Of a stretch of 10,396 nucleotides of DNA, positions 1 through 10,396 are shown piece after piece (within the stretch, counting starts at the first letter, position 1; each line of letters opens with the position of its first letter). The translations under genes were made by a program, and so were the position numbers. The stretch lies in UHGV virus genome UHGV-1616493, one strand, 5' to 3'. Under the pieces are notes generated by a model, which did no database searches, had not been told where the DNA came from, and saw only the letters and a program-made list of their open reading frames with translations. The stretch comes from a virus.

Positions 1-17
1 AAGCAATGACCTGGTGG

Positions 18-182
18 TCCGTGACTTCCCTACGCTGGCATTATCCAGATCAGGTAATACGGGTATTTCTCAGCCTTCACAAAGAAGGGCACCCCGAGTC
101 ATGTACTATAAAATCAAAAGCTTGCGATTAATGCTCCTCATTAATCCCTGATCAGGATAGTAATGCCAGCGGGAAGTCTTGT
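18..182. repeat. Imperfect inverted repeat: arms about 18-53 and 148-182 flanking a roughly 94-bp core
   Basis: Left arm gtgacttccctacgctggcattatccagatcagg and the reverse complement of the right arm (cctgatcaggatagtaatgccagcgggaagtc) share GACTTCCC, GCTGGCATTA and CTGATCAGG blocks with small indels. Aligned by eye. Confidence 0.45.
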
Positions 183-221
183 AAACGGTAAAAGCGGCCC
201 TTTTGGTCTATGTGTGACAGG

Positions 222-251
222 TTGAGTGACACAATGTGTGCCATGTAGAAT
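222..251 (+). promoter_or_regulatory. Candidate sigma70 promoter for the 291..926 gene
   Basis: TTGAGT (222-227), 18-bp spacer, TAGAAT (246-251); lies about 40 bp upstream of the ATG with an AAGAGG Shine-Dalgarno at 283-288. Confidence 0.4.
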
Positions 252-290
252 GCTCTTAAGTCGTCAACTACCGCATTAAAAAAAGAGGTT

Positions 291-926
291 ATGATGGATT
301 TACAAGCATGGGATAACATTATCTCTATCGCTTCGAATGCTGTAACAGCGTTGAGTGTGGTTGGCGGCGTCATCTTCGGAGGGGTTAAACTTCAGGAGAT
401 TGTGAAGACGAGAAAAATGGAGCGGGCAATTGATTCAGCAATCGCTCTTAAAGAAGAAATTGATAGCACCAGAAGCCGTTACAATCGTATGCGCTTTGAC
501 TTAAACCGCATTATGACTTTTCTCGACACACTGGCGAAATCAGGACAAAAAGCCGACGAAGAAAGCTATTATCATATTCAAGAATCCTTGAAAGATATGA
601 CGGAAAATACCTTTCGCATTGGTAGCTCTTTCATCAAGTTAAGTCACTATAATGTTCTGATTAAAAAGGTTTCCTGGGAGCCATTCAACGCCCTTCTTCG
701 ATCTTCTGGTAATACGCAAATAGCCATCTCAAAACTGATGACTCTCATCATGCAGGCTTTGCTTAAAGCACAGATAACACCAGAAGAATTCATGGCAATA
801 CGTAACGCTTATGATGAACATGGCGCAATGATGAAAGATGTTAATCACGCTATCTCTGGATTAGATATCATTAAATTTGACAATCTTTTTGACTTCAGCA
901 AAGTACATAAAAAAAGCCGGGATTAA
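291..926 (+). CDS. Membrane-anchored hypothetical protein (about 210 aa); candidate moron or exclusion/defence gene
   Basis: Intact ORF with tandem ATGs at 291/294 after an AAGAGG SD. One N-terminal hydrophobic helix (IISIASNAVTALSVVGGVIFGGV) then a charged, helical-looking soluble domain. Visibly more AT-rich than the neighbouring phage genes, convergent to them, with its own promoter and terminator. No family recognised. Confidence 0.7.
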   Translation: MMDLQAWDNIISIASNAVTALSVVGGVIFGGVKLQEIVKTRKMERAIDSAIALKEEIDSTRSRYNRMRFDLNRIMTFLDTLAKSGQKADEESYYHIQESLKDMTENTFRIGSSFIKLSHYNVLIKKVSWEPFNALLRSSGNTQIAISKLMTLIMQALLKAQITPEEFMAIRNAYDEHGAMMKDVNHAISGLDIIKFDNLFDFSKVHKKSRD

Positions 927-950
927 CCCGGCTCTCATGTTTTCAGTTTT
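909..950. terminator. Bidirectional Rho-independent terminator shared by convergent genes
   Basis: AAAAAAA, stem AGCCGGG (915-921), loop ATTAA (contains the TAA stop of the plus gene), stem CCCGGCT (927-933), then T-rich CTCATGTTTTCAGTTTT. On the minus strand the stem is followed by TTTTTTT. Confidence 0.65.
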
Positions 951-1147
951 CGTTGTCGCTGTTCGTTGAGGTAGTACCTAATAGCGCTGTCGAATCCATG
1001 CGTATGGATGCGGTCAAGTAGGCTGGAACGACTACACTCAAGCCTGCGTGCTAACGCTGACATGTTGATAATCGCATCATCGCCCTTGCCATCTAGAATC
1101 CACTGCATCAGCGGCATGTTGCCAGTACCGATCAAAGCTAATTTCAT
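935..1147 (-). CDS. Small hypothetical protein (70 aa), last gene of the minus-strand array
   Basis: ATG at 1147 preceded by AAGGAG with a 6-nt spacer; the ORF-track start at 1198 has no such signal. The N-terminus MKLALIGTGNM resembles the start of a dinucleotide-binding protein, followed by a short helix-turn-helix-like stretch, so it may be a gene remnant. Confidence 0.45.
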   Translation of the reverse strand: MKLALIGTGNMPLMQWILDGKGDDAIINMSALARRLECSRSSLLDRIHTHGFDSAIRYYLNEQRQRKLKT

Positions 1148-1179
1148 ATGTATCTCCTTTCCTTTGGCTCGCCTGCAGC

Positions 1180-1196
1180 GGGGGCAATGCGCCCCC
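1180..1196 (-). other. GC-rich hairpin immediately downstream of the major capsid gene
   Basis: GGGGGC-aatgc-GCCCCC, 6-bp GC stem, beginning 14 nt after the capsid stop codon; no U-tract on the minus strand, so more likely an mRNA 3' stabiliser than a terminator. Confidence 0.35.
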
Positions 1197-1209
1197 AAAA
1201 TACGCTGTC

Positions 1210-2226
1210 TTACGCCGCGTCATCCATCGTAATTTTCAAAACGAAGTCTGGACGCATTGGGATCTGAATTTGTGATAGCTCGCTGACCACCTCATAATTC
1301 ATGAACTTATCACGCAGAACGTAATGGTAAGACGGATAAACCGGACCATTAGCAACGTCAGCATGACGGCTCGCCGGAGTCTGGTAAGTCATATAAGGTG
1401 AAAGGTCGCCTTCAACAACATTGGAGAACGTCGCCAGCATGTAGCCTTCACCATCTGCAATGCCGTATAGCGGATCGTCAACCTGAACTACAGTTACGCG
1501 CCCGATGTTGTATCGATCATATGCGCCCAAAGTGTCAGGGAAAATGATGTCACGGGACGTAGCACCAAACAGAGCCGCCTGATATGCGGTTGGGTTGCCT
1601 TGAATGGCGGTGAAAAGACTCGGACTCGCTAGCAGATAAACCTGCTTGATGCTGGAAGACCAGCCACCCAGATTTTTCTTCAGCAGCGTGACAGCGTTCT
1701 GCATCTCAGTAATAACGTTGGCACTGATGCCAGTTTTCACCACAGCAGACGGCTGGTTAATACCCCAGAAGGTTTGCCAGTTCAGATCAGGACCTTCACG
1801 AAGGTGTGTCGCCTCTACAGTATTGTGAAGCAGGCTCTGCGCCATGGCATATTCAACATCACGGCGGGTTTGCAGGTAGTGCTTCAGGGTATGATTAGCA
1901 ACTACATCTTCAGCGGTCATCTGGCGATTTGTTCCCGGCTGACGTTTCCCCTGCCAATCCTGGCTGGTGATGGTTGAGCTGTAGACATGCAGTGGAGCCT
2001 GAACAGTCACGTTAGCCGCTTTAGGGAAGTTTAGACCGGACATTTCAGAACCATAACGGGCAACAGATTTGGTCACTTCACGCTGCACATCTTCCAGTGT
2101 GTCGAGCGCGATGATTTGCGTATCACTTGGACGGCTGGTAAAGATCCCCAGGCTGGACAGAAGGAACCCCTCGCCGCTTGGCTTCACAAACTGACCGGAA
2201 AGGTTAGTAAAATCACTTAATTTCAT
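1210..2226 (-). CDS. Phage major capsid protein, lambda gpE-like (338 aa)
   Basis: Size matches E-family capsid proteins (about 340 aa). It sits 18 nt downstream of a 120-aa decoration-like gene, as in lambdoid D-E pairs. The C-terminal ...PMRPDFVLKITM resembles the ...PDEFVSVQLA end of lambda gpE. GGAG SD upstream of the ATG at 2226. Homology recalled from memory, not searched. Confidence 0.6.
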   Translation of the reverse strand: MKLSDFTNLSGQFVKPSGEGFLLSSLGIFTSRPSDTQIIALDTLEDVQREVTKSVARYGSEMSGLNFPKAANVTVQAPLHVYSSTITSQDWQGKRQPGTNRQMTAEDVVANHTLKHYLQTRRDVEYAMAQSLLHNTVEATHLREGPDLNWQTFWGINQPSAVVKTGISANVITEMQNAVTLLKKNLGGWSSSIKQVYLLASPSLFTAIQGNPTAYQAALFGATSRDIIFPDTLGAYDRYNIGRVTVVQVDDPLYGIADGEGYMLATFSNVVEGDLSPYMTYQTPASRHADVANGPVYPSYHYVLRDKFMNYEVVSELSQIQIPMRPDFVLKITMDDAA

Positions 2227-2244
2227 ATTGTTATCACTCCTTGA

Positions 2245-2607
2245 TTAGATTGCAGTGTTTGCGTCAGCAATGCGGTTGCCTTGCTTAACAAGGGCAGCGT
2301 AAGCAGCATCTTTTGCAGCAGCCGCTACAACCAGACCAGATGGATTGAACACACAGCCACGGTCTGAAATGACCAGGCTACGGGCATCACCAGCGATTTG
2401 ATTTTGCAGAGCTACAGCACAGTTATCAGCATCGGCTGCAACGTATGCCGCGCCAGTGGTCGGGTTAATCACATCACCACAAGTCACATCAGCAGCCAGA
2501 TCAAAGATCACGGTGCGCTTATGAAAGATCGGGCTATCGGTATAAACCAATACATCCTGTGGGGTTTTGCTTTCATGTTCGAATGCCATATTTTGTTGTA
2601 TCTCCAT
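2245..2607 (-). CDS. Head decoration-like protein (120 aa; possibly 113 aa from the second ATG at 2586)
   Basis: Small Ala/Gly/Val-rich protein directly upstream of the capsid gene and translationally close to it; position and size match lambda gpD-type decoration proteins. No strong SD at the first ATG. Confidence 0.45.
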   Translation of the reverse strand: MEIQQNMAFEHESKTPQDVLVYTDSPIFHKRTVIFDLAADVTCGDVINPTTGAAYVAADADNCAVALQNQIAGDARSLVISDRGCVFNPSGLVVAAAAKDAAYAALVKQGNRIADANTAI

Positions 2608-2621
2608 GCAATTTTTATAAT

Positions 2622-2726
2622 CCGGCGAATATGCCGGGTTGTGTTGAAAAAATACCGTCCATCGGACGGCATTCTTTTATTTGTATTCCCAACAGAAAAA
2701 GAGCCGGAGGCAGGAAAACGCCTGCC
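2622..2726. terminator. Cluster of three hairpins directly upstream of the capsid genes; the middle one is a bidirectional intrinsic terminator
   Basis: CCGGC-gaatat-GCCGG (2622-2637); CCGTCC-atc-GGACGG (2655-2669) flanked by CATTCTTTTATTTG on plus and TATTTTTTC on minus; GGCAGG-aaaacg-CCTGCC (2709-2726) followed on minus by a T-rich run. Confidence 0.45.
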
Positions 2727-2760
2727 CCGGTTGGTAGATCATCGGAGATGATGAAATTCA

Positions 2761-2792
2761 CCCGTTTACGGGTTAGCAACATGCGTTGCTAA
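2761..2792. promoter_or_regulatory. Adjacent palindromes, operator-like
   Basis: CCCG-ttta-CGGG (2761-2772) followed by TTAGCAAC-atgc-GTTGCTAA (2773-2792), perfect 8-bp arms with a 4-nt spacer, in the untranslated leader between the 713-aa gene and the capsid genes. Confidence 0.3.
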
Positions 2793-3250
2793 TAGCTTCA
2801 CGATGGTATTTTCTGATGGAGAGATTTGGAAAGCATGATCGGCGGGTCACGCTTCAGGAATGAGGGAGCACAGCAGCGGGAGACCTCATATCTTCGCTGC
2901 CGCACTCAATGCCAGTTTTCGTCTGGCAAGACGGCCTTCCGAGGATGAAAGGCTTTGGCAAATCTCCGATCCAAGGTCGGAGAAAATCTTTTCTGATACA
3001 GCCAGCGGCAATGGCCTAACCTTACCGTGAGAGGGTGCGAATATTGGCTGTATGAGAAAAGGCGCTCTGGGAAAAGCGCACTTTGATTCCTAAGGAGAAG
3101 GGAAAACATTTGGCTGTTGTAATTCACCTTGTATATTATTTTAACACGAATGATTATCATTTGCAACAACAAAAACAATAACATGGCGAATTCAACGGCC
3201 CTCTCTCGTGTGGGCCAATTTGCTGCGCCATTTTCGACGGAACGATGATT

Positions 3251-5392
3251 TTAGTCTGCAATCCCAAGGATGAGGTTATTCTGCGCGTGGTTGTTCTCCC
3301 TTATCTTGGTATCAACCAGCCCTGCGATCTTATCGTCATGGACAAACACATCCATCTGCTGATTAATGTTCGCTTGCCCGGTAACACTGACAGGAATCGG
3401 CTGTCGCAGCGTCATGCTGTCAATTGTCGGAACCGTAAACGTCGGTTGCTGGGGTGTCAGATAGTTCAGGCTAGGAACATTCAACGCTAGCGCTGGATCG
3501 TTATACGCCGTGCCTGAGCCAATATTGCTCGGTGCTGAACTATCCAGCCACGGGTAAATCTGCTTAAGCGTCTGACCGATGCTACGTGGATCAAAGCCTG
3601 TCTTTTCCTTAATCCAATCGGCAGCACCGTTTGCAGATTCATCTACCACGCTCGTATACACCGCATCCGGCAATGTCGCGCCTTTCTTAAGTTCTTCTCC
3701 GACTCGACCAGAGAAGGAGAGAATGTTGGTGGTTAGCTCACCAAGGGCAACGCCGAGGGCATCGGAAATTGGGATCAGTCCAGTCATCTTCTGACGTAGA
3801 GTTTCAGTATTGGCAGCGTACTGCCCCAGGCCTTCAACAAACGAGGCTGAGAAATGATCTGCAAGGCTGGTTTGCACTCGGTTGTACTCAGCACCTAACG
3901 CCGCCAGTTTATCGAGGTTGGCTTGCTGCGCATCAGATAGGGTCCATCCTTCAGAAGAGAGTTGATGCATACGCTGGATAAGTCCCTGCCCCTCATCATT
4001 GAACACTTCGAGGAAGACCGAACCATCATTCACAGCCTCAGCCAGGTGCCGGGTCTGGTTGTCCGTCCATTTGAAAGTTTTCTGCAACTGTTTCAGGTAA
4101 GTGATGAAGGTCGGAAAATCCAGCTTTTGCAGTTCTCCGATCACCTTCTGTGCTACCTTCTGGTTACCGTTGGTGGAGGTCAGCACATTGTTGATGATAT
4201 CTGCGAACTCGCCACCGCCGCTGAAATTCACCTGTCCAGTTTTCTTGTTACGTTTGAAAGAGCCGGTGTTTAACAATTCCCCGGCCTTTTCGGTTGTGTC
4301 CTTGTTGAGGTCAGCCAGCTTGTCAGCACTCAGTGAGTAACCAACACGGCTCATCGAGAGATCCTGAAGTGCAGCGAACTCAAGGTTGCTGATCCCGTAC
4401 TGCTGGAGTTTTTTCACATCGCGAGAGCGCTCAAGGCTTCCCTGGAGGGTCTGACCGACACGAGAAACGCCCATACTACCCACTAACGACGCACCACCAA
4501 TAACACCAGCAGCTGCAAGACCAGCTCTACCACCACGGCTTTCTGTGCGTACACGACCAGCACGAACACCTGCGGCTTTCTGCTCACGGGTCATACGCTG
4601 TTGCAGACGAGCCTGCTTGCGTAATTCGGTGGTGATACGAGCCATTTCGAAGCGGGTCTCTTCAACCGTATAGCGCTCTTCTTTCTGGGCTTTAAGTGCC
4701 TCTTTTGCTGCACTGATGGCTTTGTACCGGGTTGCAACGTCAGCGCCGTTCACGTTTGCCAGAGTCAGAGCGCTACGGCGCAAACTGTTGTAATAAGTCA
4801 CCTCGCGCTTAAGGCCTGCCTCTTTCTCACGCTGACGCTTCTCCTCCAAGGCCATCGCCTTTTTGGTGGCTGCGATGTCAGCAGCAACAGCGCCGTGACC
4901 ACGGTTCATCGCTGCATTTTGACGTGCCACCAGAGATGGATCGGAGTGAACTCCAGGCATGTTGGGATTGTAGGTCATTGCACGGGAGCGACTCGCCTGT
5001 CTCACCTTGTCAGATATCGCTGCTAGTCTGGCATTCTGCCGTGCGGCCTGTTCCTGCTGGGATAACTGACGCGCCTGTAATGAGGTCATTTTATTAGCGT
5101 GGGAGACTGCATCCCGTTCCATTTTGGCTTGTATCTGAGCTTGTTTCTGTTGCTGTTTTGACAATTGTTCAGCCTGGCGTAGCTTCGCTGTCTGGGCTTT
5201 CGCTGCGGCTAGTGCTGCTTTGCCTTCACTCTGGACGGTCCGCTTCTGGGCCTTCTCAAGCGCTTTAGCTGGTTTCTCATGAGCAGCCTTAAGCGAGATA
5301 ATCTTCTTTTTGGCTTTTTGATATGAGGCATCGTCTGTGATCCACGAGATTTCATTAACGGTGCTGGTAACAATCTTATTTGTGCCAGACAT
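3251..5392 (-). CDS. Large coiled-coil protein with a Gly-rich hydrophobic segment (713 aa); tail tape-measure-like, alternatively scaffold or ejection protein
   Basis: The N-terminal roughly 250 aa are rich in A/K/Q/E/R as in coiled coils. The central GLAAAGVIGGASLVGSMGVS segment resembles the Gly-rich hydrophobic patches of tape-measure proteins. The ORF track starts at GTG 5395, but ATG 5392 overlaps the upstream stop as TGATG (translational coupling), with GGGGG upstream. Confidence 0.45.
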   Translation of the reverse strand: MSGTNKIVTSTVNEISWITDDASYQKAKKKIISLKAAHEKPAKALEKAQKRTVQSEGKAALAAAKAQTAKLRQAEQLSKQQQKQAQIQAKMERDAVSHANKMTSLQARQLSQQEQAARQNARLAAISDKVRQASRSRAMTYNPNMPGVHSDPSLVARQNAAMNRGHGAVAADIAATKKAMALEEKRQREKEAGLKREVTYYNSLRRSALTLANVNGADVATRYKAISAAKEALKAQKEERYTVEETRFEMARITTELRKQARLQQRMTREQKAAGVRAGRVRTESRGGRAGLAAAGVIGGASLVGSMGVSRVGQTLQGSLERSRDVKKLQQYGISNLEFAALQDLSMSRVGYSLSADKLADLNKDTTEKAGELLNTGSFKRNKKTGQVNFSGGGEFADIINNVLTSTNGNQKVAQKVIGELQKLDFPTFITYLKQLQKTFKWTDNQTRHLAEAVNDGSVFLEVFNDEGQGLIQRMHQLSSEGWTLSDAQQANLDKLAALGAEYNRVQTSLADHFSASFVEGLGQYAANTETLRQKMTGLIPISDALGVALGELTTNILSFSGRVGEELKKGATLPDAVYTSVVDESANGAADWIKEKTGFDPRSIGQTLKQIYPWLDSSAPSNIGSGTAYNDPALALNVPSLNYLTPQQPTFTVPTIDSMTLRQPIPVSVTGQANINQQMDVFVHDDKIAGLVDTKIRENNHAQNNLILGIAD

Positions 5393-5820
5393 CACACCCC
5401 CTGATTGATATCGTAACCCAGACGCTCAAGCGCGGCGCGTTGTTCAGGTGTTAGCTCATCAAGACTTGCCTTCATCATGAGACTTACCGGACGCAGATTA
5501 GCGCTATAACCTTGGGCTTGGTGGCACAGAGCGATCCCTTTTTCCTTGATGGTTTTACCACTTTTTGGGGCTGGCTCGCTGGCTGTTGCAGTCGAAGCGG
5601 ACAGGTAACTCTGCACCGCCTCCGCCAATGCTTCTTCAGCGGATTTGTTCAGATCTTCCGGTTCGTCTGTTCCTGCGGTCATTGCTTCCCGGATACTGGC
5701 GCGGATTGCTTCAATGTTATTCATATTGTTATGTTTCCTGTAGAGGTCCAGGCCGTCACGAAGCCATTGGAGAACAGCTACCGCTAACGGCAGAAAGGAT
5801 AAATATTCAAATAGGGTCAA
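5392..5820 (-). CDS. Hypothetical protein (142 aa from TTG 5820; alternative ATG at 5724 gives 110 aa)
   Basis: ORF in the same reading frame as the upstream 173-aa ORF, separated from it only by the TAA at 5839-5841. No ATG start at the 5' end; an internal ATG at 5724 has AGGAAA 9 nt upstream. N-terminal hydrophobic stretch, acidic Ala-rich middle. Confidence 0.45.
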   Translation of the reverse strand: MTLFEYLSFLPLAVAVLQWLRDGLDLYRKHNNMNNIEAIRASIREAMTAGTDEPEDLNKSAEEALAEAVQSYLSASTATASEPAPKSGKTIKEKGIALCHQAQGYSANLRPVSLMMKASLDELTPEQRAALERLGYDINQGV

Positions 5821-5838
5821 GTTTCCCCGGCTGGGGTA

Positions 5839-6360
5839 TTAATAATGCAGTCGTGGTGATCGGCGTTGGGGCGCTGCCTGCTTGCGTGAAATAGTCTTCC
5901 GGTACTCAATGAACAACGGATCATCACTAACAGGCATTCGAGATGCCATTTCTTTTTCAGTGATTCCTTCACGCTTGAGCAGCGTTACCACAGTGAATAG
6001 AGGCAGTTGAAGGTCAGCACAGATTTTTGCCAGCATTGCGCCGGATTCGTAGTACATTCGGGCCATTCGCTTAGTAGCGTACTGACTGGTATTACTTATC
6101 TTGCGACAGCGAGGATTCCACGAGTTATCGTAAAGGCCTTTTACCAGGTCATACGGCAAGCGTAGGAGCAGCGCCGTTTTGCCTGGGGTGTAACCGTGAA
6201 CGAGCATTTTTTTAGCAGTCTCGATCAACGAGGTATCACGAGAGCGGGCCTTGTAAAAACGGGACAAATCAGGGGCGTCAGCACCGGATTTGTTTACCTC
6301 TGGTAAAGTGCTTCGCACCGTAAGGGTTTCAGCCGTCAGGCTGTTGGCAACATCACACAA
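5839..6360 (-). CDS. Hypothetical protein (173 aa), TTG start; possible DNA-binding or small-terminase-like
   Basis: TTG at 6360 preceded by GGAGG with a 5-nt spacer, 15 nt after the upstream stop. Basic protein with a helix-turn-helix-like stretch (LPLFTVVTLLKREGITEKE). Function not recognised. Confidence 0.5.
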   Translation of the reverse strand: MCDVANSLTAETLTVRSTLPEVNKSGADAPDLSRFYKARSRDTSLIETAKKMLVHGYTPGKTALLLRLPYDLVKGLYDNSWNPRCRKISNTSQYATKRMARMYYESGAMLAKICADLQLPLFTVVTLLKREGITEKEMASRMPVSDDPLFIEYRKTISRKQAAPQRRSPRLHY

Positions 6361-6374
6361 TTATTCCTCCAGTA

Positions 6375-7121
6375 TCAGAAAGGGATCGAGTCATCATAAT
6401 CAAGCGGCAGCTCATCTGCTGGGGCGTTAACCTGTTGTTCTACTGACTCCGGTGCGGGTACATGATAATTTTGAATAAACAGATTCATGCTGTCCTCATC
6501 GCTGCTGATACCATGAGAGAGACAAAACGCTTTTGCTTCTTCATCCAGTCCCCAATTGCGCCATCGCCTCAGCTTGGTGCCTAATTGTTCATCGGTATAC
6601 CTATCAGAAGCGTTCACCGCATCATCATTGGCAGGTACATCAGCATCGACAGGAATATCCACAACAGGTAGGCCGTCTGGTTTTCCAGCAACAGGCGCGG
6701 CAGGTTCCACCACGAAAGATTCCACATCACGTTTCTGCTCATTCTTACCGCTCTCCTCGGTTTCCACTTTTCTATTACTCACCTGCGTGGAATTATGATC
6801 GTCAAGAAAAACCATCAACGATGGATCGAGTTCGACCGGAGAAATTTTGTGTGTTCTCCCCTGCTCTTCCTCAAAAGTGATCATTCCCGCTTCACGAAGC
6901 TTGTTCCTGAAATTACGAACGGCTTCGGGCTTGCAGCCGCAACGTTTACCAATCATGCCAACAGACTCGTAATAAGTTCTGCCTGTTTTGTCATAGCTGT
7001 AAACCAGAGATAGCAAAATTTTCATGTTGCCATTAATGGTCAGGCCGTTGTACTCGGTAAGGTCGAGAATGCTGTATTCAAGTTTTACAAAATCCTTACT
7101 GTCCCGGTTCTGTTTGCTCAT
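6375..7121 (-). CDS. Winged-helix-like DNA-binding protein with acidic C-terminal domain (248 aa); candidate replication initiator or transcriptional activator
   Basis: ATG at 7121 with GGAG and a 6-nt spacer. The N-terminal roughly 100 aa look like an HTH/winged-helix fold (GKRCGCKPEAVRNFRNKLREAGMITFEE); the C-terminal half is acidic and ends ...DELPLDYDDSIPF. Overlaps the upstream 67-aa gene by 26 nt. Confidence 0.55.
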   Translation of the reverse strand: MSKQNRDSKDFVKLEYSILDLTEYNGLTINGNMKILLSLVYSYDKTGRTYYESVGMIGKRCGCKPEAVRNFRNKLREAGMITFEEEQGRTHKISPVELDPSLMVFLDDHNSTQVSNRKVETEESGKNEQKRDVESFVVEPAAPVAGKPDGLPVVDIPVDADVPANDDAVNASDRYTDEQLGTKLRRWRNWGLDEEAKAFCLSHGISSDEDSMNLFIQNYHVPAPESVEQQVNAPADELPLDYDDSIPF

Positions 7122-7299
7122 TCTGTTCTCCGTAAAGTGTCGCCTTGCTGGCTAATGCTGGTTTGATGTCTGGTGTGTTGTCGAAAATGTTCGCGGCAGT
7201 CTCCAAGATTTCATTACAGAGCCGTGCCAGGGGCTTGTCCTGCCTTTTGGCCTCAGCTAGTAGAGCCTGATAAACGTGCTGTTGAAATTTGATGTTCAT
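7096..7299 (-). CDS. Small ribbon-helix-helix-like putative transcriptional regulator (67 aa)
   Basis: ATG at 7299 preceded by GAGGAGG. The N-terminal pattern (beta-strand-like NIKFQQHVYQ, then two short helices LLAEAKRQ / LARLCNEILETAANIF) fits Arc/MetJ/CopG-type RHH proteins. Confidence 0.5.
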   Translation of the reverse strand: MNIKFQQHVYQALLAEAKRQDKPLARLCNEILETAANIFDNTPDIKPALASKATLYGEQNEQTEPGQ

Positions 7300-7386
7300 T
7301 CAAGTTGTCCTCCTCGTTTTAGGTACAAAAGACCTCCCGCCAGTGGTCGCCCAAAGGCGAACCGGCTCAGGTTTTGTTCAGTGTTG

Positions 7387-7833
7387 TTAGACTGCGGTTG
7401 CGGTCGGGAAGTCACCCGCACAGGTGTAACCGTAGGATTCCAGACGTTCCACACCATCAGTGGCGATCAAGAGCAAGATCACCTGTTCTGGTGTCAGGTC
7501 CAGATTCAGTTTTTCTCTATATAGCTCGCGGTAGCCCTGTAACACAGGATTCAGGATTTGCGTTAAGGAATTACCCTCAGCATATTTATTGCTCAGAGGC
7601 TTCAGCACCGTCTTAACCACTCGTGCCTGCTTCGCTTTCTTCCGCGCCTGCTTCAGGATTTGCAGGCAGACGGCGATCTGAGGAAGTCGAGCATGTACAG
7701 CGTCTGCCCCGCCGTTTCTACTAATGAAGGCCCACAAAGCTGATTTGGTGTATTTGCCGTTCAGGATGAGATCAGCGATCTGCTCGCCTGTCATAGTGGT
7801 CAGGTCGAGACGTTGGGATTTTGGTTTATTCAT
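7387..7833 (-). CDS. Hypothetical protein (148 aa), first gene of the minus-strand array
   Basis: ATG at 7833 with GGAG and a 6-nt spacer; preceded by a long AT-rich untranslated region. Predicted helical and basic; no family recognised. Confidence 0.55.
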   Translation of the reverse strand: MNKPKSQRLDLTTMTGEQIADLILNGKYTKSALWAFISRNGGADAVHARLPQIAVCLQILKQARKKAKQARVVKTVLKPLSNKYAEGNSLTQILNPVLQGYRELYREKLNLDLTPEQVILLLIATDGVERLESYGYTCAGDFPTATAV

Positions 7834-8049
7834 TGGGTTCTCCGTTCTGTTAAAAGAATTATTCGCGGAGGTTCTATTTGTAACCCATTTTGTATTGCCG
7901 TGAGGTTGACAAGGAATGTCGTGATGACGGCAGAATTATTCGAGGATTCGTAGGTAAATCATTACCCTACTAAAATCTATTGTATCAGATTTGTTTGTAA
8001 ATAGCAATCATTATCATGTAGCATTTTATAATGCATAATAATCACCATA

Positions 8050-8078
8050 ACATTACAAGTTTAAAAAATCTTTGTCAA
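8050..8078 (-). promoter_or_regulatory. Candidate sigma70 promoter driving the minus-strand array
   Basis: On the minus strand: TTGACA (8078-8073), 17-bp A/T-rich spacer, TAATGT (8055-8050). It lies in an AT-rich zone (about 7960-8080) with several imperfect palindromes, roughly 210 nt upstream of the first gene. Confidence 0.35.
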
Positions 8079-8286
8079 TAGTGCTAGATCGTTCTGTGAC
8101 GCGTTCTGCGGGGACTCGTCGTTATAGCAGTACCATCGTGTTACCCACACCATTTAAACGCCGTAGAGAGGCGCTGAGGAAGTCAGTTAGACAACCCGCG
8201 CCGCCCCGGAGTGAACCGGACAGATGCAAAGCAGTCCTCTCCGCCGTGCTCCGATCCACATATGGCGAACAAGTTCGCAGCTTCCA

Positions 8287-8470
8287 CACAGAGTGAGAGC
8301 GTAGCTCTCTGGCGTAGCCTGTCGGGTTACCCGAGTCACAGAGCGTAGCGATGTGTTAACGAGGGTTAGAAGGTCACGAGATGGCGCGGCTGTTTCACGT
8401 CAGCAAAGGTGAGCTTCTTACCACAAACATATCTGAAGTGGCTGACCAGCCATTGCAGAGCGGAGCGATG
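8287..8470. repeat. Dispersed GAGCGTAGC-type motif copies in a GC-rich non-coding block
   Basis: CAGAGCGTAGCGATG (8339-8353) and CAGAGCGGAGCGATG (8456-8470) match 14/15. GAGAGC-gta-GCTCTC forms a perfect hairpin at 8295-8309, and GGCGTAGC occurs at 8311-8318. Confidence 0.45.
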
Positions 8471-8581
8471 CAGAAGCATCACTATTAAAACTAACAGAAT
8501 GACCAACCGTCATTCCGTGCTCTCGACCTGGAGGTACTTTTCTTATCAGTTCTTTTATGGAGATTGTTATTTATTATTATT

Positions 8582-8672
8582 GTGCTCGAAAATCGACTAC
8601 CCCCTACTCGAAAATCGTGCAGGTAGGTGCTCGAAAATCGAGGGGGTGGGTACACGAAAATCGTGCAGGTAT
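8582..8672. repeat. Iteron-like array: four copies of CTCGAAAATCG phased at 22-23 bp, next to an AT-rich tract
   Basis: Copies at 8585-8595, 8607-8617, 8630-8640 and 8653-8663 (the last is CACGAAAATCG). Alternate units carry TCGTGCAGGTA (8615-8625, 8661-8671); the others carry inverted ACCCCCT (8599-8605) and AGGGGGT (8641-8647). AT-rich tract at 8541-8583. Confidence 0.6.
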
Positions 8673-9964
8673 CACCGGGTGAGAATTTTCCAAGTCATCC
8701 AAGCGACCAACGCACCGATGAAAACTTCTGGTTTGATATGTCCGCGTCATGCTTCAATGGCACAATCGACGGCAACACCTGAGGCGGTCCAGGCACCTGA
8801 TCCGCTCCGAGAATTGATCATCTCCCTCCCCCGCTTTCATCTGAAAATACCGACCATTCTCCGCGCTGGCTGAAGATTGGCAACCCTATACTAGTTTTCT
8901 GTGAAAATTTGGTGGATGATCTTTATCATTGGCTATCCTGCGAACAAAGTAGATTAAATACACCTCAAATAGCCTATAATCCGTAGTTAATCATGCTAAA
9001 GTGGTCACTAAACGTACAAATCACAAGTTTGTACCTATGGGCGTTATGGTGTGGTGCATGCAGCGAAGCCAGTAATGGCGCGGCCTAGGCGAATCCGCCA
9101 ATTGAATGGGTGCTAAACACAACCCACTTTCTGAACCATCTTTTTACAAAAAATAAAAAAGACACATTAAAACTAAAACAGATGTCCTCTGGTGGTTCCT
9201 GTATCGCGCTGTGGGATGTCGTGGATTATCGGTACGTCAGTTTACATCTGGGGGGATAACGCACTGTAGCGCTTCTGGTGGAGCGTAGAAGGGATTGGTG
9301 GGTTGGCTGTTTACATTGTTTTGGGAAATGGTACGAAACAGTGGCGGTCAGGCTCGTGAATATCACCAGGTGATGGCAGACCTTCAGCCCGTTGTGGTAA
9401 CGTCGGTGTAGTGGCTTTGTGTCTGCTGGTAAACAGAAAAAAGTGCTTTTATGGCGTTTGACACACTGGCAGCCTCAAAGGTCTGAAACCTGAAATTGTG
9501 TGGTGACCAGGCAAACTCATCCAAAATCCTTGAACAAGAGAACTCACCTCGAATCCTCCTGAATGCTTTCCTTCTGTTGGTGAAATCGCTGTTGTGTACC
9601 CAGCTTCGCGTCAACGTTCCGAAAAGTAATACCTGACCATTCCAGTCAAGTACTTATAAGAACCATTATGTTAAATAGACCAGAAAACGAACAGTAGAAT
9701 GCCCTATTGCGGCAAGTTTTCCCTGCTGTGATGCTCTACGGGATGAAGTGGTGAAATACGTTACTGGGCCTGTCGGCTCTGCGATATTTCAGCAAGAAGA
9801 TAAGAAATTATTGAGGGATCGTCTGTCACGTCAGGCACCTGGCCCAGAGAGCCGTAAGATATTTTCAGCAAGAGCATGTAAGCTGGATCGTCAAATAGCA
9901 GGGACATCCATGAGGTGGGGTAGATGAGTTGCCGGGAATTTTACCCGGCAGACCGTATGACAGA

Positions 9965-10387
9965 TTAGTTAAAGGTGCAGTTTCCGCCAGACGGTGCACC
10001 GATGAAAAACTGCATCTTTTCGCAAGTCACGGTGATCTTCTGGCCCTTTTCCAATTTCGACGCTTTCGCCTTTTCTGAATCAGACATACTCAGACTGACT
10101 GGCATGAAGCGATTACCGCTTTCAAGTTTAAGAACTACATCATCCGTGAAATTTTTTGTTATGTCCTGTACAGTTCCGGTTACTTCCACCTTACGACCAC
10201 CAATTTTGTCATCGGCTGCAACCTCGTTAGCTTTATAAAGTTCAGCCAGAGCTAGTGCTTTTGTACGGTAAATTGCATCATCAGAAGCTGGCACTTTGGG
10301 TTTACTATCGGCAACCTGCGATTGTTCCGGATTAGTCATACTAGGGAAGGTGCGAACAAGTTCCTGATATGAGATCATCATATTCAT
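9965..10387 (-). CDS. OB-fold (tRNA_anti-like type) domain protein; N-terminus may lie beyond the window edge
   Basis: The motif pattern ...LYKANEVAADDKIGGRKVEVTGTVQDI...KLEKGQKITVTCEK... matches my memory of the tRNA_anti-like OB-fold family. The frame stays open from the ATG at 10387 to the window edge at 10396, so the real start may be upstream. Confidence 0.5.
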   Translation of the reverse strand: MNMMISYQELVRTFPSMTNPEQSQVADSKPKVPASDDAIYRTKALALAELYKANEVAADDKIGGRKVEVTGTVQDITKNFTDDVVLKLESGNRFMPVSLSMSDSEKAKASKLEKGQKITVTCEKMQFFIGAPSGGNCTFN

Positions 10388-10396
10388 CCGGAGCGC

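What the first reader, a model, noticed from the sequence alone, without database searches (positions are those of the whole stretch)
222..950. Self-contained, AT-rich gene for a single-pass membrane protein convergent on the capsid operon
The 291..926 gene has its own promoter, shares a bidirectional terminator with the phage array, is visibly more AT-rich than the neighbouring capsid genes (by eye, not computed) and encodes one N-terminal transmembrane helix plus a roughly 180-aa soluble domain that I cannot place in a family. That is the usual signature of a prophage moron. Such cargo at module ends is often superinfection-exclusion or abortive-infection related, so this is the best single-gene candidate here for an undescribed defence function.
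Basis: partly seen in the sequence, partly recalled or inferred. Interest (0 to 1): 0.65.

Follow-up and report, generated by a model that had tools for sequence, protein, structure and literature searches.

The report
Variable membrane-protein gene on satellite-like island
A real, AT-rich, stand-alone gene at the end of a small capsid-carrying chromosomal island encodes an uncharacterised protein with a predicted membrane anchor; it is a plausible but untested phage-resistance candidate, because it resembles no known defence or other protein family.

Summary
Window 291/294..926 (+) is a genuine gene under purifying selection (dN/dS about 0.1-0.2). It has 39.8% GC against about 50% for its neighbours, a promoter-like site, and a bidirectional hairpin terminator shared with the convergent capsid operon.

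The host element is not a prophage. It is a 13.4-kb integrase-bearing island in the thiM TPP-riboswitch leader, with capsid and decoration genes but no terminase, portal or tail genes.

The predicted protein is bitopic (N-out, C-in). Its weakly hydrophobic membrane helix is nearly invariant, and the invariant Asp/Ser/Thr/Gly residues lie on one face. The cytoplasmic four-helix bundle diverges to 21-36% identity, and two conserved aromatic residues mark the C-terminal tail.

The family is tiny (14 representatives among 1.84 billion proteins) and all named members are Enterobacterales. It sits at the att- or integrase-proximal edge of such islands, and closely related islands lack it. It has no hit in Pfam, PHROGs, NCBIfam, PADLOC, PDB, phage, plasmid or IMG/VR collections.

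"Moron-like accessory gene" is supported. "Defence gene" stays an inference: I favour a phage-triggered membrane effector, at low confidence. The alternative cargo in the same slot is not known defence. Interest is moderate.

The parts
10..106 (-). TPP riboswitch of the thiMD leader. The island is inserted here. This is context, not part of the gene.
   Evidence: Rfam RF00059, 73.6 bits. It is annotated as a riboswitch and duplicated at the far end of the island.
30..100 (.). att core: a direct repeat of about 71 bp that bounds the island. The island's left end is at about window 101.
   Evidence: Alignment of the left and right island ends.
222..251 (+). Sigma-70-like promoter candidate, TTGAGT-18 nt-TAGAAT, for the gene.
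   Evidence: Consensus scan, 9 of 12. It is conserved in E. roggenkampii L008 and Pectobacterium L015. Function was not shown.
285..288 (+). Shine-Dalgarno GAGG, 5 nt upstream of ATG 294.
   Evidence: Read from the sequence. Most homologues start at the equivalent MDLQ.
294..926 (+). Coding sequence of the 210-aa protein. The alternative in-frame start at 291 gives 211 aa, and residue numbers in this report use the 211-aa numbering.
   Evidence: ORF list, RefSeq annotation, purifying selection with dN/dS 0.06-0.2.
318..386 (+). Residues 10-32: a weakly hydrophobic, amphipathic membrane helix. Invariant D8, S12, S15, T19, G26, G30 and K33 lie on one face. Predicted topology is N-out, C-in.
   Evidence: Hydropathy and flank charges. 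Helical periodicity of conservation: 0 of 20,000 shuffles reach the observed value. Between clades pN is 0.065-0.23 while pS is 0.49-0.83.
411..866 (+). Residues 41-192: a cytoplasmic up-down helical bundle that is hypervariable between clades (pN 0.5-0.58).
   Evidence: AlphaFold2 pLDDT above 90. The 28%-identical Klebsiella allele has the same helix positions. Only generic four-helix-bundle matches were found.
867..899 (+). Residues 193-203: conserved C-terminal tail IIKFDNLFDFS. F196 and F202 are invariant across the family.
   Evidence: Alignments A1, A4 and A8.
912..936 (.). Bidirectional intrinsic-terminator hairpin shared with the convergent capsid operon. It also marks where the conserved island backbone begins.
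   Evidence: Terminator scan on both strands. Conserved in other loci. Sister islands align from window 909 onwards.
935..1147 (-). 70-aa helix-turn-helix-like protein, the last gene of the capsid operon. It belongs to the island backbone and is not a dedicated partner of the target gene.
   Evidence: It is 99% identical in E. coli islands that lack the target gene.

Best explanation
The gene is stand-alone accessory cargo at the att-proximal end of a capsid-encoding, satellite-like integrative island. It encodes a bitopic inner-membrane protein.

Predicted architecture:
- A 9-residue periplasmic stub.
- One weakly hydrophobic membrane helix, whose invariant Asp/Ser/Thr/Gly/Lys stripe faces away from the lipid-facing side.
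- A cytoplasmic four-helix bundle. In the model of the Klebsiella allele, its first helix is continuous with the membrane helix.
- A short conserved aromatic tail.

The soluble domain has no conserved polar or catalytic residues, so the protein is probably not an enzyme.

Proposed mechanism: a phage-exclusion protein of the sensor-effector type. It would be made in the integrated state. The fast-diverging cytoplasmic bundle would recognise a phage-made protein. That event would be passed along the continuous helix to the invariant membrane helices, which would pack through their polar stripe into an oligomer that leaks or depolarises the membrane. The infection would abort, protecting the island-carrying population.

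Shown here: the gene is real and under selection, it is accessory and mosaic, and the pattern of conservation is as described.
Predicted here: topology and fold.
Inferred only: expression in the integrated state, oligomerisation, any sensing, membrane damage, and any anti-phage effect.
For: Accessory and foreign:
- GC is 39.8% against about 50% for neighbours.
- Islands with 91% identity over window 909-9680 lack the gene.
- It is present in only 2 of 5,426 complete E. coli genomes.
- One copy is frameshifted.

Consistent position at the edge of mobile elements:
- Next to the att site at thiM in E. coli, E. roggenkampii and Pantoea.
- 48 bp behind the integrase gene in Kosakonia and K. pneumoniae capsid islands.
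- Behind a truncated integrase gene, beside a prophage with GtrABC genes, in E. hormaechei.
- Retained intact as an orphan beside thiM in Pectobacterium.

Constraint pattern:
- The first 35 codons keep pN at 0.065-0.23 while synonymous sites approach saturation (pS 0.49-0.83). The remainder reaches pN 0.5-0.58.
- Invariant residues lie on one helix face, about 180 degrees from the hydrophobic moment. No shuffle of 20,000 reaches the observed periodicity.

Cassette-like mosaic:
- The upstream types, the N-terminal block, the variable middle and the terminator are shuffled among loci.

Fold and chemistry:
- The fold is kept at 28% identity, and the membrane helix is modelled as continuous with bundle helix 1.
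- In the soluble domain only A50, F196 and F202 are invariant.

No dedicated partner gene was found.

Background knowledge, not tested here: satellites and prophages commonly carry anti-phage genes in variable slots near att or int.
Against: - No sequence or profile similarity to any of 5,027 PADLOC models, for this protein or for 10 diverse relatives. There is also none in Pfam, PHROGs or NCBIfam.
- The fold is a generic four-helix bundle that says nothing about function.
- The 'guilt by location' test failed. In sister islands the same slot holds an 82-aa repeat protein, a DUF3606 protein, a 92-aa ORF or a 604-aa ORF, and none reaches a credible match to a known defence family; only two weak chance-level hits (E 0.006-0.01) appeared.
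- The membrane helix is marginal on the Hessa scale, at +2.2 to +3.8 kcal/mol across the family, so insertion itself is a prediction.
- The promoter is only a consensus match and is absent from the integrase-linked loci.
- There are no expression, localisation or phenotype data of any kind.
Confidence: 0.3

Rival explanations
1. Superinfection exclusion at the entry step, which is non-lethal. The anchored protein would sit in the inner membrane and block genome translocation of incoming phage. It could do so by binding a conserved inner-membrane component through its invariant helix, or by capping the ejection channel on the cytoplasmic side through its variable bundle. The cell would survive.
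For: - The protein is small and membrane-anchored, and is encoded next to the integrase gene or att site of a temperate-type element. From background knowledge, that is the classical position of lactococcal Sie2009-type and similar genes.
- An invariant helix paired with a variable domain fits 'constant host partner, variable phage partner'.
- The same island carries an OB-fold protein that matches a PHROG annotated as Sie-like, with E = 1e-22.
Against: - No PHROG or Pfam Sie family is hit by the target protein or its relatives.
- Only about 9 residues are predicted to face the periplasm, so any block would have to act from the cytoplasmic side.
- No relatives occur in 50,697 phage genomes or 2.9 million IMG/VR contigs, whereas Sie genes are typically phage-borne.
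Confidence: 0.2
2. A function in the island's own life cycle. Examples are control of lysis timing by pairing with a helper holin in the membrane, interference with the helper, or membrane tethering of replication or assembly.
For: - The gene keeps the same position, convergent on the end of the capsid operon and sharing its terminator, in island relatives from several genera.
- A Gly/Ser/Thr-rich, weakly hydrophobic helix is also typical of holin, antiholin and SAR-type segments (plus background knowledge).
Against: - Near-identical islands lack the gene entirely.
- One copy is a pseudogene.
- Intact orphan copies persist where the island has gone or decayed.
- It is transcribed opposite to the structural operon and has a foreign composition.
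- The annotated island shows no lysis genes, although nine of its products are only 'hypothetical protein'.
Confidence: 0.15
3. A cargo gene with no phage-related role, such as a membrane-stress or host-physiology factor, or a selfish addiction-type membrane toxin.
For: - The alternative cargo in the same slot consists of small proteins of unknown role, one of them a repeat protein with a weak Con-6-like match. They are not defence genes.
- No defence homology was found.
Against: - The contrast between an invariant helix and a fast-diverging domain swapped as a cassette suggests an arms race rather than housekeeping.
- The family occurs only at edges of mobile elements and is very rare: 4 of 185,579 species-representative genomes.
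- No antitoxin-like partner is linked to it.
Confidence: 0.2

Closest known systems
Prophage and satellite 'morons' or accessory-gene slots (HK97/lambda morons; the variable slots of P4-like satellites and PICIs that hold anti-phage systems)
   Same: A single gene with its own terminator and a promoter-like site. Its composition is foreign. It sits between a conserved backbone and the att or int end, and closely related elements lack it.
   Different: The carrier is neither a prophage nor one of the four satellite families I know (P4-like, PICI, cfPICI, PLE). None of the alternative occupants of the slot is a known defence gene. Expression from the integrated element was not shown.
Membrane-anchored superinfection-exclusion proteins (lactococcal Sie2009 family, HK97 gp15, T4 Imm, P22 SieA)
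   Same: A small protein with an N-terminal membrane anchor, encoded next to the integrase or att region of a temperate-type element, with alleles that vary strongly between elements.
   Different: No sequence or profile similarity. The bulk of the protein is predicted to be cytoplasmic rather than periplasmic or external. It is not found in phage genomes.
Transmembrane effectors of abortive-infection systems (RexB; the membrane effectors of CBASS, Pycsar or retron systems; SLATT-type domains)
   Same: A conserved membrane segment with a polar, small-residue face suited to oligomer or pore formation, joined to a cytoplasmic non-enzymatic domain.
   Different: One helix rather than two to four. 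It is a single gene with no signal-generating partner. It has no PADLOC hit, and SLATT proteins appear only as non-significant fold matches with probability about 0.2.
Four-helix-bundle sensor domains of chemoreceptors and histidine kinases (Tar/Tsr-type 4HB)
   Different: Those domains are periplasmic and lie between two membrane helices. This one is predicted cytoplasmic, follows a single helix and has no output domain. The matches are no better than those to de novo designed bundles, and Pfam shows no 4HB hit.

Membership tests
Moron / accessory cargo of a temperate mobile element | Present in one element but absent from closely related elements, at a fixed position between backbone genes and the element's end | tested here: met
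   E. coli islands H3-H12 align at 91% over window 909-9680 but not over 1-908. Klebsiella and Raoultella islands carry other small genes in the slot.
Moron / accessory cargo of a temperate mobile element | Nucleotide composition distinct from the neighbours | tested here: met
   GC is 39.8% against 49-52% for the capsid-operon genes.
Moron / accessory cargo of a temperate mobile element | Own promoter and own terminator | tested here: inconclusive
   The terminator hairpin at 912-936 is clear and conserved. The promoter is a 9-of-12 consensus match, not enriched over shuffles, conserved in 3 loci, and absent in the integrase-linked loci.
Moron / accessory cargo of a temperate mobile element | Expressed while the element is integrated and repressed | not testable with these tools
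   No transcript data are available.
Known anti-phage defence families (PADLOC-DB v2.0.0) | Profile match to a protein of a known or candidate defence system | tested here: not met
   The only hit is a 14.6-bit chance-level match to a methyltransferase model. Nothing is consistent across the 11 diverse members. Models released after 2023 could not be searched.
Known anti-phage defence families (PADLOC-DB v2.0.0) | Sits in a slot that holds recognised defence systems in sister elements | tested here: not met
   The alternative occupants (82-aa, DUF3606, 92-aa and 604-aa proteins) reach no credible match in PADLOC.
Superinfection-exclusion proteins (Sie/Imm/gp15 types) | Homology to a described Sie family | tested here: not met
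   No PHROG or Pfam hit for the target or its relatives.
Superinfection-exclusion proteins (Sie/Imm/gp15 types) | Membrane anchoring | tested here: inconclusive
   Kyte-Doolittle mean is 1.64-1.93 with consistent charge asymmetry in all 11 representatives, but the Hessa sum is +2.2 to +3.8 kcal/mol. This is a prediction only.
Superinfection-exclusion proteins (Sie/Imm/gp15 types) | Blocks phage DNA entry without affecting adsorption | not testable with these tools
   This needs infection assays.
Holin / antiholin | Encoded in a lysis cassette next to an endolysin; a small protein with a charged C-terminus | tested here: not met
   No gene in the island is annotated as a lysis gene (nine products are only 'hypothetical'). 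The protein is 210 aa with a folded 150-residue bundle. The gene is convergent on the capsid operon.
4HB_MCP-type sensor domain | Pfam 4HB_MCP match and a periplasmic location between two membrane helices | tested here: not met
   No Pfam match. There is a single N-terminal helix with the C-terminal part predicted inside the cell. Fold similarity is generic.
Capsid-forming PICI (for the carrier island) | Island encodes portal, protease, connector and small-terminase genes in addition to the capsid gene | tested here: not met
   Only major capsid, a D-like decoration protein and a TMP_3-like 714-aa protein are recognisable.

The most novel reading that the evidence does not exclude
The gene founds a new family of single-gene anti-phage proteins restricted to Enterobacterales. 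An invariant pore-lining membrane helix would be driven by a hypervariable cytoplasmic four-helix-bundle sensor that is exchanged like a cassette. The family would occupy a fixed 'immunity locus' of a previously unclassified family of phage satellites that encode only a capsid and a decoration protein.
Probability: 0.25. Interest if true: 0.6.

Novelty: new member of a known kind. Interest (0 to 1): 0.4.

Why it matters
If the protein does exclude phage, it would add a minimal, one-gene system to the defence catalogue. The effector (an invariant membrane helix) and the specificity element (a swappable helical bundle) would be physically separable, and natural allelic series are already available for swap experiments.

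It would also show that a so far unclassified family of capsid-encoding islands carries host-protective cargo, as P4-like satellites and PICIs do.

If it does not, it is one more orphan moron. The practical value of this work is then the clean definition of the gene, its family and its carrier island.

Tried and rejected
Family and fold assignment, all without result:
- Profile libraries (Pfam, PHROGs, NCBIfam, PADLOC), tried on the protein alone and on 11 diverse relatives at a permissive E-value. Only scattered coiled-coil noise appeared, and nothing was shared by more than 2 members.
- PDB by sequence profile: nothing credible.
- tblastn against phage and plasmid collections, and an IMG/VR scan: no relatives.

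Ideas rejected:
- DNA-level explanation for the conserved N-terminus (att site, promoter or recombination site). Conservation starts exactly at the ATG, and synonymous sites diverge to pS 0.5-0.8.
- The 70-aa convergent neighbour as a dedicated partner or antitoxin. It is island backbone, 99% identical in islands that lack the target, and it is separated from the target in Klebsiella.
- Relatedness to the 210-236-aa proteins beside thiM in E. coli A11 and N921. They are unrelated proteins of other elements that use the same site.
- Spanin or signal peptide. The charge distribution predicts N-out, C-in, and there is no basic n-region.

Tests that gave no support:
- Guilt by location. No known defence genes occupy the slot in sister islands.
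- Literature searches for this island type or a similar protein found nothing relevant.

Full report

The ORF at 291..926 (+) exists. RefSeq annotates it as hypothetical protein WP_236917608.1 in two complete E. coli genomes that match the window at 100%.

The likely start is ATG 294. GAGG at 285-288 lies 5 nt upstream of it, and most homologues begin MDLQ.

It is a genuine gene. Among homologues that are 71-96% identical, Nei-Gojobori dN/dS is 0.06-0.2 in both the N-terminal 35 codons and the remainder.

Its GC content is 39.8%, against 49-52% for the adjacent capsid-operon genes and 48.3% for the window.

A hairpin at 912-936 scores as an intrinsic terminator on both strands, with the stop codon in its loop. 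It recurs in Klebsiella loci.

A TTGAGT-18-TAGAAT match at 222-251 is the only plus-strand promoter-like site upstream. It is not statistically remarkable: the region has 5 sites against 2.5 +/- 2.0 in shuffles. It is, however, conserved in E. roggenkampii and Pectobacterium.

The convergent neighbours on the minus strand are a 70-aa helix-turn-helix-like gene, a major capsid gene (Phage_cap_E, phrog_29) and a lambda-D-like decoration gene.

**2. What is the carrier element?**

It is not a prophage. The window is part of a 13.4-kb island inserted in the TPP riboswitch leader of thiMD.

- The riboswitch is duplicated at both ends, and a direct repeat of about 71 bp (window 30-100) bounds the element.
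- A 451-aa tyrosine recombinase sits at the far end.
- Window 107-205 is about 85% identical to the native sequence upstream of the thiM riboswitch in other E. coli. The island therefore brings a replacement thiM promoter region, and the target gene's promoter candidate diverges from it.
- The island has a capsid gene, a decoration gene, a 714-aa protein with tape-measure-like matches, an initiator-like helix-turn-helix protein, four iterons (8582-8671) and an OB-fold protein.
- It has no recognisable terminase, portal or tail genes.
- Its capsid protein is at most 24% identical to anything in 50,697 phage records.
- Only 14 of 5,426 E. coli genomes carry the island family.

I therefore call it satellite-like. 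It fails the cfPICI gene set, and I found no description of it.

**3. The gene is accessory and sits in a variable slot.**

Ten E. coli islands at another site (the ygeQ / tRNA-Gly region) align at 91% with window 909-9680 but not with 1-908. They carry two unrelated small genes there.

Klebsiella and Raoultella islands with 85-95% identical capsid proteins hold other genes in the same slot: an 82-aa repeat protein, a DUF3606 protein and sometimes a 92-aa ORF. This is so whether the island ends at thiM or at a DUF6538-type integrase.

The target gene is in only 2 of 5,426 E. coli genomes and in 4 of 185,579 species-representative genomes. One copy, in Enterobacter sp. RIT637, is frameshifted.

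**4. The family and where it is found.**

An exhaustive HMMER search of 1.84 billion representatives found 14 proteins. A profile search of 5.8 billion clusters found 74, and every one that carries an organism name is from Enterobacterales. There are no relatives in phage, plasmid or IMG/VR collections.

Genomic contexts seen:
- At the thiM-side edge of capsid islands in E. coli and E. roggenkampii.
- At the edge of capsid islands beside a pseudouridine-synthase gene in K. aerogenes.
- 48 bp downstream of a DUF6538-type integrase gene in Kosakonia and K. pneumoniae capsid islands.
- Behind a truncated integrase gene beside a prophage in E. hormaechei.
- In a decayed island in Pantoea, where two riboswitch copies lie 5.7 kb apart.
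- As an intact orphan beside thiM in Pectobacterium, with a single riboswitch and no island.

A distant E. coli relative (178 aa) shares mainly the N-terminal 60 residues. It overlaps an upstream 283-aa ORF at the edge of a different element.

The 70-aa neighbour is island backbone, not a partner.

**5. The protein.**

*Membrane segment.* Residues 10-32 have a Kyte-Doolittle mean of 1.6-1.9 in all 11 diverse representatives. The N flank carries a net charge of -1 to -3 and the C flank +1 to +4, which predicts N-out, C-in. The segment is 48-57% Gly/Ala/Ser/Thr/Asn, and its uncorrected Hessa sum is +2.2 to +3.8 kcal/mol, so it is marginal as a membrane helix.

*Conservation pattern.* The invariant residues D8, S12, S15, T19, G26, G30 and K33 fall at 60-120 degrees on a helical wheel. 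The hydrophobic moment points to about 280 degrees. No shuffle of 20,000 reaches the observed periodicity of conservation.

*Constraint.* Conservation starts exactly at the ATG. Between clades, the first 35 codons have pS 0.49-0.83 but pN only 0.065-0.23. The remainder reaches pN 0.5-0.58. The constraint therefore acts on the peptide, not on the DNA.

*Fold.* AlphaFold2 models residues 41-200 with pLDDT above 90, as helices 41-84, 90-119, 126-157 and 164-192. A K. pneumoniae allele that is 28% identical gives the same helix positions, and its membrane helix is modelled as continuous with bundle helix 1 (residues 3-83).

*Chemistry.* In the soluble part only A50, F196 and F202 are invariant, so an enzymatic role is unlikely.

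**6. Mosaic structure.**

Nucleotide identity to the window, by segment:

| Locus | Upstream | N-terminal block | Middle | Downstream |
|---|---|---|---|---|
| Pectobacterium | 78% | 79% | 59% (near the 46% shuffle baseline) | unrelated |
| K. pneumoniae | baseline | 83% | 60% | 72% |
| E. hormaechei | baseline | 81% | 61% | 78% |

Two upstream types exist: a thiM-promoter type, and a type made of the integrase 3' end plus a hairpin. Both combine with both protein clades, and Buttiauxella has both in tandem.

The locus therefore behaves as a cassette with conserved ends and an exchangeable specificity region.

**7. Interpretation.**

Shown here: this is a real, selected, accessory, stand-alone gene at the edge of mobile elements.

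Predicted here: the product is a bitopic membrane protein with a helix built for helix-helix packing and a fast-diverging, non-enzymatic cytoplasmic bundle.

My favoured reading is a phage-exclusion protein. The bundle would sense a phage product, and the invariant helices would assemble into a membrane lesion (confidence 0.3).

Rivals:
- A non-lethal block of genome entry (0.2).
- A role in the island's own cycle (0.15). Its absence from sister islands, a pseudogene copy and surviving orphans argue against this.
- Cargo unrelated to phage (0.2).

Points against any defence reading:
- No similarity to any PADLOC model.
- The failed guilt-by-location test.
- The complete lack of expression or phenotype data.

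**8. Verdict.**

The moron-like status is supported, with the correction that the carrier is a satellite-like island. The defence idea remains a reasonable, testable hypothesis.

The family matches no model in any profile library searched, and the literature searches found no description of it, but many orphan candidates of this type exist. I rate the interest as moderate (0.4).

Noticed in passing
window 10-230; L001 12010-12106 and 25379-25475: The island is inserted in the TPP-riboswitch leader of thiMD and bounded by a direct repeat of about 71 bp. It carries its own copy of the thiM promoter region, about 85% identical to the native E. coli sequence, so thiMD is probably transcribed from island DNA in carriers. 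Other, unrelated elements use the same site in E. coli A11 and N921.
   Followed up: partly
window 8582-8671, within the ORF-poor stretch 7834-9964: Four iteron-like repeats with core CTCGAAAATCG, spaced 22-23 bp apart, lie in a 2.1-kb region with no annotated gene. This is probably the island's replication origin. It lies about 1.5 kb from the helix-turn-helix initiator-like gene at 6375-7121.
   Followed up: partly
window 1210-5395; L001 12100-25400: The carrier island encodes a major capsid protein (at most 24% identical to any of 50,697 phage records), a lambda-D-like decoration protein and a 714-aa TMP_3-like protein. It has no recognisable terminase, portal, protease or tail genes. It fits none of the P4-like, PICI, cfPICI or PLE gene sets as I know them. 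It occurs in 14 of 5,426 E. coli genomes and in Klebsiella, Raoultella, Enterobacter, Pantoea and Kosakonia.
   Followed up: partly
window 9965-10387 (-), cut at the window end; full gene L001 21965-22717: A 250-aa OB-fold (tRNA_anti-like) protein near the integrase end matches PHROG 8545, annotated 'superinfection exclusion Sie-like' (E = 1e-22). It may be a second cargo gene of the same island.
   Followed up: no
L006 10702-12516 (-); L012 10689-12503 (-): In K. pneumoniae and K. aerogenes islands, a 604-aa ORF lies between the target gene and the 65-aa backbone gene. It has no Pfam or PADLOC match. It is another unexplained occupant of the cargo slot.
   Followed up: partly
L023-L026, 9169-10537 (E. 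coli): A distant relative (P0065, 178 aa, listed in 258 blocks of the contig index) shares the invariant N-terminal helix but has a different C-terminal part. It overlaps an upstream 283-aa ORF by 20 nt, at the edge of an element with tape-measure, Dit-like and serine-recombinase genes. The N-terminal module may be reused with other partners.
   Followed up: partly
window 2608-3250: A gap of about 640 bp with no annotated gene separates the decoration gene from the 714-aa gene. It holds only short ORFs on both strands, and Rfam gave no hit at gathering threshold.
   Followed up: no
window 211-243: By eye, two copies of TGTGTG(A/C)CA lie 24 nt apart (211-219 and 235-243), and a short inverted repeat ACACA-A-TGTGT lies at 229-239. 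Both overlap the promoter-like site and are largely conserved in Pectobacterium. This could be an operator. Significance was not tested.
   Followed up: no
L020 376-1012 (Enterobacter sp. RIT637): A copy of the target gene that is 96% identical carries a frameshift about two-thirds of the way along. It is a pseudogene there.
   Followed up: no

Follow-up and report, generated by a model that had tools for sequence, protein, structure and literature searches.

A 13.4-kb integrative island of Escherichia coli with its own HK97-fold capsid gene: a candidate phage satellite with distant homologues in rV5-like phages

Background

The cf-PICIs of Enterobacteria are integrative elements that encode an HK97-fold capsid protein, make small capsids solely for themselves and take tails from temperate helpers, and they carry a complete head and packaging module comprising portal, prohead protease, head-tail connectors and small terminase. 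The PLE of Vibrio cholerae, which is tied to the virulent myophage ICP1 and has no capsid gene, reshapes the ICP1 coat protein with an external scaffold, TcaP (PMC10945586). PLE uses a serine recombinase and a RepA_N protein. Classical PICIs and SaPI-like elements are characterised by int, an AlpA or Stl regulator, pri-rep and genes that redirect the capsid or packaging, and they have no capsid gene; P4-like satellites are characterised by psu, delta, sid, an alpha primase-helicase, epsilon and a P2-type cos. P4 and the SaPIs remodel the helper capsid protein through satellite scaffold-type proteins (Sid, CpmAB) acting with helper assembly factors; the helper internal scaffold is thought to be necessary for portal incorporation (discussion in PMC10945586). 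Small HK97 elements with an integrase and RepA, and without portal or tail, have also been proposed from metagenomes (preprint 10.1101/2025.06.18.659913); these "mini" entities are 5-11.6 kb long, have encapsulin-like shell proteins and lack both decoration and scaffold-motif genes; in all but one case they lack a tape-measure gene as well.

The original prediction on the present locus noted capsid and decoration genes downstream of three regulators and a tape-measure-like gene, without terminase, portal or protease, and proposed either a satellite that supplies its own shell and borrows the rest from a helper or a rearranged prophage remnant. The comparative analysis below supports the former reading and disfavors the latter, with helper dependence and packaging remaining inferences.

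Results and discussion

Boundaries and gene content of the island

The window, by which we mean the whole stretch of 10,396 nt analysed, makes up about three quarters of a 13,369-bp (13.4-kb) island in an E. coli chromosome. The island ends are 71-nt direct repeats lying 13,369 bp apart within the TPP riboswitch of thiM: the thiM-proximal copy occupies window positions 30-100, and at the far end, which carries a 460-aa tyrosine integrase, a second riboswitch copy (Rfam RF00059, 53.6 bits) adjoins the integrase 13.4 kb away. Beyond the integrase and the att repeats the flanks hold ordinary chromosomal genes (thiMD, rcnR). The features of the window are as follows.

10..106, minus strand: TPP riboswitch of thiM (Rfam RF00059, 73.6 bits)
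291..926, plus strand: 211-aa accessory gene, function unknown; its product has a hydrophobic segment at the N-terminus and no significant family match
935..1147, minus strand: conserved 70-aa protein of unknown function, directly downstream of the capsid gene; HTH-like by eye
1210..2226, minus strand: major capsid protein, 338 aa, HK97 fold, gpE/phiTE-like clade (PHROG 29, Foldseek, family HMM)
2245..2589, minus strand: probable gpD-like head decoration protein, 114 aa from a conserved ATG (Pfam HDPD and gene position)
2645..2728, minus strand: two consecutive intrinsic terminators (hairpins 2728-2707 and 2669-2655)
2808..2965, minus strand: structured leader RNA, about 158 nt (covariance model R1, covariation)
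3138..3166, minus strand: predicted sigma-70 promoter TTGCAA-N17-(TG)TAAAAT, its spacer containing a palindrome, upstream of the leader and capsid operon
3251..5395, minus strand: tape-measure-protein homologue, 713/714 aa (PHROG tape-measure families, FBKp34 gp168, family HMM)
5392..5724, minus strand: putative mini-scaffold/adaptor protein, 110 aa from M33 (the longest ORF, 5392-5820, gives 142 aa)
5839..6360, minus strand: family-specific tandem-HTH protein, 173 aa, all-helical, presumed DNA-binding regulator
6375..7121, minus strand: replication-initiator-like protein, 248 aa, winged HTH, DnaD/O-like (Pfam HTH_36, PHROG)
7096..7833, minus strand: two conserved early genes of unknown function, 67 aa and 148 aa, at the head of the long minus-strand operon
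7834..9964, unstranded: 2.1-kb stretch without a conserved ORF that includes the putative origin, with patches conserved among divergent islands
8560..8680, unstranded: putative replication origin with four iterons ahead of an AT-rich tract
9965..10396, minus strand: accessory gene for an OB-fold Sie-like (superinfection-exclusion-like) protein, 3' part only (PHROG 8545)

The predicted gene positions held, with all of the predicted genes on the minus strand, as did the lack of packaging genes: no terminase, portal or protease occurs among the window ORFs or among the annotated genes of the complete island and 19 kb on each side. Searches of the island with Pfam, PHROGs and NCBIfam, together with tblastn using Vequintavirus TerL, portal and protease queries, also recovered no TerL, portal or protease, and every window ORF of at least 160 aa is accounted for, leaving none to be a long-ORF packaging gene. 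Neck, tube, sheath and baseplate genes are likewise missing from the island. Essential virion genes are also missing in about 45 related loci, and TerL and portal queries found no homologue (0) among these. The island yielded neither an identifiable small terminase nor a factor for packaging specificity, and no DNA similarity to a candidate helper was found that would mark a shared pac or cos site. Two criteria for a phage satellite, namely integration and excision functions of its own with defined ends (here the tyrosine integrase and the 71-nt repeats) and the absence of genes essential for autonomous virion production, are met. Terminase, portal and protease genes just outside the window would have refuted the satellite idea, as would failure of the 338-aa protein to match a capsid fold; the flanks yielded only the integrase, att repeats, thiMD and rcnR, and the 338-aa protein has a capsid fold, so neither check refutes it.

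A family of islands and episomes

The approximately 45 related loci, spread over at least 10 enterobacterial genera (Escherichia, Klebsiella, Enterobacter, Cronobacter, Pantoea, Kluyvera and others), share the same core, gene order and intact ORFs. They use different integrases and three att sites, namely the TPP riboswitch, tRNA-Gly and tRNA-Thr, with 23- and 34-nt direct repeats at the two tRNA sites, and the islands at the three sites measure 13,369, 13,248 and 13,577 bp, a near-constant 13.2-13.6 kb. Their sister group comprises circular episomes of 13.2-13.7 kb, of which a head-to-tail trimer also exists, and some episomal relatives have no integrase. Gene content and cargo vary among islands while length stays at 13.2-13.7 kb, and this near-constancy is more in line with a limit set by capsid size than with a locus for defence alone. 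Only 12 of 5,426 complete E. coli genomes carry the capsid type seen in the window, which makes it rare in that species. Among the cargo, the 211-aa gene is present in only some islands; its PADLOC match to a Type II methyltransferase is weak (E 0.0046) and was not taken as meaningful. The Sie-like gene is truncated by the window end, and the full 268-aa protein from locus L001 matches PHROG 8545 at E 6e-22. No description of this island family was found in the literature searched, and on balance we favor viewing it as a previously undescribed kind of phage satellite.

Capsid and decoration proteins

The 338-aa protein belongs to the gpE-like major capsid proteins of the HK97 fold. It matches the PHROG 29 "major head protein" family at E 2.5e-9 and Pfam Phage_cap_E weakly; against PF03864 (gpE-like) it scores 17.2 bits, with a cut-off of 22.9, and its close relatives carry precomputed PF03864 matches. 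The fold itself is predicted, from an AlphaFold model of moderate confidence (pLDDT 62, pTM 0.64), whose best Foldseek match in the PDB is the phiTE capsid protein (9cul, E 1e-13, TM 0.64), followed by the ICP1 coat, Bas63, Sf14 and lambda gpE, over a range of E 1e-13 to 1e-6. An HMM of the capsid proteins of the island family matches the capsid protein of phage AlexBoehm at E 1e-11. The dN/dS of the gene is 0.06-0.15, indicating strong purifying selection and hence a functional gene. An encapsulin was considered and rejected, since encapsulins appear in the fold search only from rank 38; the neighboring decoration, scaffold-motif and tape-measure genes, all of phage type, also contradict such a reading.

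The adjacent gene, of which a longer form spans 2245-2607, is likely to encode a head decoration protein, an assignment resting on weak scores and gene position. It matches Pfam HDPD (lambda gpD) at E 6e-4, under the curated cut-off, and its family HMM matches the AlexBoehm decoration protein only weakly (E 0.11); its position upstream of the capsid gene is the same as in phages KP2025, FBKp34 and AlexBoehm. The 70-aa gene follows the capsid gene in essentially all loci, and its product has no Pfam, PHROG or NCBIfam match.

Tape measure and scaffold-motif protein

The predicted tape-measure-like gene encodes a true tape-measure homologue. This 714-aa protein has no Pfam match, and its residues 308-565 are 31% identical to gp168 of Klebsiella phage FBKp34, which occupies the tape-measure position after the sheath, tube and chaperone genes. 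The family HMM matches the annotated tape measure of the Vequintavirus AlexBoehm at E 1e-13, and the proteins of other islands align to the latter over residues 4-773 of 778.

The neighboring 110/142-aa gene had been read as a regulator, and this is rejected in favor of a scaffold-derived protein. In the 110-aa form, 38 residues copy the N-terminus of the rV5-type (Vequintavirus) head scaffold, with 76% identity to residues 7-41 of the AlexBoehm scaffold, and the protein matches PHROG 2970 at E 2.7e-16 (HMM E 9.5e-19). Matches came from 322 phage records, all within scaffold genes, of rV5-, Mydo-, GAP31-, CR3/phiTE- and ICP1-type phages. Conservation of the motif far exceeds that of the capsid protein (19-24% identity), and the motif is closest to that of phages infecting the same host genus. 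At one position shared by two Aeromonas sister elements, a prohead-protease homologue stands in one where the motif protein stands in the other; one episomal relative encodes a homologue, at 43% identity, of the product of a Vequintavirus neck-region gene, and adaptor, neck and baseplate homologues are present in some relatives.

Taken together, the structural genes of the island are distant homologues of head and tail genes of the Vequintavirinae (rV5-like phages). We propose an rV5-like helper lineage on the basis of the capsid, tape-measure and scaffold-motif matches, the decoration match being weak. Given that the capsid and tape-measure proteins are only 19-31% identical to those of any sequenced phage, the true helper may belong to an unsampled lineage.

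Early genes and putative replication origin

The "three regulators" of the original prediction held only in part, as these genes prove to encode a Rep/DnaD-like initiator (248 aa), the tandem-HTH protein (173 aa) and small unknowns. The initiator-like protein matches Pfam HTH_36 (E 4.6e-4) and PHROG 186/391/428, and its relatives in loci L003 and L004 are annotated DUF6945. All 42 homologues of the 173-aa protein lie within this island family; its AlphaFold model has a pLDDT of 69 and gave no match under E 0.2 in a PDB fold search. A role as a DNA-binding regulator is possible but presumed, its function being unknown. The 67-aa and 148-aa early proteins have no family matches.

The putative origin consists of four iterons with a CGATTTTCGAG core at 23-nt spacing, followed by the AT-rich tract, and conserved hairpins with varying stems lie just downstream at 8395-8530. 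A further satellite criterion, a replication module of its own, is met by the Rep/DnaD-like protein, iterons, AT tract and circular episomal relatives, with replication itself inferred from sequence alone.

Control of the capsid operon

The sigma-70 promoter, conserved in 32 of 37 loci, is inferred to drive the leader RNA and the capsid operon. The leader comprises a closing stem, a CUCCUC-loop hairpin, an H-type pseudoknot, a long hairpin and one optional hairpin, and it has a 3' tail, AUCUCUCCAUCAG, complementary to AUGGAGAU, the decoration-gene ribosome-binding site. Covariance model R1 finds a single copy per island in 33 loci. In the alignment 94.6% of cells are paired, compared with 79% for shuffled and about 40% for slid controls; both sides change in 31 of 46 pairs, and none of 500 shuffles reaches the observed score. 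The pseudoknot stem covaries although it was left out of the covariance model. The leader belongs to no Rfam family, and a whole-island Rfam search at E <= 0.1 gave only the two TPP riboswitch copies. The terminator pair sits between the leader and the decoration-gene ribosome-binding site, and its hairpins are kept across loci with compensatory changes.

By analogy, the capsid operon may be gated, with antitermination as a possible mode of control. The lambdoid PR'-qut-tR' region, which works with Q, likewise has a strong constitutive-type promoter, a leader and intrinsic terminators before the structural genes, and in HK022 put a structured cis-acting RNA governs read-through. The island leader has no sequence or Rfam similarity to either, no Q-like protein was identified in the island, and the RNA is of about 158 nt, multi-helix, pseudoknotted and of its own kind.

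A proposed life cycle and its rivals

We consider it the best-supported reading, with moderate confidence, that the island is a 13.4-kb integrative satellite that assembles a small shell of its own and relies on a virulent helper for portal, protease, terminase and tail; induction, packaging and helper use are inferred from sequence alone. For induction and packaging by a helper, the remaining satellite criterion, the evidence is indirect and consists of homology and motif sharing with Vequintavirinae structural proteins. When a large virulent rV5/Vequintavirinae-type myophage, or one closely related, infects the cell, the island would excise and replicate from its iteron origin, and the capsid operon, otherwise kept off by the structured leader RNA and the two terminators, would then be expressed. 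The island capsid protein would form a small shell of about T=3-4, sized for ~13 kb, whereas the helper would probably have a T=13 shell like that of its relative phiTE. By displaying the N-terminal motif of the helper scaffold, the 110-aa protein may dock the helper portal and/or protease into the satellite procapsid, which the helper terminase would fill and helper necks and tails would complete; any tape measure encoded by the satellite would act in place of that of the helper or in competition with it.

Certain observations stand against this satellite reading. The tape measure is accessory, being missing from loci L004, L005, L009 and L015, and why a satellite should carry one is unexplained. 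Induction, packaging and particles lack experimental support, neither pac/cos similarity nor a small terminase was found, the capsid and tape-measure proteins are distant from those of every sequenced phage, the capsid model is of moderate confidence, the decoration assignment is weakly supported, and the capsid type is rare in E. coli.

An anti-phage defence island without transfer appears unlikely. Under that view the island is not packaged, and its shell, scaffold-motif and tape-measure proteins (the shell set being capsid and decoration proteins) would serve as decoys, poisoning the assembly of an infecting rV5-like phage by sequestering its portal, protease or tail parts. Mimicry of the scaffold motif and a helper-like tape measure would suit such interference, the Sie-like gene and variable cargo are in keeping with it, and so is the failure to find a packaging signal or small terminase. 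However, it leaves aside the integrase, the Rep-like initiator with iterons, the episomal relatives and the length held at 13.2-13.7 kb; a full, strongly conserved shell set (dN/dS ~0.08) exceeds what decoys need, and PADLOC models gave no relevant match. Known satellites can moreover combine interference with transfer, such that the two readings are not mutually exclusive.

There is still less to recommend a decaying prophage, in which deletions left a few structural genes beside an integrase. The structural module is indeed incomplete, the integrase of locus L003 is pseudogenised, and the order of the capsid operon and early genes is unlike the canonical phage order. Against this, the same gene set and order recur in the ~45 loci across genera and at different att sites with intact ORFs, the capsid gene is under purifying selection, circular episomal relatives exist, a dedicated conserved regulatory RNA lies upstream of the capsid operon, and the relatives of the island genes belong to virulent, non-lysogenising phages of 135-150 kb. 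Also improbable is a self-sufficient portal-less particle or compartment (encapsulin-, gene-transfer-agent-like or plasmid-encapsidating) that needs no helper, for which the metagenomic HK97 elements and the integrase-less episomes could be cited. The best fold matches of the capsid protein are nevertheless those of tailed phages, with the first encapsulin at rank 38; the tape measure, the scaffold motif and the adaptor, neck and baseplate homologues of relatives imply a tail and portal from elsewhere, and there is no evident cargo enzyme or targeting peptide.

Comparison with known systems

As a candidate satellite, the island is like the cf-PICIs in being integrative, of similar size and equipped with its own HK97-fold capsid protein, and small capsids completed with helper tails would be a further likeness. 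It differs in its scaffold-motif protein and often a tape measure, and in structural genes that point to virulent rV5-like myophages rather than temperate helpers. Membership of the cf-PICIs is not met, given that portal, prohead protease, connectors and small terminase were not found and no unassigned ORF is long enough. The portal-less mini entities (bioRxiv 10.1101/2025.06.18.659913) likewise have an integrase and a Rep beside a gene for an HK97-fold shell, and likewise lack portal and tail genes; the island family is distinguished from them by its 13.2-13.7 kb length and gpE/phiTE-like capsid proteins.

P4 and the SaPIs offer a parallel in their scaffold-type proteins, although these serve to remodel the helper capsid protein, whereas the scaffold-derived protein of the island would link a satellite capsid protein to helper portal or protease. 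Scans of 10 window proteins (Pfam and PHROGs) and of 5 island genes outside the window (PHROGs only) found no homologues of psu, sid, delta, alpha, epsilon, cpm or ppi. The island is thus not a P4-like satellite, with no psu, delta, sid, alpha primase-helicase or epsilon match in the proteins scanned, nor a classical PICI/SaPI, with no AlpA, primase or Ppi/Rpp/Cpm matches and a capsid protein of its own.

PLE is likewise tied to a virulent myophage of the same capsid/scaffold structural clade: among the best fold matches of the island capsid protein is the ICP1 coat, and the ICP1 scaffold shares the island motif. Each element has a Rep of its own with iterons, and each would enclose the satellite genome in small capsids. 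PLE, however, is confined to Vibrio and has no capsid gene, whereas the island has its own capsid and decoration proteins, a tyrosine integrase and an enterobacterial host; it does not qualify as a PLE and is PLE-like in some respects only.

Gene content and genomic context

The minus strand carries every substantial gene of the window bar one, and the features can be listed as follows.

Features of the window (nucleotide coordinates, strand, description)
7834-9964: 2.1-kb stretch, upstream of the 148-aa gene, in which no ORF is conserved
7833-7096, minus: 148-aa and 67-aa proteins of unknown function, heading the minus-strand gene series
7121-6375, minus: 248-aa Rep/DnaD-like winged-HTH protein (Pfam HTH_36; PHROG 186/391/428)
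6360-5839, minus: 173-aa protein with family-restricted homologues
5724 or 5820 to 5392, minus: 110-aa or 142-aa scaffold-motif protein, matching the Vequintavirus scaffold
5395-3251, minus: 714-aa tape-measure relative
Between the 714-aa and 114-aa genes: 640-nt gap containing promoter, leader RNA and terminators
3166-3138, minus: sigma-70 promoter TTGCAA-N17-(TG)TAAAAT, kept in 32 of 37 loci
2728-2707 and 2669-2655, minus: two intrinsic terminators, each with a T-run, followed by a ribosome-binding site
2589-2245, minus: 114-aa decoration-type protein
2226-1210, minus: 338-aa capsid protein
1147-935, minus: 70-aa protein
Window end, beyond the 2.1-kb stretch: OB-fold gene, 3' part only

The original prediction had noted capsid and decoration genes without terminase, portal or protease, together with a tape-measure-like gene, and this observation is confirmed: none of these three functions was found in the window by the ORF list, Pfam or PHROGs, and no unassigned window ORF is long enough to encode a portal or large terminase. 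An NCBIfam scan of 10 window proteins matched none of them, and the window contains no tRNA genes. The AlphaFold model of the 173-aa protein is helical with a tandem-HTH arrangement; its homologues are confined to the island family, and a fold search against the PDB gave no match below E 0.2.

Over positions 1-10344 the window matches two E. coli chromosomes, AREA_C483 and TC24, with 100% identity. The AREA_C483 chromosome shows the whole element, 13,369 bp inserted between thiM and rcnR, its ends formed by 71-nt direct repeats inside two copies of the thiM TPP riboswitch, past both of which lie ordinary chromosomal genes. A 460-aa tyrosine integrase is encoded at the far island end, outside the window, and the remaining part of the island encodes a Sie-like OB-fold protein (PHROG 8545, E 6e-22) besides small genes of unknown function. 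Inspection of the flanks, as the original prediction had proposed, thus recovered an integrase and att sites, and no packaging genes. Over the whole island Rfam reports two TPP riboswitches and nothing else. The insertion lies within the riboswitch aptamer of the thiM leader, with 71 nt duplicated (window 10-106; 19010-19106 and 32379-32475 in L001, the locus that includes the island genes beyond the window end). The thiM-proximal copy scores 73.6 bits and the distal copy 53.6 bits, the latter just short of the Rfam cut-off. To find an att site inside a riboswitch aptamer is unusual.

Identity to AREA_C483 and TC24 breaks off 52 bases before the window end (10345-10396), which gives the Sie-like OB-fold gene of the window a different 5' part (ORF start MNMMISYQELVRTFPS...). 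Accessory cargo is found at both island ends (28965-29771 and 29898-30107 in L001; window 291-926), namely the Sie-like OB-fold protein, which has a signal peptide, a conserved secreted protein of 69 aa (PHROG 4641), and a 211-aa protein anchored in the membrane; GNAT, DUF4145, resolvase or YecR genes occupy these places in other islands. The only PADLOC match, a Type II methyltransferase model against the 211-aa accessory gene, was weak (E 0.0046) and was dismissed as not meaningful.

Identity of the capsid, decoration and tape-measure proteins

The 338-aa protein is a capsid protein, as shown by its match to PHROG 29 (E 2.5e-9) and by the fold matches of its AlphaFold model (pLDDT 62, pTM 0.64), all of whose top PDB hits are phage capsid proteins. 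The best of these is the phiTE capsid (E 1e-13, TM 0.64), followed by the ICP1 coat, Bas63, Sf14 and lambda gpE, with the first encapsulin appearing only at rank 38. Comparison of the capsid gene with ten relatives gave dN/dS values of 0.06-0.15. The 114-aa protein matches lambda gpD weakly (E 6e-4, under the Pfam cut-off), and its gene occupies exactly the position of the decoration gene in phages KP2025, FBKp34 and AlexBoehm.

The centre of the 714-aa protein shows 31% identity to FBKp34 gp168, the product of the gene that follows the sheath, tube and chaperone genes. The family profile recovers the annotated tape measure of AlexBoehm (Bas56, a Vequintavirus) with E 1e-13, and the equivalent gene of other islands aligns with residues 4-773 of the 778 in that protein. 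This homology establishes the 714-aa protein as a genuine tape-measure relative. The gene is accessory, being missing from four of the related loci (L004, L005, L009 and L015). PDB sequence searches with the decoration, scaffold-motif and tape-measure proteins were uninformative.

Kinship with rV5-like phages and the scaffold motif

By BLAST the capsid protein reaches at most about 24% identity among 50,697 phage records. Searches of the complete AlexBoehm genome with family profiles recovered the capsid (E 1e-11) and the head scaffold (E 9.5e-19), and weakly the decoration protein (E 0.11). Residues 90-127 of the scaffold-motif protein (142-aa numbering) share 76% identity with residues 7-41 of the AlexBoehm scaffold, which is 325 aa long; there is also a second stretch with weak resemblance to the last 35 residues of that scaffold. 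Matches to the motif came from 322 phage records; every one lies in a scaffold gene, and the phages measure roughly 120-150 kb, with identities of 76% in E. coli rV5-like phages, 70% in the Cronobacter GAP31-type, 54% in the Klebsiella/Proteus Mydo-type, 46% in the Pectobacterium CR3/phiTE-type and about 60% over 23 residues in ICP1. BLASTP against the KP2025 and FBKp34 scaffolds gave no match, the link being seen only with Vequintavirinae-type scaffolds. A comparison of island DNA with the complete AlexBoehm genome, in which a shared pac/cos site or recent transfer was sought, yielded nothing above chance. That the motif is shared without DNA-level similarity implies that it has been kept by selection on the protein and not acquired by recent transfer.

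The 32 codons upstream of M33 (window 5725-5820) are conserved, yet lie in another frame in three related loci (L027, L030 and L033). The protein therefore probably starts at M33 and is 110 aa long, with the upstream conservation being at the DNA level.

Two Aeromonas sister elements provide a comparison: one has the motif protein and no protease, and the other has a prohead-protease homologue (31% identity to AlexBoehm) and no motif protein. The swapped genes are mutually exclusive and occupy the same position (9291-9641 in the element L008 versus 7131-7589 in L024). Both elements also encode a head-tail adaptor homologue, annotated as a "tail capping" protein. The episomal E. coli relatives encode a protein that shares 43% identity with the product of a neck-region gene from a Vequintavirus, and one has a baseplate protein. 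Hence, in the loci examined, branches of the superfamily hold different subsets of rV5-type morphogenesis genes, with portal and terminase in none. That the helper lineage is rV5-like is an inference from homology alone.

A structured leader RNA upstream of the capsid operon

Downstream of the sigma-70 promoter, the leader, 430-680 nt in length, contains blocks conserved across loci. A first pass with MAFFT and RNAalifold gave only 10 pairs, and the structure became clear after single-sequence folds and realignment to a covariance model, built from window 2808-2965 (minus strand, about 158 nt). In 33 loci this model recovers a single copy per island, and it recovers none in the helper-type phage or the Aeromonas elements; Rfam contains no match. 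The RNA comprises a closing stem, a hairpin with a CUCCUC loop, an H-type pseudoknot, a long hairpin and an optional fifth helix. In the alignment 94.6% of cells pair, versus 79% in shuffles and about 40% with slid partners; both sides have changed in 31 of 46 pairs, and none of 500 shuffles reached the observed scores. Fitting the alignment to the covariance model biases it towards pairing. Even so, 88% pairing is seen in a pseudoknot stem of four pairs that the model did not include, two of which show AU:13/GC:12 and CG:20/UA:6. The conserved 3' tail of the leader (AUCUCUCCAUCAG) is complementary to the ribosome-binding region of the decoration gene (AUGGAGAU).

We regard the leader as a new and well-supported class of structured RNA tied to late-gene control. 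We read it as a cis-acting leader that holds the shell genes off until a signal allows read-through and/or translation, although this mechanism is inferred; the releasing signal, likewise by inference, would presumably be helper infection.

A short double-hairpin module (GATTAGCAAC...GTTGCTAACCCGTAAACGGGTG; window about 2740-2790, minus strand) also occurs in four other leaders (L002, L032 and the Pseudocitrobacter loci L011 and L012), at positions that vary between islands as if it were a small mobile insert. The promoter spacer contains a palindrome (AATGATAATCATT; window 3146-3164, minus strand), of which a compensated variant (AATGGTTACCATT) is seen in other islands. It agrees with a Fur box at 14 of 19 consensus positions, but 22% of shuffled windows score as high; we infer that it is more likely the operator of an unknown repressor.

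The non-coding stretch and replication

Positions 8560-8680 contain an AT-rich tract preceded by four iterons, which share a CGATTTTCGAG core and have 23-nt spacing; replication would presumably start there upon binding of the Rep-like protein. Possible occupants of the 2.1-kb stretch as a whole are an origin, a small RNA or a packaging site. Hairpins whose stems vary are conserved within it at 8395-8530, as is a patch at about 9150-9330 that finishes with a terminator-like T-run; the episomal relatives show a gap of 2.2 kb in the corresponding position. Hidden genes were considered and rejected: ORFs in this stretch are unconserved and non-protein-like, and unrelated genes are inserted there in other islands.

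The island family, its mobility and the prophage alternative

Related loci were drawn from complete E. coli genomes, species-representative genomes, Logan and ENA assemblies, IMG/VR and metagenomes. They share a core order that begins with an opposite-strand gene for a small secreted protein, about 2 kb of non-coding sequence, and the 148-aa, 67-aa, Rep, 173-aa and scaffold-motif genes, and continues with the optional tape measure, a leader of 0.45-0.7 kb, and the decoration, capsid and 70-aa genes. The tape-measure protein has 869 homologues in Escherichia, Enterobacter, Klebsiella and Cronobacter; the window's capsid type is a rarity in E. coli, present in 12 of 5,426 complete genomes. Integrases differ between islands, as do the att sites, which include the TPP riboswitch, tRNA-Gly (23-nt repeats) and tRNA-Thr (34-nt repeats); despite this, island lengths stay at 13,369, 13,248 and 13,577 bp. 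Five E. coli "plasmids" of 13.2-13.7 kb encode diverged capsid, decoration, tape-measure, 173-aa-like and 148-aa-like genes and have the 2.2-kb non-coding stretch, with no integrase.

These episomal relatives include L053 (NZ_CP035869.1) and L054 (NZ_CP043822.1), which also have neck-gene homologues. Besides the five, the p3RM10740 record holds three head-to-tail copies of a unit of about 13.5 kb, 99.5-99.7% identical to one another; strain RM10740 also has an integrated island of the window's type. Pseudocitrobacter vendiensis CPO20170097T has two different family islands (L011 and L012) on separate contigs, with differing tape-measure and Rep variants. Short Logan contigs were considered as possible circles and rejected: only one has a terminal repeat (25 nt), which is more likely an att core.

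The original prediction had left two interpretations, a satellite that supplies its own shell or a rearranged prophage remnant. The latter would accommodate the missing packaging genes. The constant core, the differing integrases and att sites, the near-constant length, the low dN/dS and the episomal forms together argue against a decaying prophage. The element is thus likely to be an autonomous replicon under size constraint, a judgement resting on comparative evidence. The satellite interpretation is likewise supported by comparative evidence only, with the helper lineage known only by homology.

A proposed mechanism

Gene content and homologies are shown; the mechanistic steps that follow are inferred. 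A satellite with its own capsid protein must still nucleate its shell on a portal, mature it, fill it and gain a tail. In P4 and SaPIs the internal scaffold of the helper is thought to be necessary for portal incorporation (PMC10945586, discussion). We therefore propose that the 110-aa protein is an adaptor, whose helper-like motif would dock the helper protease and/or portal into a shell of island capsid protein; protease recruitment is favoured because protease and motif protein swap in Aeromonas. If capsid volume is simply scaled down from the related phage phiTE, whose T=13 head holds 142 kb, a 13.4-kb genome calls for a shell of T about 3-4, which would be too small to admit the helper genome. 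The terminase, neck and tail needed to finish the particle would come from the helper. The island tape measure may act instead of the helper's own or in competition with it.

A bolder reading can be offered as a single proposal, tentatively, since we consider it slightly more apt to fail than to hold as a whole. It posits an unrecognised family of enterobacterial satellites of about 13.5 kb, both integrated and episomal, parasitising virulent rV5-like, jumbo-ish myophages. The satellite would provide the capsid and decoration shell and sometimes the tape measure, would use a short imitation of the N-terminus of the helper scaffold to capture the portal and/or protease of the helper, and would silence its capsid operon by means of the new pseudoknotted leader RNA class and tandem terminators. 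Were this true, it would be the first satellite known for the widespread rV5-like coliphages that are therapeutic candidates; these phages are common in therapy collections, and island carriage could affect both phage-therapy efficacy and gene transfer. The 38-residue motif, written IALCHxAQGYSANxRPVSLxMK, would then also provide a concrete handle on portal and protease recruitment into procapsids in a phage group that includes ICP1 and phiTE.

Relationship to known satellites

Full-text literature searches covering satellites with capsid, tape measure, Vequintavirus and DUF6945 retrieved no description of this island family. Although satellite-like in how it would work, the island fails the membership tests for cf-PICIs, classical PICIs, P4-like elements and PLEs, and is unlike the portal-less mini HK97 elements (preprint 10.1101/2025.06.18.659913), which are smaller, encapsulin-like entities. 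In likely helper type the PLE is closest, its helper ICP1 being a virulent myophage whose capsid and scaffold fall in the same clade. In logic the closest are the cf-PICIs, which likewise supply their own shell, whereas the island is without their portal, protease, connectors and small terminase. If the satellite reading is true, the family fills the gap between the capsid-less satellites (PICI, PLE and P4) and the whole-head cf-PICIs.

Follow-up and report, generated by a model that had tools for sequence, protein, structure and literature searches.

A conserved promoter motif, a covarying structured RNA and predicted tandem terminators precede the capsid genes of a phage-satellite-like island in Escherichia coli

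Introduction

To our knowledge, it is for a few systems only that the timing of a satellite's own structural genes to its helper is understood, namely P4 with Delta/Ogr, SaPIs with LtrC-type activators, and PICIs with AlpA. Capsid-forming satellites (cf-PICIs) carry a full module of capsid, protease, portal, head-tail connector, and terminase genes. In phage lambda, the late structural genes are preceded by the pR'-qut-6S RNA-tR' unit, in which a strong, constitutive-looking promoter gives rise to a noncoding RNA that ends at an intrinsic terminator, and the specificity element for the antiterminator Q lies between the −35 and −10 elements. The P4 CI RNA (seqA/seqC) and the P1/P7 c4 RNAs likewise combine a constitutive promoter with a structured leader RNA that terminates early, and control replication genes. 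Antitermination can also reside in the transcript itself: put of phage HK022, a cis-acting antiterminator RNA of about 70 nt with two stems, binds the zinc-binding domain of the RNA polymerase β' subunit and causes read-through in cis without protein factors (PMC9378689), and canT of Tn916 is a cis-acting antiterminator RNA of a mobile element (PMC11658703).

Here, we analyzed an integrated, phage-satellite-like island of about 13 kb from E. coli, using a stretch of 10,396 nucleotides (UHGV-1616493, "the window" in the following) and related loci, which are designated by L numbers. In a family of small islands from at least nine enterobacterial genera, the islands' own capsid genes lie behind a conserved promoter, tandem terminators and, between these, a large RNA with covarying structure.

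Results and Discussion

The gap upstream of the capsid genes

All genes of the island are located on the minus strand. Two of them form the head pair that concerns us here:

2245-2589, minus strand: decoration protein, lambda gpD-like (weak Pfam match to HDPD)
1210-2226, minus strand: major capsid protein, gpE-like (weak Pfam match to Phage_cap_E; "major capsid protein" in RefSeq)

Besides the weak Pfam matches, there is a match to PHROG 29, and the distant likeness to gpD and gpE is one that the island shares with lambda, while the nearest phage capsid proteins (from Pseudomonas, Klebsiella, and Pectobacterium phages) are only about 24% identical. The gene on the other side of the gap encodes a tape-measure-like protein of 713 aa. 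Portal, protease, and terminase were not found among the island proteins, and the island does not conform to the cf-PICI type because decoration, major capsid and the tape-measure-like protein are the only components recognized.

The gap itself (2590-3250) comprises 661 bp and is free of annotated coding sequences in the identical RefSeq record. It consists, in the direction of transcription, of a weak terminator-like hairpin (T1) behind the 713-aa gene, a promoter, an RNA of at least 12 helices, the terminators T3 and T4, and a last hairpin in front of the decoration ATG (2589). No open reading frame of at least 25 aa on either strand was kept beyond one to four relatives with near-identical DNA in the block, and a small gene in the gap was rejected as no frame is conserved. 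The first-pass annotation had described an untranslated leader of 640 bp with three hairpins. The lack of translation was borne out, but a single leader of that length was not: the transcribed part amounts to about 540 nt (about 3131-2590), because the first ~85 bp of the gap are taken up by the promoter and by T1 with its U-rich tail. Nor do three hairpins suffice in view of the at least 12 conserved helices, such that the observation as a whole was confirmed in part. Five terminator-like sites were counted in the gap, where 1.1 would be expected. The gap begins with T1:

3183-3231, minus strand: T1, terminator-like hairpin (from folding), just 3' of the stop codon of the 713-aa gene (3253-3251) and followed by the U-rich tail GUUAUUGUUUUUGUUGUU (3182-3165)

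Its folding energy does not exceed chance (z = −0.35), and T1 is therefore a weak terminator candidate only. As a separate observation, all five substitutions that distinguish a small plus-strand reading frame at T1 from its counterpart in L002 are non-synonymous in an alignment read by eye.

A conserved extended −10 promoter motif with a palindrome in its spacer

A motif scan predicted a promoter within the gap, and its spacer contains a palindrome:

3138-3166, minus strand: capsid-module promoter with −35 element TTGCAA (3166-3161), 17-nt spacer, and extended −10 element TGtTAAAAT (3146-3138)
3149-3161, no strand: perfect 13-bp palindrome AATGATAATCATT in the promoter spacer

The −10 hexamer TAAAAT (3143-3138) is preceded by TG, and the transcription start is predicted near 3132-3130. 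In total, 22 of 25 related loci from at least nine genera have the pattern TTGnnn-N13-15-TGnTAnnnT in the corresponding position, and the promoter block is the best-conserved stretch between the window and L003 (93% over 75 bp). L030 has the same −35 element and spacer and misses the pattern because its −10 element reads TAAACT. This conserved extended −10 promoter had been overlooked in the first-pass annotation.

The palindrome is identical to the core of the Fur-box consensus of E. coli, GATAATGATAATCATTATC (19 bp), and represents a putative site. Its 13-bp core matches perfectly and lies between −35 and −10, as in Fur-repressed E. coli promoters; in contrast to these, agreement over the full box is limited to 14 of 19 positions and the palindrome is present in only eight of the 22 family promoters plus L030, with different A/T-rich spacers in the other relatives. 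Capsid genes have no known biological connection with iron. As the space between −35 and −10 is a classic position for repressors, the palindrome likely provides a second layer of control via a repressor. No consistent second copy of the spacer element that could mark an island-specific operator was found elsewhere in the islands, and when the gap and the promoter block were searched as DNA against 50,697 phage records, a 38-nt cassette match (see below) was all that was retrieved.

A large covarying RNA fills the intervening sequence

RNA folding had been suggested as a check in the first-pass annotation, and the region proved far more structured than expected by chance. The minimum free energy of the minus strand is −181 kcal/mol (z = −7.9, compared with z = −4.8 for the plus strand), and the following elements were assigned:

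3092-3130, minus strand: P1, in which the Shine-Dalgarno-like 5' end AAGGUGA pairs with a CU-rich strand; predicted locus by locus
3062-3079, minus strand: P2, terminator-like hairpin followed by invariant CUUUUCU (3061-3055)
2988-3061, minus strand: P3, long stem (3061-3045 with 3004-2988), its base formed by invariant CUUUUCU/AGAAAAG
3040-3038 with 3027-3025, minus strand: P3a, inner hairpin of P3 with loop CACCCUCUCA
3021-3019 with 3009-3007, minus strand: P3b, inner hairpin of P3
2856-2987, minus strand: domain B (fold z = −4.0), comprising P4, P5, P5a, P5b, and P6
2983-2977 with 2969-2963, minus strand: P4, domain B
2960-2956 with 2914-2910, minus strand: P5, enclosing P5a and P5b
2953-2947 with 2940-2934, minus strand: P5a, inside P5
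2933-2929 with 2924-2920, minus strand: P5b, inside P5
2907-2895 with 2878-2866, minus strand: P6, followed by conserved CCUCAUUCCU (2865-2856)
2687-2822, minus strand: long-range pairing in the minimum free energy structure between A-rich UCUCCAUCAGAAAA (2822-2809) and U-rich UUUUCUGUUGGGA (2699-2687)

Three covariance models, seeded from two to four close sequences each, gave 94-99% pairing and compensatory changes in 56 of 94 base pairs, figures that are biased toward the structure because the alignments were fitted to models built from that same structure. Domain A (model R1) is paired in 98.6% of cells with compensatory changes in 16 of 29 pairs, to which P2 (helix 1) contributes five of seven pairs with at least six different stem sequences and the P3 region (helices 2-5; 98.7-100% of cells paired) 11 of 22. 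In domain B (model R2, 19 loci), 93.7% of cells are paired and 28 of 36 pairs show compensatory changes, compared with 34-45% pairing in slid controls; the corresponding values for the terminator domain (model R3) are 95.4% and 12 of 29. Over all models, slid controls reached 34-57% pairing, and none of 500 shuffles attained the observed values. MAFFT placed P1, P4, and P5a in different registers, which is why P1 stands outside the covariance models. The strands of the long-range pairing, which encloses the variable region and T3 and has its UUUUCUGUUGGGA strand 3' of T3, are conserved and co-vary, for example as UGUCAGAAAA/UUUUCUGACA in L017, as judged from an alignment read by eye rather than from a formal count.

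G-U pairs outnumber A-C combinations by 144 to 16, and this excess places the RNA on the capsid-sense strand. An RNA on the antisense strand was rejected on the grounds of this ratio and the weaker z-score of the plus strand.

Several short motifs are embedded in the fold. AAGGUGA / AGGGUGAU is conserved at about +3 to +12, the P1 loop holds the conserved motif UACAACAGCCAA (3121-3110) with CCCUUCUCCUUA next to it (3102-3091), and loops and linkers repeatedly contain CU-rich motifs (CUUCUCCUUA, CACCCUCUCA, AUCCUC, GGUCUCCC, and CCUCAUUCCU). ACAGCCAA occurs twice and additionally as its complement, and UCAUUCC occurs twice. In having such short repeated motifs, the leader resembles the P4 CI and c4 RNAs; it differs from these in that capsid rather than replication genes are controlled, and neither an Rfam C4 match nor a supported pairing in trans was found. 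Among the 4227 models of Rfam 15, the only match at gathering score in the whole window was a TPP riboswitch at 10-106, and with E-values up to 5 the stretch 2500-3350 yielded three chance-level matches (a microRNA, Atu_C4, and SOX2OT). Apart from the cassette, the RNA has no sequence match in the 50,697 phage records, and a description of the island family or of the RNA was not found in the literature. This conserved, covarying RNA, which fills the intervening sequence, had escaped the first-pass annotation.

Even where their capsid proteins share only 26-33% of residues, the islands keep 61-97% identity in the RNA. Such nucleotide identity, despite capsid proteins at about 27%, suggests that the RNA probably has a contact partner common to the islands, for example RNA polymerase, a factor of the host, or a helper factor that they have in common. 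Parts of domain A are missing from L005 and L007. L030 carries its capsid module in the opposite orientation to the remainder of the island and has an unrelated leader sequence. The −35 element and spacer of the promoter are nevertheless retained in L030, as are terminator-like hairpins, and its leader is again long and structured (z = −6.6). Promoter, leader, and capsid genes are one unit that travels together, and the layout with a promoter followed by terminators is kept across the family, L030 included.

Predicted tandem terminators and proposed capsid expression by read-through

The 3' part of the leader contains three further hairpins:

2693-2730, minus strand: T3, intrinsic terminator, stem 2730-2721 with 2714-2704, followed by CUCUUUUUCUG (2703-2693)
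2647-2677, minus strand: T4, intrinsic terminator, A-tract, stem CCGUCC/GGACGG, and U-tract ending UAUUUUUU; the extended stem has 14 bp
2622-2637, minus strand: last hairpin, CCGGC-auauuc-GCCGG; the ATG of the decoration gene (2589-2587) follows after 32 nt

On the transcribed strand, T3 and T4 each have a G+C-rich hairpin and, directly behind it, a U-tract, and are thus predicted to act as intrinsic (Rho-independent) terminators. In a home-made scan, about 19 of 22 loci had a terminator at the position of T3, taken as 100-300 nt upstream of the start of the decoration gene; in most loci the stems vary while the U-tract is constant, and L012 and L021 appear to lack T3. Compensatory changes affect seven of ten pairs in T3 (R3 helix 1), three of 14 in T4 (helix 2, 94% of cells paired), and two of five in the last hairpin (helix 3). 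T4 is the hairpin with U-tracts on both strands that the first-pass annotation had placed about 50 nt before the decoration gene, and indeed it ends 57 nt from the RefSeq start (2589) and 39 nt from the start of a longer reading frame (2607); a Shine-Dalgarno sequence, GGAG, is present at 2605-2602. The accompanying claim that no promoter would fit behind this hairpin stands insofar as none is predicted; as a matter of space, 57 nt would physically accommodate one. The consensus scan, which returned no sigma-70-like promoter in 2590-2700, would miss an activator-dependent promoter after T4.

We hold with moderate confidence that control of the capsid module resides in the gap, which comprises a conserved promoter, a structured noncoding RNA, and a stop at T3/T4, with the capsid genes being switched on by read-through. 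Judging from its sequence, the extended −10 promoter (3166-3138, minus strand) would start transcription near 3131, and the transcript would be the conserved noncoding RNA, about 430-480 nt long and folded into 12 or more helices, which ends at T3 and T4. These terminators, 60-140 nt before the decoration start, are modeled to stop the polymerase, and decoration and capsid proteins would be made only when a polymerase coming from the promoter, or from further upstream, passes T3/T4, because no other promoter is predicted 3' of the terminators. The island would thereby hold its capsid genes off by termination and turn them on by read-through. Read-through could be triggered by an antiterminator of the helper phage that has its site of action in the promoter or leader, or else in cis, by an effect of the folded RNA on the polymerase like that of put or canT. 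Read-through control is the most economical reading in the light of the family-wide layout of promoter, terminators, and capsid genes, and expression gated by termination is the best reading because the stretch from T4 to the gene has no predicted sigma-70 promoter. The earlier interpretation is thus partly supported: the need for read-through agrees with an untranslated region and strong terminators between the sole predicted promoter and the genes, and regulation by antitermination is what we infer from this arrangement.

A close parallel is the Q-controlled unit of lambda, with which the island shares a predicted sigma-70 promoter and terminators upstream of structural genes. Between −35 and −10, where lambda has its specificity element, the island family has a variable, A/T-rich or palindromic element. 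Unlike lambda, the island has no Q gene and no recognized Q-binding or pause element, its leader is two to three times longer and has a conserved covarying fold that Q control does not need, and there are two or three terminators. Neither the spacer element nor AAGGUGA / AGGGUGAU could be matched to a known qut site or to similar phage DNA, and no DNA similarity of the gap to any phage late region was found. A search of the island-encoded proteins against Pfam and PHROGs gave no match to a Q-family antiterminator; a helper may encode one. Other antiterminator or regulator homologues were likewise absent from the Pfam and PHROG matches of the island proteins, three of which were also compared with PDB sequences with nothing relevant emerging, and inspection by eye gave no convincing match to RfaH ops, lambda boxA/boxB, P2 Ogr/P4 Delta sites, or lambda cosN.

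The RNA is probably more than a spacer, since a simple terminator gate needs no 280 nt of conserved covarying structure. It may instead be a cis-acting processive antiterminator that renders a polymerase having transcribed it resistant to terminators, with T3/T4 stopping only transcripts that lack it and the switch being a repressor at the promoter-spacer palindrome. The position of the palindrome would suit such a repressor, the island has no recognized antiterminator protein, and the arrangement of a conserved, sense-oriented structured RNA between a strong promoter and several terminators of a mobile element is that of HK022 putL/putR and Tn916 canT (PMC9378689, PMC11658703), including stem-loops, P2 and P3, that abut directly. 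The island RNA is, however, far larger than put (at least 12 helices over about 430 nt, or 280-430 nt against about 70 nt) and has no sequence similarity to it, and an activity on polymerase is suggested by analogy. The absence of phage matches outside the cassette, the loss of parts of domain A in L005 and L007, and the unrelated leader that L030 has between its promoter and terminators also speak against this explanation, which we consider unlikely.

Similarly doubtful is a stand-alone regulatory RNA that has its 3' end at T3/T4 and whose targets in trans would be mRNAs or proteins of the helper or host, reached, for instance, by its many CU-rich loops, which resemble anti-Shine-Dalgarno sequences. 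A short active form of ~78 nt that ends at P2 is conceivable as well. In this reading, the neighborhood of the capsid genes would be incidental or serve no more than insulation. The strong promoter and terminators of the RNA, its conservation beyond that of the neighboring proteins, the recurring CU-rich motifs, and the invariant U-tract after P2 would all fit. This tract, however, contains only four consecutive U residues and pairs into P3, no pairing with the ten translation-initiation regions of the island is favored (all |z| < 1.2), and the capsid genes would be left without any visible promoter.

Returning to read-through control, we tentatively suggest, as a possibility that goes beyond the gate itself, that the ~430-nt RNA represents a new class of large structured noncoding RNA, specific to undescribed capsid-encoding satellites of Enterobacterales, and an active device, i.e., an outsized protein-independent processive antiterminator or a sensor of a helper factor that times capsid synthesis. 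If the RNA is the switch, it would add a new family to the few antitermination devices of mobile elements and offer a simple, reporter-testable handle on the identity of the helper; if it merely comprises spacer and terminators, an ordinary late-operon gate would remain.

A three-hairpin cassette of variable position within the leader

The variable part of the leader contains a cassette:

2760-2804, no strand: three-hairpin cassette, AUCGugaagCUAU; UUAGCAAC-gcau-GUUGCUAA (2792-2773); ACCCG-uaaa-CGGGU

Its middle hairpin is the 8-4-8 palindrome TTAGCAAC-N4-GTTGCTAA (2773-2792), which the first-pass annotation had correctly located and which is unique in the window. It had been taken for the operator of a dimeric regulator that is encoded at 6375-7833 and controls read-through. 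Perfectly inverted 8-bp arms around a 4-bp gap would suit such a site, but the place of the palindrome relative to promoter and terminators is not fixed. Measured from the −35 element, the cassette is offset by +194/+214 (L019/L002), +375 (window/L020), or +452/+463 (L007/L006), and the palindrome lies at about +200, +375, or +455. The cassette is also present in L009, inverted in L004, L010, and L013, and absent from 15 of 25 relatives. Moreover, a compensatory change in the neighboring hairpin (CCCG/CGGG to CUCG/CGAG) argues against an operator, and the 248-aa protein resembles a replication initiator; among the supposed small regulators, one is a replication-initiator-like HTH protein and none is antiterminator-like. 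We regard a fixed operator as the least probable of the explanations considered, with hardly any likelihood left to it.

Very improbable, too, is a function of the region at the DNA level, be it as a cos/pac packaging signal of a terminase-less satellite or as a replication origin. The island must have a packaging site somewhere because it encodes no terminase, and a cassette that occurs in either orientation and of which two virulent Salmonella phages (Seunavirus) carry a near-copy (38 nt, 89.5%) would be in line with a DNA element. The G-U to A-C ratio and the compensatory changes, on the other hand, indicate RNA rather than duplex DNA, the cassette is missing from most relatives as stated above, and no known cos sequence was matched. 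An origin in the gap was rejected: the gap is without iterons, and four of these, spaced by 22-23 bp, are located instead at 8582-8671.

The island and its gene order

The window is Escherichia coli chromosome (99.9% identity to strains TC24 and AREA_C483), and in TC24 it lies inside an island of about 13 kb with a copy of the thiM TPP riboswitch at either flank. One copy occupies window positions 10-106 (minus strand, 73.6 bits; the corresponding copies in locus L001 are at 9511-9607 and 22880-22976), and the second is annotated in RefSeq at the opposite island end, beside the integrase. Since riboswitch copies are present at both ends, the thiM leader was apparently the integration target, the riboswitch being duplicated as an attachment-site repeat. 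Within the window, the minus strand encodes every island gene except a 211-aa ORF at 291-926. The order, starting at the upstream end, is:

Beyond the window, most upstream: tyrosine integrase and several small genes
7834-9964: unannotated stretch of 2.1 kb
Minus strand: 148-aa and 67-aa genes
Minus strand: 248-aa HTH protein gene, replication-initiator-like
Minus strand: 173-aa and 110-aa genes
3251-5392, minus strand: 713-aa protein gene, weak PHROG 'tape measure' matches
2590-3250: gap
2245-2589, minus strand: lambda gpD-like decoration protein
1210-2226, minus strand: gpE-like major capsid protein
Minus strand: 70-aa gene

Because capsid proteins are present and neither portal, protease nor terminase was recognised among the island proteins, the element looks like a phage satellite that supplies shell proteins of its own. 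None of the satellite families described so far accommodates it, and our literature search found no description of it. A 13-kb island with a capsid and a tape-measure-like protein and without portal or terminase falls outside those families. The PHROG matches of the 713-aa protein are to 'tail length tape measure', and PGAP names its homologue in L030 (9844-11958), an island of E. coli SCU-316, a tape measure protein; other homologues are annotated 'chemotaxis protein'.

The stretch at 7834-9964 contains no ORF matching a PHROG family and has no phage DNA match. It carries four iteron-like direct repeats (8582-8671; about 15-21 nt each, GTGCTCGAAAATCGA-like, spaced 22-23 bp), which probably mark the replication origin, and an origin is more likely here than in the gap, which we had also considered. 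The 148-aa gene is preceded by a second extended -10 promoter (7979-8018, minus strand, TTGCTA-N14-TGATACAAT), which recurs in L002, a related E. coli island; CATGATAATGATT overlaps the -35 of this promoter and includes the left half of the Fur-box consensus, GATAATGAT, without a mismatch.

A conserved non-coding region precedes the capsid genes

The 661-bp gap has no annotated gene in RefSeq, and none of its 15 ORFs of at least 25 aa (both strands) is kept beyond one to four relatives with near-identical DNA there. The minus-strand RNA folds at -181 kcal/mol (z = -7.9 versus shuffled sequences; plus strand, z = -4.8), and five terminator-like sites were observed where 1.1 are expected. The structured untranslated region described in the first-pass annotation is real, and its contents had been undercounted. 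The 8-4-8 palindrome (2773-2792) and the hairpin flanked by A and U tracts on either side (2647-2677) are at the positions given there. A gap of 570-940 bp separates the decoration gene from the gene upstream in every relative examined, namely E. coli islands integrated at different sites (L002-L004), 14 further loci from Enterobacter, Pseudocitrobacter, Kluyvera, Silvania, Citrobacter, Pseudenterobacter, Winslowiella and Dryocola genomes, and seven IMG/VR contigs. Several relatives that lack the 713-aa gene (L005, L009, L011, L014 and L015) still keep the gap, which therefore travels with the capsid genes.

The promoter scan placed an extended -10 promoter at 3166-3138 (minus strand; TTGCAA-17 nt-TAAAAT with TG upstream of the -10), with a predicted transcription start near 3132-3130. 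Of 25 loci, 22 have the pattern TTGnnn-N13-15-TGnTAnnnT in the equivalent position. No block is better conserved between the window and L003 than this promoter (93% over 75 bp), the capsid proteins being just 33% identical. Its spacer holds a perfect 13-bp palindrome, AATGATAATCATT (3149-3161), which is shared by eight of the 22 promoters and by L030, the remainder having other A/T-rich spacers. A palindrome between the -35 and -10 of a strong promoter is in the usual position for a repressor. This one, which is identical to the E. coli Fur-box core (14 of 19 consensus positions match), is a candidate repressor site and may be one for Fur.

Architecture and covariation of the leader RNA

Downstream of the promoter, the same fold was found locus by locus. 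From 5' to 3' its elements are:

P1: SD-like 5' end paired with a CU-rich strand, conserved loop motif UACAACAGCCAA
P2: hairpin
P3: directly adjoining P2, base an invariant CUUUUCU/AGAAAAG, two inner hairpins
P4, then P5 enclosing P5a and P5b
P6: followed by conserved CCUCAUUCCU and a variable region
Long-range pairing: A-rich strand with a U-rich strand 3' of terminator T3, spanning T3

As MAFFT by itself put several helices out of register, we seeded three covariance models with two to four close sequences each, checked their structures by hand, and aligned the remaining sequences with Infernal.

Covariation in the three alignments, which were fitted to the models and are biased toward the modelled structure
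Domain A, P2, P3, P3a and P3b (R1, A8): n = 17; 98.6% of cells paired; compensatory 16 of 29 pairs; slid controls 36-52%
Domain B, P4-P6 (R2, A11): n = 19; 93.7% of cells paired; compensatory 28 of 36 pairs; slid controls 34-45%
T3, T4 and last hairpin (R3, A13): n = 13; 95.4% of cells paired; compensatory 12 of 29 pairs; slid controls 36-57%

In no case did any of 500 shuffles reach the observed values, and distinct stem sequences are also evident in the raw, unfitted sequences: P2, for example, occurs as GCGCUUU/AGAGCGC, GCCUGUGUG/CGUGCGGGC, GGCUCUG/CAGAGCC, GCGGUUUUG/GAGCCGC and GGGCU/AGCCC. The three alignments together contain 144 G-U cells and 16 A-C cells; therefore, the helices form in RNA of the capsid-sense strand rather than in duplex DNA or an antisense transcript. 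Domains A and B retain 61-97% nucleotide identity to the window even where the capsid protein is just 26-33% identical. Neither a matching Rfam family nor, apart from a 38-nt match described below, similar DNA in phage records was found for the gap. We conclude that this leader RNA, which has a promoter of its own and terminators in tandem, is real, conserved and previously undescribed. It belongs with the termination-controlled late or structural operons of phage-like elements, and the RNA itself stands a fair chance of being a new regulatory device.

Some motifs recur within the RNA. ACAGCCAA stands in the P1 loop (3110-3121) and in the 5' arm of P3 (3045-3053), and the 3' arm of P3 (2996-3004) has the complement, UGGCUGU; judged by eye, the P1-loop copy tends to covary with the P3 arms across loci. 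UCAUUCC is found twice in many relatives, first in P1 (3' arm) and then downstream of P6 (2856-2865). Such repeats hint at alternative or long-range pairings.

A movable three-hairpin cassette

The palindrome TTAGCAAC-N4-GTTGCTAA is the middle hairpin of a cassette (2804-2760), flanked by ATCG...CGAT and ACCCG-N4-CGGGT. In the window and L020 the cassette separates the A-rich strand from T3, in L002 and L019 it directly follows P3, and in L006 and L007 it is 3' of T3; L009 also carries it. In L004, L010 and L013 P3 is followed by a reverse-order variant, equal to the reverse complement of the cassette with another middle palindrome, TTTAAAAC-N3-GTTTTAAA, and the other 15 loci have no cassette. 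Judged by this variable position and orientation and by its absence from so many loci, the cassette is a small insert that can move and that occupies a part of the leader tolerant of insertion. The proposal that the palindrome is an operator for a dimeric regulator is not supported, its distance to promoter and terminators not being fixed. A DNA-level role of the cassette, for example as cos or pac, is conceivable; it would leave the RNA-type covariation unexplained.

Two virulent Salmonella Seunavirus phages carry a near-copy of the cassette, the 38-nt match (89.5%, once per genome), in unannotated A/T-rich DNA (NINP13076, our L026, 1485-1540; SalP219, 146750-146787). It may be a pointer to the helper phage, or else a small mobile element. 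The NINP13076 copy is nested in an inverted repeat, AAATGATAATA...TATTATCATTT, resembling the satellite's promoter-spacer palindrome.

Tandem terminators and capsid expression

Ahead of the decoration gene lie:

2730-2721 paired with 2714-2704, minus strand: T3, followed by CUCUUUUUCUG
2677-2647, minus strand: T4, 14-bp extended stem ending in UAUUUUUU
2637-2622: small conserved hairpin, then SD GGAG and the ATG at 2589

By sequence, T3 and T4 are textbook intrinsic terminators on the sense strand. In our home-made scan, about 19 of 22 loci had a terminator in the corresponding place, at 100-300 nt from the decoration start on its upstream side, the U-tract being constant and the stems variable. 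Together with its tail CUUUUCU, P2 resembles a weak terminator as well; the helix of this tail with AGAAAAG is the sole invariant one in domain A, which fits a U-tract that must remain U-rich.

Together, these parts would add up to one transcription unit of strong promoter, structured non-coding RNA, tandem terminators and capsid genes. Transcripts would end at T3 and T4, giving an RNA of 430-480 nt, and the capsid genes would be expressed only upon read-through. The first-pass suggestion of read-through is reasonable given the promoter, the tandem terminators and the lack of any predicted sigma-70-like promoter within 2590-2700; the present model adds the promoter and the RNA to that suggestion, and we give this simplest working model about an even chance. 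One option is that a helper factor overrides termination from the promoter or leader, like Q at lambda pR', which matches the variable spacer element; no Q or qut site was identified. That the RNA acts on polymerase in cis seems rather unlikely, although there are precedents in HK022 put, which has about 70 nt and two stems and acts without protein (PMC9378689), and in Tn916 canT (PMC11658703). We are equally doubtful that it is a trans-acting regulator to which the gate is secondary; when the ribosome-binding regions of the island itself were searched for pairing, none was found.

An inverted capsid module in L030

In L030 the capsid module (3759-7120) has the opposite orientation to the remainder of the island, so that it diverges from the replication operon, and it is still preceded by a long non-coding leader. 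The promoter is the same, including the Fur-box-like palindrome, with TAAACT as its -10; the leader (840 nt, z = -6.6) is unrelated in sequence to that of the window and contains terminator-like hairpins. Since this island adjoins rcnR, it apparently occupies the same thiM-rcnR site. Its cargo is an 'ATP-dependent nuclease'.

Follow-up and report, generated by a model that had tools for sequence, protein, structure and literature searches.

The 713-aa protein encoded between positions 3251 and 5392 of the window (the whole 10,396-nt stretch of DNA analyzed) belongs, as judged by homology, profile, and fold matches, to a tail tape measure protein (TMP) family. The element that carries it is a satellite-like island of 13.4 kb and not a phage, a point missed in the initial annotation and one that changes the meaning of gene order at this locus. 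With moderate confidence, we propose that the protein is a TMP-family component of an integrative, self-replicating satellite-like island that builds chimeric virions together with a helper phage. Three identities had been put forward for the protein: a tape measure, from its composition; a scaffold or protease-scaffold, from its position; and an ejection or internal virion protein. The first is borne out by the matches described below and the second is not. The third does not stand as a separate option, as tape measure proteins are themselves ejected, and nothing indicates a capsid-internal protein.

Homology of the 713-aa protein

The 713-aa ORF is real. It runs on the minus strand from an ATG at 5392 to a stop at 3251; the ORF listing gives it as 714 aa, beginning at an in-frame GTG at 5395. 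The translational coupling to the upstream ORF that was read from a TGATG overlap is correct, the upstream ORF ending in ...GGG GTG TGA with a 1-nt overlap of stop and start. The gene is found intact across many Enterobacteriaceae genera, in more than 800 database proteins, and comparison with seven orthologs returned dN/dS values of 0.09-0.26, indicating purifying selection, alongside mosaic swapping of modules between islands. Of 5,426 complete E. coli genomes, only 38 contained a match to the gene region, in 13 cases covering most of the query, and a three-sequence alignment search of species-representative genomes recovered only Pseudenterobacter timonensis and a Buttiauxella MAG.

A phage match of known context is to gene 00073 of the Klebsiella myovirus KP13-16, with which aa 307-568 are 31% identical over 262 aa (E 7e-38; tblastn and BLASTP). 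Sheath, tube, a tail assembly chaperone (Phage_TAC_15, E 1.7e-21), and a 73-aa gene lie upstream of gene 00073, and Dit_like (E 3.3e-29), a Pam3_gp18 plug, hub, spike, and Baseplate_J lie downstream; with these neighbors confirmed, the match shows the 713-aa protein to be homologous to a product of the TMP slot. A sister-island homolog aligns with the same KP13-16 protein from end to end (98% coverage, E 4e-22), and the gene for a metagenomic homolog is followed by Dit_like and Pam3_gp18.

Profile searches with 27 family members matched eight PHROG families, all eight annotated as "tail length tape measure protein" (best E 7e-97), with phrog_2854 matched by 17 of the 27 and phrog_16051 by 10. 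The 713-aa protein itself matches four PHROG TMP families weakly (E 8e-14 to 9e-4); scanning it against Pfam-A and NCBIfam, TMP models included, returned no match, and a PDB sequence search returned non-significant matches only ("tube initiator", E 0.59; NifN, E 0.98). Among the top 50 Foldseek matches to viral models (BFVD), the described ones are tape measure or tail proteins with the exception of three named "Uncharacterized protein". The best of these matches (E 6.8e-9) carries no description, TM-scores to viral TMP models are low (0.2-0.25), and a Foldseek search of the PDB with the better of our two models found nothing below E 1.7. Confident homology to a non-virion family, which the initial annotation had named as evidence that would count against its suggestions, was looked for and not found. 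The NCBI name "chemotaxis protein" carried by many copies was rejected, as zero Pfam families were matched at E <= 0.01 and there was no support from an MCP signaling or HAMP domain; the label is probably traceable to the low-complexity helical region of the protein.

Tape measure architecture

The protein shows a TMP-type architecture of conserved N-terminus, length-variable helical region, Gly/Ala-rich hydrophobic segment, conserved helical core, and conserved C-terminus. The extended helical organization with a length-variable region and a hydrophobic segment that is expected of a TMP is seen on the predicted structure, for which the better full-length AlphaFold model has a mean pLDDT of 64 and a single-sequence model is poor (pLDDT 46). 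The features of the gene and protein are as follows.

3251..5392, minus strand: 713-aa TMP homolog (RefSeq WP_016247347, labelled "hypothetical" or "chemotaxis protein")
5273..5392, minus strand: aa 1-40, family-conserved N-terminal motif with N13 nearly invariant (family alignments, regional identity)
4574..5332, minus strand: aa 21-273, long predicted helices rich in Ala, Gln, Lys, and Arg (AlphaFold)
4439..4555, minus strand: aa 280-318, Gly/Ala-rich, mildly hydrophobic segment of low confidence (Kyte-Doolittle; pLDDT <50)
3923..4435, minus strand: aa 320-490, conserved helical core domain (pLDDT 82-91), the part that the protein has in common with phage TMPs
3563..3691, minus strand: aa 568-610, mosaic 43-aa module (...SANGAADWIKEKTGFDPRSIG...) common to TMPs of otherwise unrelated myoviruses

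The long helices are predicted at aa 21-138, 152-212, and 219-273. Identity across the family is lowest at aa 41-140, where there are up to 100 gap columns and where most family indels fall, and this length-variable segment is the putative ruler. Describing the protein as a coiled coil is appropriate insofar as AlphaFold places long helices in the Ala/Gln/Lys/Arg-rich region, but heptad periodicity is not significant (3.5-residue hydrophobic periodicity, z = -0.1 and 1.8). Likewise, "Gly-rich" holds locally, at about aa 280-318, but not for the protein overall, in which Gly makes up 7.0% of residues. The 19-residue Kyte-Doolittle maximum of 1.57 falls at aa 291, and in about 21 of 26 family members an equivalent Gly/Ala hydrophobic segment is found at the matching relative position. 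In the core, D361 and E452 are invariant in a 26-sequence alignment, and K383 is also invariant in a 27-sequence alignment.

The phage TMPs with a homologous core come from large contractile-tailed phages with E217/Pam3-type baseplates (KP13-16 gene 00073, Stephanstirmvirinae; FBKp34; FKP3), and they have N- and C-terminal motifs in common with the island protein. The KP13-16 TMP is 647 aa long, compared with 713 aa for the island TMP, and both have the same layout of helical region, Gly/Ala hydrophobic segment, and core, the helical region being longer in the island protein. Unlike the KP13-16 type, the island TMP possesses the 43-aa module, which it has in common with Mulock-type TMPs: it is 63% identical to the TMP of Mulock, encoded after a G/GT chaperone pair, is also present in ZCEC13 and SEN34, and is replaced in the close homolog P0122. 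Recent exchange of the module with phages at the DNA level was considered and rejected, as blastn with its DNA found no match in the phage collection. The KP13-16 TMP gene lies between the chaperone gene and the Dit-like, plug, and hub genes, whereas the island gene is without such neighbors in its 13.4-kb island. The context usual for a TMP gene at its own locus (a chaperone G/GT pair, Dit, or hub), which is typical rather than strictly defining, is not seen in the island.

The island and its relatives

The window is part of an island of 13,369 bp in the E. coli chromosome, flanked by 71-nt repeats that lie in the thiM TPP riboswitch. The second of these direct repeats is 96% identical to the first and lies 13,369 bp away in a complete genome, and the att repeats are intact. 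Carriers include E. coli AREA_C483 and TC24 (NZ_CP123310, NZ_CP171637). The island contains an integrase, a candidate iteron origin, a Rep-like protein, D-like decoration and E-like capsid proteins, a small HTH-like protein, and the TMP. The features bearing on its interpretation are listed here.

30..100, no strand: left attachment-site repeat, inside the thiM TPP riboswitch (10-106, minus strand; Rfam TPP, 73.6 bits)
935..1147, minus strand: small protein with an HTH-like pattern, 70 aa, after the capsid gene in all of the lineages examined (alignment)
1210..2226, minus strand: lambda E-like major capsid protein, 338 aa (WP_016247345; phrog_29, E 2.5e-9)
2245..2607, minus strand: lambda D-like head decoration protein, 114-120 aa, adjoining the capsid gene (WP_016247346; Pfam HDPD, E 6e-4, below the curated cut-off)
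2608..3250, minus strand: ORF-free spacer of 643 bp between the TMP gene and the decoration gene
5392..5724, minus strand: 110-aa ORF coupled to the TMP gene by TGATG (stop/start overlap)
6375..7121, minus strand: replication-initiator-like HTH protein, 248 aa (Pfam HTH_36, E 4.6e-4)
8582..8671, no strand: three to four direct repeats at about 23-bp spacing, iteron-like, inside an ORF-poor region of about 2 kb

The capsid protein also matches Pfam Phage_cap_E with nearly the full profile covered (E 0.0028, below the cut-off) and is about 24% identical to myovirus capsid proteins over 97% of its length; pairwise comparison of the decoration protein with KP13-16 showed no similarity. The 248-aa protein matches PHROG DnaD-like and replication-initiation families (E 5.6e-6 to 3e-3), its sister-island homologs are tagged DUF6945, and the iteron-like repeats are a candidate replication origin. 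A circular or episomal form was sought in an 11,845-bp Logan contig, which has no terminal overlap. The island also carries a Sie-like OB-fold protein.

The sole virion genes recognized in the island are those for the E-like capsid protein, the D-like decoration protein, the small HTH-like protein, and the TMP. Searches of the island ORFs with Pfam, PHROGs, and NCBIfam detected no portal, terminase, protease, chaperone, sheath, tube, baseplate, hub, or Dit. As most virion genes are absent, the island probably borrows the rest of its virion from a helper phage.

The 110-aa ORF upstream of the TMP gene belongs to a group of short proteins: the 95 homologs listed for it are 82-168 aa in length, all named sources are Enterobacterales, and 91 of the 95 carry a precomputed Pfam tag, PF26210. 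Over its last 50 aa the ORF matches the N-terminus of phrog_2970 (E 2.7e-16), the PHROG to which the scaffold-slot gene of KP13-16 belongs, and BLASTP against that KP13-16 protein itself was not significant. A role as tail assembly chaperone was rejected, since the ORF matches no chaperone profile and does not align convincingly with the small ORFs that precede TMP genes elsewhere. No canonical slippery heptamer for a G/GT-type -1 frameshift was seen before its stop codon.

Downstream, the TMP gene had been described as lying directly upstream of the decoration and capsid genes. Both do follow it on the same strand, but the 643-bp spacer intervenes, with a conserved sigma-70-like putative promoter (3166->3138) and putative terminator-like hairpins (3079-3062 and 2728-2707).

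The gene set recurs, rearranged, in divergent islands that are 24-33% identical at the protein level and have other integrases and attachment sites. In these relatives the TMP gene is placed after the capsid gene (Dec-MCP-HTH-TMP), and its position therefore carries no information on its role. In all island lineages the TMP gene adjoins the genes for the decoration and capsid proteins, and in two lineages (L006 and L022) a Dit_like gene lies beside it, encoding a protein 30-34% identical to the Dit-like proteins of 130-154-kb myoviruses. One sister island carries DarT/NADAR defense cargo. Full-text literature searching found no description of such an island type, with coverage that was incomplete and so does not prove it undescribed.

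Proposed role and alternatives

A comparison of the island with known satellites shows likenesses to several groups and identity with none of them. P4-like satellites possess Sid/Psu/Delta and an alpha primase, and classical PICIs possess AlpA and a primase-replicase and no structural genes. Membership in either group was rejected, as the island has no matches to these defining families and instead carries structural genes and an HTH/DUF6945-type initiator. Like the cf-PICIs, the island is an integrative satellite-like element with its own major capsid protein, and a putative tmp gene occurs in some of the cf-PICIs (PMC12987554, Extended Data Fig. 10). However, a cf-PICI comes with all the genes for its head and for packaging, namely portal, protease, head-tail connectors, and TerS; Pfam and PHROGs detected none of these in the island, and the lambda E-like capsid protein paired with a D-like decoration protein sets the island apart from them. 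Scanning all other island ORFs with Pfam and PHROGs left the capsid and decoration proteins as the only ones found, and cf-PICI membership was rejected.

A parallel is provided by the PLEs, satellites of Vibrio cholerae whose TMPs become part of chimeric tails and reduce tail length, the PLE11 TMP being 20% identical to that of ICP1 (PMC12987554). EPIP satellites also carry a TMP (PMC12822802). As in the PLEs, the satellite TMP is distant from phage TMPs (20% for PLE11 and ICP1, 26-31% for the island and its nearest phage), and the island is probably dependent on a virulent myovirus. PLEs encode a chaperone and a baseplate hub beside the TMP, neither of which was detected in the island, and they use the capsid protein of the helper, whereas the island encodes its own capsid and decoration proteins. 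The function that we infer for the island TMP has been demonstrated for those of PLEs.

Our preferred reading, in which the island builds chimeric virions, would proceed as follows. Infection by a helper myovirus, probably a large virulent rV5/phi92/E217-like phage, would be followed by replication of the island from its iteron origin. The island capsid and decoration proteins would form a small shell around the portal and packaging machinery of the helper, while the island TMP, loaded with the aid of the helper's chaperone, would enter a tail whose tube, sheath, and baseplate proteins come from the helper, where it would set tail length and help deliver DNA through the envelope. The outcome would be chimeric virions like those shown for Vibrio PLEs. 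The island is a candidate satellite known from its genes, from which we infer the presence of the TMP in the virion, packaging, and the helper. The closest phage relatives of its capsid protein and TMP are 21-31% identical, and no sequenced phage is thus an obvious partner. It is possible, and we suggest it only tentatively, that these islands represent an unrecognized Enterobacterales satellite family outside the P4-like, PICI, cf-PICI, and PLE groups, which places its own shell on a stolen portal and motor and its own ruler in a stolen contractile tail, with large virulent rV5/phi92/E217-like myoviruses as likely helpers.

Interference with helper assembly is common among satellites: PLE11 targets the helper TMP with Rta (PMC12987554), and PICIs are described as carrying tail-assembly interference systems (PMC11364771). 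The island protein might similarly be a TMP-derived decoy that enters or blocks helper tail assembly to cut helper yield as an abortive defense, and would then be dispensable for island particles. The lack of an island chaperone and hub would fit such a role, as would the DarT/NADAR cargo in sister islands and the Sie-like protein in the island itself. We consider this unlikely, as the conservation under purifying selection of both termini, the core, and the length-variable helices is a better fit to a working structural protein, and the constant linkage to the capsid gene, together with the Dit-like gene in two lineages, points to virion building. The two roles are compatible and not mutually exclusive.

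It is considerably less probable that a TMP-like helical protein has been co-opted as a scaffold or capsid-size determinant directing assembly of the small shell. Such a role would account for the adjacency of the gene to the decoration and capsid genes in every lineage; the island has no other scaffold candidate of normal size, and the coupled 110-aa ORF has its 50-aa segment in common with the family of the KP13-16 scaffold-slot gene. With D-like and E-like genes downstream of it in the same orientation, the gene also recalls lambda gpC/Nu3, but there is no similarity to these in sequence, profile, or fold, no portal gene lies upstream, and the order is not conserved among related islands. 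Searches of Pfam, PHROG, NCBIfam, and the PDB revealed no homology to scaffold or S49/S14/S78 prohead protease families, and the phage homologs lie in the tail module, with the scaffold slot of KP13-16 held by a separate gene. The spacer with its own promoter-like site before the decoration and capsid genes and the Dit-like tail gene beside the TMP gene in two lineages also argue against a scaffold. Lastly, a functionless remnant of a decayed prophage, to which the few virion genes and the limited distribution among complete E. coli genomes might point, was already disfavored and is hardly credible given the intact ORF in hundreds of proteins of many genera, the low dN/dS, the intact att repeats, and the recurrence of the same compact architecture in divergent islands that use other integrases and occupy other attachment sites.

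Returning to the preferred reading of a TMP homolog on a satellite-like island, hundreds of Enterobacteriaceae genomes label this gene "hypothetical" or "chemotaxis protein", and its assignment here is a correction of that annotation. Control of tail assembly by a satellite has been shown only recently, for the Vibrio PLEs. If our proposal is true, an unrelated enterobacterial family in which a TMP gene accompanies capsid and decoration genes of the island itself would mean that combined remodeling of head and tail arose more than once. The hosts, which include E. coli, Klebsiella, and Enterobacter, would be tractable for studying the choice of a foreign ruler during tail assembly and the assembly of a foreign capsid protein on a helper portal, and, should the helpers be large virulent myoviruses, such islands could alter the outcome of phage therapy with them.

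Homology and architecture of the 713-aa protein

The 713-aa ORF proved real as initially annotated, running on the minus strand from ATG 5392 to a stop at 3251 (714 aa if started at the in-frame GTG 5395, as in the ORF listing). The TGATG overlap with the upstream ORF, which ends ...CAG GGG GTG TGA, was also confirmed, and since the ATG lies inside this motif one base is common to stop and start. Its surroundings are as follows.

Features of the window and its island
9965-10387, minus: OB-fold protein resembling superinfection-exclusion proteins (full gene 21965-22717 in L001, the complete-genome locus of the island)
7834-9964: ORF-poor region of ~2 kb, with iteron-like repeats at 8582-8671
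Between the ORF-poor region and the initiator-like gene: 148-aa ORF and 67-aa ORF
After the 67-aa ORF: HTH replication-initiator-like protein (sister-island homologues tagged DUF6945)
After the initiator-like gene: 173-aa ORF, followed by the 110-aa ORF
5392-5724, minus: 110-aa ORF, coupled to the 713-aa ORF and directly upstream of it
3251-5392, minus: 713-aa ORF
2608-3250, minus: spacer
2245-2607, minus: lambda D-like decoration gene, downstream on the same strand
1210-2226, minus: lambda E-like major capsid gene, downstream on the same strand
935-1147, minus: 70-aa HTH-like protein
291-926, plus: opposite-strand gene of 211 aa, at the island edge
10-106: TPP riboswitch copy (Rfam TPP, 73.6 bits)
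Also part of the island: tyrosine integrase and a few small genes

The 713-aa protein very probably belongs to the tail tape measure protein (TMP) family. The initial annotation had guessed as much from composition; the guess was right, and its support is now homology. A tblastn search of 50,697 phage genomes matched 14 records, the best being the Klebsiella myoviruses KP13-16 and FBKp34 (aa 307-564, 31% identity, E 5e-31), and pairwise BLASTP against the KP13-16 homologue gave E 7e-38. This 647-aa homologue occupies the canonical tape measure slot: upstream are sheath (phrog_205), tube, a Phage_TAC_15 tail assembly chaperone (Pfam, E 1.7e-21) and a 73-aa gene, which it follows, and downstream are Dit_like (E 3.3e-29), the Pam3_gp18 plug, hub gp41, spike and Baseplate_J. 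The head module of KP13-16 is separate and has its own 446-aa scaffold-slot gene (phrog_2970) along with portal, decoration and capsid genes, and thus the homologue is not the scaffold of this phage. The alignment of a sister-island homologue with the KP13-16 protein covers 98% of its length (E 4e-22), and this homologue has a further match in phage FKP3, to a gene that carries a tape measure annotation. In an exhaustive HMMER search, 1.84 billion representative proteins yielded only 59 relatives; about 25 are full length (578-732 aa), and of these, 23 share 24-33% identity with the query. For a set of 27 sequences (the 713-aa protein, 25 full-length relatives and the KP13-16 protein), all eight PHROG families matched are described as "tail length tape measure protein", and no Pfam domain recurs across the 27. 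The NCBI name "chemotaxis protein" found no domain support in the Pfam search.

The protein has an architecture of the TMP type and is under selection (dN/dS 0.09-0.26 against seven island orthologues). An AlphaFold model built from a 26-sequence alignment (mean pLDDT 64) combines long helices and a helical core (aa 320-490), both predicted with confidence, with a disordered Gly/Ala segment. Foldseek returned five viral models below E 1e-3, the best without a description; within the top 50, every described match is a tape measure or tail protein except for three named "Uncharacterized protein". Sequence and fold searches of the PDB gave no significant match. The earlier description as Gly-rich holds for a Gly/Ala-rich hydrophobic stretch at about aa 280-318 but not overall (Gly 7.0%), and "coiled coil" is loosely true at best, as the N-terminal 280 residues are predicted long helices but a simple test for 3.5-residue hydrophobic periodicity was not significant. 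Across the family, conservation extends over the first 40 residues and the core; aa 41-140 are the least conserved and take up to 100 gap columns in the family alignment, which is the pattern that a ruler segment should show. Within a 43-aa module (aa 568-610) the protein shares 63% identity with the TMP of Klebsiella phage Mulock, whose gene comes after a G/GT chaperone pair; the module is also present in phages ZCEC13 and SEN34 and is swapped out in one close homologue, which is ordinary phage-style mosaicism in the tape measure gene pool.

Divergence by region from orthologues on other islands shows that islands have recombined, and comparison of window 3251-5392 with four related loci (L003, L016, L019 and L002) reveals the TMP gene as a mosaic. 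The L016 copy is almost the same at aa 321-612 (dS 0.09-0.15) but saturated at aa 41-280; L003 is close only at aa 491-612. This indicates that TMP modules recombine frequently among islands.

An integrative element lacking most virion genes

Two complete E. coli chromosomes match the window at 100% identity. In NZ_CP123310 thiM and rcnR border the element, a TPP riboswitch copy lies on each flank, and these copies hold a direct repeat of 71 nt (96% identity) whose two occurrences are 13,369 bp apart. The thiM-upstream riboswitch is the integration site and is duplicated by the island (window 10-106; L001 12030-12100 and 25399-25469), a complete copy staying beside thiM and a second lying at the far end beside the integrase. 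None of the island ORFs was recognized in Pfam, PHROGs and NCBIfam scans as a portal, terminase, protease, tail assembly chaperone, sheath, tube or baseplate gene. The element is not a phage genome, and arguments from lambda gene order therefore do not apply to it.

The decoration and capsid genes do follow the 713-aa ORF on the same strand, as first described, but not directly, as a 643-bp ORF-free spacer intervenes. It contains a sigma-70-like promoter (TTGCAA-17-TAAAAT, with TG upstream; 3166->3138), and no other block of the spacer is as well conserved as this promoter-like site, which holds even for a divergent sister island. Next comes a structured leader of ~500 nt, with terminator-like hairpins at 3079-3062 and 2728-2707; the layout resembles an antitermination-controlled late operon with promoter and terminator, by analogy with lambda pR'-tR'. 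A ~38-nt hairpin (GCTATTAGCAAC..GTTGCTAACCCGTAAACGGGTG) sits at differing spacer positions in the window (2608-3250) and L003 (7733-8402), as if it were a small mobile insertion.

Other parts of the island can also be described. In the 110-aa ORF, the last 50 aa are similar to the N-terminus of phrog_2970 (E 2.7e-16), the family that includes the 446-aa KP13-16 gene in the scaffold/protease slot, and 91 of the 95 listed homologues of the ORF carry the precomputed Pfam tag PF26210. Two genes are accessory, that of 211 aa and that of the OB-fold (tRNA_anti-like) protein; for the latter, PHROGs gave a match to a family with the description "superinfection exclusion Sie-like" (E 1.2e-22). The ~2-kb stretch 7834-9964 has no annotated genes; with its three to four iteron-like repeats of ~23 bp spacing and TGCTCGAAAATCG core (8582-8671), it is probably the origin for the neighboring HTH/DUF6945-type initiator. 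Rfam gave no match there, and distant island lineages have an ORF-poor stretch at the equivalent place. A sister island carries DarT/NADAR at the edge equivalent to that of the 211-aa gene (L023 8998-10351), which gives this edge the look of a variable slot for cargo or defense.

Island family and relation to known satellites

The contigs that encode divergent family members show that most of these lie in compact integrative islands and share one gene set, typically ordered as integrase or fragment, ORF-poor stretch, HTH_36 or DUF6945-type protein, small genes, decoration-sized gene, Phage_cap_E capsid, ~65-aa HTH-like protein, TMP homologue and island end. The small HTH-like protein is homologous across all island lineages, and the ancestral module thus appears from sequence comparison to be decoration-capsid-HTH-TMP. 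In the window lineage the TMP gene and its coupled 110-aa ORF lie upstream of the other three instead, and this difference in position removes the positional argument for a scaffold. The HTH-like gene (window 935-1147, minus; L006 9748-9927; L013 9792-9989; L020 9810-9998; L021 9739-9936) is 3' of the capsid gene in every lineage and between the capsid and TMP genes in most. Its 60-70-aa product has a conserved LNxSALARxxGxxRST pattern, on which the HTH-like designation rests, and no Pfam or PHROG match; it could be a packaging-specificity or regulatory factor.

In two lineages a Dit-like tail gene adjoins the TMP gene. One of these Dit-like proteins shares 30-34% identity with its counterparts in myoviruses of 130-154 kb (from Escherichia, Klebsiella, Citrobacter and others), and 296 phage records match it. 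A metagenomic element (L022 8192-11294) has Dit_like directly upstream of a 732-aa TMP homologue, together with HNH endonucleases and an integrase fragment; no capsid gene is detectable in it by Pfam, and this element may represent the island type in a tail-only form. The window island has close relatives that occupy tRNA-Thr and tRNA-Gly sites with different integrases, one with DarT/NADAR cargo. Among 5,426 complete E. coli genomes, 38 match the TMP gene region, 13 of these with a query coverage of 80% or more, and always as one chromosomal copy. The gene also occurs widely in other genera, Enterobacter, Klebsiella and Cronobacter among them.

The protein adds a new member to a TMP family that, among phages, is found in myoviruses with E217/Pam3-type baseplates. 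The element itself fits none of the four satellite families covered by SatelliteFinder: it lacks Sid/Psu/Delta and alpha primase (P4-like elements), AlpA and primase (PICIs), and portal, protease, connectors and TerS (cf-PICIs). Unlike PLEs, it brings capsid and decoration genes of its own, and no chaperone or hub was detected in it. A full-text literature search of incomplete coverage found no published description of this island type.

Alternative roles and a possible chimeric virion

A decoy that poisons helper tail assembly would be plausible for a satellite and compatible with the absent chaperone and hub. Conservation over the full length and constant linkage to capsid and Dit-like genes favor a structural role instead and make the decoy unlikely, although the two roles could coexist. 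A scaffold or capsid-size role, for which adjacency to the capsid genes is the only argument, is very doubtful, and we reject it given the TMP homology, the variable gene order and the separate promoter-like site in the spacer. A decayed prophage remnant is hardly credible in view of the purifying selection and the recurring island architecture.

We consider it reasonably likely that the island acts as a phage satellite forming chimeric virions. Upon helper infection the island would replicate from the candidate iteron origin, and its capsid and decoration proteins would build a small shell on the helper portal; 13.4 kb would presumably fit a small T=3 or T=4 shell, by analogy with P4, SaPIs and PLEs. 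The helper chaperone would then load the island TMP into a helper-built contractile tail, and that both TMP termini are conserved throughout the family suggests partners encoded outside the island. Under Katsura's ruler rule of roughly 1.5 Å per residue, as cited in PMC12987554, the 66 residues by which the island TMP exceeds the KP13-16 TMP would add ~10 nm of tail. There are precedents: Vibrio cholerae PLE satellites selectively build their own TMP into chimeric tails that are 10 nm shorter, some cf-PICIs have putative tmp genes (both PMC12987554), and EPIP satellites of Mycolicibacterium also have a TMP (PMC12822802). The context is of more interest than the identity of the TMP: here a satellite-like island would supply both the capsid shell and the tail ruler.

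Follow-up and report, generated by a model that had tools for sequence, protein, structure and literature searches.

Cis-acting control and replication are the probable functions of a 2.1-kb non-coding stretch in a capsid-encoding satellite-like island

What does a stretch of about 2.1 kb without a credible open reading frame (ORF) do in a capsid-encoding mobile element? The stretch in question, positions 7834–9964, lies in UHGV virus genome UHGV-1616493, whose 10,396 nt were analysed as a whole (the window). The window is 100% identical to the chromosomes of E. coli TC24 and AREA_C483. In TC24 it is part of an integrative element of about 13 kb in the thiM TPP riboswitch, with duplicated copies of the riboswitch at its ends and with an integrase, an MCP and a decoration protein inside. 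Portal, terminase and a tail set were absent from its gene complement, as judged from annotation and protein-family matches. The element is classed here as a capsid-encoding, satellite-like island. We studied 22 loci of this satellite family. A literature search found no account of such a capsid-encoding family, which is apparently undescribed; the family and its helper-related origin flank look new, and the component parts are of ordinary kinds.

The genes next to the stretch point to the phages on which the family may depend. A leftward operon on the minus strand holds the 148-aa gene, Rep (248 aa, window 6375–7121), a scaffold mimic, a gene for a tape-measure-like protein and the capsid genes. 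A 110-aa protein matched the N-terminus of gp072 of Salmonella phage PVP-SE1, a scaffold-position protein, with 72% identity over 39 aa (E=1e-15), and the N-terminus of a 714-aa protein matched the tape-measure protein gp056 (28% identity, E=1e-6). The MCP was 24% identical to the MCPs of Vequintavirinae and phiPsa374-like phages, which have the same gene order, decoration protein followed by MCP. Because these satellite proteins resemble theirs, Vequintavirinae (rV5-like) myophages are the likely helpers of the family.

An earlier, sequence-only reading had noted the lack of a credible ORF, and the RefSeq/PGAP annotation agreed. It is blank between the 148-aa gene, whose start codon ends at 7833, and the 250-aa gene, whose stop lies at 9965, that is, over exactly 7834–9964. 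The three ORFs named in that reading were all found in the ORF list: 8072–8296 (plus strand, TTG start), 8409–8873 (plus strand, GTG start, over the repeats) and 9384–9614 (minus strand, TTG start). Across relatives, variable sites in the flanking genes showed strong 3-periodicity (p=3.5e-55 for MCP, p=5e-98 for the 714-aa gene and p=1e-25 for the 148-aa gene), and this was absent in 7834–8080, in modules M1 and M2 (listed below) and in ORF 9384–9614 (p=0.2–0.9). The lone signal, a weak one, was at 8700–8880 (p=0.004). The small ORF there, 8718–8873, was rejected as a gene, since relatives have deletions at this place (one of 14 nt, one large) and a 1-nt insertion. ORF 9384–9614 was also rejected, with no periodicity and a reading frame open in some relatives only. 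Translations of 10 ORFs of the region were compared with Pfam and PHROG, and the only match at E<=0.1 was one at chance level. Because no RefSeq gene, codon periodicity or family match was found, and because relatives carry frame-breaking indels, we conclude that 7834–9964 is non-coding for protein. This is a trait of the family: about 1.9–2.1 kb separates the same anchor gene from the next credible gene in relatives, where the equivalent interval is sometimes broken by one ORF of 119–123 aa.

These 2.1 kb probably serve an integrative, capsid-encoding satellite as its cis-acting region for control and replication, laid out as a row of DNA modules. The boundaries and the conservation of the modules were computed, as were the iteron–Rep co-variation, the phage homologies, the architecture and distribution of the Xer site and the lack of a coding signal. 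The features are as follows, with the strand where one applies.

7834–8049, minus strand: predicted 5′ leader of the leftward operon, about 210 nt, its extent taken from the promoter position
7855–7869 and 7932–7946: two 15-nt direct repeats, AGAATTATTCG(C/A)GGA, in the leader (repeat family D5)
8050–8078, minus strand: P_left, predicted sigma-70-type promoter with -35 TTGACA (8078–8073), a 17-nt spacer and -10 TAATGT (8055–8050)
8085–8530: M1, a conserved GC block of about 450 bp, rich in hairpins and palindromes
8085–8190: M1-X, homologous to the gp099/gp100 intergenic element of PVP-SE1 (76272–76378)
8191–8530: M1-Y with satellite-specific hairpins, from profile homology and folding
8295–8309, 8311–8319, 8322–8334, 8364–8422, 8437–8454, 8464–8483 and 8494–8518: the M1-Y hairpins, of which 8364–8422 is long and has internal loops
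8531–8581: AT-rich stretch, a putative DNA unwinding element as read from the letters
8582–8671, plus strand: four direct iterons with core CTCGAAAATCG (repeat families D1 and D2), spaced at 22, 23 and 23 bp
8669–8679: palindrome TCACC-G-GGTGA, read by eye from the sequence, overlapping the start of the following spacer
8672–8879: spacer after the iterons, common to 6 relatives, aligned with frame-breaking indels
8880–9035: M2, an AT-rich module found in 10 of 19 relatives
8996 and 9014–9034: a CTAAAGTG motif and a hairpin, both in M2
9036–9385, plus strand: M3, G/T-rich, made up of M3a (9036–9135), an A-rich tract (9136–9182) and M3b (9183–9385)
9362–9374: palindrome ATCACC-A-GGTGAT, similar to that at 8669–8679 and read in the same way
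9386–9648: M3c, confined to the 7 loci with a Xer core
9649–9676, plus strand: predicted Xer recombination core, AGTACTTATAA-GAACCA-TTATGTTAAAT (XerC arm, 6-bp centre, XerD arm)
9677–9964: tail region, common only to L010, L015 and an Enterobacter contig
9787 and 9863: direct repeats TTTCAGCAAGA in the tail region
9931–9949: hairpin GCCGGG-N7-CCCGGC, just beyond the stop of the convergent 250-aa gene

The expectation of cis-acting functions in this stretch was borne out by comparative evidence for three of them, an operon promoter, an origin and a Xer core. At P_left, the plus-strand motif TCTTTGTCAAT was the best-conserved element of the region among 20 enterobacterial relatives, in which a -10-like hexamer lies about 17 nt past the conserved -35. 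The motif was missing at this position in the two most divergent loci (L017 and L023). P_left escaped an automatic promoter scan because its -10 matches at only 3/6 positions. It is the predicted main promoter of the operon. The conserved TTTGTCAAT was also considered as a rightward -35 for an M1 RNA and was rejected, as its minus-strand reading is TTGACA without a mismatch, 17 nt from a conserved -10. The leader block is kept in 13 close relatives, and its repeats are possible operator sites.

The case for an origin is well supported by the comparison of relatives. The iteron core CTCGAAAATCG had four matches in the window, all of them in its array, a number that 0 of 200 shuffles reached; the iterons are putative binding sites of the element's Rep. 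Rep contains a domain of the winged-helix kind (HTH_36 or DUF6945), and its PHROG matches are to replication initiators. Among the 22 loci there were at least five iteron types, each paired with one type of Rep N-terminus. Because iteron sequence thus tracks Rep type across relatives, 8582–8671 is assigned to the origin, and 8531–8671 is, as a well-supported prediction, the putative iteron replication origin of the element. Relatives and phages have AT-rich repeats containing GATCT at the position of 8531–8581, resembling the 13-mers of oriC; GATC is absent from this stretch in the window, unlike in relatives. DnaA boxes were not enriched (16 matches to TTWTNCACA with <=1 mismatch in the window against about 19–19.5 expected), and a single 1-mismatch box lies within M1. 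Such boxes are common, yet not obligatory, in iteron origins.

Similar parts occur in the phages in the order flank, GATCT repeats, iterons and Rep gene. The winged-helix domain of the satellite Rep is homologous to small phage Reps (92–98 aa) encoded beside phage iterons, and the AT-rich repeats and iterons of one relative (L018) are shared with phage GAP31 at 79% over 162 nt (E=9e-30). The phage reference origins are annotated or predicted only, and our search found no experimental mapping of them. Another candidate, CTCTGAGA/CTCTGTAA as a phage promoter, was rejected, being confined to one phage locus.

The sequence-only reading had also listed an attachment region among the possible functions. 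A site-specific recombination site is indeed present, but it is a predicted dif/psi-like Xer core (9649–9676) and not an attachment site. A degenerate 27-nt Xer pattern was unique in the window and matched 0 of 200 shuffles. The XerD arm TTATGTTAAAT equals that of E. coli dif at 11/11 positions (dif reference sequence from PMC2731167). The XerC arm AGTACTTATAA has diverged, with 7/11 matches to dif and 9/11 to the Sodalis dif arm AGTACGCATAA. Plasmid Xer sites vary in this arm. Compared with the canonical PVP-SE1 site, GGTGCGTATAA-CGTGTA-TTATGTTAAAT, 18/18 nt were common. The relatives with the core are exactly the 7 without a dedicated small recombinase. In 7 of 7 loci it is accompanied, on the side of the XerC arm, by M3c (about 260 bp), which is less structured than shuffles (z=+2.3) and has no codon periodicity. 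By analogy with cer and psi, M3c is a candidate accessory-sequence region of the core; no ARG, ArcA or PepA site was recognised in it, the ARG and ArcA boxes being sought by eye. The tail region probably flanks the Sie-like gene on its 3′ side.

M1 lies across the AT-rich stretch from the iterons and is homologous to phage DNA in two blocks. With a profile of the 22 satellites, nhmmer matched M1-X to PVP-SE1 76272–76378 (E=4e-8), and this gp099/gp100 element adjoins the second origin-like locus of the phage. The satellite profile also matched M1-Y to PVP-SE1 131536–131616 (E=2e-5); here, 8191–8294 and 8431–8500 share homology with DNA flanking the Vequintavirinae origin-like region beside the phage Rep gene. 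Relatives L009 and L011 were 94.7% identical to PVP-SE1 over 75 nt of M1-Y (E=1e-27). The direct match of the window itself is short (25/26 nt identical to Klebsiella phage BIS47 in M1-Y, E=2 against the whole phage collection); support for the phage homology of M1 comes from the family profile and from closer relatives.

The folding of M1 was also distinctive. Its fold exceeded those of composition-matched shuffles in stability on either strand (z=-3.0 on the plus and -2.3 on the minus strand), with sub-blocks at -2.7 to -4.5. M1-X by itself was ordinary in the window (z=0.2), its 5′ arm (8090–8103) being an inverted repeat of 8332–8345 (pair I4), and its phage homologue forms one long hairpin (-48 kcal/mol, z=-5.4). 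In the relatives' alignment of 8355–8525, 91.7% of cells were paired against 34–44% in slid controls, and 10 pairs had changed on both sides against 2–6. The tested structures of M1 and M3b beat shuffles (0/500 reached them) and slid controls on the alignments from which they had been derived, which inflates these counts, and default RNAalifold found little for them. We infer that M1 acts as DNA, in double- or single-stranded form, and that replication proteins of the host or the helper are engaged by this part of the origin. Hairpins with compensatory changes, as seen in M1, would fit an RNA as well.

A structured non-coding RNA had in fact been proposed for 8100–8530, and this proposal was supported in part only: the block is hairpin-rich and conserved, with compensatory pairing, but no Rfam match, promoter or consistent strand was found for it. 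More broadly, M1 and/or M3 (8085–8530 and 9036–9385) might be genes for new structured non-coding RNAs, which could serve as a replication primer or activator or as regulators of satellite or helper genes. We consider this rather unlikely. For M1, the excess stability, the pairing retained through two-sided changes and the variation of hairpin size at fixed positions would be expected of an RNA, as would the G.U pairs of hairpin 8364–8422, which occur on the plus strand only, and the very stable hairpin of the phage M1-X homologue on the transcribed strand. However, Rfam 15 was blank over 7700–10100 at E<=10, and also in 6 relatives and in the phage non-coding gap. Wobbles in M1 hairpins were without asymmetry (26 G.T against 33 A.C), and the helices disagree on the strand, the base stem favouring minus and the long hairpin plus. 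The compensatory changes that were looked for did occur in M1 hairpins, but there was no out-of-sample support for a global fold.

For M3b, 88.7% of cells were paired against 44–54% in slid controls, with many one-sided changes from G-C to G.U on the plus strand and a much worse alignment fold on the minus strand. M3 is probably transcribed in relatives, because the flanking genes on its side are all on the plus strand. On the other hand, the stability of M3b equalled that of shuffles (z=+0.67), default RNAalifold retained 5 pairs only, and long-range helices were broken in two out-of-sample satellites, in which the primary sequence is what persists. After these results, a structured plus-strand RNA in M3b, as drawn with RIBOSUM alifold, was downgraded. 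Neither M1 nor M3 is bracketed by a conserved promoter or terminator, and the TTGACA beside M1 points away from it.

The reading of the stretch as a row of DNA modules would account for the region apart from M2 and M3 (about 500 bp). M2 was missing from all five relatives that carry the 119–123-aa ORF (L003, L005, L008, L014 and L016). All 22 satellites have M3, and phage PVP-SE1 lacks it. Its core, AACGCC..GGGCTTCTGGTG(A/G)AGC, at about 9255–9285, is almost invariant. When a covariance model was built from 20 loci, it recovered the two satellites that diverge most (E~1e-10) and had no match in the complete PVP-SE1 genome. M3a was no more stable than shuffles (z=+0.5), and the nearly invariant pair of short palindromes in M3b looks like a protein-binding site. 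Three known kinds of element were rejected for M3. The TCTGGTG(G/A) repeats differ from the Chi sequence GCTGGTGG, and their final G is not conserved; by reading, GTTGTGGTAAC does not match Tus/ter; and as a CsrA sponge, M3b has about 6–7 GGA motifs by eye, not clearly above the 4.5 or so expected from base composition.

Packaging or partition sites had been listed among the possible functions of the stretch, and none was identified in it. M3 might nevertheless be a packaging signal (pac or cos) read by the terminase of a helper, a proposal that we find unlikely. The element needs a helper-compatible packaging site somewhere, because it has capsid genes and no recognisable terminase. M3 is universal in the family regardless of the type of Rep and integrase, and it has an A-tract between conserved blocks together with short palindromes, as in some pac sites. 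However, a site recognised by a helper should resemble the helper's own, so the lack of M3 in phages counts against pac or cos: neither nhmmer nor the covariance model found an M3-like sequence in the complete PVP-SE1 genome (from which the true helper may differ), and phage records had no match to M3 at blastn level. A search for similarity to phage cos or pac found none, the only nucleotide homologies to phages being the origin flanks and the Xer site.

Initiation from a transcript is less probable still. M1 would then be a primer like ColE1 RNA II or those of T4 R-loops, its transcript starting about 450 nt upstream and entering the AT-rich stretch. A structured block of about 450 nt does directly abut the AT-rich stretch and the iterons, and the phage homologue of the flank belongs to an early operon, whose transcription therefore passes through the origin-like region. 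But the left end of M1 has no conserved rightward promoter, the conserved hexamer at 8073–8078 being the leftward -35; phage transcription, viewed from the flank, crosses the region the other way; and a dedicated Rep with iterons makes RNA-only initiation unnecessary. It is hardly credible that the region consists of the decayed remains of lost genes, a patchwork of pseudogenes: gene content here is fluid, because relatives carry the 119–123-aa ORF and small recombinase or invertase genes in the equivalent interval, but tblastn with these relatives' proteins was blank in the window, the pseudogene fragments that would have refuted the sequence-only reading were not found, no ORF had a Pfam or PHROG signal, codon periodicity was not even residual, and the modules are conserved between genera as non-coding DNA whose indels are not multiples of three.

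The cis-acting control and replication region that we favour could work as follows, the function of each module and the existence and direction of transcripts being predicted from sequence. A strong leftward promoter (8050–8078) with its leader of about 210 nt would drive Rep, the scaffold mimic, the tape-measure-like protein and the capsid genes. The winged-helix Rep would bind the iterons at 8582–8671, and the AT-rich stretch at 8531–8581 would melt. M1 would bring together the two blocks that flank the two origin-like loci of helper-type phages, with hairpins inserted. Each satellite may thus open its origin with its own Rep/iteron pair while sharing the origin flank of the helper. The Xer core and about 260 bp upstream of it would resolve multimers of the replicating circle through host XerCD, and relatives without the core might do so by their own small tyrosine or serine recombinase.

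A more specific scheme, origin mimicry, is put forward only tentatively. The region would be a hub that copies cis-elements of the helper (the two origin-flank blocks, the AT-rich repeats and the Xer site), with the satellite's own Rep and iterons firing the origin. M1 would recruit the helper's helicase-primase or be activated by helper transcription, and M3 would be a new satellite-specific element, an RNA or a protein-binding switch, by which the helper is sensed or counteracted. If this were true, satellite replication would be on only during virulent rV5-like infection, which would be a new route for a satellite to hijack a lytic phage. To our knowledge, satellites of virulent phages are few, and the present family bears on how they couple replication to a helper. 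Vequintavirinae are widely used in therapy cocktails. Sequence comparison indicates that the satellites have DNA of the origin flank, the origin repeats, the DNA-binding domain of Rep and a Xer site in common with these phages. A helper group is thus predicted for the family, M1 and M3 are defined as conserved non-coding modules for functional study, and directly testable origins are now offered for both partners, those of the phages appearing to be unmapped.

The putative origin resembles lambda ori/O, P1 oriR, F ori2 and pSC101 (RepA/RepE), which likewise have direct initiator repeats at helical-turn spacing beside an AT-rich stretch. A palindrome also lies beside the AT-rich stretch in lambda. 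The initiator is of the winged-helix kind there and here (HTH_36; PHROGs of O-like and replication-initiation proteins), and specificity follows the initiator. Unlike in these systems, the putative satellite origin is not within the rep gene but about 1.5 kb from it, beyond the operon promoter; it has no enrichment of DnaA boxes, and it has a 450-bp hairpin-rich flank common to helper-type phages.

The origin of the Vibrio cholerae PLE, which Barth et al. reportedly described in 2020, consists of RepA plus iterons in a large intergenic region. PLE and the present family would both be satellites of a virulent myophage with a long intergenic iteron origin, an initiator of their own and use of the helper replisome. 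They differ in that there is no sequence or protein relationship and PLE encodes no capsid protein. We know of no homology between the flank of the PLE origin and origin-like regions of its helper.

ColE1 RNA II and T4 ori(uvsY) and ori(34) have, as here, a structured or transcribed block beside an unwinding element; unlike them, the satellite has a protein initiator, and no promoter was found in the right orientation. P4 CI RNA and PLE SviR are satellite non-coding RNAs, which sometimes come from leader regions; no sequence or Rfam similarity to them and no base-pairing target was found here. The predicted Xer core has the 11-6-11 layout of dif, cer (ColE1) and psi (pSC101). The centre of psi is GATCCA, from which the satellite centre GAACCA differs by one base. 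The accessory sequences of cer and psi lie on the XerC side, where the satellite has its linked sequence of about 260 bp. Compared with dif, cer and psi, the context is unusual, with the site in a phage satellite and its canonical counterpart in the genome of a virulent phage.

The interval 7834-9964 had been read from the sequence as free of any credible open reading frame (ORF), and RefSeq annotation was indeed empty across it; the ORFs named in that reading were present exactly as given. For comparison, 21 related loci were gathered (5 types from E. coli genomes, 12 from other Enterobacterales genomes, 5 from IMG/VR; numbered with the prefix L). Variable sites in the flanking genes were strongly 3-periodic (p from 1e-25 to 1e-98). 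Such periodicity across relatives was absent from the interval apart from one weak signal at 8700-8880, and coding there was contradicted by indels of 14 nt and 1 nt in relatives. Ten ORF translations from the interval had no Pfam or PHROG match, and tblastn with the proteins that relatives encode at the equivalent place found no trace in the window. The translated searches thus did not uncover a mosaic of pseudogene fragments, and from these results together the interval is truly non-coding.

The family is characterized by a gene-poor interval of about 2 kb at the equivalent position. Compared with relatives, the interval splits into colinear modules, each kept or swapped independently: M1 (8085-8530, with blocks X and Y), M2 (8880-9035), M3 (9036-9385, comprising M3a, an A-tract and M3b) and M3c (9386-9648). 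Five relatives (L003, L005, L008, L014 and L016) carry an ORF of 119-123 aa (MEIVQGKDSFNEM...; PHROG 2266) between the iterons and M3, for example at L003 10302-10673 and L005 9486-9845. M2 was absent from all five.

E. coli TC24 and AREA_C483 both carry the 2131 nt of the interval in their chromosomes at 100% identity. In TC24 it lies within an island of about 13.3 kb whose insertion site is the TPP riboswitch preceding thiM, with a riboswitch copy at either end (Rfam 73.6 bits; L001 6177-6273 and 19546-19642; window 10-106, minus strand). The island encodes a tyrosine integrase, a lambda-E-like major capsid protein (MCP), a gpD-like decoration protein, a 714-aa coiled-coil protein matching tape-measure PHROGs, several small ORFs and a winged-helix (HTH_36) initiator with matches to O-like and replication-initiation PHROGs. 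No portal, terminase or tail set was found among its genes. This gene content is that of a phage satellite. The literature searched held no description of the family, which is apparently undescribed so far.

Integration sites differ among relatives (tRNA-Thr, tRNA-Gly, the ygeQ region), as do the integrases. A convergent 250-aa gene (window 9965-10387 and beyond; L001 16132-16884) encodes a tRNA_anti-like OB fold (Pfam 7e-16), also matches a superinfection-exclusion (Sie-like) PHROG, and is probably defence or exclusion cargo. A second ORF-free gap of about 640 bp (window 2608-3250) separates the decoration-like gene from the 714-aa gene and contains, at 2712-2800, four short hairpins in succession, all perfect (GCAGG..CCTGC, ATCATC..GATGAT, ACCCG-TTTA-CGGGT and TAGCAAC..GTTGCTA).

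Several proteins point to Vequintavirinae, the rV5-like phages, as helpers. The MCP was only about 24% identical to any phage MCP, with its best matches in Vequintavirinae and phiPsa374-like myophages, and the gene order, decoration then MCP, is common to the satellite and both phage groups. In a 110-aa protein (window 5392-5724, minus strand), residues 57-95 were 72% identical over 39 residues (E=1e-15) to the N-terminus of gp072, the gene in scaffold position in the Salmonella phage PVP-SE1; the 110-aa protein probably mimics the scaffold and would serve to redirect capsids or to interfere. In the 714-aa protein (window 3251-5395, minus strand), the N-terminal 260 residues matched tape-measure PHROGs and the PVP-SE1 tape-measure protein gp056 (28%, E=1e-6). 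A partial tape-measure homologue is odd in a satellite without tail genes.

The following cis-elements were identified in the interval.

8078-8050, minus strand: P_left, predicted leftward promoter, with -35 TTGACA (8078-8073), a 17-nt spacer and -10 TAATGT (8055-8050), supported by conservation of TCTTTGTCAAT
8582-8671: iterons, four CTCGAAAATCG repeats at a spacing of 22-23 bp, with no other copies in the window
9649-9676: putative Xer site, AGTACTTATAA-GAACCA-TTATGTTAAAT, at the end of M3c, recognized by comparison of its arms with dif

A 50-bp AT-rich stretch precedes the iterons. In 200 shuffles, four CTCGAAAATCG matches were never reached. Relatives carry other repeats at the same position, and the repeat type tracks the N-terminal type of Rep, the winged-helix replication initiator (248 aa; window 6375-7121). 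Examples of these pairings, among further types, are listed here.

Iteron CTCGAAAATCG: Rep N-terminal type MSKQNRDSKDF
Iteron CATGTACAAACTTTGC: Rep N-terminal type KTEKY..HIVRQDTGEE
Iteron CATTACCGATGA: Rep N-terminal type RASQNKPELW
Iteron TTCAGTGG: Rep N-terminal type KTDTYDVVYS

In many relatives, GATCT-containing AT-rich repeats lie between M1 and the iterons, and these resemble the 13-mers of oriC (consensus GATCTnTTnTTTT). The origin suggested by the sequence-only reading was borne out by the iterons, the AT-rich stretch and the tracking of iteron type with Rep type; the call of a putative origin is as strong as comparative evidence allows. Two similar palindromes about 690 bp apart, TCACC-G-GGTGA (8669-8679) and ATCACC-A-GGTGAT (9362-9374), enclose the spacer after the iterons together with M2 and M3. 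Their half-site resembles lambda operator half-sites (TATCACC), and the palindrome at 9362-9374 is poorly conserved among relatives.

A weak blastn match (E=2) between window 8257-8290 and an intergenic region of the Klebsiella phage BIS47 turned out to be real homology. Blocks matching window positions of about 8197-8215, 8265-8290 and 8433-8496 occur there in the satellite order and orientation, followed by GATCT repeats and then by repeats similar to the L010 and L004 satellite iterons. This region adjoins a 92-aa HTH_36 protein, named replication initiation protein in RefSeq, and is conserved in 60 Vequintavirinae records. A profile of 22 satellite M1 sequences gave two matches in PVP-SE1.

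PVP-SE1 131.5 kb: origin-like region, E=2e-5
PVP-SE1 76272-76378: E=4e-8, with a further group of GATCT repeats and direct repeats about 400 bp away, beside gp098, a small Rep paralogue

The second origin-like phage locus (PVP-SE1 75600-76380; L036 25600-26380) is arranged as gp098, two 24-bp repeats, GATCT repeats, three GGGTCAGTT repeats, a promoter and gp099, after which comes a very stable hairpin homologous to block X of M1. Triple-hairpin cassettes very similar to the hairpins at window 2712-2800 are present at PVP-SE1 117065-117125, in the BIS47 origin flank and at window 8295-8334, and one is also inserted in M3b of L021 and L022.

The winged-helix domains of satellite Reps could be aligned with the small phage Reps. 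The link to the phages becomes unmistakable through closer relatives: L009 and L011 were 94.7% identical to PVP-SE1 over 75 nt, and L018 has AT-rich repeats and iterons in common with phage GAP31 (E=9e-30). From these homologies, M1 joins two non-coding blocks that accompany phage origins (X and Y) and carries additional inserted hairpins.

The hairpin and palindrome structure of M1 is conserved and real, so that part of the earlier suggestion of a structured RNA stood; the RNA itself is unproven. M1 folded far better than shuffles on both strands, and its local hairpins survived two-sided changes while varying in length between relatives at fixed positions. In 8355-8525, pairing extended to 91.7% of cells (34-44% in slid controls), and two-sided change affected 10 pairs (2-6 in controls). 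The phage X element forms a very stable hairpin on the transcribed strand, but the phage transcribes X and Y in opposite senses. Strand preference in M1 was split, the long hairpin 8364-8422 favouring the plus strand and the terminal hairpin and base stem (8090-8103/8332-8345) the minus strand, and hairpin mismatches were balanced (26 G.T and 33 A.C). M1 had no conserved promoter or terminator, and the Rfam scan proposed earlier returned no family match for it. Because the strand signals are mixed, a DNA-level role fits better than one RNA: M1 may act at the origin as a cruciform or as single-stranded hairpins beside the melting region.

The best-conserved motif of the interval, TCTTTGTCAAT, was present in 20 enterobacterial relatives but not at the equivalent position in the two most divergent loci, L017 and L023. 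A role in driving an RNA rightward was rejected, since the minus-strand reading gives a perfect -35 with a conserved -10, comparable in the 20 relatives. The TTGACA/TAATGT pair is the obvious candidate for the promoter of the leftward operon. Its position implies a leader of about 210 nt, which holds two 15-nt direct repeats.

The XerD arm of the 9649-9676 site is identical to its counterpart in E. coli dif, GGTGCGCATAATGTATATTATGTTAAAT (PMC2731167). The combined pattern was unique within the window and occurred in none of 200 shuffles. Exactly the seven loci without a dedicated recombinase carry the Xer site with the approximately 260-bp M3c; in the remaining loci that place is occupied either by a serine recombinase or by a tyrosine recombinase of 184-186 aa, the latter with an 11-bp inverted-repeat core site. 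A single canonical Xer site, GGTGCGTATAA-CGTGTA-TTATGTTAAAT, lies in PVP-SE1 at 117432-117459, in a 2.2-kb gene-free gap, agreeing with the window at 18 of 18 nt across the XerD arm and flank. The natural function would be multimer resolution of a replicating circle, and M3c, which was unstructured (z=+2.3), fits double-stranded accessory DNA.

In the PVP-SE1 gap (116552-118793; L037 16552-18793) there are several sigma-70 promoters of consensus type, and CCT(G/A)AAG(T/A)G is present six times on the same strand within 400 bp. The gap also has a 170-bp block in common with satellites L012, L016, L020 and L023; an Rfam scan of the gap gave no match. On the minus strand of window 9628-9654, a conserved 8-bp hairpin followed by UUACUUUUC overlaps the XerC arm, and one G.U pairs on that strand only; it is possibly a weak terminator for leftward transcription. 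Window 9660-9789 (L006 11480-11609) shared 84% identity with a stretch lacking annotation in a 16.5-kb record labelled an Enterobacter asburiae 'plasmid', which otherwise contains P2-like tail and ABC transporter genes; this may be a further setting for a Xer site or a misassembly of the contig.

M3a, the A-tract and M3b were present in 22 of 22 satellites. A covariance model of 20 loci recovered the two held-out, most divergent loci (E~1e-10) and had no match in the complete PVP-SE1 genome. The plus strand of M3 is G/T-rich. A RIBOSUM alifold of M3b was convincing at first sight, with pair counts above controls; its fold stability was no better than that of shuffles, default RNAalifold retained five pairs, and the long-range helices broke in held-out sequences. 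Almost unchanged in these was a block of about 30 nt with the short palindromes GCCGCTAAGGGC and GCTTCTGGTGAAGC. M3 is possibly a protein-binding switch, a packaging signal or an RNA. For finding further family members, we propose the pattern AACGCCGCTAMGGGCTTCTGGTG.

Ordinary cis-elements largely account for the interval: a promoter with its leader, an origin of the iteron type and a Xer site. Beyond these, the apparently undescribed satellite family and its family-wide, unexplained M3 are unusual, and so is the occurrence of an origin flank and a Xer site common to a satellite and the non-coding DNA of virulent rV5-like phages.

Follow-up and report, generated by a model that had tools for sequence, protein, structure and literature searches.

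Positions 8494-8665 of the window, by which we mean the whole 10,396-nucleotide stretch of DNA that was analyzed, are probably the oriV of a satellite-like integrative element of about 13.3 kb, and the protein encoded at 6375-7121 is probably its initiator (hereafter Rep). The region carries four phased, dyad-symmetric repeats next to an AT-rich tract, and across related elements the sequence of such repeats changes together with the N-terminal domain of Rep. The design is most likely a familiar one, that of an iteron origin served by a winged-helix initiator, and it is found here in a family of elements that is itself uncharacterized.

A phased repeat array adjoins an AT-rich tract

Four 13-bp sites with dyad symmetry lie within 8585-8665, their starts spaced by 22, 23 and 23 bp. 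They are iteron 1 (8585-8597, CTCGAAAATCGAC), iteron 2 (8607-8619, CTCGAAAATCGTG, after which a duplicated CAGGTA flank follows), iteron 3 (8630-8642, CTCGAAAATCGAG) and iteron 4 (8653-8665, CACGAAAATCGTG), given here without strand. Their consensus is C[T/A]CGAAAATCG[A/T][G/C], a near-palindrome centered on AAA, and the 5-bp arms are perfect in iteron 3 (CTCGA/TCGAG) and iteron 4 (CACGA/TCGTG), each of which is thereby a perfect 5+3+5 palindrome. At the level of exact repeats, the 11-mer CTCGAAAATCG begins at 8585, 8607 and 8630 and recurs with one mismatch at 8653 (CACGAAAATCG), while no further copy with zero or one mismatch was found elsewhere in the 10.4-kb window. When the window was simulated 40 times with a first-order Markov model, two copies (at most one mismatch) within 100 bp was the most that any 11-mer attained, as compared to the four observed. 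A 7-bp inverted pair, ACCCCCT/AGGGGGT, occupies 8599-8605 and 8641-8647, and TCGTGCAGGTA is present at both 8615 and 8661; therefore, a unit of approximately 45 bp is repeated twice. A preliminary description of this DNA had reported four phased 11-bp repeats beside an AT-rich tract, together with the nested inverted repeat, the duplicated sequence and the doubled unit, and the exact positions, spacing and simulations bear out each of these details.

The AT-rich tract (8536-8581), presumed to be the DNA-unwinding element, lies on the Rep-proximal side of the iterons. It is 46 bp long, 80% A+T and T-skewed (59% T on the plus strand), and its AT-richness is matched by only 0.27% of the 45-bp windows across the sequence. 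Immediately to its left is a hairpin with a 10-bp stem (8494-8518), whose sequence varies among relatives but which is kept in all of them, and which has a terminator-like score on the minus strand. Between hairpin and tract is a conserved junction motif (8525-8534), GACCTGGAGG in the window and GACCTTAAGG in relatives. The putative origin is flanked by a conserved non-coding block (8424-8495) that retains about 83-88% identity between elements with unrelated iterons. The array shows two general hallmarks of an iteron origin, namely at least three direct repeats at about two helical turns and an adjoining AT-rich unwinding element. DnaA boxes are common, if not universal, in such origins, and none was found within approximately 200 bp of the array, which is a point against the origin reading. 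With at most one mismatch to TTWTNCACA, the closest candidates lie at 8141 and 8900, and over the whole window such matches are no more frequent than chance would give, their total count being below the shuffle mean.

Two other segments in the vicinity are conserved. A G-rich non-coding block (9112-9381, extending to 9676 in some relatives) shows 77-90% identity across elements with unrelated flanks and might serve as a cis site, for packaging or otherwise; for RNA structure in 9200-9390, the RNAalifold consensus was weak (-9.7 kcal/mol). The second, at 8185-8528, is a hairpin-rich and GC-rich segment between the operon promoter region and the putative origin. It folds somewhat better than shuffled sequences on both strands (z of -2.8 and -2.2), and it yielded no clear covariation, the covariation term being unfavorable.

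The element and its hosts

Positions 7800-10000 of the window are 100% identical to two E. coli chromosomes. Relatives occur in 40 of 5,426 complete E. coli genomes, as well as in Enterobacter, Klebsiella, Citrobacter, Cronobacter and other genera. In NZ_CP123310 the element spans about 13.3 kb and is bracketed by a pair of thiM TPP riboswitches, and one of the two corresponds to window positions 10-106. The duplication at both element ends is seen in locus L001 at 12211-12307 and 25580-25676. The element is integrated in the thiM leader, regenerating the riboswitch, and this att site is unusual in comparison to the tRNA sites used by its relatives. An Rfam search at E values up to 1 returned only this riboswitch (10-106) plus matches at chance level. 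The relatives integrate at tRNA genes and carry other integrases and cargo such as DarT/NADAR, AbiTii and GNAT, a pattern typical of phage satellites. Stand-alone contigs of approximately 13 kb were considered as evidence for a circular episome and rejected, their ends being a 26-nt tRNA/att repeat.

The core genes of the element are all on the minus strand. In order, they encode a 148-aa protein (7387-7833), a 67-aa ribbon-helix-helix-like (RHH) protein (7096-7299) that overlaps the start of rep, the 248-aa Rep (6375-7121), a 173-aa protein, a 142-aa ORF for which the reference genome annotation gives a 110-aa protein, a 714-aa protein whose matches are tape-measure-like, a lambda-D-like decoration protein and a lambda-E-like major capsid protein. 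The structural genes (capsid, decoration and tape-measure-like) fall within 1210-5395, and identity of the capsid protein to its counterparts in Pseudomonas and Pectobacterium phages of approximately 98 kb is no more than about 24%. We found no portal, protease, terminase, helicase or primase gene in the element, and no ParA/ParB genes. Structural genes without portal, protease or terminase fit none of the gene sets of P4, PICI, cf-PICI or PLE, and our literature search found no description of this element family or its replicon.

Upstream of the operon, a stretch of about 2.1 kb (7834-9964) lacks any annotated gene, and it is here that the repeats are located. It includes an AT-rich promoter region (7840-8080) upstream of the RHH gene, in which AGAATTATTCG repeats occur at 7855 and 7932, 77 bp apart; the equivalent region of relatives contains two to three TTGACAAAG repeats, which may be operators. 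At the right end of the window, 10342-10396 is 100% identical to an IS5 end, a sequence that adjoins insH in phage RCS47 and recurs in thousands of plasmids. This IS5 end interrupts the gene for an OB-fold protein that is intact (250 aa) in both of the identical reference genomes.

Related loci share the layout but not the repeat sequence

Relatives were collected one protein at a time through contigs encoding homologues, and those loci that included upstream sequence were compared by anchoring on the conserved block at 8424-8495. Two additional scans of genome contigs with the conserved Rep linker produced 106 pattern matches, none of which was confirmed by tblastn. The 16 related loci have a common layout at a common place. 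In every one with upstream sequence the order is conserved block, hairpin, GACCT..AGG motif, AT tract and two to four repeats, with repeat starts 21-25 bp apart, or 33-44 bp in some arrays. The AT tract, of approximately 45 bp and 69-84% A+T, directly abuts the repeats wherever it was measured (13 of 13 loci).

The repeats themselves fall into at least six types that are unrelated between groups. Type A, with four copies of CTCGAAAATCGAG at 22-23 bp, is found in the window and L002, and its core is kept in L013; together with L016 these loci make up an A/A'/A'' group that shares CTCGAAAAYCGA. Type B (L004 and L008) consists of palindromic units of about 32 bp spaced by 44 bp, and type B' (L018) of four AGAAGACAC repeats at 21-22 bp. 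Types C and C' (L005, L009, L010 and L019) have four GTTAAGRNTCTTTACYAAYGG repeats at 23-24 bp, type D (L003, L006 and L007) has three TCATCGGTAACGGTTAC repeats at 24 and 33 bp, and type E (L011) has three CCACTGAAGAAAG repeats at 25 and 35 bp. In types B, C and C' a conserved CTCTGRCAGAAGACACC motif, identical to the B' iteron, is present once, just to the right of each locus's own iterons. The preliminary description had read the array as an iteron-type origin and had suggested a comparison with the origins of related elements; that comparison lends the reading support, since every related locus examined has an AT tract and phased repeats in this position, and the layout is common to all 16.

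The pairing of Rep and repeats is also found beyond elements of this gene content. For example, a Yersinia enterocolitica island without the capsid module encodes a type A'' Rep and has, about 500 bp upstream of rep, an AT tract with three CTCGAAAAYYGA repeats at 22-23 bp (individual copies CTCGAAAACCGA, CTCGAAAATCGG and CTCGAAAACTGA). Retention of the pairing by this capsid-less island indicates that Rep and origin act together as a portable unit. An Edwardsiella island contains a degenerate version of the arrangement.

To the right of the array the loci differ in gene content. In most relatives the array ends approximately 70 bp upstream of a rightward gene for a 123-aa protein (about 67 bp in L003, L006 and others). 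In L004, L005, L011 and L018 the region equivalent to about 8700-9960 holds this gene along with a short (184-206 aa) gene with a Phage_integrase domain, as it does in many relatives. Neither the 123-aa gene nor the 190-aa integrase-like gene of relatives is present in the window.

These comparisons also bear on whether the array has a function at all. It might instead be the product of a recent tandem duplication, the remnant of an insertion sequence, or a repeat inside an unannotated gene, and there are features that would fit such an origin: the unit of about 45 bp is indeed duplicated, and a 154-codon ORF (8409-8873) spans the region in both the window and L002 and is open in a 91%-identical relative. 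The same ORF is closed in two more distant relatives, L013 and L016, which keep the same repeats. The array is thus not within a conserved gene, and we rejected it as a gene-internal repeat. Furthermore, in L013 and L016 the iteron core is conserved while the spacers have diverged, and in all relatives this site is taken by an analogous array of other sequence. When the whole window was compared by megablast with the phage and plasmid collections, matches were confined to its ends (1-197 and 10341-10396) and did not include the array, and the sole insertion sequence in the window is the IS5 end, away from the array. The comparative data have therefore largely refuted the idea of a non-functional repeat, which we now consider to have next to no probability; the caveat raised at the outset, that the array might prove to be part of an insertion sequence or gene, is not borne out.

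The repeat type follows the N-terminal domain of Rep

Across the 16 loci, with at least six types represented, the repeat type and the type of the Rep N-terminal region (about 100 residues) are perfectly concordant at the level of sequence. Pairwise identities among ten loci showed that the repeat type tracks the Rep N-terminal domain and no other protein or segment. Type C and type D loci, for instance, encode 142-aa proteins with 99-100% identity. Identity of the small RHH-like proteins is 85% for A against E and 93% for C against B, and the Rep C-termini are 96-99% identical among types A, B, C and D; the 173-aa proteins likewise do not track the repeat type. An intermediate case is provided by L013, in which the Rep N-domain is 67-70% identical and the iteron core is retained with changed spacers. 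Sliding-identity comparisons (the window against L011, and L003 against L005) showed that the diverged patches corresponding to the Rep N-domain and the origin are separated by 0.9-1.4 kb of DNA that is 55-99% identical. Therefore, the two patches are co-selected rather than inherited as a single block. The preliminary description had put forward the winged-helix protein as a candidate binding partner of the array, and covariation of the repeats with its N-terminal domain alone argues for exactly this pairing. As judged from these sequence comparisons, codons 11-106 of Rep would decide which iteron is recognized.

The covariation also speaks to the possibility that the array is a packaging site (pac/cos-type), a role that the preliminary description had allowed for, or that it is a partition centromere; it would then be bound by the small terminase of a helper phage or by a ParB-like protein. 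Terminase and centromere sites are often phased repeats, and an element with capsid genes and no terminase needs some packaging signal. However, near-identical structural modules are combined with unrelated repeat types, the type tracking the element's own Rep N-domain; the Yersinia island lacks capsid genes and keeps the Rep-repeat pair; and the element encodes neither ParA/ParB nor a terminase. We therefore regard packaging or partition as a very improbable role for the array, and the origin reading as the one that the covariation favors.

Rep resembles replication initiators

An AlphaFold2 model of Rep contains a predicted winged helix at residues 11-106 (6804-7091, minus strand; pLDDT about 70-83), composed of three helices and a beta-hairpin wing. 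Residues 107-173, which include an acidic/proline linker, are disordered in the model, residues 174-222 form a confident three-helix bundle, and the tail is again disordered. Rep has approximately 108 homologues. The family as a whole is modular, with several unrelated N-terminal domains of about 100 residues, a conserved acidic/proline linker and several C-terminal domains. PHROG matches were obtained for 23 of 26 family members (best E 2.5e-10), and the function-annotated PHROGs that they matched were all replication initiators or DnaD-like loaders. The E values for the Rep of the window ranged from 5.6e-6 to 6e-4, and a copy 99-100% identical to it (P0002) matched a DnaD-like loader family at 4e-6 and an O-like family at 2e-4; matches of the family to PHROGs named 'O-like' were weak only. 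Pfam gave a sub-threshold HTH_36 and, in type D, DUF6945. In Foldseek searches of the PDB the top matches to the Rep model were RepA_N plasmid initiators (4pt7, 4pql, 5kbj and 4pta).

At the sequence level, none of the 26 family members matched the Pfam families Phage_rep_O or Rep_3, nor the RepA_N signature (PF06970) at E values up to 0.01. Comparison with lambda O by hhalign revealed no homology (probability 0.1), no sequence relatives of Rep were found in the PDB, and NCBIfam gave no match for Rep or its neighbors other than to the SSB-like tail of one homologue. Rep types A, B and C had no tblastn match in 50,697 phage records and type A had none in 72,556 plasmid records. An autonomous replicon with this Rep is therefore not known, which also counts against the origin reading. 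By its architecture and its family-level sequence matches, Rep can be described as initiator-like, and the predicted winged helix and the exclusively replication-related PHROG matches strengthen the earlier proposal that it is the partner of the array.

The C-terminus of Rep (window 6375-6410, minus strand) reads ...LPLDYDDSIPF, close to the E. coli SSB tip ...PMDFDDDIPF, which docks PriA, chi, DnaG and other partners. Endings of IPF, PPF, IPY or ISF are seen in 17 of the 26 homologues, and the tail of one homologue aligns with the last part of the SSB model in NCBIfam (E 0.009).

By fold, the Rep domain is indistinguishable from MarR/ArsR-type regulators. In principle, Rep could be a transcription factor and the array a set of operators controlling a neighboring promoter with no role in replication. 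In relatives the target would be the rightward 123-aa gene, and in the window a non-coding transcript. The position of the last repeat, about 67-70 bp upstream of the 123-aa gene in L003, L006 and most relatives, would suit such a role, and iteron-binding initiators commonly double as repressors. However, the window and L002 keep the array in the absence of the 123-aa gene, and the AT tract is conserved beside the repeats in all loci. In addition, the sequence-family matches of Rep are only to replication initiators, and its three-part build (N-terminal DNA-binding domain, linker and swappable C-terminal recruiting domain) with an SSB-like tail is that of an initiator. A purely regulatory array, which the preliminary description had also allowed for, is thus unlikely, and like the packaging alternative it fits the covariation less well than an origin does.

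A model for initiation and its implications

We infer that replication takes place at the array, and that an origin there could operate as follows. Rep would be made from the long leftward operon that encodes the 148-aa protein, the RHH protein, Rep and then the capsid genes. Rep dimers would bind the four dyad-symmetric iterons through the N-terminal winged helix; the iterons are approximately two helical turns apart, so the dimers are proposed to lie on roughly one face of the DNA. The resulting nucleoprotein complex, helped by the phased A-tracts at the site centers, would strain and open the 46-bp AT tract. The C-terminal three-helix bundle and the SSB-like ...DYDDSIPF tip may then recruit helicase-loading or priming proteins of the host or of a helper phage, a step that is proposed because the element has no recognizable helicase or primase. 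The RepA of PLE, for comparison, needs its helper.

A broader reading joins several of these threads. The elements might represent an undescribed class of Enterobacteriaceae phage satellites (with lambda-E-like capsid, D-like decoration and tape-measure-like genes, and no portal or terminase) in which a two-piece, exchangeable cassette of origin and Rep N-domain, of at least six types, diversifies under incompatibility or helper counter-defence as in PLE, and in which the initiator hijacks the host SSB interactome (PriA, the chi subunit of DNA polymerase III and DnaG) through its ...DYDDSIPF mimic and so loads a replisome without DnaA or a helicase of its own. Taken as a whole, this combination is less likely than not.

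More immediately, the analysis supplies a concrete candidate origin and initiator for an uncharacterized family of integrative elements of approximately 13 kb, which carry capsid genes and, in relatives, anti-phage cargo (DarT/NADAR and AbiTii). The matched pairs of iteron and winged helix, at least six of them on near-identical backbones, form a natural panel for studying the coevolution of specificity and origin, and the same panel should be useful for asking by what means satellites that reside together escape incompatibility. The SSB-tip mimic at the end of Rep points to a simple route to replisome recruitment.

Comparison with known replication systems

On our best reading, the array would work in the manner of oriλ with its O protein and of the RepA/ori module of the Vibrio PLE satellites. 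Like the array, oriλ has four dyad-symmetric iterons with an A-rich center (18 bp each; TCCCTCAAAACGAGGGA), their starts 20, 24 and 23 bp apart, flanked by an AT-rich tract of about 40 bp, and lambda O is built like Rep, its DNA-binding domain at the N-terminus being joined by a flexible linker to a recruiting domain at the C-terminus. In lambdoid phages, moreover, the O N-domain and the iterons covary. The two systems differ in that oriλ is inside the O gene, whereas the array is intergenic and located 1.45 kb upstream of rep with two genes between; and lambda has P, whereas the element has no lambda-P-like gene and Rep no detected sequence homology to O.

Plasmids of the Rep_3 group (pSC101 RepA, F RepE, R6K pi and P1 RepA) have direct repeats spaced by about 22 bp next to an AT-rich unwinding element and a plasmid-encoded winged-helix initiator, and the array resembles them in the spacing of its repeats and in the adjoining tract. 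Rep_3 proteins contain two tandem winged-helix domains and bind each iteron as a monomer, and DnaA boxes are normal in their origins. In contrast, Rep has a single winged helix and a three-helix bundle in the model, its sites are dyad-symmetric, and no DnaA box is nearby. SaPI/PICI origins also have iterons around an AT-rich region. In PICIs the origin directly follows the gene for the initiator, a primase or helicase (Pri-Rep) protein, whereas neither activity is predicted for Rep.

The best Foldseek matches to the Rep model belong to the RepA_N initiators of the staphylococcal multiresistance plasmids pSK41 and pTZ2162. The iterons of RepA_N initiators are typically semi-palindromic with arms converging on a poly-A tract, those of the staphylococcal proteins being inverted repeats of this kind (PMC7145576), and the array has the same form (CTCGA-AAA-TCGAG). 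The RepA of the Vibrio cholerae PLE satellite is a member of this RepA_N family, with a DNA-binding winged helix at its N-terminus and a C-terminal domain that has no known partner; the iterons of PLE are semi-palindromic and lie away from repA, in a long non-coding region rich in repeats, and PLE encodes no helicase or primase (PMC7145576). PLE variants exchange matched RepA/origin modules (PMC8263062). The PLE iterons are about 30 bp and three in number, compared with four of 13 bp here, no sequence similarity was found between the two, and they differ in host clade, integrase type and gene content. Nevertheless, the element is like PLE in being an integrative satellite with an origin apart from the initiator gene, a winged-helix initiator and neither helicase nor primase.
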